A stretch of DNA of 64,000 nt. It comes from the human T2T-CHM13v2.0 reference genome, Homo sapiens. The notes below the pieces were generated by a model. It searched no databases, had not been told where the DNA came from, and saw only the letters and a program-made list of their open reading frames with translations. The stretch is from assembly GCF_009914755.1 (NCBI RefSeq), contig NC_060925.1. The stretch is one strand, 5' to 3'. A program made the position numbers and the translations under genes. Below, in pieces: positions 1-64,000 of this stretch (position 1 is the first letter of the stretch; every line of letters starts with the position of its first letter).

Positions 1-96
1 GTTCCAAGTATTGCATGCACAAATATCACATGCTACATAACATGTACTAAAAAATTATTCATCCTGTACATTTATTTGCCCAATCTGGCAACCTTA
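1..96. mobile_element. MER53-like palindromic hAT MITE, one arm (cut by window edge)
   Basis: ATATTGCATG-like centre, TACTAAAAAATTATTC, ATCCTGTA...TTTATTTGCCCAATCTGGCAACCT terminus resemble the recalled MER53 arm. Confidence 0.6.
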
Positions 97-950
97 TCCA
101 GTCGTTCTAGTAAAAGTTCCTACATTCTACTTTTTAAAAATGCCACATAAGTGCTCAAAGACCTTTGATCCTTTGATGGTTGTTCATTGTCTATGGGATT
201 AATAATATTCCTTTAACCAGGCCTCTGGCCTCTGAGCCACAGGTCCCCTCTCTCCAGCTCCAGTCCACGTGGAAGCCTGGCCACTGATCGATGCAGTGCC
301 CCCTCCACTCATGCCTGGCCTGGTCCTGCAAATACCTGTAAGCAGCTGTGGGTAGGGGCAGGTAGCTTTGGTCCATGTTTGGCTTCTAAATCACATTACC
401 TTCATCCCCCACAAAAAGGTAAGTATCAGCTGGCCATGGAGCTCCTGCTGTCTTTTGCACAGAATCAAACCTCACACCTAAAAGAGAGAGGCCAAGCAGA
501 TTTTTCTTTACCTCTTCAGGACACCAAAAAGGTAATTCCCTTTTCCCTGGTCATGGAGGAGCTCAGAAAGAGCCTTATCAGAGATAAAGCCTTTGCAGTG
601 GGTCGTCAACCATCACTCACAGCCACTGCAGGCCCCAGCATCGGGTGATGGTGGAGCCCTGCTTGGTTTTTGTCGTGCTCTTTCAGCATTCCCACATTCC
701 TCAGCCTGAACATCTCCCCTGCTGCCTTTGGAGGTTTGAACAACTCCACACTGGAATACACTCGAAGGAGGGGCAGGACTTGGAGAAGGCAGAGAAGGGG
801 GCTGGTAGGAAAGTTGGAGGGGGGGGTGCTTGGAGCTCCCATTGTATCCTGGGAACCGTCTCTTGAGCCTGGGTCACCTCATCTAGAAAAACAGGAACCA
901 CAAGGTCTGCCTGCCCCTCAGGATAATGGTGAGGGTGCAGTGAGATGGTG

Positions 951-1020
951 CGTGGTAAGCCTCCCCCTGTACAGTCTGTCCTCGTCGTGGTAAGCCTCCC
1001 CCTGTACAGTCTGTCCTCGT
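951..1020. repeat. Perfect tandem duplication, 2 x 35 bp
   Basis: CGTGGTAAGCCTCCCCCTGTACAGTCTGTCCTCGT at 951-985 and 986-1020, no mismatches. Confidence 0.97.
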
Positions 1021-1866
1021 AAAGTTTCACTTCCTTTTCCTAGTGTACAGCCTGCAGTGGGGCATCTAGCCTCCTAGGGTTGGTTCTAGCCAAGTTGGTA
1101 TTGAGTTGAATGGTCTTCTGCCACTGAGCTGAGCCAAAGACCCCAAGCCTGGTGTCTAAAACCCCTCACTAAGAGCCCATCTTGGAGATAAGTCAGGGAC
1201 TGATGCCTCTGATTAGGCCGTCCCTCCCTGTCTTGGGGAATCAAGGTGACACGAGGAAACCCTCATTCAGCTTGCATTCTCCAAAAATAGCCTATCACTC
1301 ACCAAACTCTTCCCAGCTGTCATCCCAGTAAATTCCCCCAACAACCCTGAGGTTGGGCTCCGTTACCAGTCACGTTTTAAACAGCTAGTCACCAGGGCTC
1401 TTGGCTGTTGGATTTCACGGCCTGTGATCTTAACCCAGAGCCCTTAAGAAATTGGAGGTGAATTTTGGCTCCAAGGGCAGTCCCTGCTGCAAGCTTGGAA
1501 TTTCCATCCTTCCCTGCCTTTCATCTGGGAATAGAGAGGGGCCTGGACACCGCCACCTCCTGGTGCACTGAATGTACCCAGGCTTGCTTCAAAACCAGCC
1601 ACCTGGCTCCCACTCTCAGCAGTAAGTCCCCACTCCCTCACAACCACAATCTTTTTCCTGGGTGTTTTTTTTGTTTTTTCTTTCTGTGGCTCTGGCCTTC
1701 TCTCCCTGAAAATACAGTTTGCTGATATTAAAAACACACACACACAATCACAAACACATTTTATATAGTCTTTGAAGTCTACTGGCCTCAGGCTCCTGGA
1801 CTGATAAGTATGCAGATAGAGCGCAGACCAGAGCTGGGAAGACAGTACCCTGTGCAGGCGGAGGCA

Positions 1867-1891
1867 GGGGCCCCCGCGGGGGTGGGAAGGG
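1867..1891 (+). other. Canonical G-quadruplex motif
   Basis: GGGG-CCCCCGC-GGGGG-T-GGG-AA-GGG; motif only, folding not shown. Confidence 0.5.
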
Positions 1892-1949
1892 ACGGAGACG
1901 CCTATGGGTGCCAGAGGCAGGGCGTCCCACCCTGTTCATCTAAGCCTGA

Positions 1950-2377
<428 letters not shown>

Positions 2378-3479
2378 CATCAGGGATTCCCTCTCAAAAC
2401 AGGGAGGGGAAAAGGATGTTTCATGTGCCCCAAGGCCTCAGAGGGCATCTTCGTGCCCAGGAAAAAGATTAAGATGGGGAATTGTTGAGGTTCTGGGGTC
2501 AGTGTAGTTCTAGAAAAGAGGCACGTTTATAAATTGTGGCAGGCAGGGTAAAGAGGAGGGTACAGAACAGTAACCTCTGTCAGCCCCTTCAAAGCTGCTA
2601 CAAAGCTGCCTGGATAAGGACACTGCCCACCAGATACTCAGCAGAATCACTGGGGCAGTGATGCCCTCCTGGCACAGCAGCAGACGCCCAGCTCTTTGTA
2701 AACCCAGGGAAGGAAGGTGCCACCTTAAGGGAACTCCCAGGTTGATGAGCACAGGGCTGCAGGGAGAACCCAGACATTAGGACCTGATGGCCTGATGAGG
2801 TGGTGGAGGACAGAGCCCATGACCTCCTAGGTACTGAGAGCTCCCAGGCTGAGGAGAAAGCTCCAGCTCTTGTTTCACAGGGAAGTCCCCAGTGAAATAG
2901 GGGAAGGAGGACCTACATAAGCACAGGAAGCTCCGACGCAGAAGTCCTCTTCACTCTCAATTCTGCAGTCACCAAACCTGGCACCTCTTACCCATCCCCA
3001 GACTTGTGCCAAGGGGTCTCGCAGAGGAGCCTTCCCTACTTTCAATGCTTACTGTGTTGCTTTCAAAGCTTGGTCCCCGCATCTAGTCTGAATTCTCTGA
3101 CTGCCTTGGGTCCCTCAGAAAGAGACATCTGACCCCACTTCACTTCCACTTAACCTGCACTGTCCCATCCATCCCCATCACCCCTCTCCCCAATTCCACC
3201 CCACCCATCTGTACCACCCATCCCTGCAGCTTCTCAGCTCCCTAGTGTCCTCACCTTTGTACATGGCTTCCAGCAATGGAACCCCTGTTTGTGAGCTCAT
3301 CACTTGTCGAGGGCTGGGCTCCTGATCTCATCAGCTTCATCTCTCAGCTCCTAACACAGTGCCCAGCCACTATGTTTATCTCACATTAGCTACATGGCCC
3401 ATGTATGTTATCTCATCAATACATAGGAGACCAAGGCTCTGAGAAGCCTGACAACTCGCTCCCCCATCACCCGGGGAAT

Positions 3480-3775
3480 TCTTGTCATCCCTTACGTCAC
3501 AGCCTAAATGTCCCTTCCTTGGGGAAACTCTCTCTGACATCCCCCACCGCACCCCATCCTCCCCACTCCAATGCAGCATCTTGTGCATCTCTGTAGCACT
3601 AATCACAGTGGCATTTAATGAGTTGTTTCTGCAATGGTTTGCTCTCTCCCCACTCATGCATATGCTCCTCAAGGGATGGCAACATGTCTCTATTGTTTAC
3701 CACCCTGTCCTGAATGCAGGGGCCCTGACTCAGAGAAGACTCCGGGTAATTATTTACCATTTGAAGAATGAATGG
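3480..3775 (+). mobile_element. L2 3' fragment
   Basis: AAATGTCCCTTCCTTGGGGAAAC-type L2 motif, TAGCACTAATCACAGT, ends in GAAGAATGAATG tail. Confidence 0.6.
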
Positions 3776-3929
3776 CTTCCTAAGTTTGTGCACCTAGAGC
3801 TCTCTGGCCTTCAGCTGCTTCATCTGTAAGTAGGCGGAGCCTTAGGTCCCCAGGACTAGCTCACTCTTAAGATGACTTCTCATTCTTAGGTCCTAGAAAA
3901 TGCTTTTTAAAATTCCATCTTCCTTTCCC

Positions 3930-4420
3930 AAATGGAAACAACAATGTCATACCAATCAGGTTGGAAAAAAAATGAGAAATTTGGATAATGCCATGTGCTG
4001 AGTACCAGTGTCCTCGAAGAAACCTGTCAGTATTCAGGGAAATGAAGTACTGCACGCCTTCTGACCCCACCATCCCACTCCTGGGGAGACTCCGGGGAAA
4101 CACTCACGTGGTCCCAGTGGGTCACCCACATGGTGGGGCATCGGAGGCAATCTAGTGTCCACCCCTGGAACAGCGGACATCTCTAGAGAAACTCTGCAGC
4201 AGTCAGAAACATCGAATGAGATAATGCACAGCAACTCAGGTAGATCTTAAAAACATGGTGTTAAGTGAAAAAATTAAGCAACAGAATGAGATCTATAGCC
4301 CAATACAATTTATGTAAATTAAAACACATTCGCACAATAAACAACACCATATATTTTATAGGCACCATCCGTATCTGAGGACATATATTAGAGATTTTAG
4401 AGTGGAGCTACAGAGGGGGC
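3930..4420 (+). mobile_element. Old L1 (L1ME-type) 3' fragment
   Basis: TGACCCCACCATCCCACTCCTGG, GATCTTAAAAACATGGTGTTAAGTGAAAAAA, ATTTATGTAAATT typical of the L1M ORF2 end/3' UTR. Confidence 0.7.
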
Positions 4421-4666
4421 AGTCAGGAGGGGCCAGGCAATAGCATCAGGGAGAAGGAGAAAAATCGAACAAAGCAAAACAAGAGTGAGGCTGTGTGAGA
4501 TCAGGATGTTAATGGATGGTGAGTTGAACGTTGTGTTGGACTTGGACTAATCCAACTCTCTTTTCAAGGTGAATGTAATGACTGATTAACGAACGAAGAC
4601 TCCACCTTCTCTTCCTCTCGTGGATCCCAGCGAACTTCCAGGGCATGGGTTGGCATAGGTTTGAAG

Positions 4667-4878
4667 AAGGTTTCTCGGCCTCTGCACTGTCTACATTTTG
4701 GGCCCGCTGAGTCTTTGTAGTTGGGGCTGGCCTGTGCATTGTAGGATGTTTAGCAGTTTCCCTGGTGTCCACCTACCAGATGCCAGTTGCACCTACCAAG
4801 TTCTGACACCCAAAATGTCTTCAGACATCGCCAAATGTCCCCTGGGGGACAAAAATCACCCCTGGTTGAGAACCACTG
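4667..4878 (-). mobile_element. MER20 (hAT-Charlie DNA transposon)
   Basis: GTGCATTGTAGGATGTTTAGCAG...CCAAATGTCCCCTGGGGGACAAAAATCACCCCTGGTTGAGAACCACTG is the reverse complement of the MER20 consensus. Confidence 0.92.
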
Positions 4879-6364
4879 GGTTGGAATACAAGCCTGAAAA
4901 ACCGCTCCCAGTCTGCCAGGTAAGTGACCCACACTTGCTTTACAAAACCCCATGCACGGAGCAACAGAACCTTGGGACCTGGGACTAAGCTTGTAGCTCC
5001 GTGTTGAAAGCCTGCAGCGTCACTTGCATTTTAAATCAAGGCTCGGTGGAGATTCCAGTTACAGCCTGCAACTGCATCTGCCTTGGCCTTCCTCCTAATT
5101 TTAACCAGCAGCTGGATTTGCATAGGACATTTGCATCTGAAATTACCCATGATTCTTTGGGAGCCATAGTCTACAGCAGATGATGGCAAAAAATATATAT
5201 AATTCCATTTCAGCTTGCAAAGTAGGGGGGAGGAAGGAGATGAAGACTTCAGGGAGGGAGGGTACTTTAAGAAAATTTCAGTGCTTTATATAATTGGTTA
5301 GAGAGGTTGGAAATAGATGCCCTGCTGGTCACTGGCAGAGAGAACTGTCCTGGCAATTCGTATGTGAATTAATGACTCAAAGAGTGAATGCATGAGGTCC
5401 CCTGAGACTCCCCCAGGAGCGAGCTACTGACCCAAGTGGAGGCAGGCAGAGGAGAGGGAAGGATGGTGCAGACCTGTGTACAGAACAGCACACAGCCCAG
5501 CCCCAGGCCTCCAGGAGCCCAGCCACCCGCTAGCACTGGCCGGCCCGGGAGCCTGCCACATGCCCGAGAGCACTCACTAAGTGCCTTCCCACCGTGGGCC
5601 ATTTCATCACACAGCCCCACCCCTCTTGATGAAGGCATCGTTCCCCTCATTTAGAAGAGGAGGAGGTGGAGATTCCCAAGTCTCACTCTCAGTAAAGAGC
5701 AGAGCCTGAATTGGAAGGAAATTCTGCCAGACTCTAAAACCAGTGCTCCTTCCACTAAGACCCTCAGTGGGTCATTTGCTGACTTGCAAAGTTAATATAC
5801 AGGCAAAAGCATGGCAGGTCATGCCAACAGGAGCAGACGACCCCTCCTTTACAGTTCAGCAGTTTCTGCTCAACCCAAGATTTGGCCAGGCCTGGGTTCC
5901 AGAATGTAAAAGCAGACATCTGCAAGCCATGCCCTAAATTCCAGGTGAGGTGTGTCTGTGCCACATGGGCTAAGGCTTAACTGGCACCTTCCTGGTTGCC
6001 ATCTGCAGACACCAAGGTTAACCACACCCTCCACTTGCTGCCCCAGGGCCTTGCAGTCCTCTGTGATTGCATTACTTATTCTTTCTACATCTCTCTCCCC
6101 TACTAGACCGTAACATCTTGGGGGCAGAGATCATGACCGGCTCATCTATGTCTCTATCCCAGAGCTCCAGAAATATATGTGCTATAAACTGAGCTAATTT
6201 GGGGCTGGGAGCAGGAGACTAACCAATCTGTGTCATTCCAGTTGAAATGCTATCTTGTCCAGGAATAGTTTCTTGATTTTCCCAGGAGGAAGTACATCTT
6301 AGGTGAGACCTTCCCCTAAGCCATGGGTAGCAGAAGCACTTTCCACCTTGTGCACTTGATCCCC

Positions 6365-6805
6365 TTGAATATGCTGAAGACTCCTCAAAGGAAAGGGTCT
6401 TGCCCAATTGTTTTTGCATTTTCAGTGCCTAGAACAGGGTTTTGCATAGAGGAAATAGAACATGAATGGATAGATGGATGGATGGATGGATGGATGGATG
6501 GATAGATGGATAAATAGTTGATGAAAAAGTAAGAAGGCAGGCAGATGGTTGGATAGGCATTTGGTTGAGTGGTGATTTAGTAGTTAAGTGGATAGACAGA
6601 TAGATGGATTTATGGATGAATTGGAAGATAGACAGATGGATGGATGGAACAAGGGTTTGATGTCTGCGTGTTTGGATGTGAGAGAGTGAGCAGGCCAAAG
6701 ATGATTGGATGGGTGGGTGCAAGGTTGAGTGGGTAGGTTGATGGTTTGGACGGTGAGTTAAGTGTATATTGGGTGGGTGGTGAAGATCTGGATGGGTAGA
6801 TCCAT
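6365..6805 (+). repeat. L2 3' end running into degenerate (TGGA)n simple repeat
   Basis: CAGTGCCTAGAACAG L2 terminus, then GGAT units from about 6468, decaying to about 6805. Confidence 0.8.
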
Positions 6806-7899
6806 GTGGTATAATAGAGTGGCTGGCTGGTGTGGTAATGGTTGCATAAAGACACAAAGTGTCTTTTCACCTTCCAATGTTATGCTCAGACTCCTAAGTA
6901 AAACACTTCCTTTGTACTCCTTTTTTCCATATCCTACTTTTAAGTCCTCCTTCCTCTCCCACTCTCTTCCATCCTCCTAAGCAGGAGCTCTAGGATGCCA
7001 GATGGAAGCTTCCCAGGGAGTTCAGCTCCAGTCCCTGCCTGTGTGCTAAGCACTCCACATTGTGCAGAGATTTAATACTTAACTCCAGCCTCTCCCCACT
7101 CCTTACCTGCCTGAGGAGGTAGAGGCAGCGATTTGCATATTTATTAAATATCTCTTAGCAGGATCCACAAGCCGCATTGCTACATCCCGCTCCCAGAGCC
7201 TTCCTGCTGGCAGACAAGACCGTGTGCCATCAGCACTGCATCACGGCCTGTTAAATAGCTGTTCCAGGGCCCAGGAGGCTCGGAGGGAGCCAGGGGCCAT
7301 GGGGAGGGTGGGGAAGGCAGAGGCCATGCAGCCAAGGAGGGCCTAGAGGCCTGGCATGTGGCTGTCTCACACTTGCTTAATAGTGGGGGCTTCTGTCCAT
7401 GGCCCAGGCAGAAAGGGCTCTGGGGGCATCTGTTTCAGACCCCTGCCTCCATGTGGGCACCCTGGAAATCAACCCTTCCCTTAGAAAATTCCCAGAGGAG
7501 GACATTTTGAAGGATCTTTATTTTGAGTTTCTTCTGCTGCTTGGCTTATTTGGAAATTCTACCTAGTGTCTGAACAGAAGTGTGCCTGCCTTTGCACAAG
7601 CCCCATTCTGGTAGGCTGTCTTAGGTCGAAAGGGAAAACAAACATTCATAAGCATGGCTGGGGTGTCCTCCCCAAGGCAGAGTCATCCTATAAGGTCTGG
7701 CCCTAGATCTAAATCTCCAGGGCCTTGGGCATCAATCAGTCCCTCTTCTGTCTAGAAAGGCGCTCTCGAGGGTAGAAACTGGGTGTCTTTCTGGGGACCA
7801 GGAGCTCTCTGCACTAAACTGGGATGAACCTCTTCCGCTGGGCTCCCTGACTCTTCTTCCTGTCTCCTCTCACAGTTCCTAGATCAGGGTTCAAATCCA

Positions 7900-8140
7900 A
7901 GAATATAGTATGTAGAGTCAAACTATCCAGATGCTAATCTCTGCCCCACCTCTTACTAGCTGGGTGGCCTTAGGTAAGCAATAGAACCTCTCAGCCTCAG
8001 TTTTGTCATCTGTAAAATGCAGACGATGACAACACCCACCTCCTGAGGTTATTATGCAGAGTAAGTACAATGAAGGGCTTTCGGGCTTAGCATAGTACCT
8101 GGTTCTGATGTAGACATTGAGAAGACGTTGTTTGTTATTG
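7900..8140 (+). mobile_element. MIR SINE
   Basis: CTTACTAGCTGGGTGGCCTTAGGTAAG...CAGCCTCAGTTTTGTCATCTGTAAAATG MIR core. Confidence 0.85.
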
Positions 8141-8873
8141 CTACAGGCTCCCAGAAAGTTCTAGGTGCAAAGTGCGGCTGGCGGCCCACCTGCCTTTCCT
8201 AGGGCGTGAGAAAGAGTGGAGAGGTTCCTACCTATTCTGTCTGCTGACTGTGCTGAGCATGTATCCTCACAACAACCCTGCACAGTAATTACTTCAAACA
8301 CTCCTATTTTATACATGCAAAAACTCAGTCCCGGGGTAGAAGGGAAATGCATGAGACCACATGAGTTGGGAACCCACATGTCTCTTTATCTCTTCCCAGA
8401 CAAGTTATGAGGGATCCCCTGCCCCAGGAACAGCCTAAGATCTCAAGAAGAGGAAGAGGAAACCCACAAACAAACAGCTTTTCCAGCTTCATCTGCCCCC
8501 ACCTCCCCCAGCCCTGGACTGGTGGGATCCAGAAGGAAGGGCCCAAACTGGAGCCTCATAAACCTTCCCAAAAGCCCTCATAAACACCAGGCCTGGCCGG
8601 TGCCATGTCTGGTGCTGCAAAAAGCAAAATCTCTGGTTGTAAAGTAATCCTCATAAAAAAAGGAGAGAAAAGAAAAAAACCTATGTGATAAATACAGTAA
8701 TGACCTCTAGGAAACAAGGAAAAGGAGCCCAAGTTCCTAAGACTGCAAAGGGAAGCGGGGTTTCAGCCCCAGCAGACACCACCCAAAAGGTACCAAGCTC
8801 AGGGAGCCTGGTGGCCCAAGCCAGGAGAGTGGCTGGGGGTGGCTGGGAGTGGAAAATGGAAATGAAGAATAGA

Positions 8874-11423
8874 GCTGCTGCTGCTGCTGCTGGTGATGGA
8901 GATGGTGATGGTGATGGTGATGGTGATGCTGGTGCTGATGGTGATAATAATGGTGATGGTGATGGTGATAGTGATGCTGCTGCTGATATTGATAATGATG
9001 GTGATGATGGTGATGCTGGTGATGGTAATAGTGGTGATGGTGATGATAATGGTAATGATAATCCTGGTGCTGCTGATAGTGATGGTGATGCTGGTAATAG
9101 TGATGGTGGTGGTGATGGTGATGGTGATGGTGATGCTGCTGGGCTGGTGGTGATAGTGATGGTGCTGATGATGGTGATGCTAGTGATAGTGATGGTGATG
9201 GCGATGATGATGCTGATGGTGGTGGTGATGCTGGTGATGGTGGTGATGGTGATGGTGCTGATGATGCTGGTGATGGTGATGGTGCTGGTAGTGTGGTGGT
9301 GGTGATGGTGGTGATGCTGGTGATAGTGATGGTGATGGTGCTGGTGGTGGTGGTGATGGTGCTAGTGGTGGTGATGTTGGTGATGGTGCTGGTGGTGTTG
9401 GTGATGGTGATGGTGATAGTGATGCTGGTGATGGTGATGGTGCTGGTGGTGGTGGTGCTGGTGCTGGTGGTAGTGATGATAATGGTGCTGGTTGTGATGC
9501 TGGTGATAGTGATGGTGCTGGTGCTGGTGGTAGTGATGCTGGTGATAGTGATGGTGATAGTGCTGGTGGTGATGGTGATAGTGATGGTGTTAGTGTTTGT
9601 TATGCTGGTGATGGTGATGGTGATGGTGTTGGTGTTTGTGATGCTGGTGATGGTGATGGTGCTGGTGGTGGTGATGCTGGTGATGGTGATGGTGCTGGTG
9701 GTGATGCTGGTGATGGTGGTAATGGTGATGGTGGTGATGATGCTGGTGATGATGGTGGTGCTGGTGGTGTGGTGGTGATGCTAGTCATAGTGATGGTGCT
9801 GGTGGTGATGGTGATGATGCTGGTGGTGGTAAAGCTGGTGATAGTGATGGTGATGGTTCTGGTGGTGGTGATGCTGGTGATGGTGCTGGTGGTGATGCTG
9901 GTGATAGTGACGGTGATGGTCCTGGTGATAGTGATTCTGGTAATGGTGCTGGTGGTGATGTTGGTGATAGTGATGGTGCTGGTGGTGGTGGTGGTGATGC
10001 TGGTGATGGTGCTGGTGGGGATGGTGATGGTGATAGTTCTAGTGGTAGTGGTGCTGGTGATAGTGATGGTGCTGGTGGTGATGGTGATGGTGCTGCTGCT
10101 GGTGATGGTGATGGTGGTGGTGATACTGATGATGGTGATGGTGCTGGTGGTGATGGTGATGATGCTGGTGGTGGTGATGCTGGTGATGGTGATGCTGGGG
10201 ATGGTGATGGTGACGGTGTTAGTGGTAGAGGTGCTGGTGATAGTGATAGTGCTGGAGGTGATGGTGCTGTTGCTCGTGGTGGTGCTGGTGGTGACGGTGA
10301 TGGTGATGGTGGTGGTGATACTGATGATGGTGATGGTGTTGGTGCTGGTGGTGATGGTGCTGGTGGTGATGGTGATGATGCTGGTGGTGGTGATGCTGAT
10401 GATGGTAATGGTGATGGTACTGGTGGTGATAGTGATGGTGATGGTACTGGTGGTGGTGATGCTGGTGATGGTGATGGTGGGGATGGTGATGGTGCTGGTG
10501 GTAGTGGTGCTGGTGATAGTGATGGTGCTGGTGGTGATGGTGCTGTTGCTGGTGGTGCTGCTGCTGGTAATGGTGATGGTCATGGTGGTGGTGATACTGA
10601 TGATGGTGATGGTGGTGATGGTGATGGTGCTGGTGGTGGTGATGCTGGTGGTAGTGATGGTGATGGTACTGGTGGTGATAGTGATGGTGATGGTGCTGGG
10701 TAGTGATGGTGATGGTGCTGGTGGTGGTGATGCTGGTGATGGTGATGGTACTGGTTGTGATAGTGATGGTGATGGTGCTGGTGGTAATGGTGATGGTGCT
10801 GCTGCTGGTGATGGTGATGGTGGTGGTGATGCTGGTGATAGTGATGGTACTGCTGGTGATGGTGATGGTGGTGGTGATACTGATGATGGTGATGGTGGTA
10901 ATGGTAATGGTGCTGCTGGTGGTGATGCTGGTGATGGTGATGGTACTGGTGGTTATGGTGATGGTGATGGTGGTGGTGATACTGATCATGGTGATGGTGA
11001 TTGTGCTGCTGGTGGTGATGCTGGTGATGGTGATGGTACTGGTGGTGATGGTGATGGCGTGGTGTTGATGGTGATACTGCTGGTGCATGTGCTGGTGATG
11101 GTGCTGCTGGTGATAGTGATGATGTTGGTGGTGATGGCACTGCTGCTGATACTGATGGTGATGGTGATGGTGCTTGTGGCGGTGATGTTGGTGATAGTGA
11201 TGATGACGGTGATGGTAATGGTGATGATGATGGTGATGGTGATGCTGTGGTGTTGATGGTGATACTGCTGGTGCATGTGCTGGTGATGGTGCTGCTGGTG
11301 ATAGTGATGATGTTGGTGGTGATGGCATTTCTGCTAGTACTGGTGGTGATGGTGATGGTGACGGTGATAGTGCTGGTGGTGATGGTGATGGTGGTAGTGT
11401 TGGTGGTGATGGTGATGGTGATG
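8874..11423. repeat. ~2.55-kb compound triplet array (GGT/GAT/GCT/AGT)n
   Basis: Continuous triplet mosaic with only a few phase shifts (near 9141, 9291, 9768, 10698, 11058, 11246). Confidence 0.98.
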
Positions 11424-11429
11424 ACAGCA

Positions 11430-11600
11430 CTGAAGTAGCTTCTGTGAGACTTATATTCATGCCCACCCCCTCGATGGCACCTCTTAACAGTCTCTAAGTT
11501 TCCAGGCTAGGAATCCTATTGTATAGATGTAGAAACTGAGGTCAAGGAGAGCAGGAACTCTCATCCAGAGTTCAGGCCTGCTACCTGCTCTGTGACCCCA
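11430..11600 (-). mobile_element. MIR fragment (tail towards the array)
   Basis: CCTATTGTATAGATGTAGAAACTGAGGTCAAGGAGAG is the antisense MIR core. Confidence 0.6.
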
Positions 11601-12854
11601 CATTGCTGCTCTTGTGAGCCTGAGGAGAGATAGGGGCAGCCACACCCCCATGCTAAGGAATTGCCAAGGCTTGGGGGGTAGGCGTGGCTATGGGATCTTA
11701 GGTGGGGGCCTGCACATCCTACAGCCTCTGTTTGTCATCTGTACATTGGGGATGTTCACTCTTACCTCACCTGGGGAGGAGGAAATGAGCTAAGAGATGG
11801 ACAGGGCCTGAGGGTCTGGCGTGAGCTAGGGGGTCTGTAAATGAGACCTATGGAAACCCAGGGTGGGACACTTAGAATCAGGATGCAGTGAGGCACCCAG
11901 GCCCAGGGGACAGGGGGATGTTTTTGGGTGGGGACAGATGTCGCCAACTTAGTGCTGGCATAAAACACCTTTGCCATCTTCAGCCCCTGAACAAGGCAGC
12001 CCTGCTCAGCAGCGAGTCTCCCAACCCTGACAACTCGCCCCCTTCCTTCCCTTGTTCAATATTTCCATTTCCATGCTTATCTCTTCCGTGAGCGCCTCTC
12101 CTTCTCCCTCTGCTGCCCCCTCGGCTTTTGTCTGCCAGGCTCTGGCTTCTCCATCTTTCTGCAGTACTGACAATCTCCTTTGCTCTCTCTCCCCAGGTGT
12201 GGGAGACTATTGTCCCTCCTGCTATCAGAGGCTGGCTCTGCCTTTCCCCATTTAAGACAACACTGCCCCTGCCTCTCCTTGCTCTCTCTGGGGCCCTGTG
12301 GGGGACTTGGACTCTGCCCACATCCAGTCCAAGCCTTAGTTGCTTGGGGAAGTCTCCCTTTGGTCTCCAGCCCAAAGCCCTAGGAAGCTCCCTTTAAGTG
12401 AAGAGGGACTCCTGCCTCCCACACACCCCTTCATAGAGCCCTACCCCATCTACAGGGAGGGCTCAGTATGGAACCATCCCTGCTGCAGCACATCCACCCA
12501 CTTTTTACAAATCTGTCCCCCTCCCGTCTCCCAGCAGGACAGGGCCAAGGGACCACACTTTGCTATCTTCTTCTCTGCCCAGTGCAGGCACTTAGGAAGG
12601 CATGTTTGCATGCATGAGACTCTCCGGTAAATGAGCCCCTGACATAGGGGCCTCCGAGGTGGAGACAGTGCCAGCCCTGCCCCTACGCTCACCTCCGCCA
12701 CTCCTCACCTCCTGCCCAGACTCAAAACAAGTGCAACAAAGCACAAAGCAATGTCCTCTCAAACCCCTGTCCCCCAAAACCCTGCCAAAGGATGCTGTGG
12801 AAAGGAGAGGGTCCTGCCCTGTGTGAGATGGGGTGGGAGGGGAGCTTCCAGAAG

Positions 12855-13000
12855 CTTTTGTCTTATCACGTGTAACATGGAATCATAGAACTTACAGGGC
12901 TGCTGGGAGGCCCAAATGAGTTCATAAATATAAAGCATTTGTAGCAGTGCTTGGCACATTGTAAATAAGCATAAGAGTGTAATACAAGTGTTTGCTACTG
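12855..13000 (+). mobile_element. MIR 3' half (tail towards the second array)
   Basis: ACAGGGCTGCTGGGAGGCCCAAATGAG...TAAAGCATTTGTAGCAGTGCTTGGCACATTGTAA. Confidence 0.7.
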
Positions 13001-13008
13001 CCTTTTCT

Positions 13009-14112
13009 GGTAGTGGTGGTGGTGTTACTGGCGGTGATGGCAGTTGTTATTGGTGGTGGTATTATTGGCAGTGGTGGCAGTTGTTATTGGTGGTGGTGGT
13101 ATTATTGGCAGTAGTGGCAGGTGTTATTGGTGGTGGTGGTGGTGTTATTGATGGTAGTGGTAGTGGTGTTATTGGTGGTGGTGGTGTTATTGGTAGTGGT
13201 GGTGATGTTATTGGTGGTGATGGTGGTAGTGGTGTTAGTCGTGGTGGTGTTATTGGTGGTGATGGTGGTGGTGATATTGGTGTTGGTGTTGGTGGTGGTG
13301 GTGTTATTGCTGGTGGTGGTGGTGGTGTTATTGTTGGTGGTAGTGGTGTTATTGGTGGTGATGGTGGTGGTGTTATTGGTGGTAGCATCTGTGTTATTGG
13401 TGGTGGTGGTGTTATTGGTGGTGATGGTGGTGGTGTTATTGGTGGTGGTAGTGGTGTCATTGGTAGTGGTGGTGGTGGTGGTGTTATTGGTGGTGGTGAT
13501 GGTGTCGGTGTTGGTGGTGTAATTGGCGGTGATGGTGGTGGTATTATTGGTGATGGTAGCATCTGTGTTATTGATGGTGGTGATGGTGTTATTGGTAGTG
13601 GTGGTGGTGTTATTGGTGGTGGTAGCATCTGTGTTATTGGTGGTGGTGATGGTGTTATTGGTAGTGATGGTGGTGTTATTGGTGGTGGTAGCATCTGTGT
13701 TATTGGTGGTGGTGGTGGTGTTATTGGTAGTGGTGGTGGTGTTATTGGTGGTGGTGGTAATGGTGTTATTGGTGGTGGTGTTATTGGTGGTGGTGGTAGT
13801 GGTGGTGGTGGTAGTGGTGTTATTGGTGGTGGTGGTAGTGGTGGTGATATTATTGGTAGTGGTGATGGTGTTATTGGTGGTGGTGGTGGTGTTATTGGTG
13901 GTGGTGGTGATATTATTGGTAGTGGTGATGGTGTTATTGGTGGTGGTGGTGATATTATTGGTAGTGGTGATGGTGTTATTGGTGGTGGTGGTGGTGTTAT
14001 TGGTGGTGGTGGTGATATTATTGGTAGTGGTGATGGTGTTATTGGTGGTGGTGGTGGTGTTATTGGTGGTGGTATTATTGGTGGTGGTGGTGGTGTTATT
14101 GGTGGTATTATT
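13009..14112. repeat. ~1.1-kb (GGT)n/GTTATT minisatellite
   Basis: Units such as GGTGTTATTGGTGGTGGTGGT; a single triplet phase is kept throughout. Confidence 0.98.
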
Positions 14113-14724
14113 CCAGCCTTCTTTCTGTCCCCAGACTCACTTCCAATCTTAGCTTCTTCTTTCCAACCCTGAAAATGCAAGAACTTCCACAAATGCAGAC
14201 TCTTCACAGTGGGCTGATTTCTTTAAGGAACTGGGATAAAAATAACAATGTGAGTAACCATACTGTGAGCAGGTGCTGTTTATTGAGTGGTTACTGTGTG
14301 CCTGATGCTGCACCAGTGACCCTCTCAAATGGTCTCATGTCATCCAACCAGGAGCCACCACCATCCCCTCCCATTCCCAGGTAAAGACAGACCCAGAGGG
14401 GCACAGCGACTCTCCCGAGCCCACAGAGGAGCAGGGCTCTGGCTGAGCAGCATCTTCTGTCTTAACTCACAGAAGGATTCTGCTGCCTCGAGTCGTTGGG
14501 TGGTGTTGGGCAAGTCACTTTCCCTTTATGGGCCTCAGTTTCCTCATCTGTAAGATGAAGTACCAGTGCCTGCAGGGCCTGGGGTGTGACAAAGGCCATG
14601 CTCCAGTTAAGCTTTGCTGACCGGGCTGAGGTTGAGAGCTCATGTGACCTGCCTGGAGAGGGTTAGGTGCAGAAGCCCTGAGGGCTGCATGGACTGGCCT
14701 AGGGGGCTGGGTCCTCTCCTCACG

Positions 14725-15613
14725 GGATGCCTGTATACATGCGAGGACCTATGTGATACACAGGGATGAGCATGTGGGTGCACGGATGTAGCATGTACAT
14801 CCATCCCAACACTTGGAGGTGCAGAGATAATCGGCTTCAGTGTCGCTCCATTGTGGAGAGAACAAGGGGTTAGCGAGGCTGACCAGAAAGCCCCTGAGAC
14901 CTGGATAGCATTGCCACCAGCTGGGTCCCTGGGCTCCTCAGGGGGTCTGAGAAGGGCAGAGGCAGACCGATGACAGAACCAGAGGCTCAGAACCCAGCAA
15001 ATGCGGCCCCAGGCTCTGCAGATGGAGCAACTGAGGTCAAGAGCAAAGTGGGGCCTCTGACTTCCAGCCCAGTCCTGCCAGAGCCCCCAACCCCTCAGTG
15101 GCTCTAGTAATAGTAGTAATAAAAATCATACTACCCCTAATCATTATGGTAATAATAGCTACCGTGATTGAGCCCTTTCTCTGTGCCAGACACCTGCTTG
15201 ATGTCTTACAAACATGATCTCATTCACCCCCATGACAGCCCCCTGGGGAGGGAATCATTTTGCCAGCCTCCCTGTAAAGGCGGGAAACATGGGCTCCAAG
15301 ATTTGCCCTAGCTCACCCGGCTGTGGGTGGCAGGGCTGGTTTCGCCCCTGGGTCTGACTCCAGCCCATACTCTTTTTAAGGCACTGGACAAACTCATACA
15401 GGACCTGTTCTGACTGATTCTCTGATGATTCTGTGTCCCTCTCAAGCTTAGCACAGACCTGGGCACATTTTGGTGGGGGTCACTGTGTGAGCTGGAGTTG
15501 GACAGGCCTGGGCTCAAATCCTGATGCCCTGTAAATGACAGGATGCCTATATACATGCGAGGACCTATGTGATATGCAGGGATGCTCATGTGGATGCACG
15601 GATGTAGTATGTA
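14725..15613. repeat. Dispersed 73-bp direct repeat pair
   Basis: 14725-14797 vs 15541-15613, 7 mismatches, no gaps. Confidence 0.93.
15150..15375 (-). mobile_element. MIR SINE
   Basis: AATAATAGCTACCGTGATTGAGC...TGTGCCAGACAC...ATCTCATTCA...TCTGACTCCAG antisense MIR. Confidence 0.8.
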
Positions 15614-15749
15614 GTTATTTGGTTGATTAAGAGGTTGGTGCAGTGCCCCCACGCATCCCCCACAAGGGTAAACATTGTCTAATTTCTCCAGGCCTAGGGA
15701 TCCCTCACAATTAGGTATAAACCCATTTGTATTTCAGAGCCTTCCTGCA

Positions 15750-16100
15750 TGCATGCCTGGAATCTCCATTTCCTCTGCCTGAAATCTCTGCTATTTTCCC
15801 ACCTGGTCGTTTTCTGCTCATTCTCTCAGACAGTTCTCCAGGAAGCCTCACCTGATTCCCTAGGCTGAGTTAGACATACCCCCACTTCCTTTGCTGGCCC
15901 CATAGCACCTTTAACATCTCTCTCTTCCTGGTAATTGCCAATTACATGTCTGTCTAGAGTACTGTGAGGTTCCTGAGGGCAGGGAAGGTGTCATATTTGT
16001 CTCATGTCCCCAACACTGTGCTGCACTTAGAAGGTGCTCCGAAATGGCTGCAGAGTGAATGAACAAATAAGCAGATGAATGAATCAACAAATGAATGAGT
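15750..16100 (+). mobile_element. L2 3' end
   Basis: CTCCAGGAAGCCT, CTGTGAGGTTCCTGAGGGCAGGG, ending in GAATGAA repeats. Confidence 0.8.
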
Positions 16101-18105
16101 GATGGGAGAACCAGCGCAAGCTGCCCTCCTATCCTGCCTTATTCTGGGTCAGAGACATGGATGGTAGGATCCCTCTCCCATCCCTACTCCTTCCCCTAAC
16201 ACACCCCCATCAACCACCATAACCCACCTCCTCTCAGCATTTAAATTTGCCTGTCATCTTTGCCTATGATGCTGCCAAATCTGCCTCCTTCCCACCCCCC
16301 CCCCTTTCTTCTTCTTTGTTTTGGTCCTGCATCTAGAAGGTCAAGACCACAGTGACCTCTGGACTCCAGCCCCTGGCTAAGAATGCAATCTACCTGTCCA
16401 TGGGCCAGTGTGACTCAAGATGTCAAGGGATGGTGATCACTGAGAGACCAAAGATTTCCTCTGAATTTGCCTGGATTTTCACACTTGATTGTTCACTGTC
16501 AAAAGGAAGAACAGGTGTACCTACAGCAACCTGGCTGCAGAAATCTACATTCTCCTTATTCTGAGAAACCCCTCAAAATACTACCACCAAAGTAGAAACC
16601 AAATTTATCCTGAATTGACATGTACCCCCTAACCCCAGCCCAACTCCATACTCCTCTCTGTCAAGGAAGCAAAATCAATTTCCTTTGCTTTAGATACCAG
16701 CATGTAGGCTTGTGGACTTCCAAATGCTGTCTTCCAAGAACTTGGAGTTTAAACATGATCCCTTGGATGATATGTCCAAAGAAGTTCTCACTGAAATTCC
16801 CCGCATCGTAAAATGTCAGGATGTCTGCGGTCTTTATTTATAGACAGATTGCTTTTCAACTTTTCTCACTCCAACATTTCAATGTGTTATTCCTGAAGAT
16901 AAATGCACATTATGATTTCATAATAGAAATTGCATTTCTCCCTTGTGTCACCTCTAAGCATGTATATACATAAATATGGCACATTGCCTCTGACAGTAAT
17001 TTAAAAGGCACTTTGGAGAACATATTGATCATGACCAGAGAACGGAGCTGGCACGGTCTAGATTTCATCGAATCTGCCTCCTCCCCACCCCCGCTCTCTT
17101 TCCTCTTCTTTGTTTGGACTCTGAAGCTTGGGAACTTATGATTTCCATTTATCTTTGTATATCAGGGATGTTTGTTTATAAGCATCATGGGGTTTAGGAG
17201 AGAGGGAAAAAGTGAAATTTTATAACTCCAAAGTGTAAACAAGGAAGGAAAATGCAACCTTCCCACCAGAGTGGGTTCCCTGGAGACAGGAATTCTCCAT
17301 GTCACTCCCAGACAAACTTGAGATCTTGTGTGGCGGATGCTGTGCACAGCTGCCCGAGCCACTTGGGGATGTGGCTGGCTGTCAGCTCAGGATCACGTGC
17401 TCCAAGCATTCTCCCGGGCTGGCCCAGTATCCTCCTCTTGACTCCTTCATCTGCCTCCTGGAGACCTTAGGCTCACCTTGGAACATTCACCTCCTCTGAG
17501 CTCTTTGAGCCACTCACCATCATTTGTGGAAACTGCTAGAAACTCTTCTCTTCCAGGAAGTTTCCATGACTACTCAGAGCTACATCCCAGCATCCCACTT
17601 TCTCCCTGGTACCATCTACACTCTGCCCATTTTAATGATGATTTATCTCCGGGCTGCTTTTAAAGATGAGATTATTCTGGGTCAGGTACCTTGATGTGTT
17701 GGAGGAAACCAAACTGAAATCGATTAAGTGTCTGCAACACACCAGGCAAGTTCCTTTAATCCATCTCATTTAGTCCCGGCAACAGTCTTGAAGGGCAATG
17801 TTTTATTTCCCCATTTTATAGAAGACCAAATGAGGCACACAAATGTTGAGCTACCCATCCCCTTAGAAGATATTGGGCCACTAAATGAAAGAGCCTTGAT
17901 TCAAACCTTCAAAACCCACTCCCTTTGACATTTCCTAGAGGTGATGGGGCTAGGGTATAGGGTTGGAGATCAGGTTTTCAAAATATCAATTACTTTTCCA
18001 ATCAAGATGGATGGTTCCATGGCTGTGCACTGATGGCAGCCATGGCAAGTGTCCTGAAATGTCCACCTCTGGTCATAAGGGACCCAAGCTGGAGTGAGCT
18101 TAGTA

Positions 18106-18384
18106 TTTTTTTTTTTTTTAAGACAGAGTCTCACTGTATTGCCCAGGCTGGAGTGCTCACTGCAACCTCCGCCTCCCAGGTTCAAGCAATTCTCATGCCT
18201 CAGCCTCCCAAGTAGCTGGAATTACAGGTGCCCGCCACCATACCCGGCTAATTTTTGTATTGTTAGTAAAGACAGGGTTTTATCATGTTGGCCAGGCTCG
18301 TCTCAAACTCTTGGTCTCAAGTGGTCTGCCCACCTCATTCTCCCAAAATGCTGGGATTACAGGTGGGAGTCACCACACCCAGTC
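18106..18384 (-). mobile_element. Alu (AluSz-like) with ~17-bp internal deletion
   Basis: Poly-T, both monomers, GGAGTGC joined directly to TCACTGC; TSD TGGAGTGAGCTTAG at 18090-18103 and 18387-18400. Confidence 0.96.
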
Positions 18385-18499
18385 CTTGGAGTGAGCTTAG
18401 CTCTGTCAGTACTCAACACTCTTTGTCTTTTCTACTCTCTCTATTCCTCCCTGTCAGTCTTTTCTCTGCCCACTCCTTAAACATCACTATTCTCTACAT

Positions 18500-19143
18500 T
18501 TGGTCTTCGGCCCCCTCTCTTTGTCCTCTTTCCACTCTTCCTCAGCTCTCCCCCATCTCCTACCAGTTACAAGGACCATTTTTCTCTTGGCAACTTTCCA
18601 ACCTTCACCGCAGCTCAGATCTCTCTGCTACCTAACTGCCTACTGGATGTCTCTGTTGGGATGTCTTGTAGGCCTCTGAAATGTAATATGACAACTATTG
18701 AACAAAACATTCCACCCTCTCAGTGAGAGTACTGTCACCCACCCAGGTCACTAAAGCCAGAGGCCCCAGCCATCGTATTCCTCCTCTGTGTTCTCCCATC
18801 CATTGATTCATCCCAGGCCCTACATCCTCTGCATCCTTAACACCTCTCTTCCCTCTGTGTGTCCTCTTTTTCTGTGTTAGTTCAAACCAACACTCGTTCA
18901 GACCTGAGTCTCATGGCTGTAGCCGCCTGACTCATCTCCTAGGTCCCACTCTTGTCCCTTCCAGCCCATTTTGCATACAACAGCCAGAGGGGGGCTTTAT
19001 CAAGCAGAAAGCAGATCATGTCATGCTCTTGTTTAGAATCCATCATGGTGCCCATTCATGGCCAGTGGGGACATCTCCATTGTGTTTCCCCACTCATGTC
19101 AGGCCCACATAGTAGGCATTCAGTAAATTATTGCCAAATGAAT
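18500..19143 (+). mobile_element. L2 fragments
   Basis: AACTGCCTACTGGATGTCTC, CAGCCAGAG...CAGATCATGTCA, CACATAGTAGGCATTCAGTAAAT...AATGAAT. Confidence 0.75.
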
Positions 19144-19309
19144 TTTTTCCCCATTCTCCTTGAGTCTGTTCTCAAGGCTTGGTGCCTGCTAACTTTTCCT
19201 TCCAGAGCTTTCATGACCCATTCTGCTTCAGCATTTCAGCCCTGCCTTGGAGCCAAGACCTGGGGGCTGAGCTGGCCTTTGCCTCTGCCATTAGTTGTCT
19301 TCCCCTCTC

Positions 19310-19535
19310 AATTACATGGTAATCCCTGTTAAAACTACAAATTTATTTATAGTTTTTTTCCTTTCTTTTTTTTCCCCACCGGGCAATTTTTACGGCTCAT
19401 CGGCCGTAACAAATTCTACTTCATAAAGCGAAGGCACGTCTTATTATTACCTTATGGAAATAGACGGCAGCAGCTGGCTACTATTCCCGGCCAGCGTGTT
19501 GTCTCCACGAATCCGTAATGGTTTCAATCAATACC
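19310..19535. promoter_or_regulatory. Candidate enhancer / conserved non-coding element
   Basis: Non-repetitive; 11 CpG in 19380-19515; TTTTACGGC/GCCGTAA, TCATAAA, TCAATCA, TAATCC homeodomain motifs; conservation not checked. Confidence 0.5.
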
Positions 19536-22449
19536 CCTGTGGGATTTGTTCCGCTCTTTGAGGACGAGAACATTTAGACCTGAGAGTGGTGTTTCTGCCT
19601 CCGAGCCAGTTGGCAGTGATGCCCCACCCAGAGGCCTTGGATTTTGGGGGTTGCCCAGTGAGAAGATTCCTGCAGGGAAGTCCTGGTGTTTCTATTTTGT
19701 CCACTAATAAAGAGGTCACTCTTGTGCACAATATGTATGGAAGACACTCAGTAAATACTATAATGGTAACCATATGAGGTGGGTGCTAACTGTGATCCCA
19801 TTTTCTGAGTAGGGAAAGTGGGGCTCAGAGAGAGTTTGAGCATCTCTAAGGGGCTTGCTCCTCCAGGCCCAAGCAAGAGGGCAGGAGGCTCTGAGGGTGC
19901 CCTGGGCTCCCTTTCCCACTGCACACCTTTCCTAGACTCCACTGTGAGGACCATTAAGTCATTCATTCATTCATTCATTCATTCAATACAAATGGACTAG
20001 CATTTACTGAGTACTGGGCACTATAGCAGATATTTGGATCCTGAGATAATTCAGCCATGTATGAAAAGGGTGGACGTTATCTTCTTCCCCATCAGATCAG
20101 AGGGCACCTTTATTAATTATAATGGTACTACTAATAATCTGGAGGAAAAGAATTCTGAGAAGTCAAAGACGAAGACAAAGGGGAAGATAAGGAGTGCTAA
20201 GACCAGGCACTCTGGCAATTGATCCCGGTGTGTGACCTCGTGTTATCTTCATAACCCCACAGATGCCAGGGGTCAAGGGGCCTAGGAACACAGTGCTTGA
20301 ATGTGAATCCCAGCCCCTCTCACCCAGCTTTGTGACCTTGCTCAGGTAGTAAAGCTCACTACACCTTGTTACTTCAAGGACAAAATGGGGGTGATATTAA
20401 TACTCATCTTTATCTTAGCAGGAGGAATAAAAGAAAATCACATAATTTGTGCACAGTACTTATTAAAAGCTCTCGGTAAATAGTATTCATAACCATACGT
20501 GGTAAGTGCTATTTATTATCCCATTTTACAGGTGAGGAAAGTATGGCTCAGAGCATTCATAACTTGCCTAAGAGAACAAAGCCAGTGGGGGCAGAGGTGA
20601 GATTCTGGAGTCAGCCCCAAGGTGTGCCTTCTCACCCATCACCTCCCAAGACCCTGCATTACCACCATCCCAAGCATCAGTTTAGTCATTAGCTTTGCCA
20701 GGGCAGGGCTGGCCTTACTGTTAGGAATACCCACAGGGTAGAGGTATCTGCCTTAGAGGAGTTACAGTCTCCTAGAGTACAGGGCTATTAACAAGAGTTA
20801 ATTCACTTTCAGCAGAGCCATGTGAACCTGTGAGCAAACAATAGTGGGTGGACACAAAAGAGGAGGGAGCATTCCCTGGGCCAGGATTAGGAGGGAGGGA
20901 CCACAGGGAGATGCAAATCCTTGCATTTGAGATATGGGAAGGGAGGATCTGAGAAACTCTGGTCCAACTGAACTCTTGTCATCATCAGCATCTCCAGGCT
21001 GCTGACCAGAGTGCACCTTACACATCAGTCAGGACTCCGCTCTGGAATCAACTCCCCTAGAAATTTCCTGACCAGCTCAGACCCTGCTGGGCCCTGCACT
21101 CACCCTGGGATGTGCCTCCTCTGACACTCATCACTATCCTCACTTCTGCAGGATAAGCATCACCCTCAACGTGACCTTCCTCTTTGGGGCATAAAATTCC
21201 TCATGCTCACTTTTCGAATCCCTTATATGTGTGGTCTTCCTGTGGTGTGAATAGAAGTGTTATTAGAAAAAAAGCAACTCAAGTGTGAATTATTAGATTG
21301 TTTTCATAACAAAAGATGTGATTTTTGTGCAAAGGTCTTTGCTGCAAGTTGGCCCCATTAACAGGTCCATTATTGGCCTTTCTAGGACTTGCGACTGAAG
21401 GTCAACACAAGGTGGTCAGGGGCTTTTGCAAGTGGGAACACGGGCCACCTCCTCCCATCGGACTGGGTATAGGAAGCACAAGGGGTTAGGGTAGGAACTG
21501 CAAATCATCACTGGTGGGGACTCCACTGCTCTGTTATTTCTCCCTGCCTCTGACTGCAGACCTGATTATATTTGGAAAGAAAAATCATGATCATCAGAGA
21601 ATGGCAAGACATCCTATTGGTTGGGCACAGACATGGAAAGGACTAGCAGGGCACACCTCTTCCAGCCTCGCTAAGATGCCTCTGAAGACAGGGAACTCAC
21701 TACCTGCAGAGCAAGTCCATTCTTGAGCAGCGCCAACTCTCACATAGTTTTCCTTTGATGTAGTTTCAAGACGGCAACTCTGTATCTTCAGCCTAGACCT
21801 CGCAGTTCAGCTGTTGGAGGCTTGAGAGCAAGTGGAATCCTTCCTATGCACGTCACTTGCTTGGCTATTGCAGACAGAAAACGAGAGCTGGAAAGGACCT
21901 CAGAATCCACCCCTCTGCCTGTTGTGCAATGGGGCTGTGGTCATTGCATCCCTGGACAAGTTGTCTGTGCTTTACTTTCCTCATCTGTGCAGCAGGATCT
22001 GACCTATGTGGTGCTTGCTGTGGCTTGACCCCAGAGCTGGAGCTAGATCCCAGCTCCAGCCTCCTTCTTGGCTTCTTGGATCATCACCATTGGCAGAAAG
22101 TAGAGTTGGCCAGGATTGGTCTGATGCCAGTTCTGCCTGTTCCCCATAATCTTCCAATTTGCCTGGGCACATAGAGTGCAGCCCCGGCTTGGCCCGTGTG
22201 GAATGTCTAGTGCTTTGTTTCCACCATGTCTTAATCCTCTTCCATCTGACTAATATGGCTGATGGAGGGTGGCAGCCTTGGGAGGCAAGGAGGCTCTACC
22301 GTCCAGTAAACTTTTTAGTTTACTCCAAAATGTGGAAGGCGCTTGCCGACTCCCGGGTCTCTGTCTCCTGTAGCCTGGCTGGAAGCTCAAATAAATGTCC
22401 CTTTCCCCGCCTCAAAGTACAGACTCGCTGAGTCCCAGAGGCAGCCTTG

Positions 22450-22640
22450 TGAGTGGAAAGAAAGAGCAGGGACTCTGGAGACAGAGAGGTCAGATTCAAA
22501 TTCTGGCTCCTTCTCGTAACAGCTGTCTGACTTGACTCAAAGCTTTCCCCTTCCCTTGGTCTTAGTTTCCTCCTCTGCAGAAGAGAGATAAAAAATAATC
22601 CCATCCCAAAGGGCTATTGTGGGGTTTTTAAACAAGGGAA
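22450..22640 (+). mobile_element. MIR SINE
   Basis: GACTCTGGAGACAG...TTCAAATTCTGGCTC...CTTAGTTTCCTCCTCTG. Confidence 0.75.
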
Positions 22641-22791
22641 GTTAAGGTTAGTGTTTGGCTTCATGTCCGGCACACGCTCAACTCTGGGTAAACCCTGGCC
22701 TTCCCCGTCCTAGCCCCCGGCACCTGCACCCTTGTCCTCACCAAATCCCCTCAGACCTCAGCCTCCTCTGGCTCATACTAGGAAGATCACG

Positions 22792-22805
22792 GTTACCATG
22801 GCAAC
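22792..22805. promoter_or_regulatory. RFX X-box motif
   Basis: GTTACCATGGCAAC fits GTTRCCATGGYAAC at all 14 positions; occupancy unknown. Confidence 0.6.
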
Positions 22806-23310
22806 CCACAGGCAGCGGGGGCTCCCTGTCCCTGCTCACCCAGCCCCGTCCCTCTCTGACCCTGTGCCTAGCTCAGCCCAACCCAGCCCGGGCAGCTGCC
22901 AAGGCGGTCAATTTTGTCAGGCACAGCCGGTTCTTCCTCCTGGAGCTGATCCCTAACCACTTGGAGGTTTAAAGAGGTTCAGGACTCAGTGGGCATGAGG
23001 GGCTTTTCTCAGCCAGCTCATGTCCTCCTGCATGAGTGGAAGCTCTGTCCTGCTGCACCCCTGACCCTGGCTCCTGCCAGGATCTGCTTTGCTCTCTAAT
23101 TAGAAAGGCTGGCAGGGGTCGCAGTGGTATTTTGTTCCCCCATCCTTCCACGCCCTGCCTCCTCCAAGCATTTGCTGAGCACATCCTCACTCCACCTCCC
23201 CTTGGCTGGGCCTGAGTGGAAGGTTGGGTCTGAGTGAAAGGACATCTCAGCACACCGAACTGAAATGAGAGCATCCAGCTCTGTGTAATCCTGGCTCTGC
23301 ACTTAGCAGC

Positions 23311-23761
23311 TGTATTACAGGCCAGGGCTGCTCTAACAGGGTCCCACAAATGGGAAGCTTAAGCAGTCAGAAATGTATTGACTCAGTGCTGGAGGCTTGA
23401 AGTCTGAGATCAAGGTGTCTGCAGGGTTGCATCTTTCTGAGTGCTACAGGAAGAATCTGTTCTAGCTCTCTCACTGGGTGTTTTGCTGGCACTCTTTGGC
23501 ATGGCTTGACTCATAAAGGCACCATCCTGCCTGCCTTCGCTTTACGTAGTGTGTGTCTGAGTGTGTGTCTTCTCCATATTTACATTTCCCCATTTTACGA
23601 GGGCACCGGTCATGTTGGATTAGGCTTTACTTTGATGACCTCCTTTTAACTTGATTATCTCTGTAAAGACCCTATTTCCAAATAAGCTCACATTTCTGAG
23701 GCACTGGGGGGTTAGGACTTGAACACGTGAATTTTGAGGGGATGGGATCCAACCTATAGCA
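23311..23761 (-). mobile_element. MLT1 (MLT1B/C-like) MaLR solo LTR inserted in a MIR
   Basis: GAAGTCTGAGATCAAGGTGTC, AAAGACCCTATTTCCAAATAAG, GTTAGGACTTGAACA; MIR sequence resumes on both sides. Confidence 0.85.
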
Positions 23762-23850
23762 CAAGGTGTGGCCCTGGGCAAGTCACATCACCTGTTAGGT
23801 CCTGAGAAAGGTTCATCTTGAAAGTGGGGGTAAAAATTGCCACATCCTCA

Positions 23851-24586
23851 GGGGATTGTTGTAAGGACCGAATGAGACAAGGTGTATAGGTTGGTTAGCC
23901 CAAGGCTAGCTATAGTGGAGTTGATAATCATAGCTGCTGTGAATTTCTGCTTGAGGGAGGGGACCATGATCATTGATGCATTTACTCTCAATGGACGAAG
24001 TAAAAGGAAAGGTGGAAAGTAAACTGTCAAGCCTCTTGGGGTTCCTCGTTGCTGTAACCTGCCTCCTAGCAAGCCCAATAGGGCTACACTTTTGCCATTC
24101 ATTCACCAACTCCATCAATCTATTTGACAAGTGCTGTGTGCGTTCTATTTCATTTAATCATTACAAAAGTATTAGGTTGGTGCAAAAGAAATCACAGTTT
24201 TGCCATAAAAGTCATGGCCAAAAGTGCCATTACTTTTGCACCAACCTAATATTAATATTATTATTACCAATTAACAGATGAGGAAATTGGGGCTTTGGGT
24301 GGTGGCATGGCCTGCTCATAGTTCCACGGCACAAGGAATGGTGGGGGCCGGGATCACTGGTTTGGTGGCGTGTTTGTACGCGCAACTGCAGGGATACCTG
24401 CCTGGGGCAGCTTGGCCTTTTCTCTCCGCATGGGCTCCACATATCCTTTGAGCCAGAGCTCCCTGACCGCCTTTGCAGCCCATCCCTGGAGGGAATTCAC
24501 AGCAGTTATGATTACCAACCCCACTATAGCTAGCCTTGGGCTAACCAACCTACACATTGTCTCATTCAGTCTTTACAACAATCCCC
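23851..24586. repeat. Inverted repeat, arms 23851-23945 and 24494-24586
   Basis: Arms are reverse-complementary with 6 mismatches and one 2-bp indel; 548-bp spacer. Confidence 0.93.
24172..24249. mobile_element. MADE1 (Hsmar1-derived MITE)
   Basis: TTAGGTTGGTGCAAAAG...CTTTTGCACCAACCTAA, 78 bp, flanked by TA duplication (24170-24171, 24250-24251). Confidence 0.93.
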
Positions 24587-24659
24587 ATGGGAACTCACAC
24601 TCCCGCGTTGTTGGCACTGGGCACTGCGAGCCTTTGGATTGCACCCCAGCACCCAGCCC

Positions 24660-24860
24660 TGGGTTATAATTTTTTGTATTTATGTCTTTCCTTTGCTTGT
24701 CATCAGGCTGTTTATCGGCACGCGGCGACGCATCACTCGTACGTGTTAAATATATATACGTCTCTGTGTGTCTGTGTATGCCTTCCCGGTTCTATTTATG
24801 CAGTTCCTCGGAGGATTAATTTAGCCAAATAACCGAAGTTATTTAGGTAGCTGACATTCA
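24660..24860. promoter_or_regulatory. Candidate enhancer / conserved non-coding element
   Basis: AT-rich unique sequence with 11 CpG in 24716-24835; TGTTTAT, GGATTA, TGACA motifs; conservation not checked. Confidence 0.45.
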
Positions 24861-25225
24861 CACTGGAAAGAGAATGTGGGAACGAAGTCAGCGAGGCACT
24901 GGCTCTGTTCCCAGGCCCCCCGGACTCAGTTTCCTTCAAATTAAGGTCTGGTGTGGTGGAAAGTGCAGGAGCTCATCTAGTCAAATGTTCTAAACCAGGC
25001 CCTGTGATGGTGAGCTATGGATGCTGGGAAAAGTCCAAAGCTGAGCCTCAGTTTGTTCAGCTAAAAAGAGGCCTTTTTTTCTTACAGAGAACATGCAAGC
25101 TTTGATTGATTTAATGAATTTAAAGCTTTTTGTTCACTGTAGGCATTTATTTGTTAGTGGCACTCTCTCCTCTTTATGTCTCTGTGTCTGTGCCAAGTGA
25201 TGCGTAAGATGAAATGGAAATTCCC

Positions 25226-25528
25226 GGCCGGGCGGAGTGGCTTATGCCTGTAATCCCAGCACTTTGGGAGGCCGAGGCAGGTGGATCATAAAGTCAGCAG
25301 TTTGAGACCAGCCTGGCCAATATGATGAAAACCCTTCTCAGCTAAAAATACAAAAAGTAGCCGGGTGTGGTGGGGCATGCCTGTAGTCCCAGCTACTCAG
25401 GAGGCTGAGGCAGGAGAATCACTTGAATCTGGAAGGTGGAGGTTGCAGTGAGCCGAGATCACACCACTGCACTCCAACTAGGCAACAGAGTGAGACACCA
25501 TAAAATAAATAAATAAAATAAAATAAAA
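25226..25528 (+). mobile_element. Full-length Alu (AluS, Sg-like)
   Basis: GGCCGGGCGGAGTGGCT start, both monomers, (TAAAA)n-type tail. Confidence 0.96.
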
Positions 25529-25639
25529 TTCCTTGTGTTGGCACCTGAGGTCCTTGGTATTCTGACATTCTGATCCTTGTTGATCTTCCTTTCTCTGGAA
25601 GTGTTACTCTCACTGTGCCTGGACATGATATAATTCAGT

Positions 25640-26111
25640 TGGGATGGTTGATGTTGCTGGTGCCCTTTTAAGTCTCTTCCTGGAGCTCATCGTTCCTGTG
25701 TATGGTGACTCTATGGCTTCTACAAGCCAGCATACTGGAGGGCTTTCTTTGGTGGTCAGATCCCAACTCACATGCCAAAGGGGCAGGCTGGAGGTGGGAG
25801 CAGCTTCCACACAAAACAACCCCCAACCACCAAAGTAGGAAAATGGTACATACACACCCCAGTCGTTCATTCATCGAATAACTCACAGGCCTGTTCTGTG
25901 CTCTCACCTGCTGCTTCCCAGCAGGCTGGAACTCTGGTTGCCCCCTGCGGAAACCTGCTCCATAACACTCTTAGTTGGCTTCCTTCTCTTCTCTTCCATG
26001 TTTCACTCCCTCATTCTCCTACAGGTGTGTCTGGAAGCCACTTCAAAGTAAACTCTATGCACTCAAATCCTTGTCTTAGGGTGTCCTTTTGGAAAATCCC
26101 AACCTAAGACA
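25640..26111 (+). mobile_element. LTR16-like ERVL solo LTR
   Basis: 3' end CACTCAAATCCTTGTCTTAGGGTGTCCTTTTGGAAAATCCCAACCTAAGACA matches recalled LTR16 terminus; 5' boundary approximate. Confidence 0.7.
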
Positions 26112-26299
26112 AGGTAGGATTGTGAGCATTAATGGTCTGAACTCTGGGGTACAACCACCTGTCTTTGAATTCTGCTTCAAGAGTCAGTGAGAAGTTATTT
26201 AGCCTTTCTGAGCCTCAGTTTCTTCATTTGTAAAGTAGGGCCAGTAATGACAGTACCTGACCCAACAGAGGCATGAGATAAACCACAGAGATAGACAGG

Positions 26300-26962
<663 letters not shown>

Positions 26963-27114
26963 CAACTCTATTCATTCTTTATAGCTCAGGAAGTGATCTC
27001 ACTCTTGGTCATGGCTGACTGGATCTGGGATCAAGGCCTGAACCAAAATCATCCGCCTGTAGGCTGATGGGAAGCCTGTGAGTTGGCCTGGGTTGGGGGT
27101 TCAACCCCAGCCTA

Positions 27115-27325
27115 GCAACAATAAGTCACTGGTATTGAGCACATTCTGCACACCAGGCACAGCACTGAGCACTCCACCACACAATCTTCCTAACTCACAG
27201 CTGTCCTTTGAGGCTGGTGCTGTTATTATCATGCCTCATTTCATAGATGTGAAAACAGACTTGGGGAGCTTACACAACTTGCCTGATGTTAGGATTTGAA
27301 TCAGATCTGTCTGACTCCAGAGCAG
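27115..27325 (-). mobile_element. MIR SINE
   Basis: TATTGAGCAC...CCAGGCAC...CATTTCATAGATGTGAAAACAGA...TCTGTCTGACTCCAGAGC. Confidence 0.8.
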
Positions 27326-27429
27326 TCTCTAGGAATGCCTCCCTATCTTCTCCTTTGGGGTGGTAATTAACTAAAGCTCTCCATTCCTCCTTCTTGAACC
27401 ATGAAGTTCGTAGTGCCCCTGCCCGCAAA

Positions 27430-27502
27430 TGTGTGTATGTGTGCGTGTGTGTGTGTGTGTGTGTGTATGTGTGCATGAAAGAAAGAGAGAGAGAGAAAGA
27501 GA
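27430..27502. repeat. Compound (TG)n/(GA)n microsatellite
   Basis: Imperfect TG run followed by GA-rich run. Confidence 0.9.
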
Positions 27503-29560
27503 CACTCAGGGAATGGGGAAGAGCAGATGTGGCCAAAAAGTGAGGTAAGAAGGCTGGAAGCTGAAGCCAGAGGTGAATAGATGTCTTAAGAGCAGGGACA
27601 AAGAGCTGAGAAAAGAGGAGCAACAGAAAGGAAAGATCTGAGCTATGGGGATGGTGCCTATGGGGATGGTCCAAGCCTTGCCCCATGACTGTGACCTTTC
27701 GATCTCTCACTGGGCACCCAGCAAGTGCCAGGCACCAACACTGAGCAAAGCTCTCATTCTCCACAAGGCCTGGCCCAGCAGCAGCTGGGATGGTTTCTCA
27801 TCCCTTGAGGAACCCCAGAGCATATATTCTCTGCCATCTGAGTAGCCAGCCACGTGGCTACTCCCAATATCATCATCACGCTGAACTCTTCCATGACATC
27901 AGCCCAATAATGGGTACCTCCATCCCCCCGACCTTGTGACAACATTTCATAGATGTCTTCTCCACACCACTCATACCACCTGCATCGGCACCATCATTAA
28001 TTTCTTCCTTCATCTGGCAAATATGTATGGAGCCTCTATTATGTGCCAGGTACTCTTCTAGCCACTGGGGACACAGCAGTGAACAAAATCAAGTGTCAGC
28101 TCTCGGAGTCTTCCATTCATCCCATTCATCATCCTCACTACTCCCTCCATGACCTTGACTGCCAGCACCATTACCATCACTATAATATCATCAACCATTG
28201 TTTCCTGAGCACTTCGCTTGGAGCTGAGCACATAAAAAAGTTACCCCATCCTTGCAGCCCATGTTCTGCTTCCTATCTTCTCATCAGTACAGAGGGAAAT
28301 CCCTCCTTACACAGACATGCCTCCAGTTTCCCGCAGAGTGTAGCCCCCCAAAGCCCAATGGGTGGAGGAGGGCTGTCTGACCTGCTTGGAAATTCTTTTA
28401 GTGTAAAAAGGAGCTGATGCTTCATCCCGAGACAGCTGCATTTCCCCAGAGCAGGAAATGAAATAACACAAAGACTGTGGCTCTCTCAAATAAAAAAAAA
28501 AATGCCCATGAGATGCCAGAAAGGGACTGGGGAGAACACTGTGGCTTGTGCTGGGGTCTGGCAGCCTCTGCCCACAAGCAGCATCTCGGCAAGAGCCCCT
28601 TAAAGAGTAACTGATAGAGTAATAAGGGAGCATGGGTTGGGGGGAACAGATGATCCTTAATTCTCTGGCTGCAAATGAGTTCATCTATTCACCCACGTGG
28701 CTCCTGTTTCCCCTCCTCCCCCTGCCCAGCATCAGGCTTCCTTCTAACCTGGCATTCCATATTACAGAGGGCTCCATCAGCCCCTAGGGCTGGGATTTAT
28801 TTAAATGGTGAGTGAGCTGTGTGGCCAAAGCCCGTGTTAAGCAATGTTTATTACAATCAATAAATCATGGTCTCGTATCTGATCCAGAGACGGAAATAGC
28901 TCGTGAGCCCAGGATGCAAGGGAGAGTGAGGTTAGCACAGCCCGAGATAAGACAGACTCAATCGAGGTCAGTCTCTCCACCCTGGCTGCAGGTGGCTGGG
29001 TGCTCTAGAGCTCTGGTCTCCTCTCCTGACATTTCCTCTCCCACCTACCCCTTTGAGAAACCTCCCCCAGGGTCTGCCTTGTCTCCACATGAGAGAAGGC
29101 TGACCTGGGAGCAGAGGCACGGCTTGGAGAGCCAGGTGGGCTCCTCAGGAGCAGCAGGATTTGGGTGAGAAAATTGCCGAGTCTCCTTTGGTGACTTCTT
29201 TCCTGGTGGGTGGAAGGGTAGCTCCATACCCTGCCACTCTGGAAAGGAAGCAGGGTAGTTAGGAGACAACTTGAAATGCCCAAATCTGCAAGTCTGCAGC
29301 TTGGAAGGAGAGGAGCACTAAGGAGGGGTAGATTCATTTAGTTTTAAGAGCACAGTTTTGGTATCACCAAGAGCCAGTTGGGTTCAAATCCCAGCTTCAC
29401 CACTTCCTTCCATTAGTTACCTAACCTCTCTGTGTAAATTGGAGGAAAGAATATGACCTTCTTTATAGGGTTATTTAGGAGAAATGCAAGGAGTTGGTGT
29501 GGGTAGGAGTACTTCACACCGGGGCTGGTATATGGTTTCTTCTCAATAGATGGCACTTGC

Positions 29561-30066
29561 TGTGGTAGGCTGAATATGCTCCCCCCTAAAATGTCCTTGT
29601 CGTAATTCCCAGAACCTGCAAATGTCACTTTTATGGCAAAAGGGACTCTGCAGAATCATGAAGGATCTTGGGATGAGGACATTATCCTGGATTATTCCAG
29701 CGGGCTCTGTGTAGTCACAATGGATCCTGGAAGAGAACACAAGAGAATAGAGAATTCAGTGTGAGAAGAAGGCCATGCAACACGAGAGGCAGAATCAGAG
29801 AGAGAAGATGCCATGCTGATGGCTTCGAAAATGAAAAAAGGGTCCTGAGTCAAAGAATACAAGTGGATTCTAGGAGCTAGGAAAGTCAGGAAACAGGCTG
29901 TGCTCTGGAGCCTCCATAAAAAACCAGTCATGTGAACACCTTGGTGTTAGCCCGTAAGCCTCACGTCAAACTTCTGGCTTCTAGAACTGCAGGAAAAGCA
30001 ATTTGTGTTGATTTAGCCGGTGAATTTGTGATAATTTTTAAAAGGATCAAGATGGAAAGTAATGTA
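29561..30066 (+). mobile_element. MLT1D-like MaLR solo LTR (preceded by MIR at about 29340-29555)
   Basis: TGTGGTAGGCTGAAT start, TATGGCAAAAGGGACT, ATTATCCTGGATTAT, AACTTCTGGCTTCTAGAACTG. Confidence 0.88.
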
Positions 30067-31083
30067 TCTAGGAAGACCATGGTGCTGATGATGCCAGGGC
30101 CAGCTTCTCAGATGTCTCCCAGAATCCCTCAGGTCATACATGGAACCCCACCCATCTTCTTGGAAGGAGGAAACCAGGCTAGAGAACGTTCTACATGTGC
30201 CTACTTGGCATTACCAGCTTAGAGAAGTGGGAATGTGGAGCTTCACACAGATTTCTGATGCCCATGAAAGTGGTGGTCAAACCCTTTGTGGTCCCAGTCT
30301 CATGGGTCACCACAAGCTTATCAAGCAGAGCTTAATTCATGGAGTTTGTTTAGTCAATAGATGACCTTATACTGGCTGAGGGGTGGCCAGTTGATGCATA
30401 GAGAGGGAGGAAAGGCAAGAGCAAATTCTGGGGGAAGCTAAATGTTGTGCAGGCAATTAGGAGTGAGGACTTGGCAGGACCAATCGTCAATACAGAGAAC
30501 TGGACAATGGCTTGATAATAGGGTGAGGTAGGAGACCCCTTACCTGGGTCGAAGGTCAGGGCAAGCCTTCCTTGATGAAGGGACAGCTGAGCTGGTCCAG
30601 GGCTCCTTACAATGCTCCTGGCTAGGAGTAGGATTGGCCCTAGGCCTCAAGGTCTGGGGCAACCTACGACAGCATCTGTGAGCAAAAACCACCCAGGGAC
30701 CCAGGGAGATGGACTAAGGGACAGTGACAGTGGGAAGTTTCTCTTCCTTCAAATCATGTTCTCCTTTGGACAGATGCATGGGCTCGATCTCAGGATCTAC
30801 TCTGAAAAGGGAGGGGCTCCTACTCCCCAGTGAGACAGATGAGCCACCCCCAGCAGTGACTCAGGCTGCTGGAAGCAGTGGGTGGCAGTTTCCTTTTCCT
30901 TTGTCTTTTTCCTAGGCGGGGCTGCCAGCTCTTCCGGAGGCTCCTTGCCTAGCCCAGAAGGACTGATGGGAGGAGTGGGAGATGGCAGGTGATGTTGGAG
31001 ATGGGTGCTGGAACTGCCTCAGGGGAGATGCTGGGGAAGACGGGGAAGAGGTGTCGCCAGCTTGGATGATTCTGAGGTCTCCT

Positions 31084-31230
31084 CTAGTGGTTCTCTAATG
31101 CCGACACCTGAACTAGATATAGCAGAATCACCTGGGGAGCTTGTCTACAGAGCGCGCTCCGGAGACCTCCTGCAACAGATTCCCACTCAGTGGTCTGGGA
31201 TGGGACTTGACTTTGCATTTTTAGGGAGTA
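31084..31230. mobile_element. MER5-like hAT fragment
   Basis: CTAGTGGTTCTC, CAGAATCACCTGGGGAGCTTG, GGTCTGGGATGGG, TGCATTTTTA. Confidence 0.65.
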
Positions 31231-32313
31231 GGTTTGGGAGCCACCAGTTTGCATACTGGTTTCAGACAAGCAATGTCCACAAGGCCCCAACAGGCTTGGA
31301 GAAAAGAGAGAGGGGGAATAGGAAAAGCAGGATGAAGACAAAGGGAGAGAGGGCAAAGCCAGAGTAGAGGAGCAGAAAAGGCAATGAGTTGAGCACTCAC
31401 TATTCATGGAGGGCTCTCTAGGCACCAGGCTCATTTGTTCCTCCCTGGAACCCTTCGAGTTCAGTATTGGTATTTCCATTATTCTGTTGAGGATAATGAG
31501 GCCCAGGGAGGTTATGTGACTTGCTTAAGGCCAACGGATAATGGATTGGAATTTGACCACTGCATACTATCCATATTTGTGGTCATTGTGCTTACAGAAC
31601 AGCCCCTTGAGGACTTGTGTCGCCTAAGTTGAATGACAGGGAAGAAACAAAAATGATTGTGTTCTTGGGTCTCTGGAGAAGAAACAACTTCCCAGATGGA
31701 AAGCAGAGGCTTCTGTGGTGGCCCCTGGTCCTCATCCTAACCCTAGGCTTTAGTGACTTACCCAGGAGTGAGTTCTTACGGTCCAAAACAGAGCACCTCA
31801 GGGATTTGAAAGAGCCTGACCGTCTCCCCAACCTCCCAGGCCCACTCCGTCTCTAGCAGGCACCCAGCCCCTGCCTGGGGCAATCCCCTCTGGCCTTCCC
31901 ATGAGCCCCCGGCCAGCTCCTGCTCCAGCTCTTGGTTCAGGTCACAGCTGCATCTCTTACAATGGCCCTGGACCTCTGGATTTGGCTTCGGGAGTGGCTC
32001 TTCCCCAAGTGCTTCTGGCTCTTTCCCCCAAACTTTGCTTCCAACTCACTCAACAGGCTTGTTCTATTTCAAATGGTGAGCCCATCAGCAACCCTAACTG
32101 CATATCAGTGCAGAACAGTGGTGCAGACAGATTCTGTACTTAAGGCATCATGTGGGAACTGGGAAGGGAAAGAAGCTTGTCTTATCCTATTAGTTTTTAT
32201 CTTGTGTTTGTATTGGGAGGGTTGATCACATTGTCTCTCTCCTGGGATCACCAGACAGGGCCAATGCTAAAGAGCTGTGGGTATCACACTACTTTAGGTG
32301 TGATCATCATCAG

Positions 32314-32370
32314 AGGAGGAGGAAGGAAGTTGAGAAGGAGGAGGAAGGAAGTTGAGAAGGAGGAGGAAGG
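32314..32370. repeat. 22-bp tandem repeat, about 2.6 copies
   Basis: AGGAGGAGGAAGGAAGTTGAGA x2 plus a partial third copy. Confidence 0.9.
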
Positions 32371-32491
32371 GGAGCAAAGATGAGGTAAAGAAATAATGGC
32401 GTGCTTCTCTCTTCCCTCCACCCCTTATGGGCCACTTTCAGCACAGCAGCCAGAAACACAACCATGATGCATACGTTTAAAGATCTCTCTA

Positions 32492-32670
32492 TTGGTTTCT
32501 CTGGCATTTTGGATCAGATAATGCTTTGTGTGGAGGGCTGTTCTGTGCATTGTAAGATGTTTTGCAGCATCCCTGGCCTCTACACATTTGATTCCAGCAA
32601 CACCTGCCCCAGTCTTAACAGCCAAACATCTCTCCAGATATTGCCAAATTGCTCCCTGTTGAGAACCTCT
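32492..32670 (-). mobile_element. MER20 (partly deleted)
   Basis: CTGTGCATTGTAAGATGTTTTGCAGCATCCCTGGCCTCTAC...CTCCAGATATTGCCAAAT...GTTGAGAACC. Confidence 0.85.
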
Positions 32671-32702
32671 GCTGAACTGTTGAAAGCCCTGCAATGACTT
32701 CT

Positions 32703-33147
32703 CCAGTGGGCTGTATTATTGCTCCTAATCCTTCCACACCCACAGCCATATGCCTTTGTACCCTCTTCCAGTAGAGGCAGAGTCCATTTCCTTGTCCCAG
32801 TGATACTGGGTTCAGCCATCGACTTACATTAGCCAATGGCATGGGAGTGGAAGGGACAGTGAGTCAGTTTTGACTAGACCTTAAGAGACATCACCTGTTA
32901 CCATCTTCTGCTTCTGCCATTGCCTCAAGAAGGGCATTCCTGGGGCAGTCCGCTGGCCCCAGGAAGAGGATGGGTACATGTGGCGTACACCTGGACCTCA
33001 CCTAGAGTTCAAGCCAAGCCCAGCCAAGCTCCAGCAAAAGTAGACAACCCCGATCCAAGCTGAAGATGAGGGAGGACAAGTGATTGTCACTTTAAGCCAT
33101 TGAGTGGCTTGTTAGGCAGCATTATGTGGAGATGGCTGATGAACACA
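32703..33147 (+). mobile_element. Old MLT1 (H/I/J-like) solo LTR
   Basis: TTAGCCAATGGCATG, TAGACCTTAAGAG, TTTAAGCCATTGAG...TGTTAGGCAGCATT terminus. Confidence 0.7.
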
Positions 33148-33494
33148 GCCTCCTGTTGAAACTGAGAGACACTCTAAACTCCTTCTCTAACCTCTAAGGC
33201 CCTGCATGATTCAACCTCTGCCAAACTCTTTCAGGGATGGGAGGAGCATACGTGGCAGAGGGAAGAGCAAGGAAAAAGACCCTGAGATGGTTCCAAGTCA
33301 GGGTTCAGAGGACAGAAATATGGCCAGTGTTAGGCAAGGAGCAGATTGTGGCTGCAGGCCCTGCTTTCCAGAGAAGCCCGGATAAGACAGGCATAACCAG
33401 CATAAAAGTCCAGGATATTCCAATTATAGATTTCATGCCCTTAACTCCCACACTGTAGATTAAAAAAAAATGATTATTAGAAGTAACAGTCATA

Positions 33495-33814
33495 GGCTGG
33501 GTGTGGTGGCTCACGCCTATAATCCCAACACTTTGAGAGGCTGAGGTGGGAGGACTTCTTGAGCCCACGAGTTTGAGACCAGCGTGGGCAACATGGCGAA
33601 ATCCTGTTTCCACACACACACACAAAAAATACAAAAATTAGTCGGGTGTGGTGACATGTGCCTATAGTCCCAGCTACTCAGGACACTGAGGTGGGAGAAT
33701 CTCTTGAGCCCAGGAGGTCAAGGCTGCAGTGAGCTGTGATTGCACCACTGCACTCCTGCCTGGGAAACAGAGTGAGATCCTGTCTCAAAAAAAGGAAAAA
33801 AAAATAACAGAAAA
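33495..33814 (+). mobile_element. Full-length AluJ
   Basis: TTGAGCCCAGGAGGTCAAGGCTGCAGTGAGCTGTGAT (J-type); central (CA)n; degenerate TSD AGAAGTAA(C/T)AGT. Confidence 0.95.
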
Positions 33815-34414
33815 AGAAGTAATAGTAGTAGTATTGCTATTAAGCTTTCTCTATGGGCCAGGCACTAGGCTAAGCACTTAACACACAGCACCAAATTCAG
33901 TCTTTCCATGCTTATGAGGGAAGTTCATTATCGTAGCCATTTTACAGATGGGGAAATCAAATCATAACTTGCCAGAACTCACACACGTCATGGTGACAGA
34001 TTGAGCATTCAAACCCAGGTCCATCTGACCATAGAACTCAAGCTCTCAAGCCATCCCTCTGTCTCTCCCCTGACTAGCTGTGAATACCCAGACATTTTCT
34101 AGAACAAATTTCTTTTCAGGAAGCAGGAGAGATGTGCTACTTTTGAAGTGCATGACACCTTCCGGAGACAAGTGTCACCGTGGAGTCATCAAAGGCTTCA
34201 GTTACCTTCAAAGGCCGGCTGCTTGCTCTCCAGAATCACATCGTCAATGTGCCCTCCCTCTGCAGGGAGGGGTTGGCTTGTTTATTTCTTTGGGGACAAG
34301 CTTTAGGGTACACAGCCTCCATTATAGGACAGACTCCAGGATTTTTAGTCTCTGGAATTTGATCTCATGGCTGAAAGGCAACTGAGAGAGGGGCAGATAG
34401 ACCAGGCTAAATAA

Positions 34415-34849
<435 letters not shown>

Positions 34850-35224
34850 CAGAGCTGTACTTGTTTTAAGGCTTCCTCCATCCCCAAGTGATTCCAACTT
34901 GCACTCCTGTTTAAAAATATCTGCCCTGGAGGCTGTGTCCACATGGAATGCTCTCTGCTTGTCCCATCTCCTTCCTTATTATGTTTCATGGCCAGGGGTT
35001 TTGGTATCACCTCTTTCTGCATGATGCCTTCCTGGGTTCATTAGTCAAAGGCAAATGTCTTTTCTAGTCTTTTCCCATACCTGAACATTTGACTCTTAGA
35101 AGGTGCTTCAAAACCAACATACCCTCCAAAAACTCACGTTTGTCCCTAATCTACTCCCACGTCTGGGGTTTTCTGTCTCAATAAATAGCACCTCCATCCT
35201 TCCAAAAGCCAGAAAGGGAAGGTA

Positions 35225-35478
35225 CAACTGATTAAGGACTCAGGTCCTGGGCTGCACAGTCAGCCTCCTGGGTTTACAGCTTGGTTCCACCACCAATGGC
35301 TGTGTGACCATGAGCAAGTCACTTACTCTCTCTGAGCCTCAGTTTCCTAACCTAGGAGATGGGATGAAGTACTTCTGTATCCCGGGGTTGTGGTTAGGAG
35401 TCGGTGAGATGCGATATGTAAAATGCTTAGAACAGCACTTGGCACACAGTGTGCTCAATCAGTGCTCACTGTAATCAT
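35225..35478 (+). mobile_element. MIR SINE, near full length, within L2 fragments
   Basis: GCTGTGTGACCATGAGCAAGTCACTTACTCTCTCTGAGCCTCAGTTTCC...AATGCTTAGAACAGCACTTGGCACA. Confidence 0.9.
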
Positions 35479-35783
35479 CCTGACATCTCTCTCTCCTTCC
35501 TTCCTCGTATCCAATCCATCACCAAGCTCGCCAACCCATCACCACTTCTGTCTCCTCAACATCAATTCCATCCTCTTCTCTCCATCTCCACCTCCATTGC
35601 CACCTACAGCATACTGTCTCTCCAGGACAACTACACCTGCTTCCTAATAGGCCTCTCTGCTCCCGCTTCCCTTCTGCTTCCAATCTGTTCTCAACACAGC
35701 AACAGCAGTGGCCTGGGTGTTCTTTTAAAACACGAATGCGATGATGGGATCGTGCCCCTCCAATGCTTAAAACCTCCAGTGAC

Positions 35784-36089
35784 GGCTGGGCGCGGTGGCT
35801 CACGCCTGTAATCCCAGCACTTTGGGAGGCCGAGGCGGGTGGATCATGAGGTCAGGAGATCGAGACCATCCTGGGTAACATGGTGAACGCAGTTTCTACT
35901 AAAAATATAAAAAAAAAAATTAGCAGGGCTTGGTGGCAGGCGCCTGTAGTCCCAGCTACTCAGGAGGCTGAGGCAGGAGAATGGCGTGAACCCGGGAAGC
36001 GGAGCTTGCAGTGAGCCCAGATTGCGCCACTGCAGTCCGCAGTCCGGCCTGAGCGACAGAGCGAGACTCCGTCTCAAAAAAAAAAAAAA
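35784..36089 (+). mobile_element. AluYb8 (human-specific) with a non-Yb8 central tract
   Basis: GGGTGGATCATGAGG, CCCGGGAAGCGG, AGATTGCG and the 7-bp duplication GCAGTCCGCAGTCC; perfect TSD AAAACCTCCAGTGAC (35769-35783, 36086-36100); TT/AAAA endonuclease site. Confidence 0.96.
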
Positions 36090-36595
36090 CCTCCAGTGAC
36101 TCCTCAGTGCTCTCAGGATGAAATCTAAATTCCCAAATGTGCATGAACAGTGTTCTCGACCTGGTCTTTGCCTTTCCAGCCTCCTGCCTTGACACAGTCT
36201 CTCTCTGTCTCAGTCTCTGTCTTTGTCTCGTCCTCTCTCCCCAGCCTGTCACCATGCAGATTCTTTTGCCTAATCCACTCTACCCTCCTTCTGTCTTCCT
36301 CTGTCTCCCTCCTACTCATCCTTGCAGCCGCAGCCGAGATGTTGCCAGCTCAGGGGGAGTCAGATTCTAGGCCAGATCCCTGGCTCTGTGCCCCACAGCC
36401 CACCCTTTGCATCCCCCGCTCCGGCACCTGTCATGCACACACCACGTTATGGTGATCTCTGGTCCAGTCTGCAAATATGTTGTTGCCTGACACAAAGTAA
36501 ACAGTCGATGGATGCTGCTGTGCTCGTCATCGTTAAGTCATCACTATCATCATTTGCTCTGGCCAACTCCTGGTGTTTGCTGTCCTCTTAGAAGC

Positions 36596-37108
36596 TGTGG
36601 TATGAATTGCACGGATTGCATTCATGCGTCAACCTTCCCTGTGTCTACATCCCATGCCTGTCACTTTGCAGTTCTCCTCTCTAAAGAGGCCCACTCTGTT
36701 TCCCACCCCTTAAGTCTGGGCTGGCTTTCACCCATAGAATGCGACGGAAGTAACAGAGGCCAGTCCTGAGTCTAGGCCTCAAGGGGCCTCGCGCCTTTCT
36801 GCTCTGTCTTTGGCTTCCTGGTCTCCACCATGAGAATGTGCCTGGGCTGGCCAGCAGGAGAATGAGATGTGTGGAGCAGAGCTGAGCTGCTGAGACCATC
36901 CGAGAGAGTAGCCGGCAGCCAGCCAGCCCCCAACCTGTGATCAGCAGAGCCACTCGGCTGACCTGCAGATGAGAACAGAAACACGAGCAGGCCAGTTGAG
37001 CTGAACCTCATAGGCTCACAAGCTGAATAAATGCTTATTGTTGCGCGCTGCTGAGGTTTTGTGGATATTTGTTAGGCAGCCTTATAGTAGCAATTGATAA
37101 CTGATACA
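36596..37108 (+). mobile_element. MLT1H-like solo LTR with intact 5-bp TSD
   Basis: TG...CA termini, CTAGGCCTCAAG, AATAAATGCTTATTG, GATAACTGATACA end; GAAGC at 36591-36595 and 37109-37113. Confidence 0.85.
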
Positions 37109-38237
37109 GAAGCCACCGAAAGGAGCAAGCTAAGTCCTAGGGAAAAATGTTGCCAGGCGTTCGGTCTTCTCAGAGTGATAGCTGCTTATTAGAAAGAAAC
37201 CAACTTTGACTGTCACCTTCTCTGCCACTTGCACTCCGTTAAACCCAGAGACTGGCAGATGCCTTTCAGCACAGCCGCACTCTGCCTCCCCTCCCTTCCT
37301 CCCAGACTCCTGTCTGAGACAGAACAGTATCTTTGAGAACCCGAGGGCAAAATCCTCTGCAGGAGTAGGAGGCGGCTCTTAAACAGCCCCAGGCGATGTG
37401 GAAGGTGGGCGGAGGCTGAGCTATTGCACTGCTCCCCAAATCCCAGTGCCTGGCTGCACCCCCACACCTGAAACCTGCCTACCCTGGTTTAAGCCTCCCC
37501 CAGCCTTCCTGGTGAAGACCCCTCATGGATTCTTGTTACTCTCAGGATTGTGCAATAAACCCTTCTCCTTCACGCAGAGTAGACGTGACGGGAAAGTCTA
37601 TTTCTGGCCTGACTGTATTGCATCTTGTTTGACACCTCCGCTCAGCTGGCATTCAGGTGGGCACTACCTGCTCATGGAAAGTCCAGGAGAAAATGGAAGA
37701 GAAGATTTTTTAGAAATCAACACACAATTCAACGTCTTTCTTTCTTTCCTTCTTTGAGAGAGAAAGAGAGAGAGAGAGAGAGCAGTAGACAAGTCAATTT
37801 CACAGGGGCTGAGTATTTACACCAGTCTGAACCTGGGCTGGAAAACTGTTCACCCCAAGCACCATGGTGAGTGGGGAAGGAGGAGGCAGCTGCCGCCTTG
37901 AAATCACCAACACAGCTTTGTTTCATTGGCCCTGAGTCAGCCAAAACATCAGACGTTCCAAATATTAGACAACCTTCCAGGCCAATGTTAGCCCCAAAGC
38001 ACAACCAAAAACCAAAGAGAAGTGTCTCAAATGTTCCTGAATGTTTTTACATTTCTTGGACAACTATTCTGCTCTGAGGGAATGTGAGAAGAGCTGTCTG
38101 TTCCATGGAGGCCCCAGAGAAAATCATTTCCCATGCCAAGGCTGGAGCTGGTGGCTGTTTCCCTCTGGGGAACGGGGTGGGCTCCATCACCCTCAGACAA
38201 GCTATAAAGCAGGCTTTCAAATAGCATATACTCTGTG

Positions 38238-38780
38238 GGAGCAATTCCACTTCTGGAGATAGATTTTTTAAAAATCAAAAGCAAGATCTTGAAGAGATGT
38301 GTACATACTCATGTTCGTAGCAGCATCATACACAATAGCCCAGAGGTAGAAGCAACCCAGGCGTTCATTGACGGATGCATGGATGAACAAAATGTGGGAC
38401 ATCCATACAATGGAACATTCAGCCTTCAAGAGGAAAGGGATTCTGTCAAGGATGCTGCAGCGTGGATAAAGCTTGAGGACAGTATGCCAAGTAAAATAAA
38501 CCAGTCTCCAAAAAGACAAACATCACATGATTCCACTTATGTGAGGTACCTAGAGGAGTCAGATCCACAGAGACAGAAAGTATAAAGGTGGTTCCCAGAG
38601 ACTGGGGGGAGGAGGGAATGTGGAGTTGTTTATTGGGTACGGAGTTTGAGTTTTGCAAGATGAAAAAGTTCTGGAGATTGTACAACTACGCGAATATACT
38701 TAACACTACTGAAATATACACTCAGAAATGGTTAAGATGCTATATTTTATGTAATATACTTTGTACCACAATTTAAAATA
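38238..38780 (+). mobile_element. L1MB-type 3' end
   Basis: GCAATTCCACTTCTGG, ATCCATACAATGGAA, ATGATTCCACTTATGTGAGGTACCTAGA, TTTTGCAAGATGAAAAAGTTCTGGAGAT. Confidence 0.9.
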
Positions 38781-38787
38781 ATTTTAA

Positions 38788-39396
<609 letters not shown>

Positions 39397-39537
39397 TCAG
39401 AATACTTAGAATTATAGAGAAACATAATTTATATCAACTTTTAAAATTTACACAGAAAGAAACTTACACCATTCTGGATCTTACCTTTTTCACTTAATAT
39501 ACATTAGAGACCTTTTTAAGTCAACATTATCCAGCTA

Positions 39538-39982
<445 letters not shown>

Positions 39983-40129
39983 TCATCCTCATTTTATAGG
40001 GAAAGAAACGAGTCCACAGAGGTTAGTGACTTGCCCAGGTTCATGTAGCTCGTAGTGGTAGAGCAAGGATTCAAACCCAGACCCTTGGGCTCCAGAACTG
40101 TGCTCTTAGTTTGCCACTTAAACCAGGGG

Positions 40130-40415
40130 GCTTTTTATTGTATGAATAAACTGTACTCAATGGAACCAGTCTCTTATTTGTGGCCACCGAGGTTGTTTTT
40201 GCTCCTTTGCTACTGTAGATAATGCTGAATATTTGTGTCTGCGTGTGTGTGAGTGTATCTTGCATGTAAATACAAGAATGAGTCTATAGGGTATACTCCT
40301 AGATGGGTTAAAGGGGTTGGTGCACTTCAAATTTTGATATTATTGTCAAATTGCCCTCCAAAGAAGTATCATCAATTTACACTCTCACCATTAATGGATG
40401 AGAAGCCAGCAAGAG
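40130..40415 (-). mobile_element. Old L1 (L1ME-type) fragment; related piece at about 39420-39570
   Basis: TATAGGGTATACTCCTAG, AAATTTTGATATTATTGTCAAATTGCCCTCCAAA, CAATTTACACTCTCACCA. Confidence 0.75.
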
Positions 40416-40999
40416 TATCTTTTGAAGTGCACACCTGAGGATATTACAGGAATACTGGGGAGGGCTTGCAGTCCTCCTTTTACAAACTGACTTCTCATGC
40501 TTCTGCCGTGCACTGGCCACCTTGAATGAGCTTCTTAGGGGAGATTTGGGGCCTGGATCCAGAATTGGCATAGGTGCCTGCCTAAACCCAGAGTGGCGGA
40601 GACATGGTCTGAACCACAGTAATGTCACGGCTAGAGGTTACTGAATGCTCAAGTGTGTTCAGCAAGCGACATGCTGCTGCTGGGCTTTCCTGGGTGAAGA
40701 CAGAGCAGGTAGCCACACCCGGAGGATTGTGGCGGGACCTCTCAAGGTTGCAATCAGGCTAGATGAGAGAGCACCTGAATTTGAGTCCCAGCTTTCCCAA
40801 AACTTGCTCTGTGACCTTGGTCAAGTGCCTCTCCTTCCTGGGCCTCAGGCTCCCCCTCTAAAATGAGAGAATGGGACCAGGTGCTGCAGAACCTCTTTCT
40901 AGCCCCACTATTCTGTGATCCTGTGGCTCTCGACATAAGCAAGGATTTTCCATAGGCCTCTGTCACCCGCAGGTATTAATATTTCCATGAAGCATGATA

Positions 41000-41250
41000 G
41001 AATACTGAAATATGTGGGCCCTGAAGCCAGTATGCTGGGGCTCAAAGCCCAGCTCAGGGTCATATTAGCTGTGTATCATCAAACAAATCACCTAACCTGC
41101 TTGATCCCCAGGCCCTTTATCTGAAGGTAGGAATAAAAAGAGTTTGTGAGGCTTATTTTGAGAATTATAAAAGAGATAATGCATCTATTGTGTCTCACCG
41201 TTAGCAAACACTCAGCAAATATTAGCAACGAGTGCTGCTACTACTACTGT
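41000..41250 (+). mobile_element. MIR SINE
   Basis: CTCAAAGCCCAGCTC...ATTAGCTGTGT...TTTTGAGAATTATAAAAGAGATAATGCAT...CACTCAGCAAATATTAGC. Confidence 0.75.
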
Positions 41251-42054
41251 TTTTCATTTCTTTCCATTGATATCTGGAGCAAGGAGGATGCTGGGGATGG
41301 ATGGCTGCTTCCTGGACTCCAGTTGCCTGGCTGGCCTTTAAACAGAGCCCCCCTGGGGCAACTCGTGCCTTGAAATACATTTCCAAAGGAAGCTTCAGTG
41401 TCATGTGCTCTGGGCATCTTGGAGAGGTGGTGAGACATCTTTGTTGTTGCAACTAATGTTGGTAAAGGGTTTGGGGTCAACCAGGAGAGGATGCTCCAGA
41501 AAGATAATGAGATAAACACACCTTTCCCTGCATCAGCGTCTTCGGTCCCAGCCAGCCCCAGGGAGGCAGCGCGAGGGGAATGGAGAGAGGACATTGCGGG
41601 GAGGGGGCTGCTCTGTGCCCTGCTTCAGTGGGAAAGGCAGGGTTTAGGGAACTGACAGGCATGGGGTCAAGGGTGCCTCTGACACCTAGTAGCAGCCCAT
41701 GTCCTTGGGCAAACAGCCGTGCTCACAGAGCCTCTGTGTCTTCATCGCTAGAATGGGGATGGGAGTTGCTTTGAGACTGCAGTATTGAAGGTTGTAGCAT
41801 AGTGCCTGGCACAGAGCAGGGGCTCAATAACTGTCAGCTTTCTCTCCTGCCCTTTTCAAAATTCAGGCAGCCCTGGGTGCAGAGCCTTGGCTTGGGCACT
41901 GTGGGTTGTCTGTGGGAAACAGCAGGTGTGAGCCTCTACCCCCAGGGAGCTCCCAGTACAAGCGGCGTGCTGGGCCCTGCCCTTGGTGAGCTTAAAAGCT
42001 TTGGCCACCGCAGGTGTCATTTATTTGTTCTTCCTGCAGAGGAACATGGGGTCC

Positions 42055-42222
42055 TGTTCCTCAGAGCACCTGGCCCGGCAGCACAAGCATCCCCAGAGAC
42101 CTTGTTAGAAATGCAGACTCACAGGCCCACTCCAGGCCTCGTGAATCAGCACCTGCACGTTGACAAGATCCCCAGGTGATTCATGTGTGTGGTCGTTTAA
42201 GAAGTGCAGGTGCAGGGCACTG
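42055..42222. mobile_element. MER5A1-like hAT element
   Basis: CTTGTTAGAAATGCAGACTC, GAATCAGCACCTGCACGTTGACAAGATCCCCAGGTGATTCAT. Confidence 0.8.
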
Positions 42223-42639
42223 AATGTTCTCATTATCCTGGCCCAGGCTTGCCATGGCTTCCCCTCTCCTGGGCCAAGAAGACAGTGAAGGATAGAAGAG
42301 CTGTGGCTACCCCAGACCACAGAGGAATTTGGAGATGCTCCCAAAGGGGGCCCTGCTCTGGGATGCAGATGTCCCTTCTGGGGTGGCAACCTGCCCCACT
42401 CCTCCTCCAGCCCATGGGTCCAGGTGGCCTGCAGAGACAAGAGACGGTGTGCTACCACAGCAAAGCAATCTTCAGAGGTCAGGCCAGTGGGACAAAGCCT
42501 CTGCCCCCGCCAGGCATGTTTCCCATAAACTTCCTCCCACTCCCCTGTTCCCTGTCTCGGAGGGAGCAAGTGAGCTGGGGAGACCAAGGCAGCTGGGACC
42601 AGCTGGCTGATAATGGCAGATCCACCAAACAGCTGCCAC

Positions 42640-42845
42640 AGAAGGCGTATTAAAGATGCTTGCTTGATCCCACTTTAATAACCTGGCAGTTTGCGCGGCC
42701 AAACGCAGCTAAGAAGTTGTGGAACAAGAGGGCCGTTTCTTATTATTTTTAATACAGAGCTTTTTATAACTGATTTCGTTGGTGTCATTAACATGCCACA
42801 TATTTAATGAGACTACACGGTAACAAGGGGCCTGTCTCGTTACTC
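42640..42845. promoter_or_regulatory. Candidate enhancer / conserved non-coding element
   Basis: Abrupt AT-rich unique block with 8 CpG; TTTTATAAC, TGTCATTAA, TTAATGA motifs; conservation not checked. Confidence 0.45.
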
Positions 42846-43095
42846 ACAAGCCACAGAAGCAGCTGTGGGCACACCCACCCTCACATACCCACGTGTACCC
42901 ATGCAGGAGGAGTCGTACACACGCAAACACACCAGACAGGCACACATGCAGCTTCACCCACATAGGCAAGGGATACCTGTGCACATGGGAGCACATGTTT
43001 TGACACATGCGTGCCGTCACACATGTGGGCAAGTCACACACATGCAAATATGTGAGCCTGGTGATCATGTGAGCTGCACACACATGCACGTTTGA

Positions 43096-43098
<3 letters not shown>

Positions 43099-43134
<36 letters not shown>
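43099..43134. repeat. (AC)18 microsatellite at the end of a CA-rich low-complexity stretch
   Basis: Uninterrupted AC run. Confidence 0.95.
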
Positions 43135-43136
<2 letters not shown>

Positions 43137-43410
43137 TTTTCCAATCCATGGCATGGAGGGGAAAGGCATATGAGAAGTGTCTCCCACAGACCCACATGAG
43201 TACTCTCCAGGCGCTCTTCAGGCAGCAGGACTGGGGCAGGGCTGCATGGAGCCCCTCTCACCCAGTGTGCGTCAAACAGGAGAAGGTGGGCGCAGCAACC
43301 CAAGCTGGGTGTGGCCAGAGAGGGGAGCAAGGCCCCAGAATCTGCCAGCAAAGGGAATTTTCAGAAACGGGAAGCCTGTAGAGTAGCAAGGAACTCCCTG
43401 ATGAAGGAGA

Positions 43411-43448
43411 GGGGGAAGGAAGGGGAGGGCAGGGCAGGAGGGGAGGGG
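43411..43448 (+). other. G-quadruplex motif
   Basis: Six G-runs of 3-5 nt with short loops. Confidence 0.5.
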
Positions 43449-46400
43449 ATGGAGGACAGCAATCCTGCCTCTTCTTTCAGGGATGCCCCTCCACTCCTCA
43501 GGGTCTATTTCTGGATTCATCTTGAATCTGAGACACACACACAGACACACGTGCACACACATAGTGGGGTAAAATAACAGCAATCGCAGACACTCACAGA
43601 GTATCCAGAGTGCACCTGGCCCTCTTCTAAGTCCTGCGCGGGCGTTCGCTCATCCGACTCTCTCAGCCTCTATATGGTGAGTCCATGATTCTCTGCTCTT
43701 ACAGTCAAGGAAATGGTACTTGAAGAAGGTAAGTCACTGGCCTAAGGTCACCCCTCCTGGAAGGGATGGGGACTCTGGTATCCCAAGTCCAGAGCCTTGA
43801 CCCTGCTGTGCAAATCTTCTCTTCTAGAATCAGAGAGGGAAGAAGAGGAAGTGAGAGGTGAGGGCTGAGGATTCAGAATGAAAAGAAAAAGGGCCAGGAA
43901 GAGGGGGAAAGGTATGTGCTTGGGCCTGGGGGACAAGGGTGACGTTGAGCTGGGAGGACAGGCTGCAAGTACCTTGTGCCACTTGTCTTCCTGCCCACCC
44001 TGGGAGGGAGGAATTGGTGACCTTATTTCTCAACGAAGGCCTGGGAAGTTGTCTTTCGTGCCCTTGGTGAGACGGAGAAGGAGGTGCCCCACCCAGGTCT
44101 GCTGGTTCGGGGCCGACTTGCAATGTGGCCTAGTTGAGCTTCTTCCCGCCACTCAGACCCCCAGTTCTCCTCCCACTCCTTTGTCAGCAGAGGCAGCCGC
44201 AGAACAACGGGTCAGCATCTTCCTTAGAACAGCCCCGCGCCGGGCGAGTGGTAATGAGACACCTGTCAGCCTTCTCATCCCCAGGCTTCTGTGCAGAGCA
44301 GATGAGAGGAGCTCTTTGCAGAGTCGCGCTGAGTAGGAATAAAGAGGAGGATAAGGGCAGGAGCACGAGGGGGTGGGAGGATGAGGAATAAAACCATCGA
44401 CGTTTGCCAAAGAACAGATGCAGCGTTTTCTGCCTTCTGATCTGTACGCCTCTGGAAATTGGGGGTCTGTGGGGGTCCCTCCGTGTGGCCGTTTTAATTC
44501 TGGCCTCTCTGCTCCATGTGGCTTTCTGGAACTGTCATTGAACAGGCTCCCCAAAGGAGACATCGATATGCCCGGGAAAGACAAAACCATGAATCCCCCT
44601 GCCTTCTCCGGGGGCTGGAAGGAGGCGGTGGGCAGTTGGGGAGTGATCGACGTTTTAATAACTGCAGTCAGCATGGCACCGGGCAGCCCAGGCCCAGACA
44701 AAGGCGCTAGATCCTGCACCTCCTGCACCCTGGCCTCCTCCCGGCTCGCTGCTTTCCTGGGCCCCTTCAGAGCTGGCCTCACACACACTGGGCCCTCATA
44801 AATGTCAGAGGCTCCTGCCTGCCAGGCCGAACTTGGCCTTGAACTTTAAAAGGAGGAGAGACTGTCAGGGGCTGGGTGTGGAGTCGATGGAGACTCAGGG
44901 AAGTGATTTGAGTAATAAGGGCTGTGGTGATTGGGGATGGGGAGGACCCCGGGGGCAGGTGCACGGGGTTGTCCAGGGCAGGTAGCTCTGTAGTGGTCAC
45001 CTCTGAAGTCAGGTGCAGCCACGTCAGCCCCTCCAGCTTATACACTGTCCTACTTTCCCAGCTCTTCATCACTACACTGTTTCCCAGATCCAACCAGCAC
45101 CCCCACCATACCTCTCTGTGCACTGAAGCCAGTGATAGTAATGGATGTGTTTTGGGTGCAGCTTCAGGATCCCCCATTATTGCCCACAGTCCTGACACGC
45201 AGCTCCAACCAAGCTCTGCCAGCCCAGCAGGTCTCAGACAAAGGAAATGAAACAATGGCCAGAAACATGCTTTGTAAATTGCAAAAGGGGCTGCATGAAC
45301 ATGGGCCGTTTGAGTTACTACTAGGAGGGAAGGATTTTGGATGCATATGATCAGGACTATGGAGAAAATAACTCCTGTGCTGAGCCAAGCATGGGGTTAA
45401 GAGGTTTACATAAACAAATATATTTAGTCTACACATGGCCCTAAAAGGTAGGCATTAGGACCTTTCTTTTACAGGTGGGGAAACCAAGTCTCAGAGACAC
45501 AAAATGGCTTGCCTACGATCACACAGGCTCAGAGGCTGAGTTTGGGTTGGAGCCCAGGCTTCCTGACTTCAGATTTCACACTGTTCTGCTTTCTCCAGTT
45601 ATGGGGGGCCTGGGAAGGCTTGTGGCTCCCCCTTGCTGCCTGGCTCCCCCTTCCCCCTTGGAGGATATCCTCCCTGCCTGTCATCTGTCCCCATCCCCGA
45701 CTGGCCCAGTTACCTCCAAGTGTCTCTGGACTTACTGTCACTTGCTGTGGTACCTCTTTTACCAGAGGCTGTGAGATTTCTCCCCAATAGAAGTGAAACG
45801 ATCACAGTGAATTTGTCTCAGCAGGCCTCAGATAGGGTGACCCCACCCATAGACCCTGCCAGGAATGGTGAGTGTGGTTTTTGAGCTCAGCATCCGCCCA
45901 TGGCAACACACTGAGATACTATCCCAGGGGGCTTGTGGGGTGGGGGGTGGAGAGAGGACGGGGTCTTGTCCTGAGAGTTTGAGGCCAGCAGGAGCAAGGG
46001 TCTGTCCCATGGGCACCATAAAGCAGATGAGCCCAGGCTGGACTAGGTGCCTGTATTCTTGCTCTGCTGCCAGCCCATGGCATGGGAAGTGCATATCCCT
46101 CCAGCCACCAGCCACATGCAGAATCAACCTCCCACATCCATCTCTGGAGGTTGAGGGGCAAAAATGGGAGACCACTTGGAGTCCATACTTGGCAATCAGC
46201 CAGACATGGGTTAACCCTAGTTTTATCTCATATTCGTGATGAGATTTGGGCAAGTAATTTCACCAAACTGGGTCCATTTTTGGACTCAGTTTTCCCATCT
46301 GTAAAATGGGGATAATAAGTCAGTCTACAGATATTGCAAAGATTAAATATACCTAATACAGCACAGACATTAAGTGAACGATATCTACTAATATGGGTGG

Positions 46401-47647
46401 AGAATTAGGTTCAAGCTAGGCCCCCTGACACTGCCTCCTGGAATTCTCCGCTACATTTTTGGAGAACAGGATGAGGAGCAAGGAGTGAACATTGGGAGCC
46501 ATCAGCAATGCCTTGGGGGTCATGAGCAGTGGGCAGTCAGTGGGCAGAGGCCGGCTGACTACTTGGTAGCGATGCTTTGGGAGACTTCTCCCATGGGCAG
46601 GGAGGTAAAACTGGATGGCTCCTGAAATCCCATTCTATCTATACAACTCCATGTGATCAGAATCAGTTCTATTCTTCCCTCTTAGCTAGATGGAAAAAAA
46701 AGTAGCCTCTGAATGTCAATGTCTGTTCAAATGACTCATGTTGGATCAACCTGAGAACTGGGACCACCAGCTTAGGCTCTGAAATGCAGTTGTATCTACA
46801 CCAGGGCTTCTGCAAAAATCTCGAGTAGAGATGATGAGGACAGATGGATAGAAGAGACCATGGGTCTGGATGAGCTGGGAAGGAAAGACAGGGATAGGAA
46901 ACAATTGTTCTAAGACAATGGAAGAATAATTTATTGAACCTCGCTATTCCCCCAGGACTGGACCAGGCCTGGGGGCCCCATGGTAAGGACAGCAAAGCCC
47001 TTGCCATGTATGAGTGGGAGACAGACATTTTGGGCACCTTCAAGGTGGTAAGGCTAAGTCAGAAGTAGAAGCAGGACACTGTGGGAGCTAGTGAAGGGAC
47101 ATCTAACTCAGCCTGGAGAAGACAATTCCTGAGCTAGTCCCAAAGGGCAAATAAGCTAGAGAGAGTGATGGCAGAGAAATGTAAATAAAAGATTCCTTTT
47201 AGAGAGGAGAAAAAGACAAAAAGCAAAAAAAAGAAAAAAGAAAAAAGAAAGAAATCAAAAGCATGCTTTATAATCTATGCGTCGTTCACCATAATACTCT
47301 AGGACTTTGCACAATGCCTGGCAATAGTAGGCATTCAATAGACATTCGCTGAGTGAATAATAAAGTCAGAACTTGCACATTGCTTATTAGTTTAATCTAT
47401 TTGACAATCCTATGAGGCAGACGTTAGTAATACCTTCATCTGATAGATGGGAAATAGAGACATGGAGAGACCAAATAACTTGCTCAAGGTCAAGTAACTT
47501 GAATAAACTAGAAGGTGGCAGAGCTGGGATTCAAACAGAAGGATCCTAGCTCCAAAGCCTACATCTGAGCCTCTCTGCTCTAGTGTGGCCCTCTTCCATT
47601 CTCCTGATGCTGAGCAGTACACTGTGTCCACAAACCGTGAGCAGGAG

Positions 47648-48036
47648 TGCGTGAGCTGGCCAGGGCTGCCATGACAAAGACCACAGACTGGGGGGCCTTA
47701 AACAACAGAAATTAATTTTCTCATGATTCTGGAGGCCAGAAGTCCAAGGTCAAGATGTTGACAGGGTTGGCTTCTTCCGAGGCCTCTCTCCTTGGCTTGC
47801 AGAGAGCTGTCTTCTCTCTGAATCTTCACATCATCTTTGCTGTTGTGTGTTTGTGTCCAAATTCCTCATCTTACAAAACACCAATCATACTGGATAAGGG
47901 CCCACTTGAACGGTCTCATTTTAAATTTATTACCCCTTTAAAGATCCTATCTCCAAATGCTGTCACATTCCTAGATACTGGGGGTTAGGACTTCAACACA
48001 TAAATGCGGAGGCTGAGGGGACAATTCAGCCCTTAA
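47648..48036 (-). mobile_element. MLT1A/MLT1A0-like solo LTR
   Basis: TTCTGGAGGCCAGAAGTCCAAGGTCAAG, GAGGCCTCTCTCCTTGGCTTGCAGA, TACTGGGGGTTAGGACTTCAACA. Confidence 0.9.
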
Positions 48037-49259
48037 GGAGGGGGTTCAGGGAATGAGTGGCAGCTGAAGCTAGAGGGGGAGGCAGGGAAATCCTGCTGGG
48101 TCTATACATGGAAGGGATATAGCTGGACCACATCTGAAGGGAAGGATAAGGCCCTAAGCAGGATGGCAAGGCTGTAACAGACACTCTCAGACATTTCTCT
48201 ACACGGATTACATCAGTGGGACAAAAGGGTCCAATGTGTGCCCACTTTACACTTGAAAAAATAAAATTGGTGATAACAGAAAAGCATTAACATCCATGCA
48301 ATTGCACACATTTGCTTTAGCCAAGGATTCATGGGTGATTCATTGCTAACTCCAACACATACACATTTCAAAATCTAATAGGGTTACCTGAACACTGTAA
48401 AATTAACCAAACCATCCCCAACCAACTAAATTGAACTAAATTGACAGTGAAGTTGAACTATCAGGCATTGCGAATTACAAAGCAAGAGGAACAGCAGCTG
48501 AAAACCACAGCTTACTTGTGACCACCCTGCTTATTTGCTGATAACGGCATCCCCTCCCCACCATGAATTGGGGGACTTGACAGTCTCTGCATGACCACTG
48601 CATAGCAGGAGCTTCGTGATACTGTCACATGTGTGAGGCAGCCAGACCTCTTAAAAGAAAGATAGATCCCTGAGTTTATGAATACCACATTTTGGTCACT
48701 GATGATAATTCACTGAGTAGGTTAGTAATCAATAGGTCTTTGTCTGATGTCAAAACAAAAGCTCATGAAAACATAAGCCATTTGCCTGGAAGAATGGAAG
48801 AAAAGTTATAAATATGAATTAATTCATGGTCCAACAATGCCCTGCCTCCACCACCCATGATCTATGAACGTATTTTGAAAGTTTCTGTAGTAGAGAAACA
48901 TCTCAGCTCTGCCACTACCAGCCCTGTGCCCCAGGGCCATCCACCGCAGTACAGGTCCTGATACAAACAAAACACACATAAATACATTAAACACATTCTC
49001 ATTGAGAGATGCAAGCATTTTGTAAATCCATACTTAGAATCTAAAAGAAATAAAATGGCAACTTTTGACAAATTATGTTCTAGCAGAAAGAGTCCTGGAC
49101 AGGCAGCCAGAAGGCCTTAGTTCTAGACCCAGCTCAACCACGAATCAGCTATGTCAGAGATTTATCTTATCCTGGAACGTGCTCATATATACAATGGGTG
49201 CCCAAGGTTCTTTTAGGTCTGTGTGCCCATGGAATATCTTCTGTTTCCTGCTCACTTCC

Positions 49260-49827
49260 TGTATTAGTTATCTACGGCTGCATAACAAATGACCCCACAA
49301 CTTAGATGCTTAAAACACAACACGTTTATTATCTCACAGTTTCTATGGGTCAGGAATCCAGGGGCCACTTGGCTAAGTCCTCTGGCTCTGGGTTTCTCTC
49401 CAGGGGCTGCAGTCATCTGCAGGCTCAGCTGAGGATTGGTCTGTTTCTAAGCTCACTCCATTATCACTGGCAGGATTCAGTTGCTCACGGCCTTTTGGGC
49501 TAATGGCCTCAGTTCCTCATGAGCTGTTGTCTGGGGTCAGGAGAGGCTTCCTTGGTTCCTTGCTACATGGGCTTCTCCACAGGGCAGCTCACAACGTGGT
49601 GACTTGCTTCATCAGAGCTAGCAAGGGAGGGGGCCACAGAGAGTGCTAGTAAAGCTGAAGTCACAGTCTTTCCTAACCTTAGCTCAGAAGTGACATCCCA
49701 TCACTTTTTCCCTATTCTATGCATTAGAAGTGAGTCACTAGGTCCAGCCCACACTCAGCAGGAAGAGATAACACACATGCAGGAGATGGGGATCATTGGG
49801 AACCATTGTAGAAGCAGCCCATCAGAC
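49260..49827 (-). mobile_element. MLT1F-like solo LTR
   Basis: TGTATTAGTTATCT, TTTATTATCTCACAGTTTCTATGGGTCAGGAATCCAG, GAAGTGACATCCCATCACTT. Confidence 0.85.
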
Positions 49828-50592
49828 TTTTCCCCTCATTGTTCTTGGCCTCATTGGGTCATCTGAGACTGTGGCTGTCTTGCTTAGACTTTTATACGCT
49901 GCTCCATTAAAAAGGGGCTGAGAAGTGGGAAGCGGTGATTGGGAGAATGTGAGGTAGGCCCGCTAAGCAAACCCCTGGAGGGTTGGTGCACCGGGAGAAT
50001 GAAGAAAGGGGAAATTGACAACAGATGTAGCCCTATTACATTAATGGGAGTTGCTTCAGCCAATTACCCCATGGGTGCTGCATCCTACTAATGCAACTTA
50101 GGAGAAAAGGCAGTGTCTGAGGCACATCAGATCAGTCTTTCTCGTGCTCCAGCTCCAGCCTCCTGGCCCCAGTCCTCTACCTCCAGGTTGTTGGAACACT
50201 GGAGGGTGGCAAGACCACTGGAGCAAAGCACTGCGTTCAATCTGTTCTGTTGAGCTCAGTGGATATTAACACCTTCAGGAAGAGAAAAACAAAAAGACAA
50301 AGCTTCTTTAAGAAGGTTCATGGAGAATCCTCTCCATTCTGAAGGAATGACTCTTTTTTTTTTTGTTATTGAGGGGAGTTAAGGATAAGTTAGAAGCTTT
50401 GCAAGATGTGGAAGGAAAGAAACTGAGCGTGTTTCAATGGTCTTGCCTTGACCAGTGGCAGGAAGGACCTGGGAACTTGGAGTGTAGACAGTAAAATGCC
50501 CTTGCTTGACAAATGCAAAGATTTCATTTGAACTCCAGCTGCAGATTTTGGCTGTGTGAATGAGGCCTTACCACTCTACAGTCCCAGATGGC

Positions 50593-50698
50593 AGGGCCTG
50601 GGTAGGCCATAGTGGAGACGAGGGTGAGACATCAAGGGTACACAATTTTAGGAGACCTTCATTCTCAGAAGTGCAGCAGGACCCTAGTCCTGGCCCTG
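50593..50698. mobile_element. MER96-like hAT MITE remnant
   Basis: CAGGGCC...CAATTTTAGGAGACCTTCATTCTCAG...ACCCTAGTCCTGGCCCTG. Confidence 0.45.
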
Positions 50699-50832
50699 GC
50701 GTAGATAAATTGGTTGTGTGGTTGTTTGTTCAATGTCAGCCTCTCTGCCTACTCTGGGCATTCCGTGTCTGTTTTTGTTCAGCTCCATGTTTCCCGTGTC
50801 TCCTGTGGGGTCTGGTACTTACGTGTGGGATG

Positions 50833-50864
<32 letters not shown>
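50833..50864. repeat. (AATC)8 microsatellite
   Basis: Perfect tetranucleotide run. Confidence 0.95.
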
Positions 50865-50866
<2 letters not shown>

Positions 50867-51119
50867 CTCTCCTGGGTGAGATTCCATTTATCTATCAAGA
50901 TACAGCTCAAAGGTTCTTTCTCCCTGAAACCTTGCCTACTGCCTGGATAGCACTGAGGGCCACCTCTTGGGTTTCTATCAAACCCATACCCACTCCCCAC
51001 CAACTACCACCACCATCAGAGTGTGCTCACTGGAGAGCTGTGGGATGGTGCATAAGAGCTGGGGTTCCAGAGTTGTAGTGCTGGGATTCACATCCTTATT
51101 CCATCTCTTATTAGTACTC

Positions 51120-51496
51120 TGACATGGTCTGGCTTTTTGTCCCCACCCAAATCTCATCTTGAATTGTAATCCAAATTGTTATCCACACGTATTGAGGGAG
51201 GGACCTCATGGGACATGATTAGATCATGGGGACTGTTCCCCCATGCTGTTCTCATGATAGTGAGTGAGGCTCACAAGATCTGATGGTTTTATAGGTGACT
51301 GGTATTTCCACTGCTTGCACTTCTCTCTCTTGCTGCCATGAGAAGAAGGACATGTTTGCTTCCCCTTCTGCCATTATTGTAAGTTTCCTGAGGCCTCCCC
51401 AGCCATGCAGAACTGTGAGTCAATTAAACCTCTTGCCTTTATAAATTACCCAGTCTTGGGTATTTCTTCATAGCAGTGTGAAAATGGACTAATACA
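51120..51496 (+). mobile_element. THE1 (THE1D-like) solo LTR inserted in a MIR
   Basis: TGTCCCCACCCAAATCTCATCTTGAATTGTAA, TGTAAGTTTCCTGAGGCCTCCCCAGCCATG, GGACTAATACA end; MIR halves at about 51045-51119 and 51497-51660. Confidence 0.93.
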
Positions 51497-51924
51497 CTTT
51501 GTGACCTTGGCCTCATGCTGGACTTCTTTATACCTCAGTTTCCCTATCTGTAAATTGGGGTCACTAATAGTTGTGTTGTAAGGATTAAAGACATTAATGC
51601 ATATTAAGCACTTAGGATGATGCCAAGCTTATAGTAGGTGCTCAATAGATACTTGCTATTCCCTGCATTCACTTACTCATCACCTTCTACTATACTTATC
51701 TACCTAGTTAGACAAGACTGTGACTTAATCATTTCAGTATCCTTTCTCCTGGCACACAATAGGTGTATATACTGCATTCACTTAGGGAACCATTTTGCCT
51801 AAGGAGGATAGAACAGAGCCTCGACCTCTGAGAAATAACCCTGCTATGTTTCACCTCCCCACCTCCATTCCCCAACACCCCTTCCTGGTAGAGACCCCTT
51901 GGACCCTGGAGATCTTCGAGCTCT

Positions 51925-52038
51925 GGGTCCCATGTTCCCCCTCCCCACCTCTTCATTAATCTTGATAAGGGAGTCTTCGCAGGGTCCCATGATCCCCCTC
52001 CCCACCTCTTCATTAATCTTGATTAGGGAGTCTTCGCA
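51925..52038. repeat. Tandem duplication, 2 x 57 bp
   Basis: 51925-51981 vs 51982-52038, 2 mismatches. Confidence 0.96.
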
Positions 52039-52639
52039 CTGGAGTTCATTTTCTTGCAGATGCATATCAGTCATGTAGCAGGGAATCTCTCCCGTGCTAA
52101 TGAGGAATCAAAGTCTTGCCATGTTATCACTTCGCTAATTAGTACACAGGCTTCTTTGGGGGGAAAAAGGTCAGGAAAGATATTGGCAGAAAGTTGTGAT
52201 TTCCAAGTGGGCTGGGCATGGTGGTGAGGTTCAGAGAAGGAGGAAAGGCGCTGGGTTCCCAACTTCTCCATCCTGCTGGACTGGTCCCAGGAAGTCAGGC
52301 CAGGGCAGAGAAGGTTTCAGGTATCCCTACCTTGAGCCAGTGTCTGCACACAACCTCAGCTCGCTGGATCTAGGTCACGAGAGCCTCTGGCTTGTGAATC
52401 GGATTCAAAGTCCTAATGAGAAAGAGGCTGAGGCAGGATGGGCAGTTCCCGAGTGCAGGAGGACTGTTTGGCTGCAGGCAGGGTTGGGGAGCATTGTCCA
52501 GGCCAGTCTGGAGACCAGGAAACCAGATCCCTCCCGTCGGCAGCTGAGCTAGAGCAGAGACGGTTACTGCTGTGGCATCTGCCTTCTCCAGGCTCTTTGT
52601 TCTGCCAAAAAACAAACAAACAAACAAACAAAAAACCGA

Positions 52640-53270
52640 ACCGAACAGTAGTTGAGGCTGAAAAAACAGATTTTATTCAGGACTGTTGCAATAGAGGAAA
52701 AGAGACCAGTGTAGAGCTGGGCTCATTTCTGAATACACCCTGGGGAAGTGTGAATTTTTAGCCAAGGAGCAGGTTGGGGTATAGTCTGTTATCTGCCAGT
52801 TTCTCATCTGCAGGTTCAAACAACTATGGCCAAAAATATTTGCAGAGAATAAATACATAAAAAATAACAATATAACAACAACAAAAAATTAATAATAAAA
52901 ACAATACAGTATAACAACTATTTACATAGCACTTATATTGGGTATTATAAATAATCTAGAAATGATTTGAAGTAAACAGGAAGATGGACATAGGTTATAT
53001 GCAAATACTACATCATTTTATATGAGACTTGAGCATTCTCAAATTTTGGTCCTAGAACGAGTTTCCCAGGCAATACCAAGGGATGAGAAACAACACCTGG
53101 GGGATGTGGAGGATGGGGAACCTATCAGATATAGAGGATGGAGGATTCTGGTTAAACCGACTTAGCAGGATTCTTGCTAAAACTGGATTCCACAAGGAAG
53201 TGCATGAAATGGGCCTCAGAGAAAGTTCTGGAACGCGACTAAAGTTTGAACAAGCAAATAATCTTTGTCA
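52640..53270 (-). mobile_element. MER31/MER67-like ERV1 LTR interrupted by MER2
   Basis: Reverse complement begins TGACAAAGATTATTTGCTTGTTCAAACTTTAGTC...CCAGTTTTAGCAAGAATCCTGCTAAGTC; left boundary approximate. Confidence 0.65.
52785..53086 (-). mobile_element. MER2/MER2B (TcMar-Tigger) element
   Basis: AATACAGTATAACAACTATTTACATAGCA, TAGGTTATATGCAAATACTAC, GACTTGAGCAT, ATACCAAGGGATGA. Confidence 0.9.
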
Positions 53271-54405
53271 GTTCTTCTGCTCAAATTCCAGACAGGGGGT
53301 CTGGATCACCTGCCAGCCCCTCGGTAATGGGAGGGTGTCACCGTTGCACTGACACCTTATGGAAGGGTTAATCCTTCCAAAGGAAATCAGAGCCATGCTA
53401 GGAAGCAGGAATGGGTGCTGGACAGACAAGGAAAAATGCCTGCTCTGCCTCCCCCTTAAGGAAGTGCCCTTCTTTCATTCAACAAAGATGTATTAGGTGC
53501 CTATTATGTGCTGGCACCTTGGGCTGTGCTTAAGGAATTAACGGGGAGGTCTTTAGGAGGCAGCATTAGAGAGACCCCAATGCACCCCCCAGGGGCACAC
53601 TATGGAGGGCATGCTAGTCACAAGGTCCCACAAGGGATGGGGGCCTGGGAAGAGATCTACAGTTTGAGGGTTGTAACATCCAAGGCAATTGCAAAGCACA
53701 GTGGGATCAGGACCAGGAAGGCAGCACAGCCTAGTGGGTCAGACAGATCTTGGCCACAGGCCATGTGACTTTAGGCAGTTCATGTCTCTGGGCCTCACCT
53801 TCTCCATCTGTAAAATGGGATGACATAAATAAAGGGTACAATAAAGGCCGGACACATGGTGGGTGCCCAGGACTTGTTGGGGAGGTAGGGGTAGGGTCCA
53901 GGGTTTGGCCCAAGGAGTAAATGTGAGTCTCTATCAGGGAACAGTGCAAAAGGTCAGGCTTCAAGGAGGAAATGCAGTAAAAGACTGGGAAGCCCAGCTC
54001 AAGACAGGATGAGGTAAGACCGTCCAGGAAAGTCCTTTGGTTGGATTTTGCCAGAGGGTGTGGGGATGCATTGGCTAACTTAAAAATGGGTACAAACTTG
54101 AGACAGCCATCTTCTCAACTAAACAGCAATGCTCTCAATGTGGGGAGTGTGCTTCCTCCATCAGATCAGGCCTTCTCCTGGGAAGGGGTTGTGCCTCCCT
54201 TGTCAGTGTAGTGTTTGACAGCACAGGCTCTGCAGACAACTGCTTCTGTTTGAATCCTTTCTCTGCCACTTCTTGGCTGTGTGGCCTTGTGGAAGTTACA
54301 CGGCCCGTTTGAGCCTCAGTTTCCATGTCTATCAAATGGGGATATTGGTGGTTCCTATATCATAAAATATATGTATGCAAAGCCCACATTAGGTGATTTT
54401 TAAAA

Positions 54406-54568
54406 TTTTTCTTTATTTATCTTTTATGAAATGGGGTCCCACTATGTTGCCCAGGCTGGAGTGCAGTGTAGGGCACTACAGCTGCAAACTCCTGGGTTCA
54501 AGAGAGCCTTCCACCTCAGGCTCTTGAGTAGCTGGAACTACATGCAGCACCCTCCCCCATACCCAGCT
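54406..54568 (-). mobile_element. Free Alu monomer (FAM/FRAM-like)
   Basis: CTATGTTGCCCAGGCTGGAGTGCAGTG...CACTACAGC...AACTCCTGGGTTCAAG...GAGTAGCTGGAACTACA. Confidence 0.8.
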
Positions 54569-54598
54569 TATATTAAGTGTTTAATAACTATTCACTTG

Positions 54599-55138
54599 TG
54601 TACTAGTCATCAACTACTGCATAACACATACCCCAAAATGTAGTCGCATAAAACAACATTGCTAAAGAATTGAGGGTCAGGAATCCAGGTGTGGCTTAGC
54701 TGGGTCCTCTGGTCAGGGGTGTCCTGCAGTCTGATCAAGGTATCAGCCCAGGCTGTGCTTATGTCAGGGCTCGACTGAGAACAGATCTGCTGCCAAGCTC
54801 CCTCCACCCACGGTTGGCAAGATCAATTCCCCCACGTGTTGCTGGGCCTTAGCCTGGGAAGCCGTTGTCTTCCCTCCTTTCCTTGCCACCTGGGCCTCTG
54901 CATAGGGAAGCGCACAACATGGCAGCTTGCGTTATCAGAGCCAGCGGGGGAGGGGCCTGGAGAGAGTGCAGGCAGGACAAAGCCACAGTCTTTTGTAACC
55001 TAATCCTAGAAGGGACCTCCCATCACTTTCCCCATTCTATTCATTAGAAGGGAGTCAGTCTGTCCAGCAGAGGGGATTGCAAAGACCTGTGAATACCAGG
55101 AAGCCTCATCAGGGCCACGTTGGAAGTTGCCATTCACA
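54599..55138 (-). mobile_element. MLT1F-like solo LTR
   Basis: GGGTCAGGAATCCAGGTGTGGCTTAGCTGGGTCCTCTGG, CACAACATGGCAGCTTGC, CACAGTCTTTTGTAACCTAATC. Confidence 0.85.
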
Positions 55139-55739
55139 CCTAGACTGGAGGCTGCCTGTGAGAAGGGATGGGGAGAAGGGGCTTTGTCTTTTCCTTCACG
55201 GCTCTGTCTCTAGCACCTAGAAAAATGCCTGGCACGACACAGGAGCTCCACAAATGTTTGTCCAGTGTATCAGAATGAGGGTACCTGGGGCAGGGGCTGG
55301 ATAAAGAGGAGCTTCGTCTCCCCTCTATCCCCCTCTGGGCACCCAGACAGAATATTGCAGCCCTGAGCCCAGAATAATCCCCCTGGGGAGAGCCTTCCCC
55401 ACTCAGAAAAGCCTCTGGTTGCATTGCAGTGTTTTGCTACTGACCTCCCCCTCTGAGGGAAGGCAAATTTCATCCAGAAGGAGATGTGTGAAAATTGGAT
55501 TTGCTGCCAGGGTCAAACTTTGCTGTGTTTTATCCTGGCTGTCACCTGCCTTTGAAACACAGAATATTTCTCCAAATGATGCCTCTCACTCGTGGCCCCT
55601 CCTTTCTGGAATCAGAGCCCATGAACTTCTACCAGCTTCCTCTGGGCCATCTCTCTGGCTGCTGCCCAGCTCAGGCCACGTTCATCTCTCTCCTTGTCCC
55701 TTGCTGTGGTCCCTTGACTGGTGTCCTCATCCCCACCCA

Positions 55740-56265
55740 GCCCCCCTCCTTCCCATTTTTCAAGCAGCCAGAGAGGCCTTTCAAAAACACAAATTGGAGC
55801 ACGTAATTCTTCTCCTTAAAGCCTTCTCCTAGCTTCCTGTTGTTCTGGAATAAAATCCCAACTCCCACCCTGCAGGCTTTGGCCCTGCCACCTCTCCCAG
55901 CTCATCTCCTAAAAAACATCCCAGGCCCTCCCTTGCCGCAGGCATGGTCCGCCAGTTCCTGAAACATGGAAGCTCTTCCTCCCTCCAAGACTTGGCTCTG
56001 TTCTGTCTGCCTGGGCTCTTCCCCTGGCTCTTTGCAGTGCTGGCTCCTTATCCTTCTTATCTAGCTTAGTTGTCACCTCTTCAGAGAAGCGTTCCCTGAC
56101 TGCACTATGCTCCCATTATTACCATTCTCATCATCTTGTTTACCTATTTCCTGGTCCAGATTACAACTTGTAATCATTTTGGTTTAATTAATTCTATGAG
56201 GATGGAGGTGCCTAATAGGTCACAGCTATATCCCTTAGGCTCAGCACATGGTAGGACAAATGAAT
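55740..56265 (+). mobile_element. L2 3' region
   Basis: GCAGCCAGAGAGGCCTTTCAAAAACACAAAT, TGTCACCTCTTCAGAGAAG, GCACATGGTAGG...ATGAAT. Confidence 0.75.
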
Positions 56266-57659
56266 TTCCCCTTTCCTGCAGGATTTCAGTAGCCTCCCCG
56301 CTGCCTGCCTTGCCCATGACTCACCTCCTCCAACACACTCAGGACATAGCTGCCAGGGAAAACATAGCCCTGAACGTGTCCCTCCCACCCTGGAAGCCCT
56401 CAGTGGCTTCCCATTACTCAGTAGCATCAGGGACGCTTGGGCTCAGCTTCCAGACTGGACCCAGCCAACCATTTCTTAACATTCCCTTCCATCCACCCCA
56501 TGCTCTGGTCAAACTGGAATATTTGCTGCATTCCTGAGCACTCCTTGCTCTTTTCTATCTCAGGGCTTTGGCAGGGATGTTTTCCCTCCACCTGGAAAGC
56601 CTTTCTCTCCTCTGCAAGACAAAAAAATGCATCCTCATCTCAATTCATCTCCTCCTCCAGGAAGTCTCCCTGACTGCCTCTTTGGTGAAGAGGGAAGAAC
56701 TTGGAAGTTGGTGTCAGTCCTGGGTCCATATCTCTGCTCTACCATTTGCAGAGCAAATGAGTATATGACTCCCTGTGTCTGAATCTGTTCAGTAGGAACA
56801 ATTCTGACTCTCAGAGTCGTTGAATGAAACACCTTATAAGAAAGCCTCTGGCCCCGAGGAGATGTCAAGCAGACGTGAGGCCCTTTCCAGGTTTAGTGGT
56901 AACCTGTGATACTCCTTCATACTTCATCTTCTTCTAATGCACTTGGGGTGAACCCATTCTCCTCTGTCCCCACTGCCCCTTCTGGGCAGGACCACACCTT
57001 CTCCCTCTCCCTTCCCTTACCCTGCCTGCCAAGATATTTACTTTATGCCAAGTAGGGTCTAGGGAGAGTCTGCTGAATGTCCTCGACCTTTCCTCTTCTC
57101 TGGATATTCTTCCTTTACAGAGAAAAGCAACTCAGTACAATTTTATGCTAATTCATGCATTCATTCACTGAGCTTCTATCATATGAACAAGAGCCCGGTG
57201 GAATTTTCATTTTAGGATGTTGGAACTGCCATGATTCATTTGGTCAACAAACATCTGTCTACCACTGTCTACCATGGTTGTGTGTGCTCAGTTACCCCAG
57301 TAATGTCTCCAGCTCCCTGGTGGCAGTCATTAGCTGTTGCTCAGGGCACTTGAGTCCCTCTTTCCTACAGCTCAATCTGTCCTTAAGGGCCATTCTCCAA
57401 GGTTTCTAGACATTGTTCTTCCCCACTGGGTAACTGTGGCTCTGCTCCGTGTCTATAGTGAGGCCTGCCAGATGCAGGACCCCTGCAGGCAGAGAGCTGT
57501 GAAATCCTCCCTGATCCGCTGCAGCCAGTGAGGGGAATCTGGAATTCTTTGCCTCCCAGGCTCCTGTGTGCATTTCAGCCTCTCTGACCAGGCTCAGAGG
57601 CAGCTTCAGAGGCAGCCAGGGGTGCAGGGCAGGTCTCTCTCCTTAAAGAGGAGCAGTTG

Positions 57660-58300
57660 TCTGATCCAGCAATTTCATTTCTGGGTATATATTTCAAAAC
57701 AAAGCAGGATTTCAAAGGGATATTTGTACCCCCATGTGTGTAGAGCAGGATTATACACAAAAACCAAAAAATCCAAGAGTCCATCCGCTGAGGAGTGGAT
57801 AAGCAAAATGTAGAGTAGCCATACAATGGAATATTATTCAGCCTTCAAAAAGAAGAAAAGTCTGACGCATGTGACAACATGGATGAAGAGTCCATCTGCT
57901 GAGGAGTGGATAAGCAAAATGTAGTCTATCCATACAGTGGAATATTATTCAGCCTTCAAAAAGAAGGAAAGTCTGATGCATGTGACAACATGGATGAAAC
58001 TTGAGGACATTATGCAAAGTGAATAAGGCAGGCACCTAAAGACAAATACTGTGTCACACTAGTTACATGAGGTATCTAAAACAGGAAGGGGAGAGATGGT
58101 TGCCAGGGGTTGGGGGAGAGGGGAAATGGGGAGTTGTTTAATCTGCATGGAGTTTCCGTTTTGCAAGATAATAGGGTTCTGGAGAGCTGTTTCCCAACAA
58201 TGGAAATCTGCTTAACACTACTGAGCTGTCCTCTTAAACATTGTTAAGACAGTGAATTTTATGGTTTGTGTATTTTACCACAATTAAACATTTAAGGGAA
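57660..58300 (+). mobile_element. L1MB-type 3' end with internal 111-bp tandem duplication
   Basis: TGATCCAGCAATTTCATTTCTGGGTATAT, CATACAATGGAATATTATTCAGCC (twice), GGTTGCCAGGGG, TATTTTACCACAATT. Confidence 0.9.
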
Positions 58301-58824
58301 AAAGAGAGAGAGGAAGAGAGAAGGCCTTCTGGGTAAGAACACCTGAGCAGGTAGGAATGGCCCTGGGGGATCTGACCTTGGCCTCTGAGCCCTACCTCCT
58401 CCCTAACTGCCTTCAGCTTTCACTTCTTCTCCCGCCAGACTCAGCAACCCTCCCTTGTTTGTCAGTGGCCTGACTATGGACACACCTTTCCTCTTACAAC
58501 CACTGATCACAGCTGACTTCAGCTGCTACTTCCAGCTTTCCTAAAAAAAGAAATAAAATAGAAAGGAAATAAACATAGAACAACCAAGCTGGAATACCAT
58601 GTTTCCGCCATCCAACAACAGCCAAACTGTTTCTGTGTATTCTGAGCCCTGCTCCATCCCAGAGGGGCTGCCCTCTGATGGCCTCATTTAATTCTTCATT
58701 TAGAAACAAAGATGGTTTTCGTATATGGAAGCTATACCTAGTTGGTATGGAGTTCTCTTACGTCCCCACTGCTGGGGCTGAAGACCACCACCAGCCTCAC
58801 AGGCTCTTCCTCTGCCTTTGCCAT

Positions 58825-59202
58825 TGTATTAGTCTGTTCTCATGCTGTTGATGAAGACTAGGTAATTTATAAAGAAAAAGACCCAAGACTGGGTAATTTA
58901 TAAAGAAAAAGAGGTCTAATGGACTCACAGTTCCATGTGGCTGGGGAGGCCTTACAATCGTGGTGGAAGGCGAAAGGCATCTCTTATGTGGCAGCAGGCA
59001 AAGAGAGAGCGTGTGCAGGGAAACTCTCCTTTATAAAACCATCAGATCTCATGAGACTTATTCACTATCATGAAAACAACATGGAAAAGACCTGTTCCCA
59101 TGATTCAATTACCTCCCACTGGGTCCCTCTCATGACACGTGGAAACTGTGGGAGCTACAATTCAAGATGAGACCTGAGTGGGGACACAGTCAACTCCTAT
59201 CA
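58825..59202 (-). mobile_element. THE1 (THE1B/C-like) solo LTR
   Basis: TGTATTAGTC start, GGACTCACAGTTCCA, CCATCAGATCTCATGAGACTTATTCACTATCA; flanks GCCAT/ACCAT. Confidence 0.93.
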
Positions 59203-59630
59203 ACCATGTTATTTGGGGTTCTCACTTCTGGCAGGCTGATGTCAGCAAGCCCCAGGCAATCTCCTTGTCCAATCCAGCCTGGTCACTGGGCCCTTCAACT
59301 TGGCACCTGCTCTTATGGGCTGCACCTCCACTGGACCTTCAAGATACAGCTGGGGCCTCCTGACCCAGGGCCTGGGGGCTGGGACAGCCCTTTGGGGATA
59401 GAAAGGCAGCCAGTTCTGAGCCCTGGGGCTCTGGGTCATGCAGCTGGCCTCCTGGGGTGACTCAACCTTGCAGAAAGATCTCTTCTTGATCTTCCACAGC
59501 CTGGGGTGTGGGTTCAAGAGCTGAGAGGCCAGAGCTCAGCATCCTCTAACCCCTGTCCTTGGCCATCAGAGACCTGTAATTGCCCTAAAATCCATCTTTT
59601 TCCCAGGCACATACTCACCAAAGCCCTTGG

Positions 59631-59633
<3 letters not shown>

Positions 59634-59667
<34 letters not shown>
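59634..59667. repeat. (CT)17 microsatellite
   Basis: Perfect dinucleotide run. Confidence 0.95.
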
Positions 59668-59671
<4 letters not shown>

Positions 59672-61419
59672 CTGGGGACCTGGCAGATGGAAACCATCCT
59701 CTATCTGTTCCAACCCAACAACCCAATCCTGATGAAAGCTGGACCTGGGTTGCTGGGATGCAGCTTTCAGAGGGGGCATTGGCCTAATGAGCTTTCTTCC
59801 AGACCATGTGTTTGCTCTTCAGCCAGCGTCACTGTGGGGCTGCTCTGGGGGACTCAGCACAGTACGGCACATCCTCTGACTGGAGCACACAGACCATCCC
59901 TTGTGGAAAGCAGGCACCTGAGACAGCAACTCTATAGGCCAGCTAGAGAAGTGTCACCCTCACCTGCCGTCAAACCTGGGCTGGACCACTCCATAGCCTT
60001 GTGGCCTGGCACTAATTCCTTACCCTTTCTGAACTTCAGTTTTCCTCATCAGTAAACAGTAATAACATGCCTTGCACTGCCTTACTGTCATGTTCAAATG
60101 TGATTATCTATGTAAAGCACCCAGCCCTGGAGCTGGAGGTCAATGAATGCTATTTCCTGTCCTCCTTTCTAAGACAGGTGAGGAAACCTGCAATGCCTGG
60201 AGCAGCCATTGTTTGCATTACTAGATGCGGCCTTGTACTGTCTCTCACCTGCTCCAAATGAATGACTGGGGAGGAATAATGATAGGCCTTTTCCAGTTGT
60301 ATATTACTGTTCTCAGAGTAATATACAAATTCTTCGTCATATTTCTTCCTTAAGGAAAAAAAACCTGGGAGGCTTCCAGGGAAGGCACATTTAACTCCAC
60401 TTTGTAGATAGAGATACGAAGGCCCAGCGAGGGCAAGGACCTCATCCAAGGTCACAGAGCCAGGAAGTGGCTGAGTTAAGGTGGGAACCCAGATCAGGGT
60501 GCTTTTGTTTGCTTTTGTTTTGTTTTTAAGCTTTGTTATGGAAAGTTTGCCAAGGCCTCACCCTGTTCTCAGGAGTGTATCAGGGTAGACTTCATTCTCA
60601 GGAGATGGGGCCAGGGATGCTGCCAGGCCAGGAGAGGCACCTTCGTACCCAGCAGAGCCCATGCCCTGGATGAACTAATTACCATGCTCCCTCACACTCA
60701 TACTGAGCCTTCCTTCCAGAGAGACCCTAAAGTTCTTCTGAGCTGCTCGTACATATTTATATGCCTGCGTGCACGATAAAAGTAAAACCACTTCACCCAC
60801 CGCTGAAATGCAGCCACTCGGGGTGTGAAATACGGGGCTTATGGAACAGAGGCAAGGAGCGGCTCTCAAGGAGAGGCGTGTGTCCCTCCTGACATTGCAA
60901 GGGGGCAGCTGGAGGGAGGTGGAATTTAATTATCTTGGCGAGTAAGTGCTGGACGTGGAAGTAGGAGCCAGGAAGACTGTGGGTCCCTGGGCACCGGGGA
61001 CTCCCTTGGCCTCCCTGGGATGGAGAGCTGGTCCTGCCAGGGAGGACGGTACCAGCTAAAGGAGTGCACGGGCCCCTCAGCATCCATCTCTTTACAGACC
61101 CCTGAACCCCACTCCCTGGGAGCTGCCTGCAGGTATGTGGGCTCCAGCCTTCTGCCCTCCAAAACCCAATGTGCCACCAAACACCATTTCTTCCTTTAAA
61201 GGAAGGTCCCAGGAGGCGTTCGTGAGTTAAGACCTCTTGGAGTGAGGACCAGCAACTTTGCTCCTGTCCGGTCAAGGCTGTAGCTAAGAAAGGTGCCATT
61301 CTCAGAAGAAGCTGAGCTTCTTTTCTGGCCATGGCAACCTTTCAATGGTTCCTTGACTTTGTTCTGATTTCTGGTGCTGAGCCTTGCTGTACATTTAGAC
61401 TTCTGCTCCTGCCTGTCCT

Positions 61420-61732
61420 CTTTTCCCTCCCTCCCTCCCTTCTTCCTTCCTTCCTTTCCTCCTTGTTTCCTTCCTTCCTCCCTTCCTTTCTTCCTTCCTC
61501 CCTCCTTCTCTCCCTCTTTCTTTCCTTCCTTTCTTCCTTCCTTCTTCCCTCCCTCCCTCCTTTCTTTCTTTCTTTCTTTCTTTCCTTTCTTGCTCTCTCT
61601 CTCTTTCTTTCTCTTTCTTTCTTCCCTTCCTTCCTTCTTTCCTTCTTTCCCTTTCTCTCTTCCTCCCCAGTCCCTATCTCCCTCCTTTCTCCCTCCCTTT
61701 CTCTCTCCCTCCCTTTCTCCCTCCCTCCCTCC

Positions 61733-61824
<92 letters not shown>

Positions 61825-61863
61825 TTTCCTCTCTCCCTCTTTCCCTTCTCCTTTCTTCTTCCC
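61420..61863. repeat. Polypyrimidine tract (TTCC/CTTT/CT mosaic) containing (CTTT)18
   Basis: About 440 bp almost free of purines; perfect CTTT run at 61749-61820. Confidence 0.97.
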
Positions 61864-62248
61864 TGATATATTTTGGATATTTGTCACTTCCAAATCTCTT
61901 GTTGGAATTGATCTTCAGTGTTGGAAGTGGGGCCTAATAGGAGGTGTTTGGTGCCCTCCCTGAAGTAGTGAGTGAGGTCTACCTCTTGAGGTTACTGTGA
62001 GATCTGATTGTTAAGAAGAGCCTGACACCTCCTCCTCTTTCTCTTGCTCCCTCTCTTGCCATGTGGCACTCCTGCTCCCCCTCTACCTTCCACCAGGAGT
62101 AAGAGCTTCCTGAAGCCTCACCAGAAGCTGAGCATATGCTGGTGCCATGCTTGTACAGCCCCCAAAACCATGAGCCAAATAAACCTCTTTCTTTATCAAT
62201 TACCAGTCTCAGGTATTCCTTTATAGAAACACAAAATGGACTAATACA
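61864..62248 (+). mobile_element. MSTB-like MaLR solo LTR
   Basis: TTTGGATATTTGTC...CAAATCTC, AAGCCTCACCAGAAGCTGAGCA, GAGCCAAATAAACCTCTTT, GGACTAATACA end. Confidence 0.9.
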
Positions 62249-64000
62249 CCCACCCTGTACTTTGCCCATCTGACCACTATAGTCTTAATCCCCTGGTGCA
62301 AGCACAGAGGCTGAAAAGGCCAAGAGAAGGCATCCAATGTAGGCTTCCTGAACTATGACAAAGAAAGCTGAGCTCTGGAGCAGGAGCAGAAATTAGCCAG
62401 CTTAAAGGATGTGTGTGGGGTGCATGGGACAGGGTAGGGGAGATGGGAGAGGGAGGGGAGCTTGGATGGCTATCTCAGCAGAGGGGGCAGCATGTAGAAA
62501 GGTCTGCAATCAAGAGAGAGAGCTTCGTGAACTCTGAGAACTGAACATGTGAACAAAGCTGCAGAAGTGAACCCAGGATAGAGCTGAAGACCCTTGTAAA
62601 CCATTCCAGGAATGCTGGCTTTAGTGTACAGGCCCTGAGGAGCCAGTGAAGGATTTTAAGGGGGCTAACCTGATCAGCTTGTAACCCTGGGTATACCCAG
62701 GTAACCTGGATGTGGATAGTTGAGGGTGGTGCTTTGTACAGAAAATGAGGTCCAAGGAATTGAGCAGATGTCAGTTCTGGGGAGGCTCAACTGTCCTTCC
62801 TTTATGTGGAGGCCTGAGTGAGGTGAGGTCTGGGGACACAGCAGGAGGGAAGGAGCCTGAGAGAGGCATCTGGGAAGCAGAAAGTAAGTGGATCAGGCAG
62901 TGGGTACAGCTCTGCTGGCAACGAGATCTGGTGAGCAGAGACAGGCTGTCTGCCCTGAGATGTTGGCACTCAGGTGGTCTTGATTCTGTACCAACACTTG
63001 CCAACTGTGTGCTCCTCAGGGCACAAACCATGTCCTTTTGCTTCTGTGTCCCTTGTACCCAGCTCAGTGCCTGGTCCAGAGAAGCCCAATAAACATGTGT
63101 GTTATTCGAACCCTCAGCAGTAGCAGTGATCCACTAGAACCACTTGTTTAGGGACCCTGGTGTAATGCTGTTAGGGATTGGGCTGAGCCTATGCCTCTCA
63201 GCTGCCATGCCCCCAGTGCCTAGGCACTTTCCTTTGAAGTCATTAAAAGCATGAACAATGCCTCTATGTTCCCAGTGCTAGCAGTCCATTAGCACTCTTT
63301 TCAGGAAAAGATAGCTTTGAAAGGTAAGTGATTTTCCCTATGTGCCTCCCAATAGCCTTTCATTCCAGGGAAACATTCCAGTCTGATTCATCAATTGCCT
63401 CCTTGTAGGATCATCCTCTTGCCAGGGTCAATGGAGAGCAGGACAGGAGGCTGAGCATGGGTGGAAGTCAACACAAGGAAGTCAGGGAGGGGAGATAGTG
63501 TTAGGTGACCGGCAGGGGTATGGGATTGCTTCGTCTTCAATCAGTAGTACAGAGAGAAAGGAGGAAGAAAAAGAGCACCTTGGTGGAGATGTCAGGGCTC
63601 CAAGGATGATGAAGCATCTTCTGGGGCTGAGAAGGAACTGGTCGGTACAGAAGGATCTAATGTCGAGAGTCACCAAATCTCAAACTGGCATGTGCATCTC
63701 ACTCATTTGTTCAATGCAGTTTTCATTGTTCCTGCGCTGTCCTTCATCAGCCCTGTGTGGTTTACAATAATCCTGCTTAACCTCACAGCCTCCTCCCCCT
63801 ACACCACCTAGTTCCAGCCTTCCTGGACCACCTGCTCTCTCCTGGAAGGCAATCTCTGCTGCATGCTTTTGTAAGGCATTGCACATGCAGCTCTGCCCCC
63901 AAAGCTTTTCTTTCCCTGGCTAACTTGGGCATCCTTCAGAGCTTTAGGTCTCACCTCCTCCAGAAAGCCAGTCTCCCAAGTCCTAGCTCAGTGCCAGGTG

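What the first reader, a model, noticed from the sequence alone, without database searches (positions are those of the whole stretch)
35875..35962. AluYb8 centre overwritten by an older inverted Alu 33 kb away (ectopic gene conversion)
Seen: the Yb8 reads CTGGGTAACATGGTGAACGCAGTTTCTACTAAAAATAT(A)11TTAGCAGGGCTTGGTGGC...CTACTCAGG. The reverse complement of 2200-2286 is the same apart from one A in the run and one CpG transition. They share about 11 departures from the recalled AluY consensus, many not CpG transitions (GGGTAAC, GAACGCAGTTT, AATAT, long A-run, GCAGGGCTT). Outside the tract they differ (GATCG vs GATCA; GGAAGCGGAGC vs GGAGGCAAAGG). The Yb8 ends are near consensus, but its two central diagnostics (AACAAGG, GGGCGCGG) are missing. 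Both TSD pairs are intact and the older Alu shows no Yb8 centre, so the transfer was non-reciprocal. Inference: a human-lineage conversion with identifiable donor, direction and tract (minimum ~88 bp, maximum ~135 bp). Template switching during retrotransposition is an alternative. Alu conversion is a known process, but a local donor-acceptor pair this clear is notable.
Basis: partly seen in the sequence, partly recalled or inferred. Interest (0 to 1): 0.8.

Follow-up and report, generated by a model that had tools for sequence, protein, structure and literature searches.

The report
Young Alu patched from older neighbour
A young Alu repeat has had its middle 88-135 bases overwritten with the sequence of an older, oppositely oriented Alu 33.6 kb away, a clean but ordinary example of the known process of gene conversion between repeats.

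Summary

- **The pair.** The AluYb8 at 35784-36089 (+) and an older AluY-type element at 2066-2377 (-) are identical over 35863-35997, which matches the reverse complement of 2165-2298. The only exceptions are one A in the A-run and one CpG transition. The flanks outside this stretch differ.
- **Uniqueness.** A 36-mer carrying seven of the shared private variants occurs at only these two places in the 3.1-Gb assembly, even with up to 3 mismatches.
- **Yb8 identity.** Compared with 28 other Yb copies from the same genome, the Yb8 keeps all diagnostic states outside the tract. It lacks exactly the two inside it.
- **Direction.** The Yb8 has 13 departures inside the tract and 3 outside. The older Alu is evenly diverged (11 inside, 11-12 outside). 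The tract also carries AluY-type rather than Yb-type states. So the older Alu is the donor.
- **No crossover.** Both pairs of target-site duplications are intact.

Best reading: a post-insertion, non-reciprocal ectopic gene conversion (about 0.85).

Not tested here: timing on the human lineage, polymorphism, the ape state of the donor, and read-level support.

Partial Alu conversion, including old-to-young, is well documented. This is a clear new instance, not a new phenomenon. Interest is about 0.3.

The parts
35784..36089 (+). Acceptor: full-length AluYb8-type element (body 35784-36075, pure A-tail of 14 at 36076-36089)
   Evidence: It carries the 7-bp duplication and 6 of the 8 substitution differences that separate the empirical Yb consensus (28 copies) from the empirical AluY-type consensus (22 copies). 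Only 3 departures from the Yb consensus lie outside the tract (columns 4, 236, 270).
35773..35783 (+). 5' target-site duplication of the Yb8 (CCTCCAGTGAC)
   Evidence: identical to 36090-36100, 11 of 11.
36090..36100 (+). 3' target-site duplication of the Yb8
35875..35962 (+). Minimal converted tract (first to last shared private variant), 88 bp
   Evidence: It holds 10 shared point or indel states plus the lengthened A-run, and the AluY-type T at the Yb-diagnostic column 149.
35863..35997 (+). Maximal converted tract (between the nearest sites where the two Alus differ), 135 bp
   Evidence: It is bounded by 35862 (G vs A) and 35998 (A vs G).
35938..35938 (+). Single substitution inside the tract (A here, G in the donor): a new CpG transition in the Yb8 copy
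   Evidence: The donor, the Yb consensus (0.93) and the AluY-type consensus (0.77) all have G, so neither parent supplies the A.
2066..2377 (-). Donor: older AluY-type element (A-tail of 28 at 2066-2093), inverted relative to the Yb8
   Evidence: Against the empirical AluY-type consensus it has 11 departures inside the maximal tract and 11-12 outside, so it is evenly aged. It has no 7-bp duplication. Of the 8 Yb-type substitutions it shows only column 57 T, a CpG C-to-T site flanked by non-Yb states.
2200..2286 (-). Donor copy of the minimal tract (87 bp, one A fewer)
2165..2298 (-). Donor copy of the maximal tract (134 bp)
2377..2393 (-). 5' target-site duplication of the older Alu (its boundary with the Alu is ambiguous by 1-2 bases)
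   Evidence: 16 of 17 identical to 2049-2065.
2049..2065 (-). 3' target-site duplication of the older Alu

Best explanation
After the AluYb8 had inserted at 35784, a lesion in or near its centre was repaired by homology-directed copying. The template was the older, inverted AluY-type element 33.6 kb upstream on the same chromosome.

Between 88 and 135 bp of donor sequence replaced the Yb8 centre, including its A-rich linker. There was no exchange of flanks, so this was a non-crossover, non-reciprocal ectopic gene conversion. Afterwards the Yb8 copy gained one CpG transition (35938), and one of the two A-runs slipped by one A.

Shown:
- the copy itself;
- its uniqueness to these two loci;
- its limits;
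- the polarity (older Alu to Yb8);
- the intact flanks.

Inferred:
- that the trigger was a double-strand break repaired by synthesis-dependent strand annealing, rather than heteroduplex repair or a replication-fork template switch;
- that the event happened on the human lineage.
For: (1) Uniqueness. The 36-mer with seven shared private variants is found at these two places only in 3.1 Gb, exact and at up to 3 mismatches. The next-best genome hits to the 114-bp tract are 87-90% identical, against 98% for the partner (40 of 2056 candidates scored).

(2) The shared states are rare. Among 50 Alu copies not selected on the tract, no copy has more than 2 of the 10 shared point states (40 have none, 8 have one, 2 have two). 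Three of the states were seen in 0 of 50. Among 27 copies selected for similarity to the tract, the maximum is 4 of 10.

(3) Mosaic structure of the acceptor. It has 13 departures from the Yb consensus in 136 tract columns and 3 in 156 outside (Fisher p = 0.008). The other 28 Yb copies have 0-4 in those tract columns, except one chimera (L080).

(4) Polarity.
- The older Alu is evenly diverged, 11 of 136 inside vs 11 of 156 outside (p = 0.83).
- At the Yb-diagnostic columns the tract has the AluY state (column 149 T) or a state one CpG transition away from AluY (column 98, C to T). From the Yb states it would need more changes.
- The older Alu has no Yb states in the tract.

(5) No crossover: both pairs of target-site duplications match.

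(6) Proximity. The donor is one of only 9 other Alu matches in the 64-kb window, out of more than a million Alus in the genome (abstract of PMC3831846). This is expected for recombinational repair and not for a donor drawn at random.

(7) Precedent. Partial Alu conversions, including 12 cases of an old element overwriting a young one, are reported in PMC8230782. A rate of about 2% per element for the Ye, Ya5 and Yb8 subfamilies is given in PMC554112.
Against: - No orthologous or alternative-allele sequence was available. The pre-conversion state of the Yb8 is therefore inferred from the subfamily consensus, not observed.
- At 33.6 kb the pair lies beyond the roughly 10-kb range in which Alu-Alu conversion signal was reported. 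This figure comes from PMC8230782 citing Aleshin and Zhi; the original paper was not seen.
- A closer and more similar AluY was not used as donor: 26682-26962 (-), 9.1 kb away, 92.7% identical to a consensus-like Yb8, against 87.3% for the actual donor.
- Within the minimal tract alone the donor looks somewhat more diverged than elsewhere (11 of 89 vs 11 of 203, p = 0.05). That boundary is defined by the variants themselves, so the comparison is biased.
- The evidence comes from one assembly only.
Confidence: 0.85

Rival explanations
1. Template switching by the L1 reverse transcriptase during the Yb8's own retrotransposition. The cDNA began on Yb8 RNA, jumped to an RNA of the older Alu for about 100 nt, and then jumped back. 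On this view the mosaic was born at insertion.
For: The product (intact target-site duplications, mosaic body, junctions in stretches of identity) is the same as for conversion. That reverse transcriptases switch templates is recalled knowledge, not documented by any search here.
Against: It needs two switches, plus an RNA from an old element with no annotated transcript on its sense strand.

Nothing in this mechanism favours a donor 33.6 kb away in cis. The donor is one of 9 other Alus in the window, against more than a million genome-wide.

Donor and acceptor tracts differ by only 1 substitution plus 1 A-run slip in 88-135 bp. The Yb8 flanks carry 3 departures in 156 columns. This weakly favours an event later than insertion. 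It is weak because each of the three flank variants also occurs in 1-3 of the 28 other Yb copies and could have been inherited from the source element.
Confidence: 0.05
2. Replication-based template switch. A stalled fork in the Yb8 copied about 100 nt from the inverted Alu and then returned (microhomology- or homology-mediated, break-induced-replication-like). On this view there was no double-strand-break repair by strand annealing.
For: It gives the same non-reciprocal, non-crossover product. The inverted orientation is compatible with it. No call distinguishes it from break repair.
Against: There are no extra templated insertions, duplications or junction scars: the alignment is colinear and gap-free apart from the A-run. 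The distance of 33.6 kb is long for a switch within one fork (inference).
Confidence: 0.05
3. Assembly or polishing artefact: sequence from the older Alu was written into the Yb8 in the assembly.
For: Only one assembly was examined. PMC8230782 reports apparent Alu conversions in one gorilla assembly that vanished in later assemblies.
Against: The two copies are not identical: the A-run length and 35938 differ. The tract ends fall inside the Alu and are flanked by correct Yb8 diagnostics on both sides. The window is from a telomere-to-telomere long-read assembly according to the hub's note. Reads were not available to check.
Confidence: 0.02
4. Reverse polarity, or a common third source: the tract arose in the Yb8 and was copied into the older Alu, or both received it from an unrecognised Alu subfamily or a third locus.
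For: The tract is the most variant-dense part of both elements when the minimal limits are used.
Against: There is no third copy at up to 3 mismatches in 3.1 Gb.

The tract carries AluY-type states at the two Yb-diagnostic columns, not Yb-type states.

The older Alu is evenly diverged inside and outside the maximal tract (p = 0.83). The Yb8 is not (p = 0.008).
Confidence: 0.03

Closest known systems
Partial (hybrid or mosaic) Alu-Alu gene conversion, as catalogued in primates (Doronina, Reising and Schmitz 2021, PMC8230782; abstract, passages and section 3 read)
   Same: A non-reciprocal replacement of part of one Alu by another, with the flanks kept. The old-to-young direction is reported there in 12 of 52 AluS/AluY cases with known direction.
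   Different: Those cases are whole-monomer or whole-element changes, recognised by subfamily diagnostics. In the passages and the Results section read, Table 1 lists donors by subfamily and no donor locus is named; the supplementary tables were not opened. Here the tract is an internal 88-135-bp patch spanning the linker, and the individual donor locus is identified through its private mutations.
Homogenisation of neighbouring Alus through shared non-diagnostic mutations (Aleshin and Zhi 2010; known here only through its citation in PMC8230782)
   Same: The logic is the same: private, non-diagnostic variants shared by Alus that lie near each other.
   Different: That signal is reported within about 10 kb and is statistical. 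Here it is a single explicit pair 33.6 kb apart and inverted.
Gene conversion in young Alu subfamilies (Ya5, Yb8, Ye; PMC554112, passages read)
   Same: Short contiguous tracts that change diagnostic positions of young elements, at a rate of about 2% per element (3 of about 153 Ye elements, described as comparable to the rate for Ya5 and Yb8).
   Different: In the two partial Ye cases read, the 3' end was converted and the donor was named only by subfamily.
Other mosaic Yb8 copies in this genome (L075 and L080)
   Same: L075 is a Yb8 with an internal patch of another Alu type (columns 54-95). L080 joins a strongly diverged 5' half to a near-consensus Yb8 3' half.
   Different: No near-identical donor was found for L075. 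The best other hit is 95% identical and on another chromosome (40 of 235 candidates scored). The window pair stands out only because its donor is recognisable.

Membership tests
AluYb8 subfamily (acceptor, 35784-36089) | 7-bp tandem duplication (GCAGTCC twice) in the right arm | tested here: met
   The 31-mer signature that includes it has 1747 exact copies in the assembly, this one included. The duplication is named as the Yb8 hallmark in PMC3831846.
AluYb8 subfamily (acceptor, 35784-36089) | Yb-type substitutions outside the centre (alignment columns 57, 64, 216, 241, 260, 264) | tested here: met
   all six match the empirical consensus of 28 Yb copies and differ from the empirical AluY-type consensus of 22 copies.
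AluYb8 subfamily (acceptor, 35784-36089) | Two central Yb-type substitutions (column 98 A, column 149 C) | tested here: not met
   T and T, the same as the older Alu. Among the other Yb copies the Yb states occur in 27 of 28 and 25 of 28. This is the anomaly being explained. By its ends and its insertion the element is still a Yb8.
Interlocus (ectopic) gene conversion | A contiguous tract of shared private variants bounded on both sides by sites where the two copies differ | tested here: met
Interlocus (ectopic) gene conversion | The tract is not a subfamily trait (no other copies) | tested here: met
Interlocus (ectopic) gene conversion | Non-reciprocal and without crossover (flanking markers kept) | tested here: met
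   Both pairs of target-site duplications are intact. The older Alu has no Yb states in the tract.
Interlocus (ectopic) gene conversion | An observed pre-conversion state of the acceptor, and an older state of the donor (orthologues or unconverted alleles) | not testable with these tools
   No other primate or human assembly is held. The pre-conversion state is inferred from the consensus of 28 Yb copies.
AluY-type (donor, 2066-2377) | Matches AluY-type rather than Yb-type or AluS-type states | tested here: inconclusive
   It follows the empirical AluY-type consensus apart from 22-23 scattered departures, and it lacks the duplication. No curated subfamily library was available, so the exact subfamily is not assigned.

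The most novel reading that the evidence does not exclude
The event is human-specific and perhaps still polymorphic. It also reflects something more than random homology search. The repair reached an inverted partner 33.6 kb away, about three times the range reported for Alu-Alu conversion. In doing so it passed over a closer and more similar AluY at 9.1 kb. That could point to a stable chromatin contact between the two sites, or to repair templated by a transcript of the older Alu. If unconverted alleles survive, the locus would be a natural, datable single conversion event with known donor, tract and post-conversion mutations.
Probability: 0.08. Interest if true: 0.5.

Novelty: new member of a known kind. 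Interest (0 to 1): 0.3.

Why it matters
**Practical effect on annotation and dating.** A Yb8 that has lost its two central diagnostics and gained 12 'old' differences from the Yb consensus will be over-aged by divergence-based dating, and may be mis-assigned by subfamily callers. Here the divergence is 13 differences in 136 tract columns against 3 in 156 outside.

**A concrete example of old-to-young transfer.** The sequence of an old, inactive Alu is propagated into a young one, the 'life after death' direction noted in PMC8230782. Both the donor locus and the tract limits are known.

**Possible use as a marker.** If the converted allele is polymorphic, it would be a usable marker for tract length and timing of ectopic conversion in humans.

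It does not change what is known about the process.

Tried and rejected
- **Unrecognised subfamily.** Rejected: there is no third copy of the 36-mer at up to 3 mismatches in the assembly, and the nearest other Alus share at most 4 of the 10 shared states.
- **Reverse polarity.** Rejected on the even divergence of the older Alu and the AluY-type states in the tract.
- **Crossover or inversion between the inverted Alus.** Rejected: both pairs of target-site duplications match.
- **Reciprocal patch in the older Alu.** Its column 57 T equals the Yb state. However, this is a single CpG C-to-T site, flanked within a few bases by states private to the older Alu and by the AluY state at column 64. I read it as a coincidental CpG change.
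- **Dating the event.** One substitution and one A-run slip in 88-135 bp are too few to date it.
- **Comparator donor search.** I looked for a donor for the mosaic Yb8 L075 and found no near-identical partner.
- **Literature.** The original Aleshin and Zhi paper is not in the library. A search on template switching with Alu returned nothing specific. The supplements of PMC3831846 were listed but not opened, so whether this element is tabulated there is unknown. I ran no search for this specific locus, so I make no claim that it is unpublished.

Full report
**What is there**

Reading both strands shows two full-length Alu elements.

- The first is at 35784-36089 (+). It has a pure 14-A tail and a perfect 11-bp target-site duplication: CCTCCAGTGAC at 35773-35783 and 36090-36100.
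- The second is at 2066-2377 (-). It has a 28-A tail and a 17-bp target-site duplication that matches at 16 of 17 positions (2377-2393 and 2049-2065).

The elements are inverted relative to each other. They lie 33,407 bp apart end to end and 33,589 bp apart tract to tract.

**The shared tract**

In the pairwise alignment, and by direct extraction, 35863-35997 (135 bp) equals the reverse complement of 2165-2298 (134 bp). There are two exceptions: the A-run is 11 vs 10 A, and 35938 is A where 2224 is G.

Immediately outside, the two elements differ. On the left, 35862 is G where 2299 is A, with three more differences upstream. On the right, 35998 is A where 2164 is G, followed by many more differences and the 7-bp duplication that only the first element has.

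The first and last shared private variants are at 35875 and 35962.

**Is it more than chance or a subfamily trait?**

- A 36-mer covering seven of the shared variants (35873-35908) has two matches in the window at up to 3 mismatches. None of 100 shuffles reached two matches.
- In the whole assembly (3,117,275,501 bases, 24 contigs) it occurs at these two places only, both exact and at up to 3 mismatches. The reversed-pattern control gave zero.
- The pattern search is not blind to abundant repeats: the Yb8 31-mer signature returned 1747 exact matches.
- A 114-bp BLAST-type query over the tract returned the pair at 100% and 98%. The other 38 of 40 scored hits were at 87-90%. Only 40 of 2056 first-look candidates were scored, so this is supporting evidence only.

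**Empirical references**

| Set | Fetched | Dropped | Kept | Reason for dropping |
|---|---|---|---|---|
| Yb-signature loci | 34 | 6 (L035, L037, L065, L066, L078, L090) | 28 | the match did not span positions 10 or lower to 289 or higher |
| AluY-type loci | 24 | 2 (L043, L046) | 22 | same rule |
| Nearest hits to the tract | 28 | 1 (L032) | 27 | same rule |

The AluY-type set was chosen by similarity to the 3' 100 bp, so it is biased at column 270. It is unbiased for the tract.

The two consensuses differ at eight substitutions (columns 57, 64, 98, 149, 216, 241, 260, 264) plus the 7-bp duplication. The element at 35784 has the Yb state at the six substitutions outside the tract, and it has the duplication. 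At the two inside the tract it has T and T, as does the older Alu. Among the other Yb copies, column 98 is A in 27 of 28 and column 149 is C in 25 of 28.

**Rarity of the shared states**

I scored ten shared point or indel states (columns 92, 98, 103, 107, 109, 112, 126, 143, 148, 180) in the 50 copies not selected on the tract.

- 40 copies carry none, 8 carry one and 2 carry two.
- Three of the states (columns 103, 107, 109) were seen in 0 of 50.
- Among the 27 copies selected for similarity to the tract, the maximum is 4 of 10.

**Polarity**

- Against the Yb consensus, the Yb8 has 13 departures in the 136 columns of the maximal tract and 3 in the 156 columns outside (Fisher p = 0.008). The 28 other Yb copies have 0-4 in the same tract columns, apart from the chimera L080.
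- Against the AluY-type consensus, the older Alu has 11 departures inside and 11-12 outside (p = 0.83). One of the 12 outside is the biased column 270. The tract is therefore as old as the rest of that element.
- With the minimal limits the older Alu gives 11 of 89 vs 11 of 203 (p = 0.05). Those limits are set by the variants themselves.
- At column 149 the tract has the AluY state. At column 98 it has T, which is one CpG transition from the AluY C but a transversion from the Yb A.

Together these make the older Alu the donor. The older Alu has no Yb state in the tract, so the transfer was non-reciprocal. Both pairs of target-site duplications are intact, so there was no crossover. A crossover between inverted copies would have inverted the 33 kb between them and swapped the flanks.

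**After the event**

At 35938 the donor, the Yb consensus and the AluY-type consensus all have G. The A in the Yb8 is therefore a new CpG transition, not a gap in the tract. The one-A difference is homopolymer slippage in one of the two copies. One substitution in 88-135 bp is too little to date the event.

**Mechanism and rivals**

The best reading is homology-directed, non-crossover repair of a lesion in the Yb8 centre, using the older Alu in cis. Whether this was strand annealing after a double-strand break, heteroduplex repair or a replication-fork template switch cannot be told from the sequence.

- It needs two switches and an RNA of an old element.
- It gives no reason for the donor to be one of the 9 other Alu matches in this 64-kb window rather than any of the more than one million Alus in the genome (abstract of PMC3831846). 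I give it about 0.05.

An assembly artefact is unlikely, because the two copies are not identical and the tract sits between correct Yb8 diagnostics. Reads were not available, and PMC8230782 warns of spurious conversions in one gorilla assembly.

**Points against a tidy story**

- The donor is 87.3% identical to a consensus-like Yb8 (L087).
- A closer AluY at 26682-26962 (-), 9.1 kb away, is 92.7% identical and was not used.
- The distance of 33.6 kb exceeds the range of about 10 kb reported for Alu-Alu conversion signal (PMC8230782 citing Aleshin and Zhi; the original was not seen).

**Comparison with what is known**

- PMC8230782 (abstract, passages and section 3 read) lists 98 Alu-Alu conversions, of which 69 are partial. 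In 12 of the 52 AluS/AluY cases with known direction, an older type overwrote a younger one. [quoted passage not shown]
- PMC554112 (passages read) gives about 2% converted elements for Ye and says the rate is comparable for Ya5 and Yb8.
- PMC3831846 (passages read) reports that 2,545 of 3,179 Yb copies are human-specific. This is the only basis here for 'human lineage'.
- In my own sample of 28 other Yb copies, L075 carries an internal patch of another Alu type (columns 54-95) and L080 is a 5'/3' chimera. Mosaic Yb8s are therefore not rare.
- For L075 no near-identical donor appeared. The best other hit was 95% identical and on another chromosome (40 of 235 candidates scored). The recognisable donor is the one distinctive feature of the window pair.

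**Verdict**

The human-lineage timing, the ape state of the donor, polymorphism and read support remain untested. This is a clean new instance of a known process. Interest is about 0.3.

Noticed in passing
L075 (G000:C1:26628818-26631848), Alu at locus 1477-1764 (-): This is another Yb8-signature element with an internal patch (alignment columns about 54-95) carrying states of a different Alu type. It keeps the Yb state at column 98 and the whole 3' half. No near-identical donor was found among the 40 of 235 candidates scored; the best other hit is 95% identical and on another chromosome.
   Followed up: partly
L080 (G000:C1:30884061-30887091), Alu at locus 1477-1738 (-): A chimera. A strongly diverged 5' half (38 departures from the Yb consensus up to column 147) is followed by a 28-column gap and then a near-consensus Yb8 3' half with the duplication. 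It could be a conversion, a recombination product, or a truncated Yb8 inserted next to an old Alu.
   Followed up: no
window 26682-26962 (-): A young-looking AluY, 92.7% identical to a consensus-like Yb8. It is closer to the Yb8 (9.1 kb) and more similar to it than the actual donor, yet it shows no exchange with it.
   Followed up: partly
window 1-64000: The window is poor in Alus: 10 BLAST matches to a Yb8 query in 64 kb, counting the Yb8 itself and the donor.
   Followed up: no
window 36018 (alignment column 236): The C here (GAGCCCAG, where the Yb consensus has G) is shared by 3 of 28 other Yb copies (L034, L038, L081). It may mark a Yb sub-lineage rather than a mutation after insertion. 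The other two flank departures also recur: column 4 in L082 and in the chimera L080, column 270 in L036.
   Followed up: partly
window 2321 (alignment column 57): The older Alu has T here, which equals the Yb-diagnostic state. It is a single CpG C-to-T site flanked by non-Yb states, so I read it as coincidence and not as a reciprocal patch.
   Followed up: partly
window 35784-36089 relative to 36328: According to the hub's gene table, the Yb8 lies in sense orientation in intron 2 of LINC01654, about 240 bp upstream of exon 3. I did not examine any effect on splicing.
   Followed up: no
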